This document shows, piece by piece, positions 1 to 64,000 of a stretch of DNA of 64,000 bases. Within the stretch, counting starts at the first letter, position 1. Every line of letters starts with the position of its first letter. The DNA is taken from contig OY729428.2 in the NCBI GenBank assembly GCA_963422375.2, positions 128,001 to 192,000 on the forward strand, given 5' to 3'. The notes beneath the pieces were generated by a model. The model made no database searches. It saw only the letters and a program-made list of their open reading frames with translations, and was not told where the DNA came from. The translations under genes and the position numbers were made by a program. The stretch is from Bryobacterales bacterium (GTDB lineage Bacteria > Acidobacteriota > Terriglobia > Bryobacterales > UBA6623).

Positions 1-1
1 C

Positions 2-118
2 CAGAGCAACCACAGCCACGCGGTGTGGCGGAACTTCGAAGGGGACTTCGGCTACGACGTGCTGGCGGCGCATTTCCGCGGCGACAGCCACGGCGACGGC
101 ACGGCCTTGGCCGACTGA
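2..118 (+). CDS. C-terminal end of a DUF3500-like protein (partial, runs in from window edge)
   Basis: Frame 2 reads QSNHSHAVWRNFEGDFGYDVLAAHF...*, resembling the NHxHxVWRdxxxDFG-D-LxxHY C-terminus of DUF3500 proteins; TGA at 116-118. Confidence 0.6.
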   Translation, partial: QSNHSHAVWRNFEGDFGYDVLAAHFRGDSHGDGTALAD

Positions 119-207
119 CCGATGCGGGCCGCCAGCAGAAACCGATTGGCGCCCTTGTGCGAAACTCGGGTTAACCGAGAGCTGCGCCGGCGGCTCCGGC
201 CGCCCCG

Positions 208-1416
208 ATGCAGCCGCTGCGATTCGAGCGAGCCCGCGCCGTCGTGTTCGAGCGCCTAGGGGAGCTGGGACGCAGCCCCGCGACCGAGTCGGTGCCTCTC
301 GACGAGGCACTGGGAAGGATCCTGGCGCGCGACGTGCTTGCGGACCGCGACTACCCGCCGTTCAACCGATCGGCTCGGGACGGCTTCGCCGTTATCGCGT
401 CCGACGTGGCCCAGGTACCGGCGACCTTGGACCTGATCGGCGAGACCCGCGCGGGCGAGCCGTCGCGCTTCTCGCTGCGGCCCGGCCAGACCGTGGAGAT
501 CATGACCGGAGCGCCCGGCCCGCGCAACGCGGACGCGGTGGTGATGGTCGAGCATTCGAGCCGCGCCGGCGAGAGAGTCACGCTGGGCAGGTCGGTCGCC
601 TCGGGGCGCAACCTGATCATGGCGGGCTCCGAGGCGCGGCGGGGGCAGGTCGTGCTGCCGAAGGGCCGGCGGATCGGATACCCGCAGATCGCGCTCCTCG
701 GTACCGTCGGCTGCGCCGAGGTGCCCGTCTGCAGGCGGCCGGAGGTCGCGATTCTCTCCACGGGGGACGAGGTCCTGCCCGTCGACGCCCGGCCCGAGCC
801 GTACCAGATCCGCAATTCCAACGCCCACTCCCTCGCCGCCCAAGTGCGCCGCCGCGGAGGGCGCCCGCGCATCCTGCCCGTTGCCAGAGACACGCTGGCC
901 GAGACGAGGAGGCTGGTCGAGGACGGGCTGCGCAGCGACGTGCTTCTGCTGTCCGGAGGCGTCTCGATGGGCAAGCACGACTTGGTGGAGGAAGTGCTGG
1001 CCTCCCTCGGCGCGGAGGTCTTCTTCTCCGCCGTCCGCATCCAGCCCGGCAAGCCGCTCGTGTTCGCGCGGGCAGGCGGCACGCCGGTGTTCGGACTGCC
1101 GGGCAACCCCCTGTCGACCATGGTCACGTTCGAGGTCTTCGCCTCGATCGCGGTCGACCTGCTGGGCGGGGCCGCAGCCTCCCCGCTGCGGTTCCGGCGC
1201 GCACGCCTGGGAATGCCGTTCCGGCACAAGCCGGTCCTGACCCGCTTTCTCGGGGCGAGACTGGAGGGGGACTACGCCGACACCGTCGTGCGCCCGGACC
1301 GGGGCCAGGGGTCGGGGGACGTGGCGGCCTTCGCCCGCGCCGAGTGCCTCATGGTCGCCTCGGACCGGCGCGCCTCGTGGGAGGCCGGGGACTGGATCGA
1401 GGTGATGCGGCTTTGA
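208..1416 (+). CDS. moeA: Molybdopterin molybdotransferase MoeA
   Basis: PPFNRSARDGFAV, IMTGAP, STGDE, SGGVSMG, QPGKP and GLPGNP motifs. Confidence 0.95.
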   Translation: MQPLRFERARAVVFERLGELGRSPATESVPLDEALGRILARDVLADRDYPPFNRSARDGFAVIASDVAQVPATLDLIGETRAGEPSRFSLRPGQTVEIMTGAPGPRNADAVVMVEHSSRAGERVTLGRSVASGRNLIMAGSEARRGQVVLPKGRRIGYPQIALLGTVGCAEVPVCRRPEVAILSTGDEVLPVDARPEPYQIRNSNAHSLAAQVRRRGGRPRILPVARDTLAETRRLVEDGLRSDVLLLSGGVSMGKHDLVEEVLASLGAEVFFSAVRIQPGKPLVFARAGGTPVFGLPGNPLSTMVTFEVFASIAVDLLGGAAASPLRFRRARLGMPFRHKPVLTRFLGARLEGDYADTVVRPDRGQGSGDVAAFARAECLMVASDRRASWEAGDWIEVMRL

Positions 1417-1916
1417 GCGTCCTGACCCATTTCGACGAGGCCGGGGCAGCGTCCATGGTCGACGTCGGATCGAAAGGGCACACGCGGCGCTCCGCGACGG
1501 CCCGCGCGTTCGTCCGGATGCGGGCGGACGTGATCGCGGCCCTGCCGGTCAATCCGAAGGGAAACCCGCTCGAGGTGGCGCGCATCGCCGGGATCCAGGC
1601 CGCCAAGAGGACTTCCGAACTGATCCCGCTGTGCCACCCGCTGGCGCTGACCCATGCCGACGTCTCGACGGAAACGCTCGCCGACGGCGTGGCGATTACC
1701 GCCACGGCCTCGACGCTCGGACCGACCGGGGTCGAGATGGAGGCCATGACGGCGGCCGCGGTGGCCGGCCTCACGGTCTACGACATGTGCAAGGCGCTCG
1801 ACAAGGGCATCGAGATTCGCGAGGTCATCCTGCTCGAGAAGACCGGCGGGAAGACCGGCCGCTACGTCCGCGGGGACGGCACCCGAGCCGCCCCTGCCGA
1901 CGGCGCCCGAGACTGA
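1413..1916 (+). CDS. moaC: Cyclic pyranopterin monophosphate synthase MoaC
   Basis: LTHFD..MVDV, LIPLCHP, TGVEMEAMT, YDMCKA, KTGGKTG; TTG start overlaps the moeA stop (TTGA). Confidence 0.93.
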   Translation: MSVLTHFDEAGAASMVDVGSKGHTRRSATARAFVRMRADVIAALPVNPKGNPLEVARIAGIQAAKRTSELIPLCHPLALTHADVSTETLADGVAITATASTLGPTGVEMEAMTAAAVAGLTVYDMCKALDKGIEIREVILLEKTGGKTGRYVRGDGTRAAPADGARD

Positions 1917-1930
1917 GGGTGGCACGACCG

Positions 1931-3127
1931 ATGCGGGGAAGCACCGCACCTGCGAAGCCCGCCGCGACCCGGCTGGCGGCGCTCGCGCTTGGCGCCGCGG
2001 CGGCACTGGCCGCCCAGGACGGCGGCGACCTCTTCGACCCCGAGACGCTGTTCGAGTCCGACCAGCCGGCCATCTTCCTCGAGGAGATCGAGGAGGTGAC
2101 GGTGCCGGTCACGGTCCGCAGCCGCAACGGCGACTACGTCCACGACATGATCGTGGAGGATTTCACGGTCTTCGACAACGACGCGGAGCAGGCGATCGTC
2201 GGCTTCGACGTCAGCTTCCTGCCGATCTCGATGGTCATTTGCGTGCAGACCAGCGACCGCGTGGAGGGCATCCTCGGCGAGGTCCGCAAGTCCGCCTACC
2301 TGTTCACCGAGCTGGTGCTCGGCCAGCACGGCGAGGCCGCCGTCATGACGTTCGACAGCCGCGTCAAGCTGCTCGAAGACTTCACTAGCGACACCAAGAA
2401 GATCGAGCAGGCCCTGCAGGGCATGCGCATCGGCACGTCCGCAGTGGCGCTGGCCGACGCGATGTACAGCGCGATCCGCATGCTGCTCAAGCGGCCGGAG
2501 AACCACCGCAAGATCATCGTGGCGATCTCGGAATCGCAGAACAACGGCAGCCGCATCGGTCTCGGCGAGAGCCTGCGAACGGCCCAGCTCTACAACATCG
2601 CGATCTATCCCGTGCGGCTGTCCACGCTGTCGGCGCGGCTGCGGCGGAAGGAGCAGGTCAAGCCGCCGAACATCCCGGCCGGAGTAGTCGTGCGCCCGAC
2701 GATGCCGGGCACGCCCGTCACGCCGACGGCCCAGCAGCAGAGCCGGTACAGCGTGACCCCGAACATGATCCCGATCGTCATCGACCTAGTGCGCGGGGTC
2801 AAGAACCTGATCTTCGACAACCCGCTGGAAGTGCTGGCCGACGGGACGGGCGGCCGCGACTTCAGCCCGCGGTCGGCTCAGGGCGTGCAGGAGGCCATCA
2901 TTCGCATCGGCGAGGACATCCGCAGCCAGTACAGGCTCAGCTACCGGCCGAACAACCTGAACGAGCGGGGCATCTTCCATCGCATTCGCGTCGATGTGCC
3001 CTACGAGAAGCTGCGACTCCGGCATCGCATGGGCTACTTCCACGGCCCCACGGCGGTGCCGGACGGAGAGCCCGTCGAGCCGACTTCAGATGCGTCCGCC
3101 CCGTCGCAGAATGCGCAGGAGCCCTAG
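1931..3127 (+). CDS. Secreted VWA-domain protein (acidobacterial VWFA-related type)
   Basis: Signal-like N-terminus, VPVTVR..G.YV.D...DF.VFDN, LADGTGGR, IGEDIRSQY.LSY.P; ATG at 1931 chosen within ORF 1631..3127. Confidence 0.85.
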   Translation: MRGSTAPAKPAATRLAALALGAAAALAAQDGGDLFDPETLFESDQPAIFLEEIEEVTVPVTVRSRNGDYVHDMIVEDFTVFDNDAEQAIVGFDVSFLPISMVICVQTSDRVEGILGEVRKSAYLFTELVLGQHGEAAVMTFDSRVKLLEDFTSDTKKIEQALQGMRIGTSAVALADAMYSAIRMLLKRPENHRKIIVAISESQNNGSRIGLGESLRTAQLYNIAIYPVRLSTLSARLRRKEQVKPPNIPAGVVVRPTMPGTPVTPTAQQQSRYSVTPNMIPIVIDLVRGVKNLIFDNPLEVLADGTGGRDFSPRSAQGVQEAIIRIGEDIRSQYRLSYRPNNLNERGIFHRIRVDVPYEKLRLRHRMGYFHGPTAVPDGEPVEPTSDASAPSQNAQEP

Positions 3128-4855
3128 GCCCGCGGCGACCGAGACCGACCCGCCCAGCGCGGCCCGGAGCGGCTGGCCGTACAGGGCGTAGCCGGTGCTG
3201 AACAGGCAGGCGTAGATCGCGACCGAGCCCAGAAACGAGGCGGCGAGCGGCGCGCCCAGGCCGGGGACGCCATCCGAATGCCCCACCGGCCCGGCGAGAC
3301 GGGCCACCGGGCCCCATCCCGGCCCGGGCGGGCGGATCTTGCGGTAGAACGCGACCAGGGTCTGCATATCGGCGGGCGGCGCCAAATACGCGCAGGGCAG
3401 CCAGCACACGGTTGTCAGGCCCACGCCCAGCAGCAGCTGCTGCCAGCTGTCGAGGGCGGATCCGAACAGCGGCAGTAGCAGCGCCACTGAGAACGACGCG
3501 ACCATCGCGACGATTTCCGTCGCGGCGTTCACGCGCCACCAGAACCACCGCAGCAGGTACAGCAGCCCGGTCCCCGCGCCGATCTGCAGCAGAATCTGGA
3601 ACATGCCCAAGGCGCTCTCGATCATCAGCGAGACCGCGCACGCCAGCACCATCAGAAGGACCGTGAAACCCCGTCCGGCCCATACCAGCTCGCGCTGGGT
3701 CGCGGCCGGGCGGAAGAAGCGGCGGAAGAAGTCGCTGACCAGGATGGACGAGCCCCAGTTGACGGAGGTGGACATCGTCGACATGTAGGCCGCCGCGAGC
3801 GACGTGACGACCAAGCCCAGCAAGCCGGCGGGCAGGAACGTCAGCATCGCCGGGTACGCCAAGTCGTTCTGCACGACGGTCTCGGGCACGTGGGGGAAGC
3901 GCTCCCGGAGGTCCTCGAGACCCGGGAACACGACCATCGAAGCGAGGGCCACCAAGATCCACGGCCACGGCCGGACCGCGTAGTGCAACAGATTGAAGAG
4001 GAGAGTCGCGCCCAGCGCGTGGCTCTCATCCTTCGCCGAGAGCATGCGCTGCACGAGGTGTCCTCCGCCGCCAGGTTCCGATCCGGGGTAGTACGCCGCC
4101 CACCACTGCACCAGGAGCGGGATCAAGAACACGGGCGCGAGGTCGGACCACTGCATGGTCTCCAGCGAGGGCCAGATGGCCAGCCGGGTCCGCACCTGGT
4201 CGTGGGCGATCAGTCCGGCCAACCCGCCAACCTCGGGCAGCCGCACGATATAGGCCGCCGCGGCCACCGAGCCGACCATCGCCATGCAGAACTGGACGAG
4301 GTCGGTCAGCAGCACGCCCTGCAGACCGCCTAGCGCGCTGTACAGCAGCGTGACGCTCGCGGCGACGACGACGGTCTGGGCCGGGGTCCACCCGAGCATG
4401 ACCGAGCCGATCTTGATCGCGGCGAGGGTCACGGCCGCCATGATCAGTACGTTGAACACAAGCCCAAGATAGAGTCCGCGGAACGCCCGCAGGAACGCGG
4501 CCGCCCTGCCCGCGTAGCGGATCTCGTAGAACTCGACGTCCGTAGAGACGCCGGAGCGCCGCCACAGCTTGGCGCACAGAAAGACCGTCAGCATGCCGGA
4601 CAGAAGGAAGGCCCACCAGGTCCAGTTCCCGAGCACGCCGTCGCGACGCACGATGTCGGCAACCAGGTTCGGCGTGTCCGTGGAAAACGTGGTCGCCACC
4701 ATCGACACCCCGAGCAGCCACCAAGGCTGCCTTCGACCGGCTAGGAAGAAGGAGGAGAAGTCGCTGCCGGCCGACCGCGACACGCGCAGCCCGACCGCCA
4801 GCGAGAACGCCAGGAAGCCGCCGAGGATCAGCCAGTCGGCCGCGGCCAATTGCAT
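3086..4855 (-). CDS. Sodium:solute symporter (SSS family)
   Basis: FFLAGR..PWWLLGVSMVATTFS, many TM helices, QRMLSAKDE, AAYMST. Confidence 0.9.
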   Translation of the reverse strand: MQLAAADWLILGGFLAFSLAVGLRVSRSAGSDFSSFFLAGRRQPWWLLGVSMVATTFSTDTPNLVADIVRRDGVLGNWTWWAFLLSGMLTVFLCAKLWRRSGVSTDVEFYEIRYAGRAAAFLRAFRGLYLGLVFNVLIMAAVTLAAIKIGSVMLGWTPAQTVVVAASVTLLYSALGGLQGVLLTDLVQFCMAMVGSVAAAAYIVRLPEVGGLAGLIAHDQVRTRLAIWPSLETMQWSDLAPVFLIPLLVQWWAAYYPGSEPGGGGHLVQRMLSAKDESHALGATLLFNLLHYAVRPWPWILVALASMVVFPGLEDLRERFPHVPETVVQNDLAYPAMLTFLPAGLLGLVVTSLAAAYMSTMSTSVNWGSSILVSDFFRRFFRPAATQRELVWAGRGFTVLLMVLACAVSLMIESALGMFQILLQIGAGTGLLYLLRWFWWRVNAATEIVAMVASFSVALLLPLFGSALDSWQQLLLGVGLTTVCWLPCAYLAPPADMQTLVAFYRKIRPPGPGWGPVARLAGPVGHSDGVPGLGAPLAASFLGSVAIYACLFSTGYALYGQPLRAALGGSVSVAAGLGLLRILRRGGRI

Positions 4856-4956
4856 CAGGGGCCCCCTCCGAGGGCGGGGCGCATGCCAGCTCGATCTCGC
4901 CGCACCCGGGCCGGGCGGCAGCGAGGCGGGTCGCCTAGGCGCCGCGGGGAATCCAT

Positions 4957-5874
4957 CTAGAGCTGGCGGACCGCTCGCAGGAGACCTAGGAGAGAGTGCT
5001 CGCTCGCCGCAGCCTTGCTGCCGTCAATCCTGTAGTGAGTCTCGAGAGAGAATACGCCCCGGTAGCCGTCCCGCAAGAGCGCCTTCATCTGGCCGGCATG
5101 GTCGAACTCGCCGTCGCCTACGCCGCACCATTCCACGGTGCCGTCCCTCAAGCGGCGGTAGTCGCGCAGATGCACATGCGCGATCCGGGCGGGATCGAGC
5201 GAGTCATATCCGGCAGGGAACGGCTCCGGATCGCCCGCCCGCGCGGAATTGTTCGGATCCCAAGTCAGGCCGAGCCCGGGGGACGCGACCTCGCGCAGGA
5301 GAGCTTCCGAATGCGCGGCGGTCGCGACGTAGCTTCCCGCCACGTTTTCCAGAGCGAGCCGGAAGCCCGCCCGGACGGCTCTCTCGGCAGACTCCTCCAC
5401 GAGGTCGTAAATCCGCGGGTACGCGCTCGAGTCGGGCGACTCGCCGCGCCTGTACGTGAACGCAAACGTCCGGATCAGCCGGGTGCCGAGGATGGCCGCC
5501 CGCTCAAAGGCCCGCTCGAGCAGCGCCCACTGGGAGTCGAGCGCCTCCGCTCCAGCGACCGTGCCCTCATCCGGCAGCGGAACCTTGAAGAAGGACGTGT
5601 CGAGAACCGCGAGCCGCACACCCGCCGCGTCCAGCATTCCCCGCGCCTCGCGGATGCGGTCGAGGGGGAGCGAGGTGTTGTACCGGTCCCAGAGCTGCCG
5701 AATCTCGCAGAACTCCAGCCCGTGGCGCACAAGGAATTTCAAGGCGACCGCCAAGTCGTCGTCGATCTCGTCGGTGGTCACCGCCAGCCGCGCCTCGGGC
5801 GAGCCGGCAAGCGCCAGACTCGCGGGAATGGTCGCGCCCGCCCGGAGGAAGGCTCTGCGGGTTGAACGTGCCAC
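4957..5874 (-). CDS. Tat-exported sugar phosphate isomerase/epimerase (xylose-isomerase-like TIM barrel)
   Basis: STRRAFL Tat motif; LALEN, WDPNN, HVHLRD, SLETH metal-ligand pattern. Confidence 0.85.
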   Translation of the reverse strand: MARSTRRAFLRAGATIPASLALAGSPEARLAVTTDEIDDDLAVALKFLVRHGLEFCEIRQLWDRYNTSLPLDRIREARGMLDAAGVRLAVLDTSFFKVPLPDEGTVAGAEALDSQWALLERAFERAAILGTRLIRTFAFTYRRGESPDSSAYPRIYDLVEESAERAVRAGFRLALENVAGSYVATAAHSEALLREVASPGLGLTWDPNNSARAGDPEPFPAGYDSLDPARIAHVHLRDYRRLRDGTVEWCGVGDGEFDHAGQMKALLRDGYRGVFSLETHYRIDGSKAAASEHSLLGLLRAVRQL

Positions 5875-5893
5875 GGCCTACGGATTATAACGG

Positions 5894-7547
5894 GTGCCTG
5901 GACTGCGCCGACTGCCGGAGGCCTCGACGCAAAGAGGTACCGCATGCGCCGTCGGTCTCGCGAGATGCCTGATCGGCACCTCGCTGGCATCCGCGCTGCC
6001 GGGCGCGGCGGCCCGGGCCGCGTTCCGCTTGCAACGCGCGGAGCTGGTCGCCCGTCGGTTCGGGCAATTCGTGGCTCCGCCGACCGATGCGTCGGGGCTG
6101 GCTCACGCCTTCAACGAGTTCGGCATCGTCTGGCTGTCCGGCACCGCCGCCCTCGCCTGCGCGGGCCTCTTGGCACTTGTCGCACCGGTGCCAGCCCCCG
6201 ACCCGGAGGTGGGTCTCTCCCCGCAGGAGCTGGCGGAGCAATCCACCGCCGCATCCCTGGCGGGCGCTCACCAGGCCGGCGCGGCGATACGGACCACAGC
6301 CGAGGGTCGGCGCCGGGCCGCTGCTGGCTATGCGGCTCGCGTGGGGAAAGCCCCGATCCCGCGCCATGGCCTGGCGCTGACTCGCTACGCCGTAGGCAAG
6401 TTCGCGCGATCCCCGCTGAGAGCCGCTGCGTCGAGGATCGCCTGCGAGCAGGTACGCTACGCGCTCTCAGGGGCGCTCGGCGACGAGGGGGCTTACCTGT
6501 CCCCTCTGGTTCGCGACGCCGAGGGCGGGAATTGGATCGAGGGCCTTGCGCCGGATTGCGAGGACCGCGTACCCGCCAGCGAGGGGCGATTCCTTCCATT
6601 TCCCCGCCGCCCGGCCCCGCCCTACCTCAAGGGAATCTCGTTCTCGCGCGAGGGCCGGGGCGACAGGGGATACGGCAGCGCGGTCGCCTGCCGGCGAGCC
6701 GCGGAGGATTCGTGGAATCGGGGCCACCGTCGTCGCCCTCGTGCCGTACGCCTTCACGCGGGCTCCGGACGAGACACACATTTGTATCCAGACGCTCGAG
6801 ACCGATGCGCGTCTCGCGCGGGCCGCCCGCCAAGCCCGGGACCTAGGCCTGCGCGTCATGCTCAAGCCGCACATCTGGGCGGGCCGCAGATTCCACGGCC
6901 CCGTTTCCCGCCACAGCGCGGCTCGCTTCGAGACCTGGCTCGACGACGACCGCCGCTGGATGCTGCATGATGCCCGCCTCTCCCAGACTGACGGCATCGA
7001 CGTGCTGGCCGTCGGCAGCGAACTGGCTGGCCTGACGCTCCGCGAGGACGCCGGGCGGCAGCGGATTCGGCGGGTGCGCGCCGTGTACCGCGGTCCGCTG
7101 GCCCACGCCGCCCACCGGGGAGAGGTACTCGAGCGGATCCGCTTCTGAGACGAGCTGGACTACATCGGCGTCAACTTCCGCTTCCCGATCGCCGCTCCCG
7201 GAGCCGAGCCTAGGCTGGACTCGCCGGAAGTCGCGGCGGCCTCCCGCGCCATCGAGGGAGTGCGGGAGCGCTTCCCCAGGCCTGTCCTGTTCACGGAGGT
7301 CGGATTCCCGGCTCCGGCGACCGCGGCCGCGCGTCCGTGGGAGAAGAGCGGCAGCGCGCTGGACGCGGGCCTCCAAGCGCGCTGCTTCGACGAATGGCTG
7401 GAGCGATTCGCCCGCGTGCTCGACGTGCGCGGAATGTTCTGGTGGAAGTTTCCCAGCCACGGGCGGGGCGGCCCATTCGACCCGTCGCACCGCCCTCTCG
7501 CCAAGCCGGCGATGGCAGAGCCGCGGGACTGGTTCGCAACGCCGTGA
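5894..7547 (+). pseudogene. Disrupted glycoside hydrolase family 113-like gene
   Basis: Pieces YLKGISFSREG / VALVPYAF..GLRVMLKPHIW..AVGSEL / FTEVGF..RPWE..GMFWWK; frameshift near 6690-6720 and in-frame TGA at 7146-7148 (RIRF*DELDYIGV, a Trp position). Confidence 0.7.
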
Positions 7548-7575
7548 GGCCTTCCGCCGGTGCGCGCAGCCCGGC

Positions 7576-9171
7576 TCAGTCGTAGTACTCCAGACCTAGG
7601 TGCGTGATCATCTGCTCGCCCGCCATCCACCGGAGCGTGTTCTTCAGCTTCGTCAGCTGGATGAAGATATCGTGCTCGGGATACAGCTGCGGAGGAACCA
7701 TGGGCGACTTGAAGTAGAACGAGAGCCACTCCTGGATGCCGGCCATGCCTGCGCGCTGGGCCAGGTCGAGGAAGAGGGCGAGGTCCAGCGCCAGGGGCGC
7801 CGCGAGGATCGAGTCGCGGCAGAGGAAATTGACCTTCAGCTGCATCGGGTAGCCCAGCCAGCCCGTGATGTCGATGTTGTCCCAGCCCTCCTTGTTGTCG
7901 CCCCGCGGCGGGTAGTAGTTGATGCGCACCATGTGGGCGAGATCCCGGTAGAGCTCAGGGTACTGGTCCGGCTGCAGGATCACCTCGAGGGCGCCAAGCT
8001 TGCTCTCTTCCTTGGTCTTGAACGATTCCGGCTCGTCCAGCACCACGCCGTCGCGGTTACCCAGGATATTGGTCGAGAACCATCCCTCGACCCCGAGCAG
8101 GCGGGCCTTCAGCCCCGGGGCGATCAGGGTCTTGATGTAGGTCTGGCCTGTCTTGAAGTCCTTGCCGCAGACGGGCACCCCACGGTCCTTGGCGAGCTGC
8201 TGCATCGCGGGCACGTCGACGGTCAGGTTGGGAGCGCCGTTGGCGAACGGCACGCCGCACTGCAGCGCCGCCCATGCGTAGATCTGCGACGGCGCGATGG
8301 CCGGGTCGTCGGCGAGCAGACCGGTCTCGAAGGCTTCCGTTGACGCATGCACCTCGGTCGCCCGCTGGTGGATCTCGGTGGACCCGCACCAGACCATGAC
8401 GGCCCTGTCGAGCCCGTTGGCGCTCTTGAAGTCCTCGATGTCGCGGACCAGCGCCTCGGCCAGCGCCATCTTGCTGGTGCCCCGCTTGACGTGCGCGCCG
8501 TCGAGGCGCGGCACGTAGCGTCTCTCGAAGACGCCCGGCATCGCGCGCACGGCGCGCAGCTCCCGCTCCGCCTCCGCCAGCATCGCGGGCTCGATGACAC
8601 CGGCAGCCAGAGCGCTCTCGTAGCAGTCCTGGTCCAGGATGTCCCAGCCGCCGAAGACCAGGCCGGCCGGATCCTGCAGCGGAACGAGCTCGCGGATCAG
8701 GGGGTTGCGCCGGTCCGTGCGCTTGCTGAGGCGGATCCGCCCCATCTGCGTCAGGGAGCCGACCGGCCGTCCACGGCACTTCGCGACCAGCGCCACGCCG
8801 CCGATCAGGGTCGTGGCCACGGACCCGAGGCCCGGCAGCAGCACCCCCAGGCGGCCGTCGGGGGGTGCGATCGCCGGCGCCGCCTTGCGCGAGAGAAAGT
8901 GCTCGGCGAAGCGGGCAGGGTCGCGTTCGACCGTCCGGCCGTTTCCGGCCAGCAGGCGCTCCTGGCGGCTGTCGGCGACGAACAGGCCCCGCTCGATGCA
9001 GTCCCGCAGCTCCCACAAGGGGATTCCGAGCACATCCGAGATCTGCGCGGCGTCGCTGAATTTCAGGTCGCGCTTGCGCTGCACGAGGGCGAGGTAGAGA
9101 TGCTGGTAGCCGATCCGGGTGCTCTCGGCGAGCAGCTTGAGGTTGACGGAGTACGCCGCGTGGTTATCCAT
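7576..9171 (-). CDS. ino1: Myo-inositol-1-phosphate synthase with an N-terminal XRE-like HTH extension of about 100 aa
   Basis: GSLTQMG, FGGWDI, GKDFKTGQT, NILGNRDG, GDNKEGWDNIDI, RDSILAAPL, SFYFKSP; continuous ORF upstream LKLLAESTRIGYQHLY...AAQISDVLGIPLWEL. Confidence 0.9.
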   Translation of the reverse strand: MDNHAAYSVNLKLLAESTRIGYQHLYLALVQRKRDLKFSDAAQISDVLGIPLWELRDCIERGLFVADSRQERLLAGNGRTVERDPARFAEHFLSRKAAPAIAPPDGRLGVLLPGLGSVATTLIGGVALVAKCRGRPVGSLTQMGRIRLSKRTDRRNPLIRELVPLQDPAGLVFGGWDILDQDCYESALAAGVIEPAMLAEAERELRAVRAMPGVFERRYVPRLDGAHVKRGTSKMALAEALVRDIEDFKSANGLDRAVMVWCGSTEIHQRATEVHASTEAFETGLLADDPAIAPSQIYAWAALQCGVPFANGAPNLTVDVPAMQQLAKDRGVPVCGKDFKTGQTYIKTLIAPGLKARLLGVEGWFSTNILGNRDGVVLDEPESFKTKEESKLGALEVILQPDQYPELYRDLAHMVRINYYPPRGDNKEGWDNIDITGWLGYPMQLKVNFLCRDSILAAPLALDLALFLDLAQRAGMAGIQEWLSFYFKSPMVPPQLYPEHDIFIQLTKLKNTLRWMAGEQMITHLGLEYYD

Positions 9172-9177
9172 AGGATA

Positions 9178-9210
9178 ATTATAAGTCATCTTGATTTTCT
9201 GACAGAAAAT
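9178..9210 (-). promoter_or_regulatory. ino1 promoter: perfect -10 TATAAT 6 nt before ATG and palindrome ATTTTCTG-A-CAGAAAAT over the -35 region
   Basis: Minus strand reads ATTTTCTGTCAGAAAATCAAGATGACTTATAATTATCCT-ATG; AT-rich patch in GC-rich DNA; palindrome at 9194-9210. Confidence 0.65.
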
Positions 9211-9400
9211 TTCGGATCCCGTTGGGACGCCGGCAGGCAGCGACCGGACCGGGTCCGCAGGATCTCCCGCAGGCCGGGCGGCCCCCTTGAGGCGCTGTGG
9301 TATCCTTGGGGTGCGGGGCGATTGGGTGCTCCGTGTCCCGCCCCCGGGGACCGGTTCAGGGGGCAATCACCAGAAACGAACAGGAAGAGTCTCGCCCGCT

Positions 9401-9778
9401 ATGGGACACAACATCTTTTTCGGCAATCTGCCGACCTGGGTCACGGCGGACGACATCAAGTCGTGGCTCGAAAGCAGCGATCTCGTCTGCGACGCCGTAC
9501 GCGTCATCCGGGACTTCGAAACTCAGGAATCGAAGGGCTACGCCTTCGTCGAAGCGCCGAACGAAGAGGAGATGCAGGCCATCATCCGTCGCTTCAACCG
9601 CGCGCCGATCGACGACAAGCTCCTCCGGGCCAAGGCGGCCCATCCGAAGGGCGACAAGTCCCAAGCCCAGCGCAGGCCTAGCCGCAGGCGCGGAACCGGG
9701 GGCCCCAGCAAGCCACGCAAGGATGCTCCGGAGAAGCAGGTCGGCGCCTTCGGCGAAGCCCTGCAGAAAGCCCTCTAG
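9401..9778 (+). CDS. RRM (RNP) RNA-binding protein
   Basis: RNP2 IFFGNL and RNP1 KGYAFVE, followed by a basic tail. Confidence 0.85.
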   Translation: MGHNIFFGNLPTWVTADDIKSWLESSDLVCDAVRVIRDFETQESKGYAFVEAPNEEEMQAIIRRFNRAPIDDKLLRAKAAHPKGDKSQAQRRPSRRRGTGGPSKPRKDAPEKQVGAFGEALQKAL

Positions 9779-9802
9779 GCCCGTCGCGACCCGGCCGCCC
9801 GG

Positions 9803-11137
9803 TCAGGCCGCGGGACGCTTGCGGTACTGCGGCGGTGCGTCGGGGCGGTTCGTGCCGTCGCCCTCGTAGCCCGGATGGCGAGGCGGGGCGAGATCCAGCA
9901 CGCGTTCCGTCAGCGGGTCGAAGGACATCATCCGGCCCGAGCGGTACGAGTCGACGCCAAGCTTGATCGCTACCATTACTTGGTAGCCGAAGCGGGCGTC
10001 GAAGATCGGCTTGCCCCGCGTCCGCACGCAACCGATGAAATCCCGCATGTGGGCCGTGCGGGCGGTCTGCTGGTCGCGATTGTCCACCTCGACCCGGACG
10101 AGGTCGGTTCCGGAGCGTCGGCGGAACTCGTCGGCGTGGAGGCGCTCGGGACGGGCCTCGACCACTCCGGGCGAGAGCGAGATCGAGGCGCGCTGGCCGA
10201 AAATGGCGGGGCCGTGCAGGAGGTTCGGAGCCTGCGAGCCGCTCGCCCCGACAAGGTTCACGACCATGTCGCCGTACTCGACGGTCGTCGAGTACGTGTC
10301 GGGCACTTGGCGGTTCGGGAACAGGTAAATGCCGCCGTGCCCGCTCACGCGCTGAGGAAACCGCGGGCCCGCCGCGTACAGCAGCGGGCTGAGGCGGTGG
10401 TATAGAAAGTCCGTCCCGATGCCCCCGGAGAAGTCCCAGTACTTGCGCCAGCGGAAGAACCGCTCCCCGCTGAAGGGCTGGTCCGGCGCGTCGCCCAGAA
10501 AGCGCTTCCAGTCCACGGTGGCCGGGCTTGCCTCCTCGTCGACGTAGTACTGCCAGACGCCGTCGGGGTGGTTCGACGAGTAGCTGGACTGCGCCATAAG
10601 CACGGGCCCCGCGAGGCCCCCGCGCACCATCTCGCGCGCCTCGGCGTACGCCGGGTCGGACACCCACTGGCTGCCGACCTGCAGGACGCGGCCGGTCTCC
10701 TCGACTGTCTCGGCGATCGCGCGAGCCTCGGGAATCGTCCGCGACATCGGCTTCTCGAGATACACGTCCTTGCCGGCGCGCATCGCGTCGATCGCCATCC
10801 TCGCATGCCAATGGTCGGGGGTGGCGATGACCACGGCGTCCACGTCGTCCCGAGCGAGCAGGTCCTCGTACGCGTGATGCACGTCGCGCTCGGCGAGGCC
10901 GGTAAGTTCCCGCGCCCGGAACTTCGCCCGGTCGTAGATGTCGCTGGCCGCCACGACGTCGAGAATTCCGTCCTGCCGCATCATCGGGAGCAGGCGCCGC
11001 TGCAGGTGACGCGTGCCGATGTTTCCGACACCGATGATGCCCACCCTGACGCGGTCGCCGGCCCCCGCTAGCCGCGCGGCAGAAACGGCGGTCGCCGCTC
11101 CCATGAAGACTCGTCTGCTGCTCCCGTCCGAATACAT
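9803..11137 (-). CDS. Gfo/Idh/MocA family oxidoreductase, Tat-like leader
   Basis: SRRVFM, GIIGVGNIG, VIATPDHWH, GKDVYLEKP, FFRWRKYWDFSGG. Confidence 0.9.
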   Translation of the reverse strand: MYSDGSSRRVFMGAATAVSAARLAGAGDRVRVGIIGVGNIGTRHLQRRLLPMMRQDGILDVVAASDIYDRAKFRARELTGLAERDVHHAYEDLLARDDVDAVVIATPDHWHARMAIDAMRAGKDVYLEKPMSRTIPEARAIAETVEETGRVLQVGSQWVSDPAYAEAREMVRGGLAGPVLMAQSSYSSNHPDGVWQYYVDEEASPATVDWKRFLGDAPDQPFSGERFFRWRKYWDFSGGIGTDFLYHRLSPLLYAAGPRFPQRVSGHGGIYLFPNRQVPDTYSTTVEYGDMVVNLVGASGSQAPNLLHGPAIFGQRASISLSPGVVEARPERLHADEFRRRSGTDLVRVEVDNRDQQTARTAHMRDFIGCVRTRGKPIFDARFGYQVMVAIKLGVDSYRSGRMMSFDPLTERVLDLAPPRHPGYEGDGTNRPDAPPQYRKRPAA

Positions 11138-11349
11138 CGCGGCCTCATTCTGGCACGGCACGTCAGACGGGCCGGGAGCCCGCTCCAGGGAGCGTCCGGG
11201 ATCATCCTGGTTTCCCACGAACCTGACCCGAGTCCGGAAGCCGGGCGGACGGCCCAGCCGAGGACGCACTTGCGGGGGCGAGACAGGAGCGGATGCGGGC
11301 CACCCCGCGGCGGCCAAGGGCCCGTCCTAGCGAGCGTCCGATACCGGGC

Positions 11350-11423
11350 AGCTGATGCAGCGCCTGTTCGGCAAGACCCTGACCTACCGGCAGCTGACAG
11401 GCAAGGCCGCGGTCGCGGCCCGA
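11350..11423 (+). mobile_element. 3' remnant of an IS1595-family transposase
   Basis: Encodes LFGKTLTYRQLTGKAAVAA, near-identical to the C-terminus of the transposase at 36936..37893. Confidence 0.55.
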
Positions 11424-12001
11424 GCGCCGGCTTCAGCGAAGCAAGCTCGGGGAACGGGAGCTGCGCGGGCGCTCCAAGGGCCCCGCCCGTGACGGACCGG
11501 AACCGCAGCTCTCGACGGCAAGCCACAGGAATGCCGCAGCCGGATGGCGGATCGCGAACGCGATTGCGGCGGCGTCCGAGCGGACTGCAGCGCGGCGGGC
11601 ACCCGCCAGTCCGACCGGACCGCCCTGCCGGTTGACGCTGGCTGCCAGAGACCCGAGGGCGTCGCGAGATGCAAGCGGACGGTTCGCCCGGCAGAATTCC
11701 CGACCGAGGCGGTCGGACCGACCGCGGGCAGGCCTAGCTGGAGCAATCGCTGACGCTCCCGATATTCCGGTCGCGAGTGACGACCTCCCGGCTACCGCTC
11801 CGATCGGCCGGGCCTTGCCAAGGTGGCGCACTGCATCTCTCCCACCTCTGTTTTGGGGCCAGCGTCTAGGAGGAAGGCGACGACTTGAAATACGGAACTT
11901 CGCTAGTATTCTCGCTGGCCAGGAATCAACTCCTCCTACCGAAAAATGCTCTTTCCGGCACTATCGGCAGTCAGAAATACAATTCCCTTATTCAATGGAC
12001 G

Positions 12002-13270
12002 CGCCCATTCAACTCCGAAGTGCGACACACGCCGAGCCACAAGATGGCAGGGAGGGGAGAGGGGGGGCAGCGAGCGGTGGTGTCGTGGCAGTAGGCTGGT
12101 AGGTGCTGGAAGGAGCAGGGAGGCAGATGCCGAAGAGCTACACGCACGTGACGCAGGAGGAGCGCTGCCGGAGCGAGACGCTGCGGGCCGCGGGCTGGGG
12201 AGCGGACAGGATCGCCGGGCAGCCGGGCCGCAAGCGGGCCACGATCTACCGCGAAGTGGGCCGCAACGGCCGACCGGCGGAGGGCGAGCGCGCGGCGAGC
12301 TACAGCTGGGGGAGCGCGCAGGAGCGCGCGGAGCGGCGCGCGGCGTCGTGCCGGCCGCGCCAGCTGACGTCGGCGCTGCGGACGCGGAGCGAGGACTGCC
12401 TGCGGCAGGACTGGAGCCCGGAGCAGGAGCCCGGAGCAGGTCGCGGCGCGGCTGCAGCGGGAAGGGGCGCTGGAGATCAGCCCCGAACGGATCTACCAGC
12501 TGGTGCGCGCGGACCGGCGGCAGGGGGGCCGGCTGTACCGGCACCTGAGGCAGGGCGGCCGCAAGCGCGTGCGGCGGGTCGGCCGGACGGCGGGCCGCGG
12601 CCTGATCCCGGGGCGCGCGGACATCGCGGAGCGCCCGGCGGAGGCGCGAGCGAAGGCGCGCGGCGGCGACCGGGAGGCCGACACCGTGATCGGCGGGCAG
12701 CGCCGCGGGGCGCTGGTGACGCTGGTGGACCGGTTCTCTAAGTACCTGCTAGTGCAGCCGGTTAGCCGGCGCACGGCGCAGCTGGTCGGGGCGGCGATGA
12801 CGGCCATGCTCGCAGGGATGCTCGCAGGGAGCGGGGCCGTGACGCACACGCTCACGGCCGACAACGGCAAGGAGTTCGCGGCAAGGAGTTCGCGGGACAC
12901 CGGGAGGTGGCGCAGCGGCTGGGGGCGGGCTTCTGCTTCGCGCGGCCCTGCCACTCCTGGGAGCGCGGGCTGAACGAGCATGCCAACGGGCTGCCGCGGC
13001 AGTACTTCCCGCAGGGGACGGACCTGCGGCGGGTGGACCCGGCCCGGGTGCGGGAGGCGCGGGACCGCCTGAACCGGCGTCCGCGGAAGGTGCCGGGCGG
13101 GCGCACGCCGGAGGAAGTCTTCCGGGCGGAGCGGGAGCGGGTGCCGCGGGGCTGAGGCAGGGCTGGCAGCCCGCCGCGGGGACAGGGGCGCGGGGGAGCT
13201 GCGCCCGGACAGGCGCGGATTCGACCCGCCTGCCCGGGACGCGGCCCCCCGCTTCGGAGTTGAATGGGCG
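12002..13270 (+). mobile_element. IS30-family element, copy 1 (transposase about 12128-13155, two frameshifts)
   Basis: Terminal IR CGCCCATTCAACTCCGAAG at 12002-12020 and 13252-13270; 3-bp flanking repeat ACG; WSPEQ, EADT, TADNGKEF, SWERGLNEHANG motifs. Confidence 0.9.
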
Positions 13271-13440
13271 ACGGAAAATGCGCCTGACGGATGTCCACGG
13301 AGAGCCAATTCCGCAATTGGTCAGCGAGGGCGGGTTTCGGCGGCGGCCCCGTGCCGCCATCAGGCCGTCCCAGCGACCCGTCCGAATGGCTGCCTAGTCG
13401 CAATTCGGCGACGGCGTGCGCCCTCCGATGCCATTGAGCC

Positions 13441-15168
13441 TTGGTCAAATCCCGGTGGACTGTCTCCGCGAGGTTTGCTCTCGCACGGCACATGTGCAAG
13501 AATGGGGCCATGTCGCCATCTCCCGAGAGGGACGCTGGCTTTCTGGATGCGATGCGACCTAATATTGTCGCGATGCGGCCGAATGCGCCAGTGCGCGGCG
13601 ATGCCCCGGTCCGCATCGAACGGTCTGCCGTTCGATGCCGGGCGCTCCCTCGCCGACGGTCAAGAATTCGTGACACGCTCGTTCCGCGCACGCCTGCGCC
13701 CGGGTCAGCCGTTCGGATCGCCGGGGCAGGCCACCTTGTCGTCCTAATTGCCTGGTTCTCCGGCAGCCTCGCGGCCCCCGTGCCCTCTGCGCTCCCGGAA
13801 AGGGCAGGCCTCCATGCGGCGCAGGTGCCGCAGCGCGTACCGCGCGATGGCGGAAGGGATCGCAGGGGTAGGCTGGAGACCTTCCGAACCGAGGTACCCC
13901 GCCACGCGTACGACATTGTCCTCGGATGCCCGACTGGCACTTCCGTCACCGCGAGCATCCTCGCCTACTCGCCAATGGAAGGCTATTTCGAATTCGGTGC
14001 CAAGCCCGACGAATACCGAGCGCAATCGGATCGGGTTCGCCTCGAGTCCGGCGTGCCGCAGGAAGTGATTCTCGACGGCCTTGCGGCAATATCGAGGTAC
14101 TTCTACCGCTGGCGCAGCCGGTCAGATCCAGCGGCCGAATTCGATGCTTCGGAGGAATTCACGTTCCGCACGGGCCGCGCCGAAGGAGACGACTTTGTGT
14201 TCACCGTTCAGTCCGATTCCCATTTGGACGAGCGGACGGATCCTCGTCTCTACGTGGCCTCTCTGCGAAACGCCAAGGCGGCCAGACCCGATTTCCATAT
14301 CGATCTGGGGGACACGTTCATGACCGACAAGCGGCGGACGGACTACAGGGACGCCCTGCCGCAGTATGTTGCTCAGCGGTATTACTTCGGCTTGATCGGC
14401 ACCGTGTCACCAGTCTTTCTCGTCTCGGGAAATCACGATGCCGAGGGCAAGGCTCGAGGCGCGATGGGACGATGGGCGCGCGAACAGCGCAATGCCTACT
14501 TCGCCACACCGTCCGACGGGGCCAGCGACCAAGGAAACTATTACGCATGGGACTGGGGGGACGCGCTATTCGTCGCATTGGATCCGTTCTGGGCGACGCC
14601 CCGCGTTCGGCCGCCAGGAGACTATTGGGCGCGCACGCTAGGCGAGAATCAGTACCGCTGGCTGGCCACGGTATTGCGGTCGAGCCAGGCGAAGTTCAAG
14701 TTCGTCTTCCTTCACCATCTCGTAGGCGGCATCAACCAGCAGGCGCGTGGCGGAGCCGCCGCGGCCAGCCTGTTCGAATGGGGCGGGCGCGGGCTTGACG
14801 GCTCGTACGAATTCGGCGACCGCAGGCCCGGCTGGGAGAAGCCGATTCACGACCTGCTTGTCGAGACGGGAGTTGGGGTCGTGTTTCACGGTCACGACCA
14901 CGTGTTCGCGAGGGAATCGCTCGACGGTATCGCCTACCTGCTCGTTCCCCAGCCGGGGCTGGACCGATTCGGAGCACCACGCTCGATCGAAGGCGGCTAC
15001 GAACACGGCGACGTGGTCGGCGGGCCCGGACACGTGCGGGTCGAGGTATCCTCCGAAGCGGCCTTGGTCGAGCTCGTCCAGACCCGTTTCGAAGGGACCG
15101 CCAGGGAGAACGGGCGAGTGTCCTATTCGTTTCGCGTCCAGCCAAGATGCGGAGGAAACTGCCAGTGA
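13441..15168 (+). CDS. Calcineurin-like metallophosphoesterase (purple acid phosphatase-like); true start probably downstream of 13441
   Basis: SDSH, DLGD, GNHD and HGHDH motifs preceded by an FN3-like segment. Confidence 0.85.
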   Translation: MVKSRWTVSARFALARHMCKNGAMSPSPERDAGFLDAMRPNIVAMRPNAPVRGDAPVRIERSAVRCRALPRRRSRIRDTLVPRTPAPGSAVRIAGAGHLVVLIAWFSGSLAAPVPSALPERAGLHAAQVPQRVPRDGGRDRRGRLETFRTEVPRHAYDIVLGCPTGTSVTASILAYSPMEGYFEFGAKPDEYRAQSDRVRLESGVPQEVILDGLAAISRYFYRWRSRSDPAAEFDASEEFTFRTGRAEGDDFVFTVQSDSHLDERTDPRLYVASLRNAKAARPDFHIDLGDTFMTDKRRTDYRDALPQYVAQRYYFGLIGTVSPVFLVSGNHDAEGKARGAMGRWAREQRNAYFATPSDGASDQGNYYAWDWGDALFVALDPFWATPRVRPPGDYWARTLGENQYRWLATVLRSSQAKFKFVFLHHLVGGINQQARGGAAAASLFEWGGRGLDGSYEFGDRRPGWEKPIHDLLVETGVGVVFHGHDHVFARESLDGIAYLLVPQPGLDRFGAPRSIEGGYEHGDVVGGPGHVRVEVSSEAALVELVQTRFEGTARENGRVSYSFRVQPRCGGNCQ

Positions 15169-16546
15169 ACGCCCGGATTTGCCTCCTTCTGGCCTGGATT
15201 GCGACAGCCGCCGGAGCCAGACCGCCCAATTTCGTCTTCATCCTCGCGGACGACCAAGCATGGAACGGCCTGTCGAGGCGTATGATGCAGGGCTTGCCCG
15301 AGTCCGCCAGCGACTACCATCGAACCCCGAGAATATCGACCGCCTAGCGCGCGAGGGCATGACGTTCTCGCGCGCCTACGCAGCTGCTCCCAAGTGCGAA
15401 CCGTCCAGGTACGCAATCACGTTCGGAATGACTACCACCAGCCTGAACGCTCCAGACAAGCGCACCGCGATGCGCCTCAGGGCGGATTCCCGGAACTCCC
15501 TCGCAAACGCGCTGAAACGGGCCAACTCTTCGTACGTGGCGGCGACGTTCGGGAAGTGGCAGCATACGAGGCCGCAGGGCGAGCTCGGTTTTGACAGGGA
15601 CGACGGCATGATCACTGAGAACCAAGACGGGGAATCCCCCGATCCGCGAGACCCGAAGCGGATGTTCGACCTGACCAAGAAAGGCAATCGCTTCATGGAG
15701 GACAGCGTTGCAAGGGGGAAGCCATTCTACTTGCAACTCTGGCACTACGCGGTGCACGGCAGCAATCAATCCCTACCCGAGACCTTGGAACGATGGCAGG
15801 CGCGGCCGCCGGGGCGGCTGCACCGAGACCCGACGCGTGCAGCCATGGCTGAGGATTTCGACAGGGCCGTGGGACTGACCTTGGAAAGAATCGATCAGCT
15901 GGGCATCCGGGACATGACCTACGTCGTCTACATGTCCGACAACGGCGGTCCGACTCGCTACCGGCGCGGCGGGAAGACGAACGTCACCGAAGGAGGGTTG
16001 CGCGTTCCTCTAGTGGTGCGCGGGCCTGGAGTCGCCGCGGATGCGAGGTGCGACATCCCTGTCGTCGCATACGACCTGCTACCTACCTTCCTCGATCTCG
16101 CGGCCCCCGGAACGCATCCTCCGCCCAGGGTCGAGGGTGGCAGTTGGAAGCCGCTGCTCCTGACCCGGTGCGCAGAGGGTGTCGAGCGGCCCTTGGACCG
16201 AATGGTGTTCTTCTTCGCGGAAGCACGGGGCCGCGAACCAGGCCCCCAAGCTGCGATCATCGCCGGGAATTTCAAGCTGCTCTACACTTGGAACGATACC
16301 CGGGCGGTCTTGTACGACGTCAGCACGGATATTCGGGAGACGCGGGACATCGCGGCGCAACACCCGGACCTAGCAGCGAGCCTGCAGCGCGAACTGATGG
16401 ACCACCTCCGAGCGGGCCTGGGCGAGGAGGCCCTCGCGAGGGTCGGGACCGAAGATGCAGATGCACGACCCGCGCGGCGGACCCGCCCGAGAGATCGAGA
16501 CAGCCGGCGGTCGCGGCGGCGACAGCGCGAACCTAGCGTCCGATGA
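15165..16546 (+). pseudogene. Formylglycine-type sulfatase with a 2-nt frameshift near 15329
   Basis: GTG start overlapping the previous stop; PPNFVFILADD..RTP in one frame, NIDRLAREGMTF..CEPSR, GKW, SDNG, EGGLRVP in another. Confidence 0.85.
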
Positions 16547-17520
16547 ACCGGCCAAGGGTTGTCCTGGGAACTGCCCTCGCACTCGGGGGCGCCTGGGCCG
16601 CCGAGCAATCGCAGACCGCCTTTGAATTCGACCCGGAGATCGTGGCTCGCTCCTTTCGAGCCTTCCCGGGCGAGGTGGGCGTGCATTGGGACCGAGAATT
16701 CTTCTACGTCGAGTCCAACTCCATGCCCCGGCACAGAATGATGGTCGGCATCCGAGCCTGGAACCGGCAGGTTCCGATTCCCCAGCCGTACGTCGGAGCC
16801 AACGCGTTCCGATTCCCGCTAAAGCCTCGCTTTGCCGAGCGCCCGGTGTCCGGTAAGGAAACGCTCTTTCGCGGAGCGATCGCTATTGCTGGGAACGGAA
16901 TTCCAATTTTCAACCCGATCAAGCAGGACGGGCGCACGGACACGTACCTAGCGGGCGAACTCGACGAGTTCGGGGGCCATGCGGGCCGGGCGGACGACTA
17001 TCACTATCACATTGCTCCGATCCACCTCGCCGACCAGATCGGCGCGGACCTGCCCCTTGCTTGGGCCTTGGACGGTTTCCCGATCTTCGGATACGGCGAG
17101 CCCGACGGAGCCCCTGCGCGAGACTTGGACTGGCTCAACGGCCACTCGCGGCCCGGGTCCGCTTACCACTATCACGCGGCTCGGCGGTACCCCTGGGTCA
17201 ATGGCGGTTTCCGTGGAGAGATCGAGCTCCGCGACGGAGCGGTCGCGACCCAGCCGCGGGCACGGGGGCTTCGACCGTACACGCGGCCGCTTCGGGGAGC
17301 GACCGTTACTGGCTTCAAGCGGCGGGGCGACGGCAGGTACAGGCTCGAGTTCGACCTTCGCGGCCAGCCTCACTCGGTCGGCTACGCGCTGCTAGCTGAC
17401 GGCGGCGGGGAATTCACCTTCACGGACGGAACGGGGCGCAGCCGGACCGAAGTCTACTCTGCCCGCTCGCCGAGGTCCAAGGCTAGGAACCGGACTTCCG
17501 GACAGAACCGCAGCCGCTAG
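16543..17520 (+). CDS. Secreted YHYH-domain protein
   Basis: Signal peptide; GAIAIAGNGIPIFNP, GELDEFGGH..DDYHYH, ALDGFPIFG, LDWLNGH..YHYH; ATGA overlap with the sulfatase. Confidence 0.9.
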   Translation: MNRPRVVLGTALALGGAWAAEQSQTAFEFDPEIVARSFRAFPGEVGVHWDREFFYVESNSMPRHRMMVGIRAWNRQVPIPQPYVGANAFRFPLKPRFAERPVSGKETLFRGAIAIAGNGIPIFNPIKQDGRTDTYLAGELDEFGGHAGRADDYHYHIAPIHLADQIGADLPLAWALDGFPIFGYGEPDGAPARDLDWLNGHSRPGSAYHYHAARRYPWVNGGFRGEIELRDGAVATQPRARGLRPYTRPLRGATVTGFKRRGDGRYRLEFDLRGQPHSVGYALLADGGGEFTFTDGTGRSRTEVYSARSPRSKARNRTSGQNRSR

Positions 17521-18517
17521 TGTCGGCGAAGGGCCGGGCTAACGACGCGAGCACAGCGAGACCGATGACGATCATTTGGCCGCGCGCCCATGCAGTCTCC
17601 CGGGACCGACGTGTCGCGCTTGGCCGGATGGCATTCCGGACGCGCGAGGCAATCGAGTCTCGCCTGTGACGGGCGGTCAGCGTCACGTGCCACCGGTCGC
17701 GGCGGTGCGCGTTGCGGCCGAACGGCCCGGAGCGACGGACCAGTCCGTCTTGGCTGCGGGTCCCGAGCCGGGATTTGGTCGTGTGCATCAGTCAGAATGA
17801 CCTTGTTCTCCGCGGCCAAGCGGGACATGGGATGGACTCCTACTGCGAACGTCCTCGCGGGATTGATGTTCCAGGGGCGGAGAATCGTCCGCTGTAGCGG
17901 AATTCGTACGGGGCCGACGGTGAACTCGTGATCGGGGCTGAAGCCCTAGCCGTCCGATAGAGGGTAGGGATTGGAAGGCCGACGGCGGTTATTCGCGTGG
18001 CGGCCCTGCCCAATCACTGTCGGAGCACCGAGCCTGCATGCTAGCGAGAGAAAGGGAGAGCACGGTCTCTAGGTGCAGGCATGCACGGGCCGGACTTCGA
18101 GGCGCAGTGTCTCACGGTGCGGGGTCGGCGTTCGACCTGCGCGAGACCTTTTCTGGCTTCGACCGCCTCCGCCCTGCGGAATGAAGTAGATGCCGTCGAA
18201 CATGGCGGAGGTGGCGCAGGCTCACGCTGGCCGTACGTGGGCCGCTAGCGCACAGAGTCGCTCGGCCTAAGATGAATTGGATGCACTGAAGCCGGGCGCG
18301 TAGCTCAGCTAGATAGAGTATCTGCCTTCTTAGGCGAGACCCAAGACTAACTTGTCCCATAGGCTGGCAATCCAGACACAGCGCCAGGAGCATCCAATCC
18401 CCAAATAGCGAAGCATTTCTATATAGTGCCATGAGTTGCTGATCCAAGCTTCTGAATGCGACTTGTCGTTCTGCCCGATTTCTGCTCTAGTGAATATGGC
18501 CTGGCATGACAGGCCAT

Positions 18518-19113
18518 ATGGGGCCCGCTACCTTCTCCGCCGACACCGCCGCTGACCTGCTCCAGCGCCGCTTGGTCGACACCATGCCCGAGCTCGTCGC
18601 CGCCCTCGGTGCACGTCCTAGCGCACCGTCCTGCGCAAGCTCAAGCAACTGCCCTACTTGGTCAGCTGCTCGCATCGCCGCCGCTACTACGCCCTGCAGT
18701 CCGCGGCGCGCTTCGACTCCCATGGCCTGTGGTCCTACGAGTACATCCGCTTCTCATCCTGCGGCACCTTCCTCGCCGCTGCCCCGGGCGGGCTGCACTC
18801 CGAGGAACTGGACCGGCAGCTGGGCGTGCGCACGCATCCCCAGCCGGGGCCCGTGGCGGCGGCGCTCTTCACCAGTCTGCTCAACGCGAAGCAGCGCCGC
18901 CTGTTCGTCGGCCTAGCGGCGCTGCTGTGGGGTCGCGACGGCGACCGGCACGTCGAGGAGTGGCTGGGATTGCATCCCCGCACCGTGAGCCGCGGCCGTC
19001 GGGAACTGCTTTCCGGCGGAGTCGACGCGAACGGCGTGCGCAATCCGGGCGGATGGCGCACGCCGTTCGAAAAAACGGGGGAACAAATACGCAATTTACC
19101 AAGACCCGCTTGA
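18518..19113 (+). mobile_element. Degenerate 5' part of an ISAzo13-type (Rhodopirellula transposase) element
   Basis: LLNAKQRRLFVGLAAL..GRDGD...TVSRGRRELL...VRNPGG.R...EK resembles the HTH region of this family; frameshifted; 10-bp palindrome 18494-18519 just upstream. Confidence 0.6.
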
Positions 19114-19148
19114 CATGCGACCCCGGCCAGGGCAAGTGGCAGATGAGT

Positions 19149-19613
19149 ATGGCACCCAAGGCATCCGGACGCCATGAGCGCCAAGGACCTTCGCTGGTGG
19201 ACATGACACGGATCTTCCCGGACGATGCGGCGGCCGAGGAATGGTTCGTCAGGAACGGCTGGCCTGCCGGTGCGTCCTGCCCGGAACGCGGGTCGCTCGA
19301 TGTGCGGGAGCGGCCGACGCGCAAGCCGCAGCCCTACCGCTGGCGAGACTGCCCCGAAGGCTTCTCGGTCAAGACCGGAACGCTAATGCACCACTCCAGG
19401 CTCGGCCTGCAGGTCTGGGCGATTGCGCTGGACCTGCTCTCGACCGGGATCAAGAAAGGGTCAGGCATGAATATCCACCGGGACCTAGGCGTGACCCGGA
19501 AGACGGCTTGGTTCCTCGCGCATCGCCTCCGCGAGACTTGGCGCGAGCGGGGCGAGCCGTTTGCCGGACGGGTGCATGAAGCATGCGACAAGAGCAATCC
19601 TAATCCCCAGTGA
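19149..19613 (+). mobile_element. Truncated IS1595-family transposase (Zn ribbon + HTH only)
   Basis: FPDDAAAEEWF..WP...CP, FSVKTGTLMH, HRDLGVTRKTAWFLAHRLRE; ends before the DDE domain. Confidence 0.8.
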
Positions 19614-19722
19614 ACTCGATCCGCTCCAGAAACCGGGCTGAGGGCCCAGCCCAGGGGCGCTTCCTGGGTGGCGGCAGGGGCAGAGGCGGGCCACCCTGGG
19701 AGGACTATGACCTCTGACGCGC

Positions 19723-20475
19723 TCAGTTCAGCGATACCAGCAGGCGCCGGGCGGCGTCAATTTCCGGGAACCGGCGCTCGTCGGCGAGGAACTCGGGCGT
19801 GTGGATGCAGCGGCGGCCGGCCTCCAGCCTAGTCGGATGCTTGACGTGGAGCATCTCGTGATACAGCACGTACTCCAGTGCGAGGGCCGGGACGTCGGCC
19901 GCGTCCAATGCGCTGCTAATCACGATCACGTCGTGCGCGGGGTCGTAATGGCCGAGTCGCTTGCGCGCCCGCCCGACGCTCCAGCCGAGCGCCGGCTTGC
20001 GCAGGCCGCCGCCGAAATAGCGCCGGTTCAGGGCGTCGAACTCGATCTCGAGATCGCGGACGAGCCCTTGGGGCGGTCGCATGCGCTTCCTCCCGCGCAC
20101 CCTGCGGACCGCGATCATCCTGTCCTGTGTTTCGGACGAGTTGACCCAGCTGTCGTACTCCCGCTTGGTCCCGGCAAGGACCCGCTTATCGTAAAGCCGG
20201 CTGAGCAGGATCGTCGCCAGCGAGTCGATCACGCGACGCGGCGCGACGGCAAGCAGATCGCTGAGATACACGCACAAGCGCCCCGACTCGGGGTCGAACC
20301 GCACTACCGACCGCAGACTCGCGTACCGGCGGAAGGCAACGTCAATCCGGGGCGCTTCCAAGCGCGGGTTCAGCCGGAAGAACGCCTGCCGGAAGACCCG
20401 CTGGAGAGCCGCGAGCCGCTCCGGCCCCGCCTCGGCGACCGCTGGAACTGCCGGTGGCGACGCAGTCGGCGACAC
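19723..20475 (-). CDS. SprT/YgjP-like zinc metallopeptidase
   Basis: FDALNRRYFGG, LGHYD, YVLYHEMLH, HTPEF. Confidence 0.8.
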   Translation of the reverse strand: MSPTASPPAVPAVAEAGPERLAALQRVFRQAFFRLNPRLEAPRIDVAFRRYASLRSVVRFDPESGRLCVYLSDLLAVAPRRVIDSLATILLSRLYDKRVLAGTKREYDSWVNSSETQDRMIAVRRVRGRKRMRPPQGLVRDLEIEFDALNRRYFGGGLRKPALGWSVGRARKRLGHYDPAHDVIVISSALDAADVPALALEYVLYHEMLHVKHPTRLEAGRRCIHTPEFLADERRFPEIDAARRLLVSLN

Positions 20476-20496
20476 CGTCCCGGCACTCCCCGCCGC

Positions 20497-21114
20497 CTAC
20501 TTGTTGGACGCGGCGGTGCGCTGGGCCACGTAGTCCTCGTAGCGGCGGTGAACGAGCACGTGGAACGTCGGCTGCTTGAACTCCTCGATCGCGTAGAGGT
20601 AGCCCTTGCCGCGCAGATTCAAAAGCACGTTGCGCATCCATCTCTGCTGGCTGCTCGCCATGCCGTTCTTGGACAGGTCGAGGCAGGCCCCGGTCAAGTG
20701 AGCCGACGCCTTCGGACCGCTCGCCGCCGCCGCGTTGCCGTTGCGCCTCGCCAAGGAACGCTGGTAGCTTGCCGTCCTGACCAAGCTCGTCACGCGCATC
20801 TGGCGTCCGAAGCGCGCCCGAAACTGGCTGCTCAGCCGCTCGAGAAACAGGCGAGCCCAAGGCCGCAGGTAGCGGTAGTCTGCCGGCACGGAATGCAGGT
20901 AGTAGTCGCGGGTCTTCTCGCTGACGGGGACCAGCAGCCGCAACCTCGACCAGCGCTGCAGCATCGCCTTGTCCTGCATCCGGGACAAGTGGTCCCGGTC
21001 GGCCAGCCTGTTCTGGTCCAGCTGCGACTGCGACGTGGCCCGCAGGGGCGAAGCGCCCTGCACGCCGAGCGCCCCGGTCAAAACAAACGCTAGAAGTATT
21101 GTAGCACTTGGCAT
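20497..21114 (-). CDS. Secreted DUF5715-like protein (D-Ala-D-Ala peptidase-type fold)
   Basis: Signal peptide; VTSLVRT..YQ..L...NGNAA, SAHLTGACLD, E..QPTFHV. Confidence 0.65.
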   Translation of the reverse strand: MPSATILLAFVLTGALGVQGASPLRATSQSQLDQNRLADRDHLSRMQDKAMLQRWSRLRLLVPVSEKTRDYYLHSVPADYRYLRPWARLFLERLSSQFRARFGRQMRVTSLVRTASYQRSLARRNGNAAAASGPKASAHLTGACLDLSKNGMASSQQRWMRNVLLNLRGKGYLYAIEEFKQPTFHVLVHRRYEDYVAQRTAASNK

Positions 21115-21245
21115 CTTGACATAGGATAGCAAAGCCGTGCGTCGCTACCTCAGCGAGACCCCATAATAGTGGCACGGTATTCTCCGAACACCGGACTGAT
21201 TGGCGCCGTCTTCCAGCGGAGGCTGCCATGCCTGGAACCGATTCA

Positions 21246-22931
21246 ATGGCGGCTCGACGCCGTGTCGGCCCGTTGGCACTCGCCTGTTCGCTGGCAGCCG
21301 CGCCCGCTCTCGTGGCCCAGCACGGCTGGGTCGCCGAAACGCAGCATTTCCGCGTGATGGCACCGGAGGCCCCGGGCCTCGGCGGCACGCAGGTCGCCGC
21401 CGCGATCGCCGATCTCGAAACGATTCGGCGCGATTTCGAGCGGGCCGGCTTGGGGCTTTCCGCGCGGGCGGACGGGCGGACCGAGATCCTGATCGTGCCT
21501 CACGCGCTGGATCTGCGCTCGCTGCTGGGCGACCCGGCGAGCGCCCGCACGAGGGGAGTCACGGTCCGGGGCCTCGACCGCGACTACACGGTCGCGCCAT
21601 GGCACGAACTGCCCGGACCCCGGATCACGCTCGCTCACGAGTACGCCCATCATCTCGACGACCCCGGCTGGCCGCCCTGGTTCCGAGAGGGGCGGGCAGT
21701 CTATCTCGGGCGGCGCACCGAACCGCGAACGGACGCCGCGCCGCTGGCGGGCCTCGCCGGCCCGCTCGGCCGCCCCGACTGGATCGACTGGGCCGAGCTG
21801 CTCTCCGCCGAGCCTCGCAGTCCGGCGACACGGTCGGACCTGTTCCAGCCGCAGTCCTGGCTGCTGGTCCACTGGCTGGCGAGCCGCCTGCGCGACATCG
21901 CGCGGCTGTCGCCCCGGATGGGCGACCGGGCACTGGCGGAGATGGGACCGGACTCTCTGGACGACGCGCTGCGCAGGCACCTGGCCGAGGTTCCGGAGCG
22001 CCCCTCGCCGTGGCTGGTGCCCCTATCCGGTGCCGAGGTCCCGCCCGAGCTCCGGCCGGCCCTCGCTTGGGAAGTCCCGCTCTTCAAGGCGGAAGCGCAG
22101 ACGGCCCTGCGTATGCTCGCCGCGGCCGAGCCGGCTCTGGAACGGCTGGCCGGACGCTTCCCGCGAGTGGCAGCTATCCACGCCGCAGGCGCGGCCCTGC
22201 AGCTAGTGCGCGGACGGCACGATCTGGCGGAAAGGCGGTTCGGGCTGGCGCTTGCGCTGGGCGACTCGAGGGCAAGGTCGGCGTACCGCTACGCGAACCT
22301 GCTGATGCGACCGGGCGCGGTGCCGAGGGCGCGCTCCGAGAGGGCGCTGCTCTTCGCCTTGAGCGCGAGGGAGCGGATGCCGCACGAGCCGACGCACCAC
22401 CTGGCCGTCGCGCATGCCCGGATGCTGCTCGAGGACTGGGCCGGCGCGTACGCGGCCCTGCAACAACTCCTGCGCCTGCCCGGCTGGGCGGGCCGCGCCG
22501 GGCGCGAGGCGCTGGAGGTCCGGAGGCGGAGGACCCAAGCGCTACGCGCCGTGGCAAGCCCCGAAGTCGAGGCGCCCGTCCCCGCATTCGACCTGCCGGG
22601 GCCGGACCAGCCCCGCCCGGCGGACTGGAAGGCACCGGCCGCACCGCCGGAATCCGCGAGCGGCCGCTGGCCTCCATACGGCACCTGGGTGGCTCACGGG
22701 CGGGTCGCTTGGGTCCGCTGCAGCGGGAACCAAAAGACGGTGATCGTGCATTCCCCCTACCGCCGGCTGGTGCTACGCGAGAGCCCCGAGCGCCCGCCGC
22801 GGCTGATCAACCGGCCGTTCCGGGACAAGTCGCTGCCGTGCGACTCGCGGGGGTGGGTGGTCGCAGTCGCCTACCGCAAGTCGCGCGGGCCGGGCGAGAT
22901 CCACGGCGAGCTGGTCGGCATGCGATTCTGA
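21246..22931 (+). CDS. Secreted HExxH zincin-like/TPR-like protein
   Basis: Signal peptide, HEYAH...P.WFREG, helical repeat-like C-terminal half. Confidence 0.6.
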   Translation: MAARRRVGPLALACSLAAAPALVAQHGWVAETQHFRVMAPEAPGLGGTQVAAAIADLETIRRDFERAGLGLSARADGRTEILIVPHALDLRSLLGDPASARTRGVTVRGLDRDYTVAPWHELPGPRITLAHEYAHHLDDPGWPPWFREGRAVYLGRRTEPRTDAAPLAGLAGPLGRPDWIDWAELLSAEPRSPATRSDLFQPQSWLLVHWLASRLRDIARLSPRMGDRALAEMGPDSLDDALRRHLAEVPERPSPWLVPLSGAEVPPELRPALAWEVPLFKAEAQTALRMLAAAEPALERLAGRFPRVAAIHAAGAALQLVRGRHDLAERRFGLALALGDSRARSAYRYANLLMRPGAVPRARSERALLFALSARERMPHEPTHHLAVAHARMLLEDWAGAYAALQQLLRLPGWAGRAGREALEVRRRRTQALRAVASPEVEAPVPAFDLPGPDQPRPADWKAPAAPPESASGRWPPYGTWVAHGRVAWVRCSGNQKTVIVHSPYRRLVLRESPERPPRLINRPFRDKSLPCDSRGWVVAVAYRKSRGPGEIHGELVGMRF

Positions 22932-22937
22932 GCCACC

Positions 22938-23615
22938 CTACATGATGCCGTAGCGGGCGAACGCCTCGCGGGTCGGCATTCCCGCTGCGATTTCCTTGCG
23001 GACCACGTTCTCGCCGCGGACCTTCTCCAGCGCGCGGACGAAGATCTCCGTCTCGTGACGCCGCGGGACCACGCAGACGCCGTCGCGGTCGCCGACCAAG
23101 ACGTCGCCGGTCTCGATCCACGCCTGGCCGATGCGGATGCGCGAGCGGTAGTCCACGACCTTGCCCCGCGGCCCCTGATCCTGGGCGTACGCACCGTGCC
23201 CGAACACCGCGAAGTCGAGCGCGATGATGCCGTCGGTGTCGCGGTAGCAGCCGTCGACGACGGCCCCCTCCGCGCGCAGCACGCGAGCGCGGGTGGCCAT
23301 CAACTCGCCCCATAGGGCGTAGCGCGGCGAGCCGCCGCCGCAGACGTAGATTTCACGGGGCTTGAGGTCGTCAAGCGCTTCCAGCATGAGGCCGAACGGC
23401 GGATCCGCGCCGACCTCCCCCTCCGCGATGTCCTCCGTGGTCACCGTCATCGCCCGCCCGGCCAAGCGCATGCCGGGAAGGATCGGACGGATCTCGGGGG
23501 GCAGGAACTGCCGCAGCAGCCCGGCCTGGTCCATCACGTCTCCGACGACGGCCGAATACAGCGTGCCGCGAACGAGATCGAAGAGATCCTCGTCCGTGCT
23601 CCACGCCAGCGCCAT
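22938..23615 (-). CDS. RraA-family / HMG-aldolase-like protein
   Basis: LYSAVVGDVMD, LAGRAMTV, ALWGELMA, GAVVDGCYRD, GDVLVGDRDGV. Confidence 0.85.
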   Translation of the reverse strand: MALAWSTDEDLFDLVRGTLYSAVVGDVMDQAGLLRQFLPPEIRPILPGMRLAGRAMTVTTEDIAEGEVGADPPFGLMLEALDDLKPREIYVCGGGSPRYALWGELMATRARVLRAEGAVVDGCYRDTDGIIALDFAVFGHGAYAQDQGPRGKVVDYRSRIRIGQAWIETGDVLVGDRDGVCVVPRRHETEIFVRALEKVRGENVVRKEIAAGMPTREAFARYGIM

Positions 23616-23630
23616 ACGCCCCTCCCCGCG

Positions 23631-24545
23631 CTACTGTCCCGGCCCGCCGGACGCAGACACTTTCAGATCCGGGGCGTACCGCCGCATCATCCCTAGGACC
23701 AGCTGCGCGCGACGGACCCGCTCCTTGGACAGGGCGACTGCGGTGGACTCGATATGCGTCCCGCTGGGATAGATGTCCGGCGCGTTGCGCAATCCCAGCT
23801 TCACGTACAGGGGTGCCGCAACCCGAACGAACTCCGGCACCTCGTAATGCCGGACGAACCCGCCGATATTGTCGGGAGCCTCGACGTACAGGTCTATGGG
23901 AGCGTCGATCGCGGCGCGGATCGACGCCAGCTGCGGCAGAGAGAGGTCGGACGGGACGTTGATGGTCGTCGCGCCCAGGTCCTCCAGCACCCGCGCCGCG
24001 GCCGCGTTGGCCGGGGCCATCATGACGGACGTCTTGAGGACAAGGCGCTCCGGCAGGTCGCCGGCAAGCTTCATGCGCCCCAGGATTGCCAGCAGCCCGA
24101 TATCGGAGACCAGCACACTGCGGATTCCCAGGGCAGCGGCCCTGCGCACGTCCTCGATCGCGTACACGAGCTGCTCGCTGCCCCGCAGGCTCAGTCCGAG
24201 CGCCTTGCCGGCGGGGGAGTATGCCTGGGCCCCGACGTCGAACGTCGCCCGGGGGCCGACGAACAGGTTGACCTCCACGCCGCGGGACGCGCCGAGATCG
24301 CGCATCTGTGCAATTTCGTCGTCCGAGAGCAGCATGATGCCGCTGCCCTGGCTGACCCGATGCACAGGGACATCCAGCCGGTCCGCCTCGGCCAGCACGG
24401 CCCGGAGCGCACTCGGCCCTTCCGTGCTGGGGATTTCGATCCGGTATCGAGCGCCGTCCGGAAACCGCTTCGCCGACGATGGCGCCGGATGCGGGTCGGC
24501 GCAGGGCCAGCCCAGCCGGGCCAGGCACTCGCGGGTCTCCCTCAC
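23631..24545 (-). CDS. U32-like TIM-barrel protein of unknown function
   Basis: KRFPDGARYRIEIPSTEGP, HRVSQGSGI, GIRSVLVSDIG, DLYVEAPD..GGFVR; GTG start overlaps the thrB stop. Confidence 0.65.
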   Translation of the reverse strand: MRETRECLARLGWPCADPHPAPSSAKRFPDGARYRIEIPSTEGPSALRAVLAEADRLDVPVHRVSQGSGIMLLSDDEIAQMRDLGASRGVEVNLFVGPRATFDVGAQAYSPAGKALGLSLRGSEQLVYAIEDVRRAAALGIRSVLVSDIGLLAILGRMKLAGDLPERLVLKTSVMMAPANAAAARVLEDLGATTINVPSDLSLPQLASIRAAIDAPIDLYVEAPDNIGGFVRHYEVPEFVRVAAPLYVKLGLRNAPDIYPSGTHIESTAVALSKERVRRAQLVLGMMRRYAPDLKVSASGGPGQ

Positions 24546-25459
24546 CGGTGGCCGTCCACGCCCCTCACGACCAAGCCCGTGCGGTCCAGGTCCGGGAACA
24601 TTACCTCGCTCGGGCAGCCCGCCTTCTCGAACTCGCGTTCCACAGCTCGCGCCGCGTCCTCCACGCCTGTCTCGTAGAACACCACAATCGCGGGGCCGGC
24701 GCCGCTCAGGGCGCACCCTAGCAGACCCGGGACGCGGAGCCCTAGGATCGAAAGCAGGCCCGGCACGCGGTCCGCGCGGTACGGCTGGTGCAGCCGGTCC
24801 TCGAGCGCCACGGGGAACGCCTCCCGGTCGCCCTTGAGCAGGGCGGCGACCAAGAGCGCGGCGCGCTGGATGTTGAAGACCGCGTCCTCTCGCGAGTAGC
24901 GCGCCGGGAGGGCGGCCCGCATGCCGGGCGTCGGCAGATCGAAGTCCGGGCAGACGATCGCCACCGAGAATGCTCTCGGCACCTCCAAGCGCACGGCGTG
25001 GGTCACGCCGTTGCCCCCGATAGCGGCGGTTGTCACGGAGCCGAGCACCGCGGCCGACACGTTGTCCGGATGGCCCTCGATGCGAGCCGCCTCGTCCAGC
25101 AGGCGGCGCTCGTCCCAACCGAGGTCGAGCACCCGGTCGGCCAGGACCACGCCGGTCACGAGCGCGGCGGCGCTCGAGCCGAGGCCCTTCCCCACGGGGA
25201 TCCGGTTGTCGATGGCAAGGTCCACGGGAGGGAGGTCTCGACCCTGCGTCCGCGCGACGCGACGGGCCGTGTCGAGAATCAAGTTCCGCCCTTCTGCCGG
25301 AATCAAGGCCGCGTCACGGCCCGACACGCGCACCCGGGTCGTCTCGGATGCGCGGAAGCGGCAGGTCAGGTAGATCGCGAGCGCGAGGCCCAGCGCGTCG
25401 AATCCGGGACCGAGGTTCGCGCTCGAGGCCGGCACGCGGACCTCCGTCAGGCCGACCAT
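24542..25459 (-). CDS. thrB: Homoserine kinase
   Basis: VPASSANLGPGFD, IPVGKGLGSSAA, EGHPDNV, DRLHQPYR, LSGAGP. Confidence 0.92.
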   Translation of the reverse strand: MVGLTEVRVPASSANLGPGFDALGLALAIYLTCRFRASETTRVRVSGRDAALIPAEGRNLILDTARRVARTQGRDLPPVDLAIDNRIPVGKGLGSSAAALVTGVVLADRVLDLGWDERRLLDEAARIEGHPDNVSAAVLGSVTTAAIGGNGVTHAVRLEVPRAFSVAIVCPDFDLPTPGMRAALPARYSREDAVFNIQRAALLVAALLKGDREAFPVALEDRLHQPYRADRVPGLLSILGLRVPGLLGCALSGAGPAIVVFYETGVEDAARAVEREFEKAGCPSEVMFPDLDRTGLVVRGVDGHR

Positions 25460-25532
25460 GAACCCGCAGTATACCCGAGTGGATCCGCCGGACCGGGTCG
25501 ACGCCGAGCAGGCCCCGGCGCGGCCCCGACGG

Positions 25533-27185
25533 TCAGCGAAACACGACGAAAAAGACAAGGGCTGCCGCCGCGACAAGCGAGGCGGTGACCCGCTCTGGCC
25601 GCCAAGACTCCGCCCGGGCGGCGCTCGCGGCGGTCTGGGACGCCACGTCGCCTCTCGATTCCTCGAGCCATCCGGCACCGGAGCCCCGATAGGCCTCGCC
25701 TCGCCGGCAGCTCGCCAAGGTAAGGCCTCGGAGCGCCGCCGGGCTGGCGGCGCCGCGCCCGGCAGTCCACGCCGCCATAGCCGCGCCGGTAACGGCAACA
25801 GCCCAGAGATAGCTCCACCATACGCTGGTCACCCACGCCGGAAGGTGCCACCCGAGGAGGTCGCCGAGCATCGACACCAAGCCGCAGGCAACCCCGGCTA
25901 GCATCCCTGCCATGCCGGACCCTCGATGGGCCCGCGTGAGCGCTCCTGCCGCGAATACGGTCGCCAAGGGCACGACCGCGACGCTCGAGAGGCGCAAGTA
26001 GAACGCCACCATGCCCTGCCCTAGGAACGGCACGTACAGGAACGAGATCCCGATCGACACGGCGGCCGCAGCTCTCGTCACCCGGAGAACCGCCCGCTCG
26101 CTGGCTTCGGGCGCGAGAAACCGGCAGTAGACGTCCCGGGTGAACACCGCGCCCAAGGCGGAACCCACGGAGTCGTAGGTCGACAGGCAGGCCGCGAGAA
26201 CGCCCGCGAAGACCAGACCGGCAAGGGTGCCGTGGAGGTGGTCGACGAAGAGCCGGGGGAAGACGGCGTCGACTTGGGAGAGACCGGGGTAGAGGGCCCG
26301 GCCCGCGACGCCGAGCGAGACGTTGCACCACATGACCGCGATCAGGACCGCGGACGCGAGGGCCGCTGCGGCCCGCATGTCCCACTCGCTGCGAGCGCCG
26401 AGCAGCCGCATTGACTGCGAGTGGTTCACGATGCAGTAGGCGGCATGCACGGCGACCCATCCGAAGAGCACCAGAGCGATGGGGGCGCCCGGACCGGCGA
26501 GACCGTCGTAGCTGAGCACCCGGTCCGGCAGGTCGGGGGCGGATTCAGCGAGGCGCTGCCGAAGGCCCTGCCAGCCGCCCGCGGCGCTCCATACAGTCCA
26601 CCAGAGCAGGCCGGAGGCCGCGGCAATGGCGACGGTCTGCAACGAATCCGTCGCAACCACCGCTCGCAACCCACCGCTCACGGTGTACACGCCGGCGAGG
26701 GTCGCGAGTCCGGCGACGAGCCACCAAGCCGCCGAGCCCCAGCCCGTCACCGCGCCGAGCAGCAGGAACAGGGAAAAGGCCATGTTCCCCATCACATGGG
26801 TCCGCTGCTGGATCTGGACGGCCGCGCCGAACACGCGCATGCCCGGCCCGAAGCGCGCCTCGAGGTACTCGGCGTTGGTGAAGAACCCAGCCCGATAGAC
26901 CGGTACGAGCACTACCGACGTAGCCAGCAGCCATCCGATCGGGATGCCCAGCCACCAGGTCGAGAGATAGGCGATCCCGTACTGGTACGCGCCGCCAACG
27001 ACGGCCACGAAATCGCCGCTGTCGATCGCGGTCGCGAACAGGGACAGCCCGACAGCCGGCCATGCAAGCGTTCGGGCGGCGAGCTGCCACTCCGTCGCGG
27101 TGCGCGGCCGGCGGGCACGCAGCCATCCCGCCGCGACCAAGGCCGCGTTGATGCCAAGCGCCAGGAGCCAGCCAGTCCAGTTCAT
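25533..27185 (-). CDS. Sodium:solute symporter (SSS family)
   Basis: GLSLFATAID, EYLEARFG, YTVSGGLRAVVATD, many TM helices. Confidence 0.88.
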   Translation of the reverse strand: MNWTGWLLALGINAALVAAGWLRARRPRTATEWQLAARTLAWPAVGLSLFATAIDSGDFVAVVGGAYQYGIAYLSTWWLGIPIGWLLATSVVLVPVYRAGFFTNAEYLEARFGPGMRVFGAAVQIQQRTHVMGNMAFSLFLLLGAVTGWGSAAWWLVAGLATLAGVYTVSGGLRAVVATDSLQTVAIAAASGLLWWTVWSAAGGWQGLRQRLAESAPDLPDRVLSYDGLAGPGAPIALVLFGWVAVHAAYCIVNHSQSMRLLGARSEWDMRAAAALASAVLIAVMWCNVSLGVAGRALYPGLSQVDAVFPRLFVDHLHGTLAGLVFAGVLAACLSTYDSVGSALGAVFTRDVYCRFLAPEASERAVLRVTRAAAAVSIGISFLYVPFLGQGMVAFYLRLSSVAVVPLATVFAAGALTRAHRGSGMAGMLAGVACGLVSMLGDLLGWHLPAWVTSVWWSYLWAVAVTGAAMAAWTAGRGAASPAALRGLTLASCRRGEAYRGSGAGWLEESRGDVASQTAASAARAESWRPERVTASLVAAAALVFFVVFR

Positions 27186-27366
27186 CCTGATACTCCTGCA
27201 CCAGACACCCCGTGATCATCGCACTTGCGAGGTCGCAAGCAGGCATCCCTTCTGGAGCAGACCGGCCGAATCGGAACACTCGAAGGGCAACTGGCATGCG
27301 GCCCGGATCCGGAGAAGTCGGGACCGTAGCCGCGCGTCGCTCGCCTAAGCCCGTTCGCGACGGGCC

Positions 27367-28200
27367 CTAGGCGCGGGTGAGCGCCTCGACGAATTGCTGT
27401 GCCGCCACCTGATGCGCTCGGACCGCGCTCTCGAAGGAGCGAAACGCAGGAGGCGTGCTCCGCAAGTCCCAATGGCCGAAGCGGTCCCTGCCTCGCACCA
27501 AGACCGCTTCCTGCCCCGGTCGGAGAGGGCGCACATCCGGGGTCATGTAGCGGATTGCGAACCCAACCCTCGGTCGGTCGGATCCGTTGGCTCGCGACCC
27601 GTGAATCGCCCGAACGTGGTGCAGGGACATCTGCCCCGGCCCGAGTTCGACGTCCAGCACGTCGGGCTCCTCGTAGTCCGCCCGGACCTCCTGCCCACGC
27701 GTCAGCAGGTTCTCGTCGGCGAAGGTGTCCTCGTGGAGCAGGATGGGGAGCTTATGGGATCCCGGAAGAAGCCGCATGCAGCCGTTCTCGGCGGTGCTGT
27801 CCGTCAGCGCGATCCACGCGGTCGTGACTTCCCCGCCGTCCAGGCCCCAGTAGGTCCCGTCCTGGTGCATGGTGATGTACCCGCTGTCCCGCGCCGGCTT
27901 GGGAAACACCTGGGCGGACCAGAGCAGGATGTCGGTGCCGAGCACGGCTTCCACCGCGTCGAGCACCGCCGGATGAAAGCCAAGATCCCAGGCCCACCTG
28001 TAGAAGCGGTGAACCTGGCTCATCTGAACCGCCTTGGGGGCGCCGCCGAGAGCCTGCGCGACGCGTTCGTACTCTGTCACGCCCCGGGCCGCCTCGCTAG
28101 GGTCCAGAACGTCGATCGGAAACAGGAAACCGTCCCTGCCGTACTGGTCCACCCGGTCCGCGGAGAGCTTCGGCCGCATCGCGCCCTCGCGGCCCATCAT
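27367..28200 (-). CDS. Phytanoyl-CoA dioxygenase (PhyH) family Fe(II)/2OG oxygenase
   Basis: HQDGTYW (HxD), TAWIALTD..ENGCM..LPGSH, IHGSRAN.S..PR. Confidence 0.9.
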   Translation of the reverse strand: MMGREGAMRPKLSADRVDQYGRDGFLFPIDVLDPSEAARGVTEYERVAQALGGAPKAVQMSQVHRFYRWAWDLGFHPAVLDAVEAVLGTDILLWSAQVFPKPARDSGYITMHQDGTYWGLDGGEVTTAWIALTDSTAENGCMRLLPGSHKLPILLHEDTFADENLLTRGQEVRADYEEPDVLDVELGPGQMSLHHVRAIHGSRANGSDRPRVGFAIRYMTPDVRPLRPGQEAVLVRGRDRFGHWDLRSTPPAFRSFESAVRAHQVAAQQFVEALTRA

Positions 28201-28267
28201 ACTCCTCGGACAGCGGGCCTAAGGCTCTGCAAGGAGAGCCGCCGAGCGCACTAAACTGTTGGTCGCC

Positions 28268-29569
28268 ATGCATCACGGACTGCAAGCGGTCCACCGCCTA
28301 GCGCTCTCGAGACGGGACCTGCTTCGCCTGCCCGCGGCCTCGGCGCTTTCGGCCCTGCCGGCCGTGCTAGGCCCCGGAGGATCGCTCGCGGCGGCGCAAG
28401 CGAAGGCCAAGCCTCTGAACTTGCGCGTGACCGACCTGAGGTCCTGGATCGTGAATCACTCGGCGAGCAAGAACTACGTCTTCTGCAAGATCTACACGAG
28501 CGAGGGGATCACGGGGGTCGGCGAGGGCTCCGTGACGTCGAAGGCCGCCACCATGAAGGCCGCGATCGACGAACACCGCCGCTACCTAGTCGGCCGCGAT
28601 CCGGCGGACATCGAGATGCACTGGCAAGCGATGTACCGCTGGCCCCGCTGGCGAGGCGGCCCGATCCTCAATTCCGCGATCAGCGCGATCGAGATCGCGC
28701 TCTGGGACATCCTCGGCCAGGCAGTGGGCCAGCCGATCTACCAGCTCATCGGCGGCAAGGCTCGGCATCGCGTTCAGATGTACGTCCATCCGGGCGGCGG
28801 CCCGACTCCGGCGGCGTACGCCGACCGCTGGCTGGCAGCGCGAGAGGCCGGCTGGACAGCCGGCAAGGGCGGCTTCATCACAACCCACGACAACGTGATC
28901 GACCCGGTGCGGTCTGTGCGCGAGGGGATTGCCAATCTCGCCGCCGTGCGCGAGGCAGTCGGGGAGGAGTTCGCGATCTGCATCGACGTACACGGCAAGG
29001 CGACTCCTACCATGGCGAGCTCCTTTTGCCGGCAGGCCGAGCCCCTGCAGCCCTACTTCGTCGAGGAAGCGACCCAGATCGAAGACCTCGACGAGCTCGC
29101 CCGCCTGCGGGCGATGACGACGATCCCCCTAGCCACCGGCGAGCGCCTCTTCACCAAGTACGGCTTCTCGCAAATCTGCCACCGGCACCTCGTGGACTAC
29201 ATCCAGCCCGACGTGGTGCATTGCGGCGGCATCCTCGAGCTGAAGAAGATCGCGGCCATCGCCGAGGCGTACCGCATCGAGCTGTGCCCGCACAATCCGC
29301 AGAGCGAGGTGTCGACGATGGCGTCGCTGCACGCGGACTTCTCGACCCCGAATTTCGCGATCCAAGAAATCTCGACGGGACGCCGGGAGCCGTTCTGGGA
29401 CGACTTCTTCCTTGGCGGGGGACCGCGCTACGAAGGCGGGTTCGCACTGCCGCCGGACGCGCCGGGCTTGGGCGTGACGTTCGACGAGCGAGTCGGCGAA
29501 CGTCGCCCCTACGTGCCGGTGACCCGCCAGCAGCTCCGCTTCCCGGACGGCGGGGTCGCGGATCACTGA
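28268..29569 (+). CDS. Enolase-superfamily acid-sugar dehydratase (DgoD-like), Tat signal
   Basis: SRRDLL; GITGVGE, AISAIEIALWDI.G, IDVHG, FVEE, ATGER, QPDVVHCGGI, PHNP. Confidence 0.88.
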   Translation: MHHGLQAVHRLALSRRDLLRLPAASALSALPAVLGPGGSLAAAQAKAKPLNLRVTDLRSWIVNHSASKNYVFCKIYTSEGITGVGEGSVTSKAATMKAAIDEHRRYLVGRDPADIEMHWQAMYRWPRWRGGPILNSAISAIEIALWDILGQAVGQPIYQLIGGKARHRVQMYVHPGGGPTPAAYADRWLAAREAGWTAGKGGFITTHDNVIDPVRSVREGIANLAAVREAVGEEFAICIDVHGKATPTMASSFCRQAEPLQPYFVEEATQIEDLDELARLRAMTTIPLATGERLFTKYGFSQICHRHLVDYIQPDVVHCGGILELKKIAAIAEAYRIELCPHNPQSEVSTMASLHADFSTPNFAIQEISTGRREPFWDDFFLGGGPRYEGGFALPPDAPGLGVTFDERVGERRPYVPVTRQQLRFPDGGVADH

Positions 29570-29599
29570 GCGGGCGGCGGCCTCGCTACACTCGTAGGC

Positions 29600-30136
29600 T
29601 TGGCCACGGACGCGCCCTCGCTGGACGTCGGCTGCGGGCTCAACAAGCGGGCCGGCGCCATCGGCGTGGACCGGATCCCGGGAACCGCGGCCGACGTCCT
29701 GGCGGACATCGACCGCGGGTGCCTTCCGTTTCGCGACTCCGCGTTCGGGTCGGCCAGCTTGATCCACGTGATCGAGCACGTCGAGAACGTCGTCCGCACG
29801 ATGGAGGAGCTGCATCGCGTGCTCCGCCCGGGCGGCCGGCTCAGCATCGAGACCCCGCACTACTCCGATGCCAGCTCCTTCGCCGACCCAACCCACCGCT
29901 GGCACCTGAACTCGTTCTCCTTCCGCTACTTCACCGAGGAGGGCGGATTCGCCTATTACACGCCCTGCCGCTTCCGGCTGGTCCGCTTGGAGGTCAAGCT
30001 TGTGCGCCTGTGGAGGCTGCTCGGATGGGAGTTCGCCGTGAATCGCTCGCGCGCCGTCCGTAAGTTCTGGGAGTATTACCTATGCTTCCTAGTGCGCGGC
30101 AAGGCGCTGGTTCTCGAGTTCGAGGTCGTCAAGTGA
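29600..30136 (+). CDS. Class I SAM-dependent methyltransferase
   Basis: LDVGCG, HVIEH, ELHRVLRPGG, DPTH. Confidence 0.85.
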   Translation: MATDAPSLDVGCGLNKRAGAIGVDRIPGTAADVLADIDRGCLPFRDSAFGSASLIHVIEHVENVVRTMEELHRVLRPGGRLSIETPHYSDASSFADPTHRWHLNSFSFRYFTEEGGFAYYTPCRFRLVRLEVKLVRLWRLLGWEFAVNRSRAVRKFWEYYLCFLVRGKALVLEFEVVK

Positions 30137-30157
30137 CGCCGTGGTATCCTCCGAGAG

Positions 30158-30643
30158 ATGGATCTGGTCGGGGTCTTCGCGTCGCTCGGCCAGGACCGTA
30201 GCGTCCGGCTGGTCGAGACGGTGTCGATCAGCGCCCTGCGGACATTCGGCGTGTACGAGGCGATCAAGGTCCGGTCCAGGCTTCGCAAGCTGAACAGGCA
30301 GAAGCTCCAAACAGCCTCCCCTGCCCTGTGGAGGAGGATCACCGAGGGCGACTCCGACCTGGCGCGCGACCTCGCGCAGGCTGTCCTCGTCTCGCACATC
30401 GCGCTGGTCGCCGAGGTTCTCGACTCACTCGGAATCGAGCACGACGGGAATGGCTTCTACTCCAAGGACGAGGACCACTCGGGCAAGTTCAAGCCGGGCT
30501 GGCCGAGCACCGTGCTCGGACACTTCGGCGAACGCTACCCGCGTGACGTCGTCCTGCTCTACATCAACTACCTCGGGTGGGAGACGGGCGTTCTCGAGAG
30601 CCCGTTCCTCGGTCCCCTAGGGGAGGCCCGGACGGCGGCCTGA
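30158..30643 (+). CDS. Hypothetical protein
   Basis: 161-aa ORF with host-like codon bias, co-oriented with neighbours, TGnTATCCT 7 nt upstream. Confidence 0.75.
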   Translation: MDLVGVFASLGQDRSVRLVETVSISALRTFGVYEAIKVRSRLRKLNRQKLQTASPALWRRITEGDSDLARDLAQAVLVSHIALVAEVLDSLGIEHDGNGFYSKDEDHSGKFKPGWPSTVLGHFGERYPRDVVLLYINYLGWETGVLESPFLGPLGEARTAA

Positions 30644-30697
30644 ACGGCTAGCCAGGCGCGCTTGGAATCCGGCTGCGCCGAGAGGTTTGTTCCTGCA

Positions 30698-31870
30698 ATG
30701 ACTGCAAAGCGCATCGGCATCCTGACCGGCGGCGGCGACGTCCCCGGCCTGAACTCCGTGATCAAGGCCTCTGTCAGCAACTGCGTCGACCGCGGCATCG
30801 AGGTGATCGGCATCCGGCGGGGGTGGAAGGGACTGACGCACATCCATCCGGTCAAGGGGACCGACCCGGAATACATGCTGCCGCTCAACCGGCTGAATAC
30901 CAGAACGGTGGACCGCAGCGGCGGAACGTTCCTGCATTCGACCCGCACGCAGCCGTCCCGCCTGAAGGTCGGTGACATGCCCAAGTGGCTGCAGCGCAAG
31001 CTGGGCACCGTGCGCGAGGTCGAGCCCGGAATCGTCGACCTGACGCCCGTCGTGCTCGACAACCTGCGCAAGCTTGACATCGACCACTTGATCGCCATCG
31101 GAGGAGACGACACCTTGAGCTACGCTCGTCGGCTCCACGACGAAGGCTTCCCAGTGGTCTGCATCCCGAAGACCATGGACAACGACGTGCCCGACACGGA
31201 GTACTGCATCGGATTCTCGACGGCCATCACCAGGGCCGTCGACAACATCAGCCGGCAGCGGACGACCGTAGGCTCGCACGAGCGCGTCGGGATCTTCCGC
31301 GTGTTCGGCAGGGACGCCGGCTTCACGTCGCTCTATACGGCCTATGTCACCGGCATTCACTGCTGCATACCCGAATACGAGTTCGACCTGGACAGGCTCC
31401 TATCGCTGATCCAGGAAGAGAAGCGGGACAATCCGAGCAACTACGCGCTGGTGGTCCTTTCGGAGGGCGCGACGTGGAATGGTCACACCCTCCAGCACTA
31501 TGGCGAGCCGGACGCCTACGGGCACCGCAAGAAAATGAGCGTCGGCGAGGCTCTCAGCCAGGAAGTCAAGAAGCGCATCCACGAGGAGACGGTGGTGAGC
31601 GACCTCACCTACGACCTGCGTGGGGGACCGCCGGACTTCATCGACAGGCTGGTGGCGACGACCTTCGCCTCCATCGCGGTGGAATGCATCGCGGACGGCG
31701 GCTCGGGCAGGATGGTGGCGATTCAGAACGGCTGCTTCGTCGATGCCGAGATTCCCGGGAAGGGGCGCAAGTCACGCGTCGTAGACGTGGAGACGATGTA
31801 CGACACCGAGCGCTACCTGCCGCGGTACGGCAGCAAGGCGGGCCTGCCGATCTTTCTCAACCGTCTCTGA
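30698..31870 (+). CDS. pfp: Phosphofructokinase, PPi-dependent signature
   Basis: TGGGDVPGLN; GGDDT and PKTMDND carry the Asp/Lys residues diagnostic of PPi-PFK (ATP enzymes have GGDG/PGTIDND). Confidence 0.85.
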   Translation: MTAKRIGILTGGGDVPGLNSVIKASVSNCVDRGIEVIGIRRGWKGLTHIHPVKGTDPEYMLPLNRLNTRTVDRSGGTFLHSTRTQPSRLKVGDMPKWLQRKLGTVREVEPGIVDLTPVVLDNLRKLDIDHLIAIGGDDTLSYARRLHDEGFPVVCIPKTMDNDVPDTEYCIGFSTAITRAVDNISRQRTTVGSHERVGIFRVFGRDAGFTSLYTAYVTGIHCCIPEYEFDLDRLLSLIQEEKRDNPSNYALVVLSEGATWNGHTLQHYGEPDAYGHRKKMSVGEALSQEVKKRIHEETVVSDLTYDLRGGPPDFIDRLVATTFASIAVECIADGGSGRMVAIQNGCFVDAEIPGKGRKSRVVDVETMYDTERYLPRYGSKAGLPIFLNRL

Positions 31871-31908
31871 GGCCGCCGGCCCGGGCGGGGACGCTTGCGA
31901 CGGCGACC

Positions 31909-32265
31909 TCAGGCCCACTTGAGCGCGCGCTGGCGGAAGAGCCAGACGTACCCGGCAATCAGGATTCCTAGGAACACCAGCATTTCGACAAGGCCGAACA
32001 GGCCTAGCACGTCATACTGGATCGCCCATGGCAGCAGGAAGATGGTCTCCACGTCGAAGATGACGAATAGGATGGCGACCAAGTAGAAGCGGATCGAGTA
32101 GCGTCCGCGCGTGTCGTCTTCCGGCGCGATCCCGCATTCGTACGCCTCGAGCTTCGTCTTGCTGGGCGCGTAGGGGCGCACCAGTTTCGCGACGATGAGC
32201 GTGACGATCGGAAAGGCCGCGGCGATGCCGATGAATATCAGGATCGGAATGTACCCTCGGGGCAT
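31909..32265 (-). CDS. nuoA: NADH-quinone oxidoreductase subunit A (stand-alone)
   Basis: K..AYECG, FYLVAILFVIFDVE.IFL.PWA, three TM helices. Confidence 0.93.
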   Translation of the reverse strand: MPRGYIPILIFIGIAAAFPIVTLIVAKLVRPYAPSKTKLEAYECGIAPEDDTRGRYSIRFYLVAILFVIFDVETIFLLPWAIQYDVLGLFGLVEMLVFLGILIAGYVWLFRQRALKWA

Positions 32266-32884
32266 GCATGCCGATTATACAATTCGCCGATCCCTGATCC
32301 CGGGAGCGTTCTCGGGTGCCCGGGGCATTCTGGCGGAAGGACCCTCATGGGACGCGTTGATGGGCTAGCCGCGCCCGTTGCGGAATGATCGACGGCCTGC
32401 TTGGAAGTCGCGCCCGGACTGGCGCACTTCTCGCACGACGCGCCGGAGGCCGGTCAGATACCGGCGGATCGCTCCGCCAAGGATGGTTCGCCATCGGCCC
32501 GGAGGCCGATCCCAGGATTCGTCCGGACGGTCACGCAGCCGGCAGCGCAACGTCGCCTGCCTCGGAGACCGGCTACATCTCCCCCCTCCGGCATCCCTTG
32601 GACGCCAATGGCCAAGAACGCTTCGGGGCTCCTACGGCGTTGCGCGAACCGTCCGGACACCGCGGTTGCACCCGCCGAAGACAAGCCGACTCGCCATTCC
32701 GTCAGCCGCGCTAGTAGAGCCCTGCAGATGCGCCTTCATGCCCTTGACTGCCTGCCCCTCCGCCAGAATCCGACAGGATCGCTTGATTCCTGAAGTCTCC
32801 CGGGTGTGGAAGAGATCTCGGCGCGGCGTCGCCCCGGAGGCATCGCCATTGGTACCGGGCGGGCGGAGCGATCCGAGCGTGATG

Positions 32885-33742
32885 TCAGCCGACGCCTAGC
32901 GCCGAGCGCAGGGCCGACTTCATCGCACTCTCGTCAGGCGACTTTCCCGTCCACATCTCGAACGCGATCACGCCTTGGTAAACCAGCATCGACAAGCCGT
33001 CAAGCGTCGGAAGGCCCTTCGACCGCGCCATGGCGATCAGCCCTGTCTCGGGCGGGTTGAACACGGCATCGGCCACCAGCATGCCGGTCGGCGCATCCGA
33101 GAAATCGATGTCGGGCACGCCTTGGTCCGGGTACAGACCGATCGACGTGGCGTTGACCAGCAGGTCGCAGGTCGCTGGCACGACGAAGGTGCCGCGCCAA
33201 GGTTCGTAACGCACCGGCCCGCCGGTGGAGCCGCAGCAGTCAGCGACCATTTCACGGCCCCGGCGCTCGGTTCTGTTGACGACGAGCAGGTCGGAGACTC
33301 CTGCCAGAACGAGCTCCGTGCCGATCGCCCGCGCAGCCCCGCCGGCACCGAGCACGACAGCCCGCTTACCGGCTGGATCCATGCCCGCGTCCTTCCGTAC
33401 GCCGCGCAGGAATCCCTTGCCGTCGGTGTTCTCGCCGATCTTCCTGCCCCCATCCAAGCGGACCGTGTTGACTGCACCGATCGCCCGCGCCTCCGGGGAG
33501 AGGTCGTCTAGGTAGGGAATCACCGCGACTTTGTGGGGAATCGTAAGGTTTATGCCGCGCATTCCCAGCGCGTCGATCGCATCGATGGCCGAGCCGAGCC
33601 TCTCCGGGGGAACCTCGAAGTTCAGGTAGCGCCAGTTCAGACCGGCCGCGGCGAACCCCGCTTCCTGCATCACTCCGGTCGGATTCTCCGCCACCGGCTG
33701 GCCGAAGACCCCCACAACTTCGGCTTGGTAGTTGGCTGACAT
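32885..33742 (-). CDS. aroE: Shikimate dehydrogenase
   Basis: GINLTIPHK, IGAVNT, NTDGKGF, LGAGGAA, NATSIG, GLSMLVYQG; start could be 33742 or 33745. Confidence 0.9.
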   Translation of the reverse strand: MSANYQAEVVGVFGQPVAENPTGVMQEAGFAAAGLNWRYLNFEVPPERLGSAIDAIDALGMRGINLTIPHKVAVIPYLDDLSPEARAIGAVNTVRLDGGRKIGENTDGKGFLRGVRKDAGMDPAGKRAVVLGAGGAARAIGTELVLAGVSDLLVVNRTERRGREMVADCCGSTGGPVRYEPWRGTFVVPATCDLLVNATSIGLYPDQGVPDIDFSDAPTGMLVADAVFNPPETGLIAMARSKGLPTLDGLSMLVYQGVIAFEMWTGKSPDESAMKSALRSALGVG

Positions 33743-34559
33743 CATTCCCAGTTTATCGCCGTCGCTGCCCTCGGCGGCTGATGAGGGCCGATCCCGACTT
33801 GTAAGTCCATCCGCCTGGAATAGGCACGAGTCCCTGCGCCGTCACTGAAGGAGACTCGCGGCAGGCCCGTGCCGACCGTTGCTGCGTGCAAGACCGGCGG
33901 ACGTGATCCCAGTCTCGCTCGCATCGGCCGAGGCATGGCACTTGCGACTGGACTGGGTGCCGCGGAGGGATGAGACCAGGCCTGCACAGAGTCTCGGAAT
34001 TCTTGCTCATGGATGCCAATAGGAACGTGCCTCTAATCTGCTCCCCGGTCCGCTGGCGAGCTATCGCGGCAACCCCTCGCCGACATCCAGCCTTGAGGCC
34101 AAGCCCACCGGACCACGCTGTCAGGCGAGGACTGAGACGCATGTCCGGCGATGCCGACCACTAGCGCTCGCCCGCAAGTCGTGCCGCCACGCGTCAATCA
34201 CCCGCCAGAACTTCCGTTCCTTCCCATTCCCCCGAGAGGACGGCCGCCAGCAGGAGCCCATCCTCTTCCGACTCAGGCGATTCCGCGGAGACGAACTTTG
34301 GCACACCCCTAAGCCTAGAACTATGCTATGGTGCAGTGAAGGGGTGTTCGCGTGGATCCCCCGTCGGTCAGACGGCTCGATTGCGTCTGTGACCACGCCC
34401 TACGATTGGGAACACACGCGGCATGGCTGCCGGCACGCTAGACGCCATCGAGGAGCCGCTCGTTGGGCCATACCTGGCAAGAGCGGTCACGGAATCAAGC
34501 AAGTCCCATCAGTTGGGAAAACCGGCCAGTTCTACAACCATCAGAAAACTCCCCGTACA

Positions 34560-36255
34560 ATGCCAAAGGGTATACTAGTCATTCCTCACGACTCTCTCCA
34601 TGGTTACTCTTGTTCTTTCCCTGACGATATCGGCCCCCAGAATATTCCTAATGCCGCTTTGGTGTTAGCAAGCGAAGGCTCTACTGAAAAGATGGCGCCC
34701 ATTCAACTCCGAAGTGCGACACGCGGGTAAGGGGCGGTGGGCTGGGATACTAGGACCACAGTAGCAGATCCAGCGGCGCCGGACAAGCCGCTGCCGGGCC
34801 GAAGCGGGGGGCCGCGTCCCGGGCAGGCGGGCATGCGTGCCCCGTTTCCGGAACGGGGACCCTCCGGGCCTTGCGCAGGGAGCGGAGCGACCGCAGCAAG
34901 GCCCGGAGGGTCGAGTCCGCGCCTGTCCGGGCGCAGCTCCCCCGCGCCCCTGTCCGGGGCGGCGGGCTGCCAGCCCTGCCTCAGCCCCGCGGCACCCGCT
35001 CCCGCTCCGCCGGGAAGACTTCCTCCGGCGTGCGCCCGCCCGGCACCTTCCGCGGACGCCGGTTCAGGCGGTCCCGCGCCTCCCGCACCCGGGCCGGGTC
35101 CACTCGCCGCAGGTCCGTCCCCTGCGGGAAGTACTGCCGCGGCAGCCCGTTGGCATGCTCGTTCAGCCCGCGCTCCCAGGAGTGGCAGGGCCGCGCGCAG
35201 TAGAAGCCCGCCCCCAGCCGCTGCGCCACCTCCCGGTGCCTCCCGGTGCCCCGCGAACTCCTTGCTGCGAACTCCTTGCCGTTGTCGGCCGTGAGCGTGT
35301 GCGTCACGGCCCCGCTCCCTGCGAGCATCCCTGCGAGCATGGCCGTCATCGCCGCCCCGACCAGCTGCGCCGTGCGCCGGCTAACCGGCTGCACTAGCAG
35401 GTACTTAGAGAACCGGTCCACCAGCGTCACCAGCGCCCCGCGGCGCTGCCCGCCGATCACGGTGTCGGCCTCCCGGTCGCCGCCGCGCGCCTTCGCTCGC
35501 GCCTCCGCCGGGCGCTCCGCGATGTCCGCGCGCCCCGGGATCAGGCCGCGGCCCGCCGTCCGGCCGACCCGCCGCACGCGCTTGCGGCCGCCCTGCCTCA
35601 GGTGCCGGTACAGCCGGCCCCCCTGCCGCCGGTCCGCGCGCACCAGCTGGTAGATCCGTTCAGGGCTGATCTCCAGCGCCCCTTCCCGCTGCAGCCGCGC
35701 CGCGACCTGCTCCGGGCTCCTGCTCCGGGCTCCTGCTCCGGGCTCCTGCTCCGGGCTCCAGTCCTGCCGCAGGCAGTCCTCGCTCCGCGTCCGCAGCGCC
35801 GACGTCAGCTGGCGCGGCCGGCACGACGCCGCGCGCCGCCGCCGCTCCGCGCGCTCCCGCGCGCTCCCCCAGCTGTAGCTCGCCGCGCGCTCGCCCTCCG
35901 CCGGTCGGCCGTTGCGGCCCACTTCCCGGTAGATCGTGGCCCGCTTGCGGCCCGGCTGCCCGGCGATCCTGTCCGCTCCCCAGCCCGCCGCCCGCAGCGT
36001 CTCGCTCCGGCAGCGCTCCTCCTGCGTCACGTGCGTGTAGCTCTTCCGCATCTGCCTCCCTGCTCCTTCCAGCACCTACCAGCCTACTGCCGCGACACCA
36101 CCGGTCGCTGCCCCCCTCTCCCCTCCCTGCCATCTTGTGGCTCGGCGCCTGTCGCACTTCGGAGTTGAATGGGCGTGGAGATTATTCCGTATGAAGAAGG
36201 AGATCGTGGATATCACTGGAGAGAGGAAGACAGCGATTGGACAGAATCAGCGTGA
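34560..36255 (+). pseudogene. Small low-GC ORF (about 70 aa) split by IS30 copy 2
   Basis: Removing 34696-36175 plus one TGG joins MPKGILVIPHD...TEKM to EIIPYEEGDRGYHW...TESA*; its TGA overlaps the GTG of the next gene. Confidence 0.45.
34696..36175 (-). mobile_element. IS30-family element, copy 2 (open transposase frame 34981..36075)
   Basis: Perfect 26-bp IR CGCCCATTCAACTCCGAAGTGCGACA; 3-bp TSD TGG; near-identical to copy 1. Confidence 0.93.
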
Positions 36256-38115
36256 CTGGACCTAGGGAAGAAGTACTGACGTGGCAAGTAATGGCTTCTG
36301 GAATCAGTCTACCAGCTGGATCATCCATGCATGAGTATGTTGAATCGAAGAGAATTGTGGCATGGAGAGATGACAAATTGGAGTACGTTTTTCCAGCTAG
36401 ACAAATCGACTCTGAAGGACGTCTTCCTGACGGTATTGAGACAGTTCTCCATTGGATCGGTAACGGATATTCTGCGTGGACTTGGTTAACTGGGCCAATT
36501 GAATGGGAATTATATATCTGAGTGCCGACAACGCCATATCCGACTAGAACTGCTGTGAGCAGGGAGGTGGGTGTCGAGCTGGGGTCATGCGAGTGCGGCC
36601 GCGGCGGGCACAGAGGGGTGGGGGGTGGGATCGTATCTGAAGCGAGCCTGCCAGCGGATTGGACGAGGAAGGGACTGGAGAGGCCGCCTCGCATGCCCCG
36701 GTTGCCCCGGTTGCCCCGGTGGCACCCGGTTGGCGGTGGCAGGGCACCCCTTGCAAGCCGCTTGCAGGCCCTGCGAGGGCCGAAGACAGCGGATCCCCGG
36801 CGCTCGACGGCCTGCATGGACGGTCCGGGCCGGACCGGGGTCGCGCCGGGGCATGCCGGATCCGGTGCGCCCCTCGTACCGAGCGTGCAGCGCGCGCCCG
36901 CAGCGGGCTGCCGCGCTCGGCGCGGCGGGCGCCGCTCAGGCCGCGACCGCGGCCTTGCCGGTCAGCTGCCGGTAGGTCAGCGTCCGGCCGACCAAGCCCC
37001 GCGCCATGCGCCGCATCCGTTCCGCCGTGTCGCAGTCGCGGTCGTTGCGCCGTCCCGCGAACTCCGTCAGGTAGCGGCCGAGATGACGGACGCTCATCCG
37101 GTGATAGGTGCCGTACAGGCCGCGCTCGAACAGGGACCCAAACGATTCGATGCCGTTCGTATGCGCTGCCCCGCGCACGTACTCGCCGCCGGAGTGCCTG
37201 ACGGCTTCGTGCGCGAACTCCGCCATGCCGGCGCAGGCCGCCGCCTCGTCGGAGCGGAGCTGCGCGCCCGGCGCGACCCGGCCGCGCACGAAGCCCTGAC
37301 AGGTCGCCCTTGGTCGCGCCCGGCAGCGGCCGCGCGGCCGCTGCGTTCGTGGCGCGGTCCCGCGCCCCCGCCACGGGCGTCTTGCCGACGGGCCCGCGCC
37401 CGGCGCGGGCCTTCTTCCTCTCGTGCTTGTTGCGCTCCTTGCCGCCGACGCAGGTCTCGTCCACCTCCACCGGGCCGGCGAACGGGCCCTGATCCCGCTC
37501 CCGGCACGCGCGGATGCGGTGCGCCAGGTGCCAGGCCGACTTCCGGCTGATGCCCGGGTCGCGGTGCAGCTTCATGCTCGAGACGCCCTTGATGCCGGTG
37601 GTCGGCAGGAACAGGGCGACGGCCCGGGTGCGGTAGCCGAGCTCGGTGTCGGCCGTCACGCTGCCGGTGCGCACCGAAAAGCGCTTGCCGCAGCCGCGGC
37701 AACGGTACGGCATCGAAGGGTGGGCCGCGTCGGACTGCACGCTGGAGCCGCGGCAGCGGGGGCACGCGGGACCGTCCGGCCAGCGCATGGAGGCGAACCA
37801 CTTTTCCGCGGATTCGTCATCGGGGAACATGGCGATCACTTCGATCAATGTGATGCCTTTACGGAACCACTTTCCGGGACCTTGTTTCTTCATTTACGGT
37901 ATCCCCTACTGGAACTATTCTACCAAGAAACACCACAGAATGTCAACGGAAATTCGGAAGAAATATGAAATCTTATTATGGCTTGATAATTTCCCGACTT
38001 GATTCCCTCGGCACTCAGATATATAATTCCCAATTGAATCCCTTGGCGGGAGTGTTTCTCTTGACTTGCTGCGAGACGGGAAGGCACTCCTAGTTGAAGA
38101 TGCTGCAAAGAGTTA
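36252..38115 (+). pseudogene. Xre/MbcA/ParS-type antitoxin gene interrupted by IS1595 (36505-38031) and clipped by a second IS at 38116
   Basis: Rejoined frame ...RIVAWRDDKLEYVFPARQID..G...GIETVL....SAWTWLTGPIE|SLGGSVSLDLLRDGK..LVEDAAKS matches the WL..P...LGG..PL.LL..G motif. Confidence 0.7.
36505..38031 (-). mobile_element. IS1595-family element (GGGAATTAT ends), transposase 36936..37893 frameshifted near 37290
   Basis: 24-bp IR GGGAATTATATATCTGAGTGCCGA; 8-bp TSD AATTGAAT; Zn ribbon, VEVDET, SDE, HTNGIES. Confidence 0.92.
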
Positions 38116-39098
38116 CCTGATTACCCACAAGACTCAGCCAAGGTTAGGAGGCGGTAAGGCCTGGGCGGGGTGCGCACGGAGGCGTGGAGCAGGCGGGGGA
38201 CCAGCGCCTCGAGATCGTAGCGGCGGTTGAAGCGGTAGCGGAACTCGGCGAGGTAGCGCGGCAGGTGCTTGCCGTCGAGCGCGTGGCAGGTGCCCGCCAG
38301 GGACTGCTTGACGTTCGCCAGCATCGTGTTGACCCGGACGTTGACCCGGACGAAGCGGGAATCCGCGCAGCTCCGCTGCCCGCCTCCGGTGACGGTCGGC
38401 ACGTGCTCGCAGCCGGCGTCGGCCACGCCCCGCAAGCAGGCCGGGCCGTCGGCATGCACCTCCGTGCCGGGCTGCAAGTGCCGCCCGGCCCACGCTGCCA
38501 GCGTCTTCTTGCGCAAGCCCGCCACGCTGGCCACGCTGCTCATGCGCATCCTTGCCGGCTTGCCGGCGGCGGTGACCTGCACGGCGGCCACGAACGGCGT
38601 CTTGCCCGCCGCGCCGCGACCGCGCTTGCCGCCGCTCCGCTCCCCGCCCCGGTAGGCGTCGTCCACCGGCACGATGCCGCCCGCCGGCACGCGCTCGTCG
38701 CGCTCCTTCATCACTTGCAAGAGCTTGTGCTTCATCTTCCAAGCCGTGTTCCGGCTCACGCCCGGCTGCCGCGCCAGTTCCAGCCACGAAACGCCGTGCT
38801 GGCCCTGCGTCAGCAGGTGGATCGCCAGCAACCGGACGGTTAGCGGCAGCTGGGTGGCGGCCAAGATCGTGCCGGCGGGAGCCGCACTCCGGGCAGCGGA
38901 AGCCGTCCGGCCAGCGGGCGTTGAAGACGGCCTGCTCGCATGGCCCCTCGCTGCCGTAGCGCTGCAGGAACTTGCCCAGGCTGAGTCCCTTCTGGAATTG
39001 CACGCGATTGCGTTTCAGCTGCTAGCCCCTTTCCTATCAGAGACTTCCGATCTCCTTTAGTATAGCATATCCTCGGCTGAAGCTCGTTGGTAATCAGG
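38116..39098 (-). mobile_element. IS1595-family element (CCTGATTACC ends), copy A, internally deleted
   Basis: IR CCTGATTACC at both ends; VDDAY.GG, GKTPFVAAV, RYLAEFRYRFNRR; flanks AAGAGTTA / TTCAACAT do not match (no TSD). Confidence 0.9.
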
Positions 39099-39469
39099 TT
39101 CAACATTGCCAGCACGGGCAGCCCAATGCAGCGGCATGGCCTTGTGACTGTCATCGGAATCGACCAAAGCACCGGCGTCAAGCAGAGCAGCCACGGCATC
39201 GCCCCTGCGTCCCGAGGCAGCATACTGAGGGGCGCAAAAGTCTTTTCGGATCGGCCAGGCCAGAATGTACTGGCAACTGGGTTCCCAAGCAGTCTGCTAA
39301 GAAGGAGGCCTTCCAAATTCGAGTACGCAATATACTGTGTAGATAGTTACGGTATATCACAATATGCAGGCCTAAGTTCGAGAATTCAAGACTCTATCTC
39401 TGCGCTGCTATGATGACAGACTGAATCCGAAGTCGACTGAGTATGGCCCGTATCTTGGGAAAAGACTTT

Positions 39470-40371
39470 CCTGATTACCAACGAACGTCAGCCGAGGATA
39501 TGCTATACTGGAGGAGGTCGGAAGTCTCTGATAGAAAAGGGGATAGCAGATGAAACGCAATCGCGTGCAATTCGAGCAGGGACTCAGCCCGGGCAAGTTC
39601 CTGCAGCGCTACGGCAGCGAGGGGCCATGCGAGCACGCCGTCTTCAAGGCCCGCTGGCCGGACGGCTTCCGCTGCCCGGAGTGCGGCTCCCGACGGCACT
39701 GCCGCATCCGCTCCCGCAAGCTCTGGCAGTGCCATGCCTGCCACCGCCGGACCTCCCTCGTCGCCGGCACGCTCTTCGCCGCCACCAAGCTGCCGCTAAC
39801 CGTCCGGTTGCTGGCGATCCACCTGCTGACGCAGGGCCAGCACGGCGTTTCGTCGCTGGAACTGGCGCGGCAGCCGGGCGTGAGCCGGAACACGGCCTGG
39901 AAGGTGAAGCACAAGCTCCTGCCAGTGATGAAGGAGCGCGACGAGCGCGTGCCGCCGGGCGGCATCGTGCCGGTGGACGACGCCTACTGGGGCCTACTGG
40001 GGCGCGGCGCGGCGGGCAAGACGCCGTTCGTCGCGGCCGTGCAGGTCAGCGCCGACGGCCAGCCGGCAAGGATGCGCATGAGCAGCGTGGCGGGCTTCCG
40101 CAAGAAGACGCTGGCAGCGTGGGCCGGGCGGCGGGGATTCCCGCTTCGTCCGGGTCAACACGATGCTGGCGAACGTCAAGCAGTCCCTGGCGGGAACCTG
40201 CCATGCGCTCGACGGCAAGCACCTGCCGCGCTACCTCGCCGAGTTCCGCTACCGCTTCAACCGCCGCTACGATCTCGAGGCGCTGGTCCCCCGCCTGCTC
40301 CACGCCTCCGTGCGCACCTCGCCCATGCCTTACCGCCTCCTAACCTTGGCTGAGTCTTGTGGGTAATCAGG
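39470..40371 (+). mobile_element. IS1595-family element (CCTGATTACC ends), copy B, internally deleted
   Basis: IRs at both ends; 8-bp TSD AAGACTTT (39462-39469, 40372-40379). Confidence 0.92.
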
Positions 40372-40761
40372 AAGACTTTTACGCCTCTCAGTAATGCAGC
40401 GGGGTCGCACCGTTTCTGTCGCGAGCCTCACGTTCAGCAGAAGCGGCAAGGAGGGCCTTGATTACCTCAGCGTCCCCACCAAACGCACCGTATTGTAGCG
40501 GAATGGCATTCTGTCCGTTCAAGGCACCAACTGGCGACCCAGCGACGAGCAAGACCCCCGTGGCCTCATCGCTGCCCTTCAAGGCTGCATCGTGGAGGGG
40601 CATGTCGCCTCCGACCGTCGCGCGCATCAAGGTCAGCACCGACATCCATCAGGGCCTTGACTGCGTCGGCCTGACCTCCCCCAGCGGCCCGATGAAGCGA
40701 CGCGGACTTGTGTCCGTCAGGGGCTCCGGCGGAAAGTAGGGCGCGGATGGCTCCATAACTA

Positions 40762-41016
40762 GTGCCCGTGACAAAACTCGTATCCCATTGACAACAAAGG
40801 CGTTAGGTCCAATCTCTCAAGGCGAAGATTTCGCTGGAATGCTACGACTAATCCGAAATCCTGGCGATTCTGGGCAGAGCGCGGAAATCTTCGCGATTGG
40901 CGTCTGAGCAACTTCCGACCTTGGGTCCTATATGTTGTGTTTGGAGATCCATCCGACCTCAGGATGTAGTATGCAATGCTGATCGGGCCAGAATTCAGGG
41001 GTTTTGTCACAAGCAC
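40762..41016. mobile_element. MITE of about 255 bp
   Basis: IR GTGC(CC/TT)GTGACAAAAC; flanking repeat TAACTA; excision restores the ankyrin frame HDAALGGS|YGAIRALLSAGA. Confidence 0.8.
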
Positions 41017-41215
41017 TAACTACCTCCCAAGGCAGCATCGTGGAGAGGCATGCCTCCCTCGTCGTCGGGTACATCGCAACGGGCCCCAGCGTCAAGGAGA
41101 AGCCTGACGACTTCTTCGTCACCGTTCAGTGCTGCTGCGTCAAGCGGTGTTCTTCCCATGGGTCCGCAGAGTCCGGAACATCCAGTTAGAGCACTTCCCG
41201 ATCGATGCCCTGGAT

Positions 41216-42652
41216 CTAGACGATTTCTTCAATGACGTGCCCATGCACCTGCGTCATTCGCTCGTTGCGCCCGAGATGCGGGTACGTGAGCTTGTACTGG
41301 TCGAGGCCGAGCTGATGCAGGATCGTGGTGTGGATGTCCCGGAAGTGATACGGCTTCTCGACCGCCCTCAGCCCGATCGCGTCCGTCGCGCCCACGGCTT
41401 GCCCGCCCTTGATGCCGCCTCCGGCCATCCACATGGTAAAGCCTAGGTTGTGGTGGTCCCTGCCCGCGCTGCCGTCCTTGCGCGTCTCGGCCTCGGGCGA
41501 ACGCCCGAACTCCCCGCCCCACAGCACCAGCGTCTCGTCGAGCATGCCGCGACGCTTGAGGTCCTTGAGCAGAGCGGCCACCGGCTGGTCGGTCTGCGCC
41601 GCCATGCGGAGGTGGTTCTCCTCGATGTCCCGGTGTGCGTCCCACTGGAGTTCCCCGGGCCCGCCCCCGGATACCACGGTTACGAAGCGCACGCCCTGCT
41701 CCACCAAGCGCCTCGCGAGCAGGCAGCGGCGACCGTAGTCGTGGGTGGGCTCCTTGCCCACGCCGTACATCTCGAGCGTGGCGTCCGATTCGTTCGACAG
41801 GTCGAAGATGGCAGGCGCCTCGGTCTGCATCTTGAAGGCGAGGTCGTACGTCCGGATGCGAGCGTCGAGTTCGTCGTCGCCCTCTTCGATCGCCGCCCGG
41901 TTAAGCGTCTGGATCAGCTCCACCGTCCTCTTGCGCTGCGCGAGGCTCACGCCCTCGGGAAGGTCGAGGTTGAGCACGGGCCGGTCGCCCGGGCGGAATG
42001 TCGTCGGCTGGTAGACCGCCGGCAGGAAGCCGTGCATGTACATCGGCTGGCCTGCCTCGAGCGCGCCGTCCGGGTCCGGCATCACGACGTAGGCAGGCAG
42101 CGAACGCGCTTCGGACCCCAAGCCGTACACGACCCACGATCCCATGGACGGGAAGCCCGGTACGATCCGGCCCGTCATCAGCTCGTACTGCGCGGCGGAA
42201 TGGACCACCATGTCGCCGTAGCAGGAGCGCAGCACCGCGATGTCGTCGATGCATCCGGCCGTATGCGGGAAGAGATCCGACACTGCGATGCCCGACTGCC
42301 CGTACTTGCGGAAGGTGCGCTTCGAACCGAGCAGCTTGGCGTCGGACTTGACGAACTGGTACTTGGCCTCGCCGAACTCCGCCGGGCGTGGCTGGCCGTG
42401 CAAGCGGTTGAGCAGCGGCTTCGGGTCGAATGTCTCGATGTGGCTGGGCCCGCCAGCCATGAACAGGAAGATGACCGCCTTGGCCTTGGCGTCGGGCCGG
42501 TGCGCCGGCTTCGGGGCGAGCGGATCCCGCGGCACGGCCCCGCGCAGGGATTCGTCGCTCGCGAGAGCGTGCGCCGCCAGGTAACCCATCCCGCAGCAGG
42601 AGTCTCTCAGCAGCTCGCGTCGCGTTCGGGTCCAGCGGATATGGCCGCGCAT
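41216..42652 (-). CDS. DUF1501 domain protein (Tat-like leader)
   Basis: TRRELL; AKAVIFLFMAGGPSHIETFDPKP, WDAH, GEFGRSP, GRDHH. Confidence 0.9.
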   Translation of the reverse strand: MRGHIRWTRTRRELLRDSCCGMGYLAAHALASDESLRGAVPRDPLAPKPAHRPDAKAKAVIFLFMAGGPSHIETFDPKPLLNRLHGQPRPAEFGEAKYQFVKSDAKLLGSKRTFRKYGQSGIAVSDLFPHTAGCIDDIAVLRSCYGDMVVHSAAQYELMTGRIVPGFPSMGSWVVYGLGSEARSLPAYVVMPDPDGALEAGQPMYMHGFLPAVYQPTTFRPGDRPVLNLDLPEGVSLAQRKRTVELIQTLNRAAIEEGDDELDARIRTYDLAFKMQTEAPAIFDLSNESDATLEMYGVGKEPTHDYGRRCLLARRLVEQGVRFVTVVSGGGPGELQWDAHRDIEENHLRMAAQTDQPVAALLKDLKRRGMLDETLVLWGGEFGRSPEAETRKDGSAGRDHHNLGFTMWMAGGGIKGGQAVGATDAIGLRAVEKPYHFRDIHTTILHQLGLDQYKLTYPHLGRNERMTQVHGHVIEEIV

Positions 42653-42721
42653 CGCCTCGCTCCAGCCCCATTGTACAGGCGCAGGCAGCCCGACGGCGCT
42701 CGCTACAATGGATAAAGGCGG

Positions 42722-45106
42722 ATGAAGCTCCTCGCGTCCCTGAACCCGCAGCAGCGCGAGGCGGTAATGCATACGGAGGGTCCTCTGCTGATCTTGGCGG
42801 GGGCCGGCAGCGGCAAGACCCGTGTCGTAGTCAGTCGGATCGGCTACCTGATCCTCGAAAGAGGCGTCGCGCCCGAGTCGATTCTCGGCGTCACCTTCAC
42901 TAACAAGGCCGCCGGCGAGATGCGCGAGCGGGTCGAGCGCGTGCTTCGCGAAGGAGGCGCCGCGGGGGAGGCCTTGCCCGCGGTCTCCACGTTCCACTCC
43001 TTCTGCGTCCGCATCCTGCGCCGTCACGGAGCACCCCTAGCGCAGATCCGCCCCGGCTTCACGCCCGGCTTCCTGATCTGCGACGACAGCGACCAGCTCG
43101 GCATTGTCAAGTCCGCCTTGGGCGAGGTCGGCCCGGAGGCCAAGTCGATAAAGCCGCGGGACGCGCTCTCCGCGATCAGCCGCGCCAAGAATCACGGGGT
43201 GGGCGAGGTCCGCCTCCGAGGCACGGACCGGAAACACACCGAGATCCTGAATGCGGTCTACAGCTCTTATCGCGACGAGCTGCTGGAGACCGACGCGCTG
43301 GATTTCGACGACCTGCTCCGCGAGGCAGTCCGCCTGCTGCAGTCCTTCGACGATGTCCGGACTAGGCTCCAGGCCCGCTACCAGTTCCTGCTGGTCGACG
43401 AGTTCCAAGACACCAACAAGGCTCAGTACGAGATCGTCCGGCTGCTGGCGGGGAAGCGCCGGAATATCTGCGTGGTCGGCGACGATGATCAGTCCATCTA
43501 TTCCTGGCGTGGCGCCGAGATCGGCAACATTCTCAATTTCGAGACCGACTACCCCGCGGCGAAGGTCGTTCGGCTGGAGCAGAACTACCGCTCGACCGCG
43601 CGCATCCTCGAGGCGGCGTCCGCCTTGGTCGATCGCAACACACGGCGGCAGAAAAAGCGACTCTGGACTGACGGGCCGCAGGGAGAGCGCCCGGTGCTGT
43701 ATTGCGCACGGGACGGGATCGCCGAGGCCCGCTACGTGGCGGGCGAGATCCGGCGGCTCCTAGAGAGCGACCCGACCGTTCGCGTGGGACTGCTGTACCG
43801 CACGAACTGGCAATCCCGGCCGTTCGAGGAGGCCTTGCGGCAGGAAAACCTGAACTTCCTCCTCGTAGGAGGCGTCGGATTCTACCAGCGAGCGGAAGTC
43901 AGGGACCTACTCGCCTACGTCAAGGCCGCGGCTTCTCCGGATGACGCGGTGAATCTGAGGCGCATCATTAACGTGCCGGCGCGCGGCATCGGCAAGTCCA
44001 CCCTCGGGAAGCTTGAGGAGTTCGCCTCGCAGCACGGGGTCACGCTGTGGAAGGCGATCGAGGAGCATGCCAGCAGGCACCTGCTCGGCGTGCGCGCCCG
44101 CACGGCGCTTGCCCGGTTCCGGTTCCTGATGACGCAGCTGCGGGACGTCGCGAGGTCCGGGCGCGCCGATTCCACCCTGCAGTGGGTGCTCGAGGAGACG
44201 GGTTACCGCCGCACCTTGGAGTCAGACAAGTCTGCGGACTCCGAGGGGCGCCTCGACAATCTGAAGGAACTGATCGGGGCCGCTCGCGAATCAGCCGAGC
44301 GCGGAGAGTCGCTCGCGGAATTCCTCGACTTCGCGGCCCTAGTCTCCGACTCGGACGGGATCGACCAGGCCGCCCGGGTCCTGCTCATGACCCTCCATAA
44401 CGCGAAGGGCCTCGAGTTCCCCGCGGTGGCCTTGGTCGGCATGGACGACGGCCTGCTGCCCCACTCCCGGAGCCTTGCCGCTTCGAGCGAGGCGCTCGAG
44501 GAGGAGCGCAGGCTCTGCTACGTCGGCATGACGCGGGCTCGACGCCACTTGCTGCTCACGCGAGCGGCGTCCCGCAGGCAGTTCGGCGCGAGCGACTCCG
44601 AGGACATGCGACCGTCCCAGTTCCTGAAGGAGATTCCGGTGGGCCTGCTGGAAGATCGCACGCCCCGCGAGGACGTGCCTAGGACCGCTTGGCGCTTTGG
44701 TGCAGACAGGCCCGTTCCCGGCTTCCGCGACCGCGCCAAGCCCCCGGCCGGAACGATCATCACGCACAACTCCGTGTCCGCAGTGGCGGGTTTCTTCAAG
44801 GACCGCGGCATCAACATCGCGGCACAGGCAGGGTCCGGCGCGAAGGAACACGACAGACCGGCAGGAACTTCCCGGGCGGCCGACGGCCGCCCGGGACGGG
44901 CGCGGCCGACCCTGGGCCAAGCGCGCAAGACATTGCGCAGCCAGAGGCCGTTCGCGCGCGGCACCCGCGTGCGCCACAGCCGGTTCGGTGTCGGAGTCGT
45001 GCAGCGTCGCGAGGGCGAGGGGCCCGGAGCGAAGCTCTCGATCTATTTCCGGGACTACGGCTTGAAGAAGCTCGTAGCGGGCTACGCGAACCTGCAGGTC
45101 GAGTGA
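42722..45106 (+). CDS. pcrA: UvrD/PcrA ATP-dependent DNA helicase
   Basis: LAGAGSGKT, TFTNKAA, VDEFQDTN, VGDDDQSIY, LEQNYRS, TLHNAKGLEF, EEERRLCYVGMTRA, C-terminal Tudor-like domain. Confidence 0.93.
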   Translation: MKLLASLNPQQREAVMHTEGPLLILAGAGSGKTRVVVSRIGYLILERGVAPESILGVTFTNKAAGEMRERVERVLREGGAAGEALPAVSTFHSFCVRILRRHGAPLAQIRPGFTPGFLICDDSDQLGIVKSALGEVGPEAKSIKPRDALSAISRAKNHGVGEVRLRGTDRKHTEILNAVYSSYRDELLETDALDFDDLLREAVRLLQSFDDVRTRLQARYQFLLVDEFQDTNKAQYEIVRLLAGKRRNICVVGDDDQSIYSWRGAEIGNILNFETDYPAAKVVRLEQNYRSTARILEAASALVDRNTRRQKKRLWTDGPQGERPVLYCARDGIAEARYVAGEIRRLLESDPTVRVGLLYRTNWQSRPFEEALRQENLNFLLVGGVGFYQRAEVRDLLAYVKAAASPDDAVNLRRIINVPARGIGKSTLGKLEEFASQHGVTLWKAIEEHASRHLLGVRARTALARFRFLMTQLRDVARSGRADSTLQWVLEETGYRRTLESDKSADSEGRLDNLKELIGAARESAERGESLAEFLDFAALVSDSDGIDQAARVLLMTLHNAKGLEFPAVALVGMDDGLLPHSRSLAASSEALEEERRLCYVGMTRARRHLLLTRAASRRQFGASDSEDMRPSQFLKEIPVGLLEDRTPREDVPRTAWRFGADRPVPGFRDRAKPPAGTIITHNSVSAVAGFFKDRGINIAAQAGSGAKEHDRPAGTSRAADGRPGRARPTLGQARKTLRSQRPFARGTRVRHSRFGVGVVQRREGEGPGAKLSIYFRDYGLKKLVAGYANLQVE

Positions 45107-45152
45107 GGCCGGCCCGCGAGCGGGCCGGAACCCTGTCTCCTCGCGGGGCGCT

Positions 45153-45581
45153 TCAGGCGCGCGGGCTCTCGGCCAGCCAAGCCGCCAAAGCCGCGGCGAT
45201 CTCGTCGCGCACCCGCCGGAACAGGGCCATGCGCTCCTCGTCGCTGCCTGTCCCCGCTGCGGGGTCGTCGAAGCTCCAGTGCATCCTGCACACCCGTCCG
45301 GGAAAGACCGGACAGTTCGCAGCCGCCCAGTCGCACACCGTAATGACCGTATCGACGCCCGTGCCGACGTACGCCTCCACGTGCTCCGACTCCTGCGCGC
45401 CGATATCGATTCCGATCTCCGCCATGGCCGCCACGGCATGGGGGTTGAGCCCGTGAGGCGACGTGCCGGCCGAGAGCGCCTCCATGCGGTCCCCCGCCAT
45501 CGACCGCAGCAGCCCCTCCGCCATCTGGCTGCGGCAGGAGTTGCCCGTGCAGAGGAATAAGACGCGAGGCCTGTCCGGCAT
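45153..45581 (-). CDS. arsC: Arsenate reductase, LMW-PTP (thioredoxin) type
   Basis: LFLCTGNSCRSQMAEG, VITVCD...CP.FPG, HWSFDDP. Confidence 0.9.
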   Translation of the reverse strand: MPDRPRVLFLCTGNSCRSQMAEGLLRSMAGDRMEALSAGTSPHGLNPHAVAAMAEIGIDIGAQESEHVEAYVGTGVDTVITVCDWAAANCPVFPGRVCRMHWSFDDPAAGTGSDEERMALFRRVRDEIAAALAAWLAESPRA

Positions 45582-45592
45582 CGCGGGCAAGC

Positions 45593-46450
45593 CTACAGGC
45601 CCGGCGAGGGCTTGGCGTTCTTGAGACTGTTGAGTTCCGTGCGGGCGTGGGGGGCCACGTTCGAGGACGGGAAGCGGTCCAGCACCGACTGGAAGGACTT
45701 GGCGGCCTCGTCGTTGCGACGGAGCTTTACTAGGGACAGACCGAGCTTGTATATCGCGTCCGGCGCGAGCTTGCTGAGGGGGTACCTCCGGTACACCTGG
45801 TCGAACTGCCGCGCGGCTTCGTCGTAGTCCGCGGCCGAATAGTAGGTCTCGGCTAGGTAGAATTGCGCGTCGCCGGCCTTCGACTGGTTGGGATGCAGGG
45901 CGAGGTAGTCCATGAACTGCAGACGTGCGTTCTCGATATTGCCGCGCATGTAGTCGCTCATGCCGCCCTCGAAGATGGCGTCGCCGGCATTGGACGCGGT
46001 CTCGTCAGCCCGGATTTCCCCCTCCGCGCTGCCCGGGCCGGGGATGGTAGTGAGGTGCGTCTTGATGTCGCGGACGTCCGCGTGGAGCCGGTCGACCGTC
46101 ACGCCGATTTCCTCGACCGTCGCGCGAAGGATGGCGAACTGCGTCGTCAGGGCGTCGACCCTGGCCGCGGTAGACCGCTGGGGCTCGGTGAGCCCGTCAT
46201 CCAAGGCAGCCACCCCGCGCTCGATCACGGCCAGCCCGGCCGTGACGGTGTCCTGCTGCTCGGTGACCTGCCTGACCAATGCTTCCACGCCAACCAAGCG
46301 GTCCGAGGTCTTCTCCTCCAGCTGCCGCAGCACGTCCTGCAGCAGCGCCATGTCCCGCTGCAGCTGGACAAGCTCTTTCCTCTGCCCTGTAGCACTCGGC
46401 AGCAGCAACGAGCAGCACGCGAGCAGCAAGGCTAGCCGTTTGAACCACAC
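45593..46450 (-). CDS. cpoB: Tol-Pal protein CpoB/YbgF
   Basis: Signal peptide, coiled coil, C-terminal TPRs (DAQFYLAE, APDAIYKLG); directly downstream of pal. Confidence 0.85.
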   Translation of the reverse strand: MWFKRLALLLACCSLLLPSATGQRKELVQLQRDMALLQDVLRQLEEKTSDRLVGVEALVRQVTEQQDTVTAGLAVIERGVAALDDGLTEPQRSTAARVDALTTQFAILRATVEEIGVTVDRLHADVRDIKTHLTTIPGPGSAEGEIRADETASNAGDAIFEGGMSDYMRGNIENARLQFMDYLALHPNQSKAGDAQFYLAETYYSAADYDEAARQFDQVYRRYPLSKLAPDAIYKLGLSLVKLRRNDEAAKSFQSVLDRFPSSNVAPHARTELNSLKNAKPSPGL

Positions 46451-46641
46451 AAATCACCTCCCTCGGGAACGCGAGTGGCGGTGTCCACCGCTGCAGTTCT
46501 TCGAGCAATGGGCACGGCCGACCGCGCCGACCGCAGGGACACGCATCTCTCGGCTCCCTAGCGGGCCGGCGACCCGTCCGACCCCACGGCCGGACGGGTC
46601 AGGCGCGATGCCGACGGAACCCATAGGCACGCACCGCCCTG

Positions 46642-47409
46642 CTAGCGGAGCCTCAGGTGGGCGCGTCGGTTGCGCTGGTAGCAGCTCTCGTCCTCGTCCG
46701 TGCAGACCGGGCGCTCCTCGCCTAGGCTGACCTTCGACAGCTTGCTGGCGGGAATTCCCAAGTTCACGAGAAAGTCCACCGCCGCTGTCGAGCGCCGGTC
46801 GCCCAAGGCGAGGTTGTACTCGGTCGTGCCGCGCTCGTCGCAATGGCCCTCTACCAAGAAGGCCGCCGCGGGGTAGTCCTCGAGCAGCTTCTCGAGGGCC
46901 CCCGCGTTCCCGCGTAGCGCGTCGGCCGCGTCCGGCCGGATATCGCTCTTGTCGTAGTCGAATAGCGCGTCGCGCACGCTGCTCGAGCTGAACGCTTCGG
47001 AGAGATCCGGCTTCGGGGGCGGGGGCGGGGGGGGCGGGGGCGGGGCTCGCACGGTCACCATCGCCGACCCGGTGGCTGTCTTGCCGTCAGCGTTCTTCAC
47101 CGTGATGGTGTACTCCGTGGAGCGGGTCGGGAAGACTTCCCTGCTGCCGCTCGTGGCGATTGGCCCGATGCCCTGATTCAGTTCGGCGCTGGCCGCGTTG
47201 GTCGAGCTCCACGTGAGCGTCGCGGACTTGCCGCGCTCGATGGAGCTCGGCTCGGCAGTAATGCTGACGCTGGGCGCGGGCGCCTCGGGCGGGGGCGGGG
47301 GCGGGGGCGGGGGCGGCGTCGGGGGCGGGACTTCCTTCTTGCAGCCCAACGCGAAAAGCGCTAGAAACACGCCAACCGCGATCACGGTGATTCGGTTACT
47401 TGACCGCAT
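46642..47409 (-). CDS. pal: Peptidoglycan-associated lipoprotein Pal with Ig-like insert and poly-Pro linkers
   Basis: Lipobox ALGC; FDYDKSDI, EGHCDERGT.EYNLALG.RR, SLGEERP, NRRA. Confidence 0.92.
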   Translation of the reverse strand: MRSSNRITVIAVGVFLALFALGCKKEVPPPTPPPPPPPPPPEAPAPSVSITAEPSSIERGKSATLTWSSTNAASAELNQGIGPIATSGSREVFPTRSTEYTITVKNADGKTATGSAMVTVRAPPPPPPPPPPKPDLSEAFSSSSVRDALFDYDKSDIRPDAADALRGNAGALEKLLEDYPAAAFLVEGHCDERGTTEYNLALGDRRSTAAVDFLVNLGIPASKLSKVSLGEERPVCTDEDESCYQRNRRAHLRLR

Positions 47410-47519
47410 GTGAACTTCTGGTCCTCCATCTTCGTCACCGCTAGCAGGCGGTGACCGCTAAGCACACTAGCTTACAACAGATAGAATACCGCATCCGCGA
47501 TCGCCGCGGAGAGAAGTTC

Positions 47520-48899
47520 TCACCTCGACGCCCACAGCGGCGTTTCGTTGTCTCCCTTGCTGGTCAGCTGCCTGATCTGCGTGCCGTCGACGCGCATCGA
47601 CCAGATCTGCGTCCGGCCTAGGCGGTCGGAGGCGAACACGACGTGGGTGCCGCTCGGCGAGAACGTCGGATGCTCGTTGCGCCCCCGGCTGTGCGTCAGC
47701 TGCGTGTACCGCCCGCTCGCCACGTCGAGCAGGAAGATGTTGTAGTTGCCGATCTCGTAGCCCCTCGTCCAAGCGAAGGCAAGACGCTCCCCGGTGGGAT
47801 CCCAGGCCGGCTGCACGGCGTCCCCGCCCCCTCCCGAGACCCGGCGGCGGTTCGAGCCGGCGACATCCATGATGTAGACTTGCGGCTCGCCCGACGCGTC
47901 CGAGACGAAGGCGATCTGGGTCCCGGTCTTGGGGTTCACCGCGGGATCCACGTCGATCGACTCGGAATACGAAACTCGCCGCAGGTTTCCCCCGTCGGTG
48001 TCCGCCCGGTAGATCTGGCTCCGCCCGGAAAGCGACGAGGCGAAGTAGATCGTGCCGCCGTCGGGAGCGAAGCTGGGCGTTGTGTTCAGCGAGGCATCCT
48101 GGTTGTAGAACTGGAGCTTGCGACGCGACTCCAATGAATGCACGTAGATCTTCGGAATGCCCTCTAGGAAGGTGGTGAATGCTATGCGGCGGCCGTCCGG
48201 CGACACGGCCGGTGTGAGGCAGAGGCTGCGATAGCTGGTGATGGGCTCCTTGTTGCGTCCGTCGTAGTCCATCGCCCAAATTTCCTTGCGGTCGTCTCCC
48301 TCGTCCCTGTGGACGTAGTAGATCCGCGTGCCCGCCAGCCCCTGCCCGAGCCCTAGGTTCCGGAGGACATCGCGGGCGAAATCGAAGGCCATGCCACGTG
48401 CGCTGGCCGGGGTGGCCTCTCCGAAGTAGCGCTTGCCGAACACGTAAGACGCCTCCGCCGACTCCTGCGTCACGTCGGCCACGAAGCCGGACAGCGCGAG
48501 GCGGCCGCCCGCGTCCTCGATGCCCCCGTAGACCAAGTACCGCGCCTGCACGGGCACGTCGCTCCAGCCGAGCAGCCACAGGCCTCGTCCCCCGGGATCC
48601 TTCGGCATACCGGCCTCGTCCTCGCGAATGTCGCGCGGGGCGCGCGGGGCGCTGCGCGGGTAGAAGGAGCGCGGCGCGAGTTCGAGCCGTCCAGAGGACT
48701 CCAGCGCCTTCCAGAGCTCGTCGTTGAACTGGTCTACCGAGCCCGCCGCGCCGATCGGGCCGTGGATCCGGGCCACGGCCATGCGCGGGTCGCGCTGCTC
48801 GTCCCTGATTTCGATGACCGCGTCGGGGTTGCGCTGGGCCGGGAGCACGAGCGTCCCGGCCAGAACCGTCCCTGCGCAGAAGGTCAGTCGCCGCTTCAT
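47520..48899 (-). CDS. tolB: TolB beta-propeller protein
   Basis: PD40 repeats (P..SPDG..IAF), MDYDG; operon position. Confidence 0.9.
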   Translation of the reverse strand: MKRRLTFCAGTVLAGTLVLPAQRNPDAVIEIRDEQRDPRMAVARIHGPIGAAGSVDQFNDELWKALESSGRLELAPRSFYPRSAPRAPRDIREDEAGMPKDPGGRGLWLLGWSDVPVQARYLVYGGIEDAGGRLALSGFVADVTQESAEASYVFGKRYFGEATPASARGMAFDFARDVLRNLGLGQGLAGTRIYYVHRDEGDDRKEIWAMDYDGRNKEPITSYRSLCLTPAVSPDGRRIAFTTFLEGIPKIYVHSLESRRKLQFYNQDASLNTTPSFAPDGGTIYFASSLSGRSQIYRADTDGGNLRRVSYSESIDVDPAVNPKTGTQIAFVSDASGEPQVYIMDVAGSNRRRVSGGGGDAVQPAWDPTGERLAFAWTRGYEIGNYNIFLLDVASGRYTQLTHSRGRNEHPTFSPSGTHVVFASDRLGRTQIWSMRVDGTQIRQLTSKGDNETPLWASR

Positions 48900-48936
48900 G
48901 CTGTGTATTCCTCCGTTGCGATCCGGGACCCAAGCG

Positions 48937-49731
48937 TCATTGGAGCCGGAAGTTCATCTCGATGACGATCGATCCCCTGCCCAGCCCGGCGGGCAGCGCC
49001 CTCACCGGGCTCGCGTTGCGGATGGCCCGCAGCGCCGAGATGTCCAGCGAGCGGTTCCCGCTGGACTCCGCGATGCGGACCTCCGTGATCTCGCCGCTGC
49101 GCTGGATGGCGAAAGAGGTCACGACCGGCTTCGCCGAGCCGCCCGCGACCTGCCCCAGCGTCCGCCGCCACTGCTCTCCGACAGCCCGCTGCAGAATCTG
49201 TGCGTACCATGCAAAGCGCTTGCCGAACGGGCCGCCCTGCTTGCCGCCGAAGCCCACCCCGCCCCCGCCGGCGCGATAGAGGTCGCTGCTGAGGGTCGCA
49301 CCCAGGGACGAGCGCAGCTCGTTGGCCTTGGCCTCGCCCGCGCTCCGCTGGCCGACGGACCGCTCCTGCTGCTTTTGGTCCTGCCTGCGCTTGGCCGCAG
49401 GAGGCACGGGAGCGGGCGCCGGGGTGTCCGCAGGCGGCTCGGGCGGCGCGATCTCAGTCGACCGCTGGAACTTCGGCGGGGCGGGCACGTTGTGCCGGGT
49501 GGGGTTGGCGAGCGGGTTGGGCACGTCCGCCCGGGCGACGTTGATCGGGACGCTGCTGACAGCGACGATCCCGCCGCCGCCGGCCGGATCCGGTGAGCCC
49601 AGTTCGATCGACGGGTTGAACACCCCCCAAGCAACCGAGGCCGCGAGCAGTAGGCCGTGGCACGACAGCGACACCGCGAGCGGGCCTCGCAGGGCCTCCG
49701 GGCTCTCGGCGACCGTGCGCACCGCGTCCAT
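48937..49731 (-). CDS. tolA: TolA/TonB-family energy transducer
   Basis: TM with SxxxH, Pro-rich linker, C-terminal F.I.RSG.I...SSGN..LD.SA.RAI. Confidence 0.75.
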   Translation of the reverse strand: MDAVRTVAESPEALRGPLAVSLSCHGLLLAASVAWGVFNPSIELGSPDPAGGGGIVAVSSVPINVARADVPNPLANPTRHNVPAPPKFQRSTEIAPPEPPADTPAPAPVPPAAKRRQDQKQQERSVGQRSAGEAKANELRSSLGATLSSDLYRAGGGGVGFGGKQGGPFGKRFAWYAQILQRAVGEQWRRTLGQVAGGSAKPVVTSFAIQRSGEITEVRIAESSGNRSLDISALRAIRNASPVRALPAGLGRGSIVIEMNFRLQ

Positions 49732-49747
49732 CGGCTGGCTCGCTGAC

Positions 49748-50147
<400 letters not shown>

Positions 50148-50173
<26 letters not shown>

Positions 50174-50969
50174 CCTCGGCTCCGTAGTCTCGTTCCGCGA
50201 GATTGAAGAACTCCAGACCGAAGTCCTGCATGCGCGAGCGGATCTCGCGCAGCCTCTCCGAGAGCATGTTGTAAAAGATCAGGGCCGGAATCGCGGCGAA
50301 GAGCCCGAGCGCCGTAGCCAGCAGCGCCTCCGCGATTCCCGGCGCGACGGCCCGCAGCGTCGCGCCGCTCGCCTGGCCGAGCCCGCGAAACGCCTCCAGC
50401 ACGCCCCAGACCGTGCCGAACAGACCGATGAACGGCGCGGCGGAAGCGGTCGTCGCCAGCAGGCCCAGCTTGCTCTGCAGCCGGGAGGTCTCCTCGCTGA
50501 CCGCGAGCGCGAGCGCGCGGTCGACCGAGGCGGGGTTGCGAACCAGGCCGTGCGTGTTGACTTGGCGCGCCACCTCGGCGTAGCCGTAGTCGAAGACCGT
50601 GGCTACGGGCGAAGGCCGGTATTGGGCGGTGGCGGCATTGATGTCGGCAATGCTCTCGGCCTTGCGGAACACGCGCCGGAACCTGCGGTTGAGGGTGACG
50701 GCGTTGCCGAGGAGCTTGAACTTCGAGTAGGCGACGGCCCAAGACGCCACCGACAGCGCCGCGAGGATCAGGAAGACGGCGAATCCGACCGGGCCGACCT
50801 CGAGCACGAGGCCCAGCAGCGTCGACTGCTCCACGGCAGCGGCGACTTCCTCGGCCGCGGTGTCGGTCCCCGCAGCTTCGTCTGCAGCGGCCTGCAGCAA
50901 GAATGCGAACGCTGGCGCGTCGAGCAATACGGCACCTCGTGGCGGGCGGATCCAAGCGGCCGGCGCCAC
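50148..50969 (-). CDS. tolQ: TolQ/ExbB (MotA family) proton channel
   Basis: APFIGLFGTVWG, VAPGIAEAL.ATALGLFAAIPA. Confidence 0.9.
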
Positions 50970-51240
50970 GGCCCACCTTCCATGATCGTACTACATTCAT
51001 GCCGTAGATTGTTGTGCCCACCCCCGCACCACCTACTTTGACGCACGACGGACGCCGGCCGTTCCGCCGGTAGGTCCGCGCGCGGGGCCTGCCGACACGA
51101 GCTACCGACACTCCGGAGGGGCCGAGCGGCGGGGCAGGTATTCTGGGGCCTGCCACGCTTGAGGACGGAATCGCGGGCTCGCGGCGAGCCTCTCGCGCGC
51201 CGTCGCCGAACGCGCCGCGCACCGGGGGACCCGCCGGAGA

Positions 51241-52914
51241 ATGCTCCAAGAACTCGACGTCGACAGCTACGCGGTCGTGGACCGGCTCCGCTTGGCATTC
51301 CAGCCCGGGCTGAACATCCTCACCGGCGAGACCGGCAGCGGCAAGTCGATCGTCGTCGGGTCTCTCGCCCTCCTGCTCGGCAGCCGCGCCAGCGCCGACC
51401 TCGTGCGCTCCGGAGCGCGGCGCGCGCGCGTCTCGGGCCGCTTCGACGCGCCGCGGGACAGAGCGGCGCTGGACAGGCTCTCCTCGGCGGGGATCGAGTG
51501 CGACGGCGACGAATTGATCGTCGAACGCCAGGTTCTCGCGTCCGGCAAGAGCCGCGCGTACGTGAACGGCTCTCCGGCCACGGTCGGGCTGCTGCGCGAC
51601 CTAGCGCCGCATCTCGGGGACATTCACGGGCAGCACGAGCAGCAGACGCTGCTCTCCGCGGCGCACCAGCTGCAGCTGCTGGACGCCTTCGCCGGAACGG
51701 CCGGCGACGCCGCGGAGCTGCGGGCCCTGCATCGCCGCTGGCGCCGGACAGGCGAGGCGCTGGCCAAGCTCAGGGGCAGCGAACGGGAGCGGTTGCGCCG
51801 CATCGACCTGCTGCGCTACCAAGTGGGCGAGATCCGCGACACCGCCGTCCGCCCGGGCGAGGACCGGGATCTGGAAGTCGAGCTGCAGCGGCTGTCCAAC
51901 GCCGAGCAGCTGCGTCGGTGCGGATTCGCAGCCTGCGAGGCACTGTACGACGCGGAGACGTCGGCGTCCTCGCGGATCAAGGCCGCTATCGACGCCCTGG
52001 GCGCGGTCGCGGCCGACGGCGGGCCCTTCGAGCGATTCGCCGCGAGCCTGGAGGACACCCGCAGCGCGGTGGACGACGTCGCCTTCGAGCTGCGCTCGTG
52101 CGCCGACCGACTCTGCTCCGACCCGCAGAGGCAAGAAGAGGTCGAGAACCGCCTAGCGGCGCTGGAGAGACTACAGCGCAAGTACGGACCGTCCCTCGAG
52201 GAGGTGCTGGAGTTCGCAGAGAGGTCCGAGCGGGAGCTCGGACAGCTGGCCGGCAGCGACGCCGAATCCGAACGCCTCGAACAGGATTTGCAAGAGGCCG
52301 CGACGGACTACGAGAGGCGCTCGTCCGACTTGTCGCTGAGACGGCGCAGAGCGGCGAGCGAACTGTCCACACGGACGGAGGAACAGCTCCGCGATCTCGC
52401 GCTGGCCAAGGCGCGCTTCGAGGTCGCCGTGGACGAGCTGGCCGGGTGGTCGGCTAACGGCGTCGACAGGGCGGCGCTGCGCTTCTCGGCCAATCCGGGC
52501 CAGCCGCCGAGGCCGCTGGGGCAGGCCGCTTCGGGCGGCGAGCTGTCGCGGATCGCTCTCGCCCTCAAGACCTGCCTGGAGGAAACAGGCACCGACGGGC
52601 CGTACCGGCGGACGCTCGTGTTCGACGAGATCGACACCGGGGTCGGCGGGGGCGTCGCGGATGCGATCGGGCGGCGCTTCCGGAAGCTCTCGGCGGGACA
52701 CCAGCTTCTCTGCGTGACCCACCTGCCCCAGATCGCTCGCTTCGCCGACGCCCACTTCCACGTCGCGAAATCCGAATCCGAGGAGCGCTCGAGCGCCACG
52801 GTGGCCGAGCTCGGCGAGGCGCAGCGCGTCGAGGAGCTGGCGCGGATGCTCTCCGGCGCCGAGATCAGCGCGGCGGCAATCGAGAACGCCCGGCAGCTGC
52901 TGCTGTCGCCCTAG
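51241..52914 (+). CDS. recN: DNA repair protein RecN
   Basis: LTGETGSGKS, DIHGQHE, ASGGELSR, FDEIDTGVGG, VTHLPQIA. Confidence 0.95.
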   Translation: MLQELDVDSYAVVDRLRLAFQPGLNILTGETGSGKSIVVGSLALLLGSRASADLVRSGARRARVSGRFDAPRDRAALDRLSSAGIECDGDELIVERQVLASGKSRAYVNGSPATVGLLRDLAPHLGDIHGQHEQQTLLSAAHQLQLLDAFAGTAGDAAELRALHRRWRRTGEALAKLRGSERERLRRIDLLRYQVGEIRDTAVRPGEDRDLEVELQRLSNAEQLRRCGFAACEALYDAETSASSRIKAAIDALGAVAADGGPFERFAASLEDTRSAVDDVAFELRSCADRLCSDPQRQEEVENRLAALERLQRKYGPSLEEVLEFAERSERELGQLAGSDAESERLEQDLQEAATDYERRSSDLSLRRRRAASELSTRTEEQLRDLALAKARFEVAVDELAGWSANGVDRAALRFSANPGQPPRPLGQAASGGELSRIALALKTCLEETGTDGPYRRTLVFDEIDTGVGGGVADAIGRRFRKLSAGHQLLCVTHLPQIARFADAHFHVAKSESEERSSATVAELGEAQRVEELARMLSGAEISAAAIENARQLLLSP

Positions 52915-53098
52915 CCCTGACCGTACAAGGCCCTGTCTCGCGAGGCCGGGACCGGGCGAGCACCCGGGCGGCTCCAACCCGGACTAGGCGGAATCTCCGT
53001 GGCTACGCTTCACATCGATTAGTCGGTGGCACATGGTTGCAATCGAGTTGCCACACGAGAATGGCAGGAAGCGGCCATCCCGCTAGAGGCCGCCCGCG

Positions 53099-53700
53099 GT
53101 GCTCACAGGCCGAGATCCTGATGCCGCATTGACTTCCGAGAGTTTCCGTGGCAGCGATGTGCCAAATGCTGCCGTGCGAGTCCGATACTACGAATCCGAC
53201 AGGCCATTAGCACGGTTGGGTTTCAACACCGGAGCGATAGCAGATGCCGAGGGTAGTAGCTTCCTTCTGCATTGCGTCGCGCTGAATCTTCCCGTTGTAG
53301 TTGCGGCTCACACAAGGACCCACGTGGCAACATGATCATGTCGGGTTACGATAAAGATTGGCGGTGAAGAGCCACTTCCAGCTATTTTGCTTGACGATTC
53401 CGGGGCTATCGTGGTCGTGAGGGTCCTCGACACGCAACGTCAACCTGTTGCCGGGGCCTCAGTACTGCTTCTGGCAGATCCAGCTGGACTGCCGGACGAG
53501 GCAAGGCGTTCACGTTAGCATCGGAGATCCTTCCATCAGGGCGCTGTGACATCTGCTCTCGGAGTCGTTCGCTTCGCGGGCGTTCATCAAGGCCGAGTTG
53601 TCGTCAGGTCCAAGGCCCACGAGGAAACCGTAGAGCGGCGTGCGGCGCGGCCTAGGAACCAAGAGCCGCTACGCGTCACGCTGAGTGTTCTACGACACCT
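53099..53700 (+). pseudogene. Decayed lower-GC gene, possibly carboxypeptidase-regulatory-like domains
   Basis: Fragments VPNAAVRV...ADAEG and VRVLDTQRQPVAGASVLL separated by stops. Confidence 0.35.
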
Positions 53701-53850
53701 GCCCGATCTGGCTCGGTCTGCGACGCGACATCGTTCGGATCTTCCTTCGCGCGGTCCTGGCTTGGTGAGATCTGCCTCGCCACCAGCAGCCGCCCCGCTG
53801 CAAGCCGCGGTCAAGGCGGGCTGGCCCCACATGGAAACAGCGCCCACTAG

Positions 53851-54243
53851 CCCGGATTATTCATAAGTAGCCCGGAGGGCCATAGCCCGGTCCCTCCGCC
53901 CCGGCCGTGAGGGCCTCCGGTCCAGCGCGATCCTCGCTCCTACGAGTGCCCTGCGATTCCCGGCGGCAACCCCGGCCCGGTCCGGATGAGATCCCAGTTT
54001 ATAAACTGAAACTGTTTTCCACCGGAGGTTTATGTTGAATGCATCGTCGCATCCGCAGCTTCCCAAGGCGTTCCGTTCCGCAATGCGCCCCGTCGCCTTC
54101 CCCCTTCGATCACGAGCGCCGCAGCTCCGACGGCGGCGCTGTCCCGGTCGAGGCCGCCGACCGCGCTCCCGGCCTCACCGCGGCTTTCGCCGACTGCCTG
54201 CGCGACCGGCGCCAGCCTTCCAAGGTGCTCCACTCCCTCGCCG
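53851..54243 (+). mobile_element. 5' remnant of an IS1380-family element
   Basis: FDHERRSSDGGAV..EAADR..GLTAAFADCLRDRRQPSKVLHSL matches the IS1380 N-terminus; candidate left end CCCGGATTATTCAT at 53851. Confidence 0.7.
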
Positions 54244-54585
54244 CACTGTTTCGCAGCCGGCTACGATGTCTCGACCGCGGCGGGCCTGGAGGACACGGCG
54301 GCCCGCATCCGGCACCACCTCGGCATGGAGAGCCTGCACCTGATCCACGCCAACGATTCGAAGACGCCGCTGGGCTCCAACAGCGACCGGCACGAATCCA
54401 TCGCGGACGGGCACATCGGCGCGAAGGCCTTCGCCCGGATCCTGGGGCACGCCGAGCTGGCGGACAAGCCCTTCATCCTCGAGACGCCCTTCATCGACGA
54501 GAGCCATCGCGAGAACGTGCGCAGGCTCCGCGCCCTGGCCGAGGGCCGGATCGCGGACCTGCGGGCCGACCAGGCCGGCAACTAG
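54244..54585 (+). pseudogene. nfo: C-terminal third of endonuclease IV (5' part missing)
   Basis: HCFAAGYD, HANDSK..LGS..DRHE.I..GHIG, FILETP; fused directly to the IS1380 remnant. Confidence 0.85.
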
Positions 54586-55268
54586 TCGTCGCCGCCGAGG
54601 AAGCCCGCGCGGAGCAGGAAGTAGACCAAGGTGAGAACGCTGCTGACGGCAGCCGCGACGTACGTCCAGGCTGCCGCGTTCAGCACCCTGTCCACGCCGA
54701 CGCGCTCGTAAGGGGCGACGATGCCGTACTTCACCACGAGGTCCTTCGCACGCCTCGTGGCATCGAACTCGACTGGCAAGGTGACAAGCTGGAAGGCAAC
54801 CGTCGCCGAGAAGAGCGCGATGCCGAGCGTAACCAAGCCGCCCATCGCGAATAGGAACCCGATCGTGAGCACGATCCAGCTCAGGCTCGAGCCGATGCTC
54901 GCCATAGGCACCATCGCCGAGCGCAGCTGCAGCGGGGCGTACCCGTTGGCATCCTGGATCGCGTGTCCGGCCTCGTGGCAGGCGACGCCGACCGCGGAGA
55001 TCGACCGCTGCTGATACACCTCGGGAGAGAGCGCAAGCATGCGCGTGCGTGGGTTGTAGTGGTCGGACAGGAATCCCTCCGTAATAGCTACTTCCACGCT
55101 GTACAGCCCAGCCTGATCGAGCATTATGCGCGCCGCCTCCGCCCCTGTCATGCGCGCCTTCACGTTCCCGTACTTCTTGAACGCTGACTTGGTGCGGGCA
55201 CCCGCCCAGAGCGAGAGCAGGAGGCCCGGAATCATGAAAGCCAAGTAGAGCGGGTCGAAGAACATCAT
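54582..55268 (-). CDS. YugP-family membrane zinc metallopeptidase
   Basis: LSDHYNP, VACHEAGHAIQ, LVTLPVEFDA..RA, AAAWTYVAA. Confidence 0.9.
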   Translation of the reverse strand: MMFFDPLYLAFMIPGLLLSLWAGARTKSAFKKYGNVKARMTGAEAARIMLDQAGLYSVEVAITEGFLSDHYNPRTRMLALSPEVYQQRSISAVGVACHEAGHAIQDANGYAPLQLRSAMVPMASIGSSLSWIVLTIGFLFAMGGLVTLGIALFSATVAFQLVTLPVEFDATRRAKDLVVKYGIVAPYERVGVDRVLNAAAWTYVAAAVSSVLTLVYFLLRAGFLGGDD

Positions 55269-55384
55269 CGAATTCTGCCTCCAGCTAGCGGGCACGGGCT
55301 CCCGCCCGAGCCGACTCCCATCAGTTTAGTCCACCGCGTCCCGCATCGGCCCCGACGGCCCTCCGACCGCGCAGCACGACTCGC

Positions 55385-56197
55385 TCAGGGGACGGGCAGC
55401 GCGGACGCCGCGAGTTTCCTGTAGGCCTGCCGCACCGCGGGGAGGCGGGCCCCTCGCGCGTCGCCGAACGGCACGAGAGCGTCCGGCTCCGGCGGCTGCC
55501 TCACGCCCCCGGCTAGGATCCAATCGCGCGTCCGCGGGACGGGAGCCGCGGGGCTCACGGGCGAGTAAAGCCATCCGGCCGGCCGGCCGGCCGCGGCGAA
55601 CTTCGCCGCGATCGGCTGGATCTCGCCGTCCGGCAGGGACCCGAACGCCCGGAACCACGCCTCCGGGGCGGCATCGGCGATCAGCTGAACCAGCGGCATG
55701 CAGTCGACTCGCCCCAGCCAGTCCGCGTTCACGAGCAAGTCGGCCACCACGAAATCGTACGAGGTTCCCGCGCGCGCCAAGTAGTCCTCGGCATCGGCCA
55801 CGTGCAGGCGCAGCCGGCCGGCCCGCTCGTAGTGGCGCACCAGCGGGTGAAACTCCCGCGCCATGCCCGCCATGGCCGGATCCGCGTCCACCGCGTCCAT
55901 CTCCAAGCCCGCGAACTGGTGCAGCAAGCCGACCGTCCCGCAGCCCCCGCCGAATCCGAGCATCAGGCCGCGCCCGCCGGGGTGTCTCTGCCCCGCCAGC
56001 AGCCAAGCGAGCTGGTACCTCGTCTCCATCACGGGCCCGGGTCCGGCGGGCAGCGCCGGGTCCGCCCAGGCCGCGCCCGGTTGCAGCAGCGAGGCGCCCT
56101 GCAGCACGCCGCCGATCGTGAAGCGGCGCGCCTCGGCCGTGTCCACGACGCCCACGCGCCCGAACAGGCCCTCGCGTTCGAGCCTGACCGCGGGCAC
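55385..56197 (-). CDS. Spermidine-synthase-like SAM-dependent transferase
   Basis: LMLGFGGG, DAVDADP, VADAEDYL...YDFVVAD. Confidence 0.7.
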   Translation of the reverse strand: MPAVRLEREGLFGRVGVVDTAEARRFTIGGVLQGASLLQPGAAWADPALPAGPGPVMETRYQLAWLLAGQRHPGGRGLMLGFGGGCGTVGLLHQFAGLEMDAVDADPAMAGMAREFHPLVRHYERAGRLRLHVADAEDYLARAGTSYDFVVADLLVNADWLGRVDCMPLVQLIADAAPEAWFRAFGSLPDGEIQPIAAKFAAAGRPAGWLYSPVSPAAPVPRTRDWILAGGVRQPPEPDALVPFGDARGARLPAVRQAYRKLAASALPVP

Positions 56198-56202
56198 CGC
56201 GG

Positions 56203-56833
56203 TCAGCTCCGCTTCCCAGCGCGCACGGCCATCTCGAAGTGCTCGCCGAGGTAGACCCGCCGCACCTCGGGGTCGGCTTGCAGTTCCCGCGGCTGCCCGG
56301 CCCGGAAGACGGATCCGTTGTGGATGATCAGCGCCCGGTCGGTCACGGCCAGCGTCTCGCGGACGTTGTGGTCGGTGATCACTATGCCGATTCCCTCCCG
56401 ACTCAGTCTACCGAGGACGCCTTGCAGCTCGAGCACCTGCTTCGGGTCGATCCCGGAGAACGGCTCGTCCAGCAGCAGGAAGCTGGGCGACAGCACGAGC
56501 GAGCGCGCGATCTCGACGCGCCGGCGCTCGCCCCCCGAGAGCTGGTACCCCCGGCTGCCGCGCACCTTGTCCAGCCCGAGCAGGGCGATCAGGTCGTCCA
56601 GCCGCTCGCGGCGCTCCGCGCGGACCAAGGGCAGCGTCTGCAGGATCGCCAGGATGTTCTCGTCCGCGGTGAGCCTGCGGAAGACCGACGCCTCCTGCGG
56701 CAGGTAACTGATGCCCAGGCGGGCCCGCTGATACATCGGCGTGTCGGTGATGTCGCTGTCGTCGACGAACACCCTGCCCGCATCGGGGCGGACCAGACCC
56801 GCGATCATGTTGAACGAAGTCGTCTTCCCCGCC
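56203..56833 (-). pseudogene. lptB: LPS export ABC ATPase LptB, 5'-truncated inside Walker A
   Basis: AGKTTSF.MI.GL, YLPQEASVFR, LSGGERRRVEIAR, LLDEPFSGIDP, ITDHNVRETL, VRRVYLGE.F; IS end starts at 56834. Confidence 0.9.
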
Positions 56834-59492
56834 CAGCGGTTCTCAATTTGGCCGTCAAGGGGGTGCGTGAACGTTGTTTCGGAGGATAGAGGTGAATAAG
56901 TTGACCGAGAGGTTGCGCTCCTGAGGCCGCCCGCGGGAGCGTCGGACGGCGGGCAGGGCCGTGGTGCGGCCCGCGTCGCGGGTCCGCCGAGTGCCGAGCC
57001 CGCGGCCGGACGCACTCCGGCGGTAGCCGGCTGCGACGGTCGGCCGCTCGCCGGACGCTGCCGGCACGAAACTGCGCGGAGTCCAGGCCCCGGCTGCCCG
57101 GCCGCCTGGCAGCCCGGAGGCGCGCGTCCGGCGCGCACCGCCGCCAGCAGCGTCGGCCGGTCCGGGAAGCGGAACCAGCGCAGCGCGACCTGCAGCTCCC
57201 GGAACAGGGCGCGGCGCGTGACCGGCTGGCGCCGGCACTGCTGCCGCAGCGCGCAGACGCACTGCACCACGGCGTGGAGCGCGAAGGCGAACAGGTTCAG
57301 CACGGCCAGCACGCTGGCCAGCCCTTCCTTGCCGTGCCCGAAGTTGCGCTTGCAGTTGCGGCCGTGCCGCGCCAGGCAGTTGAAGCCCTCGTTCTCGATC
57401 TTCCAGCGCGCCCGGCCGGCCCGCGCGATCCGCTCCGCGTTGTCCGCGGTGACCGCGAGACCGGTGAAGAAGCTGCTGGCGCAGGTGCGCTTGCCGCCGC
57501 GTTCCACGGCGTACTCGATCCAAGTGCCCCGCAGGGCCTCGCGGCCCTTGCGCAGGGGCACCGCGGCCGTCCGGCGGAAACGGTGCCGCTCGCACCGCTG
57601 GCCCTTCCCGCGCCGCGGCAGCCAGCCGGTCGAGCGCACCGCGCCGCTCGCCCGCCGGCTCTCCAGCACCTCGTACAAGTGCTTGCGGGATCCGGGCTTG
57701 CATACCCGGACCTGATTACCCACAAGACTCAGCCAAGGTTAGGAGGCGGTAAGGCATGGGCGGGGTGCGCACGGAGGCGTGGAGCAGGCGGGGGACCAGC
57801 ACCTCCAGATCGTAGCGGCGGTTGAAGCGGTAGCGGAACTCGGCGAGGTAGCGCGGCAGGTGCTTGCCGTCGAACGAATGGCAGGTTCCCGCCAGGGACT
57901 GCTTGACGTTCCCCAGCATCGTGTTGACCCGGACGAAGCGGGAATCCGCGCAGCTCCGCTTCCCGCCTCCGGTGACGGTCGGCACGTGCTCGCAGCCGGC
58001 GGCGCTGATCTGCACGGCGGCCACGAACGGCGTCTTGCCCGCCGCGCCGCGCCCGCGCTTGCCGCCGCTCCGCTCCCCGCCCCGGTAGGCGTCGTCCACC
58101 TGCACGATGCCGCCCGGCGGCACGCGCTCGTCGCGCTCCTTCATCACTTGCAAGAGCTTGTGCTTCATCTTCCAGGCGGTATTCCGGCTGACGCCCGGCT
58201 GACGCGCCAGTTCCAGCGACGAAACGCCGTGCTTGCCCTGCGTCAGCAGGTGGAGCGCCAGGAACCAAACGGTCAGCGGCAGCTTGGTGGCGGCGAAGAT
58301 CGTGCCGGCGACGAGGGAGGTCCGGCGGTGGCAGGCATGGCACTGCCGGAGCTTGCGGGAGCGGATGCGGCAGTGCCGCCGGGAGCCGCACTCCGGGCAG
58401 CGGAAGCCGTCCGGCCGGCGGGCGTTGAAGACGGCCTGCTCGCACTGCCCCTCGCTGCCGTAGCGCTGCAGGAACTTGCCCAGGCTGAGTCCCTTCTGGC
58501 ATTGCACGCGATTGCGTTTCATCAGCTATCCCCTTTCCTGTCAGAGGTTTCCGACCTCCTCCAGTATAGCATATCCTCGGCTGACGTTCGTTGGTAATCA
58601 GGTACCCGGATGCAGTCCATGCCGGCCGCCGCGGCGGCCTCGCAGACCGGCTGGCAGCAGTGCAGGTCGTCGCCCGGCAGGACGGGGCGGCAGGACGGGG
58701 CGGCAGGACGGGGCGGCAGGACGGGGCGGCAGGCCTGCAGCCAGGCGCCGCGAGCGGCGAGCCAGCGCTTGGCGGCGTTGCGCTCGCAGTCCCGCTTGCG
58801 CTCGTCCTCGCTCATGTCGGCGCGGGTCGCGGCCGCGTCCTGCTGCGGGCACGCGAACTCGGGCATCAGCGGCAGGACGGTGGCGTGGCCGTCGGCCACC
58901 GCGGTGGCCGCGACCATGGTGCGGAAGTGATGCGGCCGGCGCTCGCTGCCGACGCGCCGCACCGAGCACTGCGGGCAATGCACCCTGTCGGAGCGGTGGA
59001 ACCGGACGCCGTCCGGAGCCGCCGGCAGGCGCTCGTCGAGGCGCTGCAAGGGCGCGAGCGCGCCCCGCGCGGCCACGGTTTCGAGGCACGGCCGGCACAG
59101 CGGGTCGCACGCGGCCGGGTCGCGGTCGTCGAGCAAGTTGCGGATCCGCTTGTCGCAGGGGATGCGGCCCACGCCGCACAGGGTCCGGCAGTTGGAGCGG
59201 GAGCCGTCCCGCTCCATGCGCCGCTGGAACGCGAGCAACGACTCGCACCGGGTGCAGAAGCAGGCCGGGGCGCAACCGGCGGCGGCGCTGACCTCGTAGC
59301 GCTTGTTGCGACCCGCGCGCCGGTCGGGCCGGCCGGCGGCCGTCTCGCGGAAGGCGCTCAGCAGTGAGTCCAGAACATGGGGCATTCACCCTAGCTCACG
59401 CATTCCGCTAGCAAAAGTCAAGTGCCAGACTGCCTGCGACACCTTTCTCAGACACTCTGGAAATCCCCAAAGGCCCAAATTGAGAATCGCCG
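56834..59492 (-). mobile_element. ISNCY-type DDE element (transposase from 59385), interrupted by IS1595 copy C
   Basis: Imperfect 17-bp IR CAGCGGTTCTCAATTTG / CGGCGATTCTCAATTTG; DCERNAAKRWL, GDDL.C.QP, GRARWKIENEGFN, NFGHG; no TSD. Confidence 0.8.
57711..58602 (-). mobile_element. IS1595-family element (CCTGATTACC ends), copy C, internally deleted
   Basis: IRs at both ends; 8-bp TSD TACCCGGA; excision rejoins host transposase MDCIRV|CKPGS. Confidence 0.93.
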
Positions 59493-59994
59493 GCTGCGGA
59501 CCACTCGCTCGTCTTCGATGTGGTGCGCCGTTTCGCCCCGCCGCTTGGCATCGAACTGACGAAGCGGGAGAGGCGCTCAATCGAGACGGCGAAGGGCGTG
59601 GTCCGTCTGCTGCCGGTCTCCGAGCGGGCACGGCCGCTCTTCGCCAAGCGCGCGTCGCGGGCGGTCGCGACGTGGCTGGAGTGTCATTCGGCGACGCGAG
59701 CAGACCCGCCGCAGGCGGTGCTTTTCCCGGACTGCGAGGGCCACGGCGGACCCTCGGTCCGGGAGCGGCGACCGCGTTACGGCGATGACGACGCCCCCGA
59801 CGACGGCTCTGCTCCGGCTTCGGGCGCGACCACGGCCGACCGGATGCACACCGGAATTCTGCTCCAAGCCGGAGGCCAGACGGAAGCGCGGCCCCGACTT
59901 CCTGCGCCTGTCGATCGCTCTCTCGGCTCTGTATCCGCGTGGCAGCGAGGAGAAGCGTCCGCTCGGCGCCAAGCTGCTCGTGGTGCCGCGATGA
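59493..59994 (+). pseudogene. C-terminal remnant of a DUF1156-type adenine DNA methylase
   Basis: SLVFDVVRRFA.PLGIEL...IET.KGVVRLLPVSERA, TT.DR.H...LLQAGG, then shifted GPDFLRLS.ALSALYPRGSEEKR...LLVVPR*; recognised from memory of the family. Confidence 0.6.
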
Positions 59995-60334
59995 GGCCGA
60001 CATCCGGTTAACCCGTACGTCAGACGGGTACGAAGCCTGACGAGGGAGTGCAGGGCATGGCAGATTCCGAATTGCTGAAGCGCATCCGCTCCGCCTGCAT
60101 GCCGGTGGATGAGGCGAGCACTCTGCCTGCCGCCCTTGTACAGCGACTCGTTCGACCGCTTGCCTCGTCCGTCAGGCGGTCGAGCACGTGCTGACGCTCG
60201 TGACACCGGACAGTGTCCGGTGCGTTGCGCCTGCTGAAGTCGGTTTCCCGAGGCGTGTTCACAGCGGTGTCGGCGAGCGAGCACGCGGAGATGGATTGCT
60301 CCGTTGATCGTCGGATAGACTAACAGGAGACTCT

Positions 60335-61177
60335 GTGAATTCAAGCCGGCCTCAGGACCTGCCCGAATTCGCCAAGCCACCCTTGGCGGAAGTTGCCCTG
60401 TCCCTTCAGTTCCGATCGCTGTCCAGCCTGACGACCGCTCACATCGGCCTGCTCTGGCGGAGGTATCGCGACCAGTTGCCGCTGATCGAAGAGCACCTGC
60501 CGCTGGCGCCAGCCTCGGAGAGCTTCGATCCGCCATCACTGCCACGGGTGGAGATCGCCTTTGAGGGCAAGCCACCTGCTCCGCGCGTCTGGTTCGTGAA
60601 TGAGGCAAAGACGGAACTCGTGCAGGTGCAGCAGGACCGCTTCATTCACAATTGGCGCAAGATCGGCCAAGTCGACACGTATCCGCGGTACGAACGAATC
60701 CGCGAGCGATTCCGACACGAAGTGTCAATGTTCGAGAAGTTTCTCGAGGACGAAGGTCTCGGCGAGCTGGAGGTCAACCAATGCGAGGTGGCGTACGTCA
60801 ACCATATCGAGCGCGCAGGAAGATGGGAGAACCATGGAGAGGTCGAGAAGATCCTGAGGAACTGGGCGCCGTTGCCAGCCGTTGCATTCCTGCCGGCCCC
60901 GGAGGACGCCGCGGTTCAGTGGCGGTATCGCATTCCGGGCTCTGATGGACCCGTCGGCAGATTGCACGTGACGGCCCAGCCCTCGTGGAGCACGGCTGAT
61001 GGGAGCCCAGGCTGGGTCATGAATCTGATGGCGCGGGGAGCCCCGATCGGAACTGGAATCGACGGGGCGTTCGAGTTCTTCGATCTGGGGCGAGAGTGGG
61101 TGGTGCGAGGGTTCGCAGATCTGACCACCGAGTCCATGCAACGCTGCTGGGAGAGAACGAATGCCCGGTCTGGTTAA
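60335..61177 (+). CDS. TIGR04255 family protein
   Basis: LPEF.KPPL.EVALSLQF, PRVWF.....LVQVQQDRFIHNWRK...YPRYE, EVAYVNHI, F.DLTT..M...W; AGGAG RBS upstream of GTG. Confidence 0.85.
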   Translation: MNSSRPQDLPEFAKPPLAEVALSLQFRSLSSLTTAHIGLLWRRYRDQLPLIEEHLPLAPASESFDPPSLPRVEIAFEGKPPAPRVWFVNEAKTELVQVQQDRFIHNWRKIGQVDTYPRYERIRERFRHEVSMFEKFLEDEGLGELEVNQCEVAYVNHIERAGRWENHGEVEKILRNWAPLPAVAFLPAPEDAAVQWRYRIPGSDGPVGRLHVTAQPSWSTADGSPGWVMNLMARGAPIGTGIDGAFEFFDLGREWVVRGFADLTTESMQRCWERTNARSG

Positions 61178-61706
61178 TGCCGTTGACGCGGGTCCGGGGG
61201 TGCTGGCGGAGAGCTTGGTGCAACGTCGGTTGTCAACGACGGAGACAGTGGCAGCTGCAGGTGCCTTGGTCGCTCCGCTCGTCCGAACGATGTCGCAAGA
61301 ATCGCCTCGGCGGCCGATCCGAAGGATAGCGATTCGAGCGTCCAGGCGTGATCTGCCTGAAGGGCTTGTGCATGCTCTCGAGCGGGCCTGCGAACTGCAG
61401 CAGCTCCCGAGGGGTTGGAATTCGTACGGCGCCGAGCCGGTTTCGGATACTGCCTTCAGACGGGCAATCGAGTTTCTGACGGCATACGTGGTTCGAGGCA
61501 TCGCCGGTCCCGTGCTCGTGCCCACGGTGCGGGGCGGGCTGCAGATCGAATGGCACCGGAGGGGCGTGGACATCGAAGTCGAAATCAAGCCTGACGGATC
61601 GGTGTCGTGGTGTGCGGAAGACCGGCGGTCGGGTGAGGAGGTCGAAGCGGTCCTGACCGGTCACGAAGAAACGGTCCGAGAGTGGCTTAGAAGGGCCTCG
61701 GACTGA
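61161..61706 (+). CDS. Hypothetical protein with L..GWNSYGA.P and P...GGLQIEW motifs (candidate antitoxin)
   Basis: Overlaps the upstream gene; low-complexity N-terminus then a compact alpha/beta domain; start could be later (ATG near 61290). Confidence 0.75.
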   Translation: MPGLVNAVDAGPGVLAESLVQRRLSTTETVAAAGALVAPLVRTMSQESPRRPIRRIAIRASRRDLPEGLVHALERACELQQLPRGWNSYGAEPVSDTAFRRAIEFLTAYVVRGIAGPVLVPTVRGGLQIEWHRRGVDIEVEIKPDGSVSWCAEDRRSGEEVEAVLTGHEETVREWLRRASD

Positions 61707-61710
61707 GCTC

Positions 61711-62127
61711 ATGACCTCCGCGGAGGAGTGCCGGAGACAGTTTCCCGACGATCCGCAGATCCTTGATAACGTTCGTCTTCTGCGGAGAGTCCCGCCGTGG
61801 CATTTCGTTCGTGACGACAACGACGGCTGTATCCGGCCTTCGTCGGCGGCGTTCATGGACGACCGCGACGGAGATCCCATGTCCGTCTACCGCCAGGACG
61901 TCATAGAGAGGGACGGCGGGGAGCCGGGGCGGGTGCTGGCGAATCACAGGGGCTTCGGCCTAGTGTCGATCTTGGCCAGCCAAGTGCGTTCCAAAAACCA
62001 GACAGTCCACTCGGATCCTGTTCCGGAGGAGTCGTCGCACGCCAAGGTCTGCGGGCCGAAGCCGAGATCCACGCGGAGGTGGCTCGTCCGCCGCGCCGAG
62101 TGGGTATTCGCGCCACGGCGTGCTTAG
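61711..62127 (+). CDS. Small protein with ADP-ribosyltransferase-like motif spacing (candidate toxin)
   Basis: LLRRV ... PSSAAF ... MSVY ... SHAKV; starts 4 nt after the previous stop. Confidence 0.65.
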   Translation: MTSAEECRRQFPDDPQILDNVRLLRRVPPWHFVRDDNDGCIRPSSAAFMDDRDGDPMSVYRQDVIERDGGEPGRVLANHRGFGLVSILASQVRSKNQTVHSDPVPEESSHAKVCGPKPRSTRRWLVRRAEWVFAPRRA

Positions 62128-62830
62128 GAGTCTCGCCGAAACAACCTGTCCGCTTCCTCGTTTCTCCGGTATACACGGCGCCACGACCGGGATGACACAA
62201 GCGGTGCAGGGAAAGTTCAATGTGTTGAGACCGCTGTTGGACGAGCGCACTCGCTGCCTCTGGGCCGCGGCGGAAGCCCGCGCCATTGGACGCGGGGGCA
62301 TTCCATGGGTCGCCAAGACAACCGGCATGTCGTGCGCCACGATCCGGGCCGACTTGCGGGAACAGCATGCGTCCTCGCCACAGGAGTCGCGGGCGGGCAT
62401 TGCGCAGGTGGGCACCCTAGGCGGCGGTCGACAGGCGCCGGCGGATCGCGATCCGGGTCTGGTGAGGGCATTGGAGGTGCTGCTCGACCGGTTCCCGCGG
62501 GCGACCCTCAGGGTCCGCTGCTCTGGACGTGCAGCAGCGCGGCGCGCTGGGCGGAGCAGTTGGGACCTGCAGGACATCGGGTCAGCGAGCGCGCGGTGAA
62601 TCGGCTGCTGCACGAGTTGGGCTACCGCTTGCAGGCCAGCCGTAATACGCTCAAAGGCCGCCGGCATCCGGACCGGACCGGAATGCACGATTCCGGCGCA
62701 TCGCCCGGCGGGCGCGGGCGTTGCAACGCTTGGGCCAGCCGGCGGCCTCGATCAACACGAAGAAGAAGGCGTGGGGCGACCGATGCCGCACCGGCGGCCG
62801 GGAACGGGTTCTACCGATCCCGCCTAGGGC
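62127..62830 (+). mobile_element. Degenerate ISAzo13-family element
   Basis: LDERTRCLWAAAEARAIGRGG, GDPQGPLLWT, LLHELGYRLQA....G..HPDR; frameshifts; truncated. Confidence 0.8.
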
Positions 62831-63020
62831 CGCTAGCCGGCACAATTCATCAAGCCATGGATTCGGGCGTTCGCCCGCCCGACTCGCAGCACCCGCCCGT
62901 CCGGGCTGGCATCACCGACCAGCGGAAGCACTGAATCCGGCCATCCTTTCCCGTCGCGCCCAATAGCATCCCGCTGGAGATGGATTCCTGCCGTCAGACC
63001 TCATGCGCGCATTGACCGGG

Positions 63021-63690
63021 CTAGTCGCGCAGAACCCAGATCGGCGAGGACCACGCGATCTCTGCGTTCGCCTGGACCGCCCGCAGGTAGTAGAAGCTCT
63101 CGCCATCCAAGGGCTCCTGATCGGAGTATTCGAAGTCGTGATCCGGGCTGCCCGGTGTGGCGATATAGACGACTTCGTTGTTCCGCACCAGCGCCACTTG
63201 CCGCAGCGTGTCCGTGCCGAGAATCCTCGGCCGGATCGCCGGCACCTCCGCTCCGACGCGGATCTCGTCGCCCATGAAGGCCTCCCCGAGGCGGAACTCT
63301 ATGATGATGTTGTCTGTCCCCGCGCAGGCGTGCCGCCGGCGGATGGCGGCCGCCACGCCCTCGCACGTGGCGCTCTCCGCGTACACCGTGGCGTACGACA
63401 TGTCCGTGGAGAGGTGGTCCGAGCTCGCTGATTGGCACGAGCCGAAGATCCTTGGCCCAAGCGGCCGCGACCATGCCGTCGGGGTGGATTTCCTCCAGCA
63501 TGGCCGAGCCGGCCGAGAGACAGCCACCCGTCGTCCGTGAACGGGCAGCCGACGCATTCGCAGCGGTGGCGGTCACCCTGGAAGATCTCGACCACGGGCT
63601 CGAGCTCGGGGTCGCTGTCGCGCCAGTGGTCGCCCGTGGTCGTCGCGGACGTGTCCTAAATCGCGAGCCCGCCGGTGCAACGCGCCTGCC
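63021..63690 (-). pseudogene. Decayed partial copy of a PHP-like (DUF3604-like) protein gene
   Basis: SSDHLST..SYATVYAE, RRHACAGTDNI, YYLRAVQ....AWSSPIWV; frameshifted and 5'-truncated. Confidence 0.65.
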
Positions 63691-63841
63691 CGACGGGCGC
63701 GACGCGCGGCGCCGGACTGACCGGGCTAGCATCGCCGACGAGCTGAAGGCCTGAATCCGGCCCTCCTTTCCCGTGGCGCCCCAATTGCATCCCGGCGAGG
63801 ATGGATTCCCGCCGTCAGACCTCATTCGCGAATCGACCGGA

Positions 63842-64000
63842 CTAGTCGCGCAGGACCCAGATCGGCGACGACCACGCGATCTCGTCGTTCGCCTGGACCG
63901 CCCGCAGGTAGTAGAAGCCCTCGCCATCCAAGGGCTCCTGATCGGAGTATTCGAAGTCGTGGTCCGGGCTGCCCGGTCTGGCGGAATAGACGACTTCGTT
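63842..64000 (-). CDS. C-terminus of the paralogous PHP-like protein (partial, runs off window)
   Basis: NEVVYSARPGSPDHDFEYSD...FYYLRAVQANDEIAWSSPIWVLRD*. Confidence 0.7.
   Translation of the reverse strand, partial: NEVVYSARPGSPDHDFEYSDQEPLDGEGFYYLRAVQANDEIAWSSPIWVLRD

Follow-up and report, generated by a model that had tools for sequence, protein, structure and literature searches.

The window, a 64,000-nucleotide stretch of contig OY729428.2 from a Bryobacterales bacterium, carries on its minus strand an open reading frame extending from 9171 to 7576. Its translation of 531 residues includes an N-terminal extension and, at residue 106, a Rossmann start (GRLGVLLPGLGSVATT). The features of the locus are the following.

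7576 to 9171, minus strand: helix-turn-helix (HTH)-Ino1 fusion gene, 531 amino acids plus stop.
7579 to 8859, minus strand: inositol-3-phosphate synthase (MIPS/Ino1) of the BT_1526-like subtype (PF07994, PF01658; match to 7nwr).
8860 to 8928, minus strand: variable linker, residues 82-104 (pLDDT below 50; dN/dS 0.35 for residues 77-104).
8929 to 8985, minus strand: beta-strand extension with a near-invariant FxADSRQ motif, residues 63-81 (strands 64-66, 74-76 and 79-81).
8986 to 9159, minus strand: XRE/lambda-repressor-like domain, residues 5-62, assigned from the predicted fold, structural matches, HTH_26 matches of relatives and a profile link to HTH_3.
9082 to 9108, minus strand: predicted recognition helix YQHLYLALV, residues 22-30, placed by its position in the XRE fold.
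9163 to 9179: putative operator O2, ATTATC-CTATG-GATAAC, at -8 to +9, spanning the start codon at a distance of 31 bp from O1.
9178 to 9205, minus strand: predicted sigma-70-type promoter, CTGTCA-16-TATAAT.
9194 to 9210: putative operator O1, ATTTTC-N5-GAAAAT (consensus ATTATC-N5-GATAAT), at -39 to -23 from the ATG, enclosing a -35-like hexamer.

An earlier reading of the sequence alone (the sequence-only reading) had proposed that an inositol-3-phosphate synthase is fused here to an XRE-like HTH, and the 531-residue frame does contain both the Pfam MIPS domains (PF07994 plus PF01658, residues 108-514) and a predicted HTH fold. The host-like codon bias claimed for the extension of about 100 codons was confirmed by a GC3 of 0.91 for codons 1-100 versus 0.92 for codons 101-531. 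In-frame ATG, GTG or TTG triplets occur at codons 1, 30, 47 and 52 and next at codon 110, in agreement with the reported lack of start codons over the roughly 50 codons preceding the enzyme. Contigs from a run of a second study covered positions 7300-9719 with no differing letters or gaps, and one of them (8669-9719) bridged the promoter, the HTH and the start of the enzyme. Since this run matches letter for letter, the fusion is not an assembly error. The gene has 531 codons and no indels in all 14 genus-level loci (the window and 13 others), for which dN/dS was 0.14 for residues 7-62, 0.24 for residues 63-76, 0.35 for residues 77-104, 0.18 for residues 105-335 and 0.05 for residues 336-531. 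Purifying selection on the head thus equals in strength that on the Rossmann part (residues 105-335). The constant length of the 13 other loci and the dN/dS of residues 7-62 show that the open frame of the extension is not due to chance. Fusion of an XRE-type HTH to Ino1 in one conserved polypeptide is therefore genuine.

Several neighboring features were recorded. A GH113 glycoside hydrolase gene (6546-7547, plus strand), convergent on ino1, contains an in-frame TGA at 7146-7148 and is probably a pseudogene; both halves match PF22612, and a homologous frame adjoins the locus of one relative (L067). An IS30-like transposase (12103-13155, plus strand) lies in two frames as HTH_38 and rve pieces. 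A divergent gene (9401-9778, plus strand), about 190 bp from O1, encodes an RNA-binding protein with an RRM domain (PF00076). Since it adjoins the fused gene in only 5 of 21 mapped fused loci, an operator target is unlikely here. Near-identical contigs of a run presumed to be RNA covered this gene; three runs so presumed gave no near-identical contig on ino1, which is no evidence either way on expression.

The enzyme part scored 290 bits with PF07994 and 107 bits with PF01658, against curated cut-offs of 25 and 27. The nearest solved structure was that of BT_1526 (PDB 7nwr; E 2.8e-146, 51% identity), the alignment starting at residue 100. N368, K391 and K488 align with N255, K278 and K367 of the Archaeoglobus fulgidus enzyme, the residues mutated in 3qw2, 3qvw and 3qvx. 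All 49 fused rows, a set with some redundancy, retain G114, G116, D338, K387, K427 and D453, and 48 of the 49 retain D374 and K391. The intact active site and the identity to BT_1526 suggest that the C-terminal part converts glucose-6-phosphate to inositol-3-phosphate in an NAD+-dependent manner. With these residues intact, the protein is no inactive enzyme recruited as a sensor. BT_1526 of Bacteroides thetaiotaomicron is an NAD-dependent tetrameric MIPS of demonstrated activity (PMC9246714). It lacks an HTH, and its gene sits in an inositol-lipid cluster (PMC9246714), whereas the fused gene is monocistronic with changing neighbors. Fused and unfused enzymes differ at positions A119, G124, L128, L286, G393, M414 and A517; L286 and A517 stand where the unfused enzymes mostly have polar or basic residues. 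These positions could form a docking surface or just reflect shared ancestry.

The sequence-only reading had recognized the helix pattern of Cro/XRE domains in the extension, and modeling bore this out. AlphaFold predicted for residues 1-97 (mean pLDDT 82) an HTH fold with helices at 11-18, 22-30, 38-48 and 52-61 and short strands, one of which occupies the place of the canonical first helix of the XRE fold. In a VIA-align structural search, the top rows were nearly all XRE-fold chains aligned over residues 5-62 with an rmsd of 1.5-2.9, among them NGO0477 (Z 6.3), P22 c2 (5.7), DdrO (5.6), ImmR (5.6), SinR (5.5) and C.AhdI (5.4); these values are modest, and by the tool's own warning values below 8 may reflect a common arrangement. 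Two Foldseek searches with the head returned no match at E of 0.001 or less. The first 100 residues of the window's own protein matched nothing in Pfam or NCBIfam; the HTH assignment therefore relies on the matches of relatives, the predicted fold and a profile link. HTH_26 was matched weakly, below the curated cut-offs, by 8 of 13 relatives (best E 0.001) and by 4 of 17 in another set. The family head profile aligned with a canonical HTH_3 protein at an hhalign probability of 92.7%, the partner having been picked from a search of 251 genomes. A language-model search pointed to XRE-type clusters (0.88-0.90), as a lead only; PHROGs gave weak matches only for 17 relatives, and a PDB sequence search with the head profile gave nothing relevant. 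We regard the XRE assignment as secure at the level of the predicted fold, which places the recognition helix at residues 22-30.

Within this helix, Y22, L25, Y26 and L27 were invariant in 17 of 17 rows. F64, S68, R69 and Q70 of the adjoining strand region were invariant in 42 of 42 rows, making the FxADSRQ region a candidate dimer or docking surface. The distance from SRQ to the enzyme was 27-35 residues in seven proteins, and no other part of the protein is as poorly conserved as the linker or predicted with so little confidence. For the full-length protein, AlphaFold gave a poor model (pLDDT 52, with residues 336-531 below 50), which is uninformative on domain packing.

The survey of Ino1 homologues for the extension proposed with the original claim found it conserved in the 13 other genus loci and in part of one Bryobacterales family. 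A whole-protein search matched 31 of 41 genomes; the 13 other members of the genus aligned from residue 5 or earlier, and two other Bryobacterales families only from residues 73-100. The head profile matched 29 of 77 genomes of the family, in 6 of 12 genera, and a MIPS match above the cut-off was found in 57 of these 77 genomes. Outside the family, the profile gave one marginal match (E 9e-4) among 400 genomes of the phylum and one match, to an ordinary stand-alone XRE protein, in 174 further genomes of the order. A scan of a genome collection with the head returned 24 loci, all with Bryobacterales or Acidobacteriia in their titles, including one of UBA6623, and two members of a protein cluster bear the name Bryobacterales inositol-3-phosphate synthase. 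A MIPS domain was present in 31 of the 32 longer proteins retrieved by the head profile, the remaining one being an interrupted copy of 136 residues. As stand-alone relatives, the head has four short proteins of 88-105 residues and one out-of-frame piece, which appear to be truncated or frameshifted copies. A search of viral contigs found no relative of the head, and there was none among the 15 listed of 56 plasmid records. One contig of 72.7 kb in the viral collection (L209) encodes a MIPS that shares 55% identity with the enzyme domain and lacks a long N-terminal frame.

In the best 80 of 595 metagenome MIPS loci, no HTH extension was recognizable by eye; 10 of these 80 had at least 55 open codons upstream. 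A protein library clustered at 50% identity missed even full-length fused proteins and is uninformative on the absence of other fusions. A 533-codon frame in genome G077, considered as a further fusion, was rejected for lack of an HTH. The nearest Atlas look-alike of the fused protein (0.95; next 0.85) was a 506-residue MIPS cluster whose commonest phylum is Chloroflexota. The head profile retrieved no protein of about 506 residues and no record outside Acidobacteriota.

In a tree of the enzyme domain only (56 rows), a single branch with support of 100/97 divided 25 fused from 31 unfused sequences. The tree, from which two incomplete copies, two pseudogenes and five duplicate fetches were excluded, was midpoint-rooted only; it is compatible with a single origin of the Bryobacterales fusion, which the rooting does not prove. 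A fused gene of the g1 type, preceded by the same operators, occurs in genera g18, g22 and g26 (L068, L069 and L070), and the three remaining g26 genomes have the unfused form; transfer and replacement may account for this. Decay of ino1 by deletions, frameshifts and insertions is recurrent in the family (L066, L067, L073, L222, L223 and L224), and 11 of 30 genomes of the genus had no MIPS match. The pseudogene loci L067 and L222 retain a strong O1, and genome G001 has one intact and one interrupted copy. Genome G061 contains three near-identical unfused ino1 copies (L092, L093 and L094) that have about 200 bp of upstream DNA in common and different neighbors.

An AT-rich block lies upstream of all 14 genus loci. 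A search for the most symmetric upstream feature, with no consensus assumed, identified a 6-5-6 palindrome at -39 to -23 with a mean arm symmetry of 4.71 out of 6 over the 14 loci, a measure that did not exceed 3.14 in any of 200 shuffles. Conservation is seen in the arms, the 5-bp spacer being free; in the window, O1 departs from the consensus symmetrically in both arms. The palindrome claimed at 9194-9210 is a perfect, conserved 17-bp dyad, operator-like at the gene's own promoter. An operator matrix trained on the 14 genus O1 sites, that of the window included, gave the window's O2 a score of 15.1 even though it was trained on O1 only, and O1 and O2 form the only strong pair at a distance of 31 bp in the window's genome. 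O2 scores ranged from -5.6 to 16.9 and were weak in several loci. Since O2 overlaps the -10 hexamer and codon 2, part of its conservation has other causes.

A promoter pattern search of positions 7300-9900 found one site versus 0.1 expected. The motif TAnnnT occupies -12 to -7 in 13 of 14 genus loci, the remaining one having CATCAT. Six bases lie between the -10 hexamer and the ATG, and upstream of the start in the genus loci there is no Shine-Dalgarno-like run; these two observations predict a leaderless mRNA, and the transcript of the fused gene is probably of this type. As regards the promoter sites, the sequence-only reading had correctly located O1 and had overlooked the further site that spans the start codon, as well as the leaderless layout.

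The association of the site with the fusion was examined with the same matrix. In the six close loci outside the training set, the best site fell exactly at -39, and the tandem arrangement was significant (p at most 0.002 versus block shuffles). All 20 close fused loci, of which 14 had served for training, and 2 of 7 divergent fused loci reached a score of at least 13. None of the 31 unfused genome loci, which include 20 loci of the same family, and none of the 65 usable among 80 unfused metagenome loci reached this score. A looser palindrome rule was satisfied by 23 of 27 fused and 2 of 31 unfused genome loci, yet also by 12 of the 65 unfused metagenome loci. In the divergent genera g19 and g27, site pairs lie 31-33 bp apart (p < 0.005 in 3 of 7 loci, 0.04 in one and 0.058-0.148 in three). 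Flanking genes vary widely among the fused loci and the site persists, indicating that it belongs to the fused gene. Half-site positions 4-5 are AT in 33-34 of 40 half-sites, versus T/G and A in 21-23 of 28 in the divergent clade, and the recognition helix changes from YQxLYL to YHHLYL (YHHLYLS) in the clade with the shifted half-sites. Because the fused loci are all kin, the co-occurrence of site and fusion and the joint shift of helix and operator each amount to one evolutionary event.

Six sites scoring at least 15 were found in the 6-Mb genome of the window, two of them being O1 and O2. Five relatives had 1-5 sites each at no more than one mismatch, versus 0-3 for a control pattern, and no wider regulon was found in the window's genome or in these relatives. 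The top genome matches besides O1 and O2 lay beside transposase-like frames, inside frames or in unexplained gaps. There was no good site within 4 kb of four CDP-alcohol phosphotransferase genes (best score, 8.1), and no listed top match near two inositol monophosphatase genes. A repeat of about 45 bp, present in at least 18 copies in this genome, reaches a matrix score of about 13; resembling the end of an insertion sequence, it was disregarded.

Taken together, the predicted fold and the tandem sites make it likely that the fused protein is a bifunctional enzyme and autorepressor with a single target. The N-terminal XRE heads would bind as pairs to the two 17-bp dyads, whose halves lie one turn apart. 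Occupation of O1, over the -35 region, and of O2, over the start of transcription and translation, would block RNA polymerase at the gene's own promoter. DNA binding, repression and the leaderless mRNA, all of which we infer, would combine into a one-gene negative feedback loop, setting a ceiling on the amount of the enzyme that limits the rate of inositol synthesis. Since MIPS enzymes form tetramers (PMC9246714; PMC11348189), one molecule carries four heads. Three helical turns separate the two dyads, placing them on one side of the DNA, and one tetramer might therefore occupy both.

Control of DNA binding by a ligand (NAD, glucose-6-phosphate or inositol phosphate) is conceivable, at somewhat less than even chances. 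A fungal MIPS shows an order-disorder change at the active site (PMC11348189), which by analogy could be coupled to DNA binding. The enzyme positions specific to the fused clade are at most an indirect hint of ligand control. The variable length and poor prediction of the linker count against tight coupling of enzyme and head. The fuller version, in which the Ino1 tetramer is itself the sensor, its four heads clamping both operators and the open or closed state of the active site (set by NAD+, glucose-6-phosphate or inositol phosphate) determining binding, appears doubtful to us.

The arrangement resembles that of C.PvuII, which has the XRE fold, two unequal operators at its own promoter and autogenous control (PMC2175313). 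The fused protein might accordingly act as an activator-repressor switch, a strong O1 stimulating a weak promoter and a weaker O2 repressing once filled at higher protein levels. The fold is common to C.AhdI, C.BclI and C.Esp1396I, at most loci O1 comes nearer the consensus than O2 does, most close loci have a poor -35 hexamer, and C.PvuII does operate by activation followed by repression (PMC2175313). C proteins such as C.PvuII are small and stand-alone, with operators 4 nt apart and upstream activation (PMC2175313), whereas the two sites of the fused gene lie to either side of the -10 hexamer, with 14 bp between their facing edges. The C-protein layout, with an activating site upstream of the -35 and a repressing site over it, was not found: O1 encloses the -35-like hexamer rather than lying upstream, O2 covers the start, and in the PvuII system it is the -35-overlapping operator that represses (PMC2175313). 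Genus g19 has a canonical -35/-10 promoter, its upstream site overlapping the -10 and the second lying 33 bp downstream in the leader, so that neither site lies upstream of the -10; this predicted placement is the geometry of a repressor. We consider a switch of the C-protein type unlikely.

The head might instead be structural, serving oligomerization or stabilization, with the palindromes bound by a separate regulator. Similar XRE-like domains of HppE, HEPD/MPnS and cyanase are structural. These proteins are among the structural matches of the head (6b9r, 6b9s, 1zz6, 5uk3 and 6xgt), and the GATAAT half-site resembles the Fur-box hexamer, although the arm orientation and spacer differ from those of a Fur box. 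The N-terminal extension of eukaryotic MIPS stabilizes the oligomer (PMC9246714). Against a separate regulator stand the absence of the site from unfused orthologues, same-family loci included, the half-site shift that accompanies the change of recognition helix, and the genome-wide rarity of the site, which is unlike the binding site of a global regulator. We judge this explanation to be unlikely as well. That the extension is a neutral or untranslated remnant, with translation beginning at the enzyme domain, might be suggested by the broken copies in several relatives but is close to refuted by the selection data: the head evolves under constraint without indels, codon 1 is ATG or GTG in 13 of 14 loci, a check for downstream starts found none conserved across loci (L017 has none at all between codons 73 and 125), and in the broken genes the enzyme part is broken too.

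The preferred reading, that of an enzyme and autorepressor, has precedents. The DNA-binding head of NadR is of the XRE type. Fusions of an enzyme with a DNA-binding domain include BirA, NadR, PutA and archaeal RbkR, and ligand control, by CTP and FMN, has been demonstrated for RbkR (PMC5397151). The HTH-Ino1 fusion would be a new member of this class of enzyme-repressors. Its likeness to trigger enzymes lies in a DNA-binding domain and an enzyme combined in one conserved polypeptide, with a predicted operator at its own gene tied to the fused form. Regulators of ino1 in Actinobacteria had been said to be separate proteins, which is correct for IpsA (LacI family) and for the PadR-like gene beside mycobacterial ino1 (PMC3899939). 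IpsA controls ino1 transcription through two promoter sites, as proposed here, with myo-inositol as the effector; it differs in being an activator, and both regulators belong to other families (PMC3899939). No description of an HTH-Ino1 fusion was found in the literature searched, which lay mostly outside subscription journals, in keeping with the original statement that none was known.

In the literature found, bacterial regulation of de novo inositol synthesis is described in Actinobacteria (IpsA). The locus described here would represent a one-gene circuit in Acidobacteriota, with enzyme, repressor, promoter and two operators in less than 1.7 kb, that is testable in E. coli. The few enzyme-repressors described would thereby gain a sugar-phosphate enzyme. 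Should ligand control prove true, the protein would be a natural sensor for the flux of inositol phosphate or glucose-6-phosphate, and should the tetramer itself be the sensor, it would serve a sugar-phosphate pathway as its trigger enzyme.
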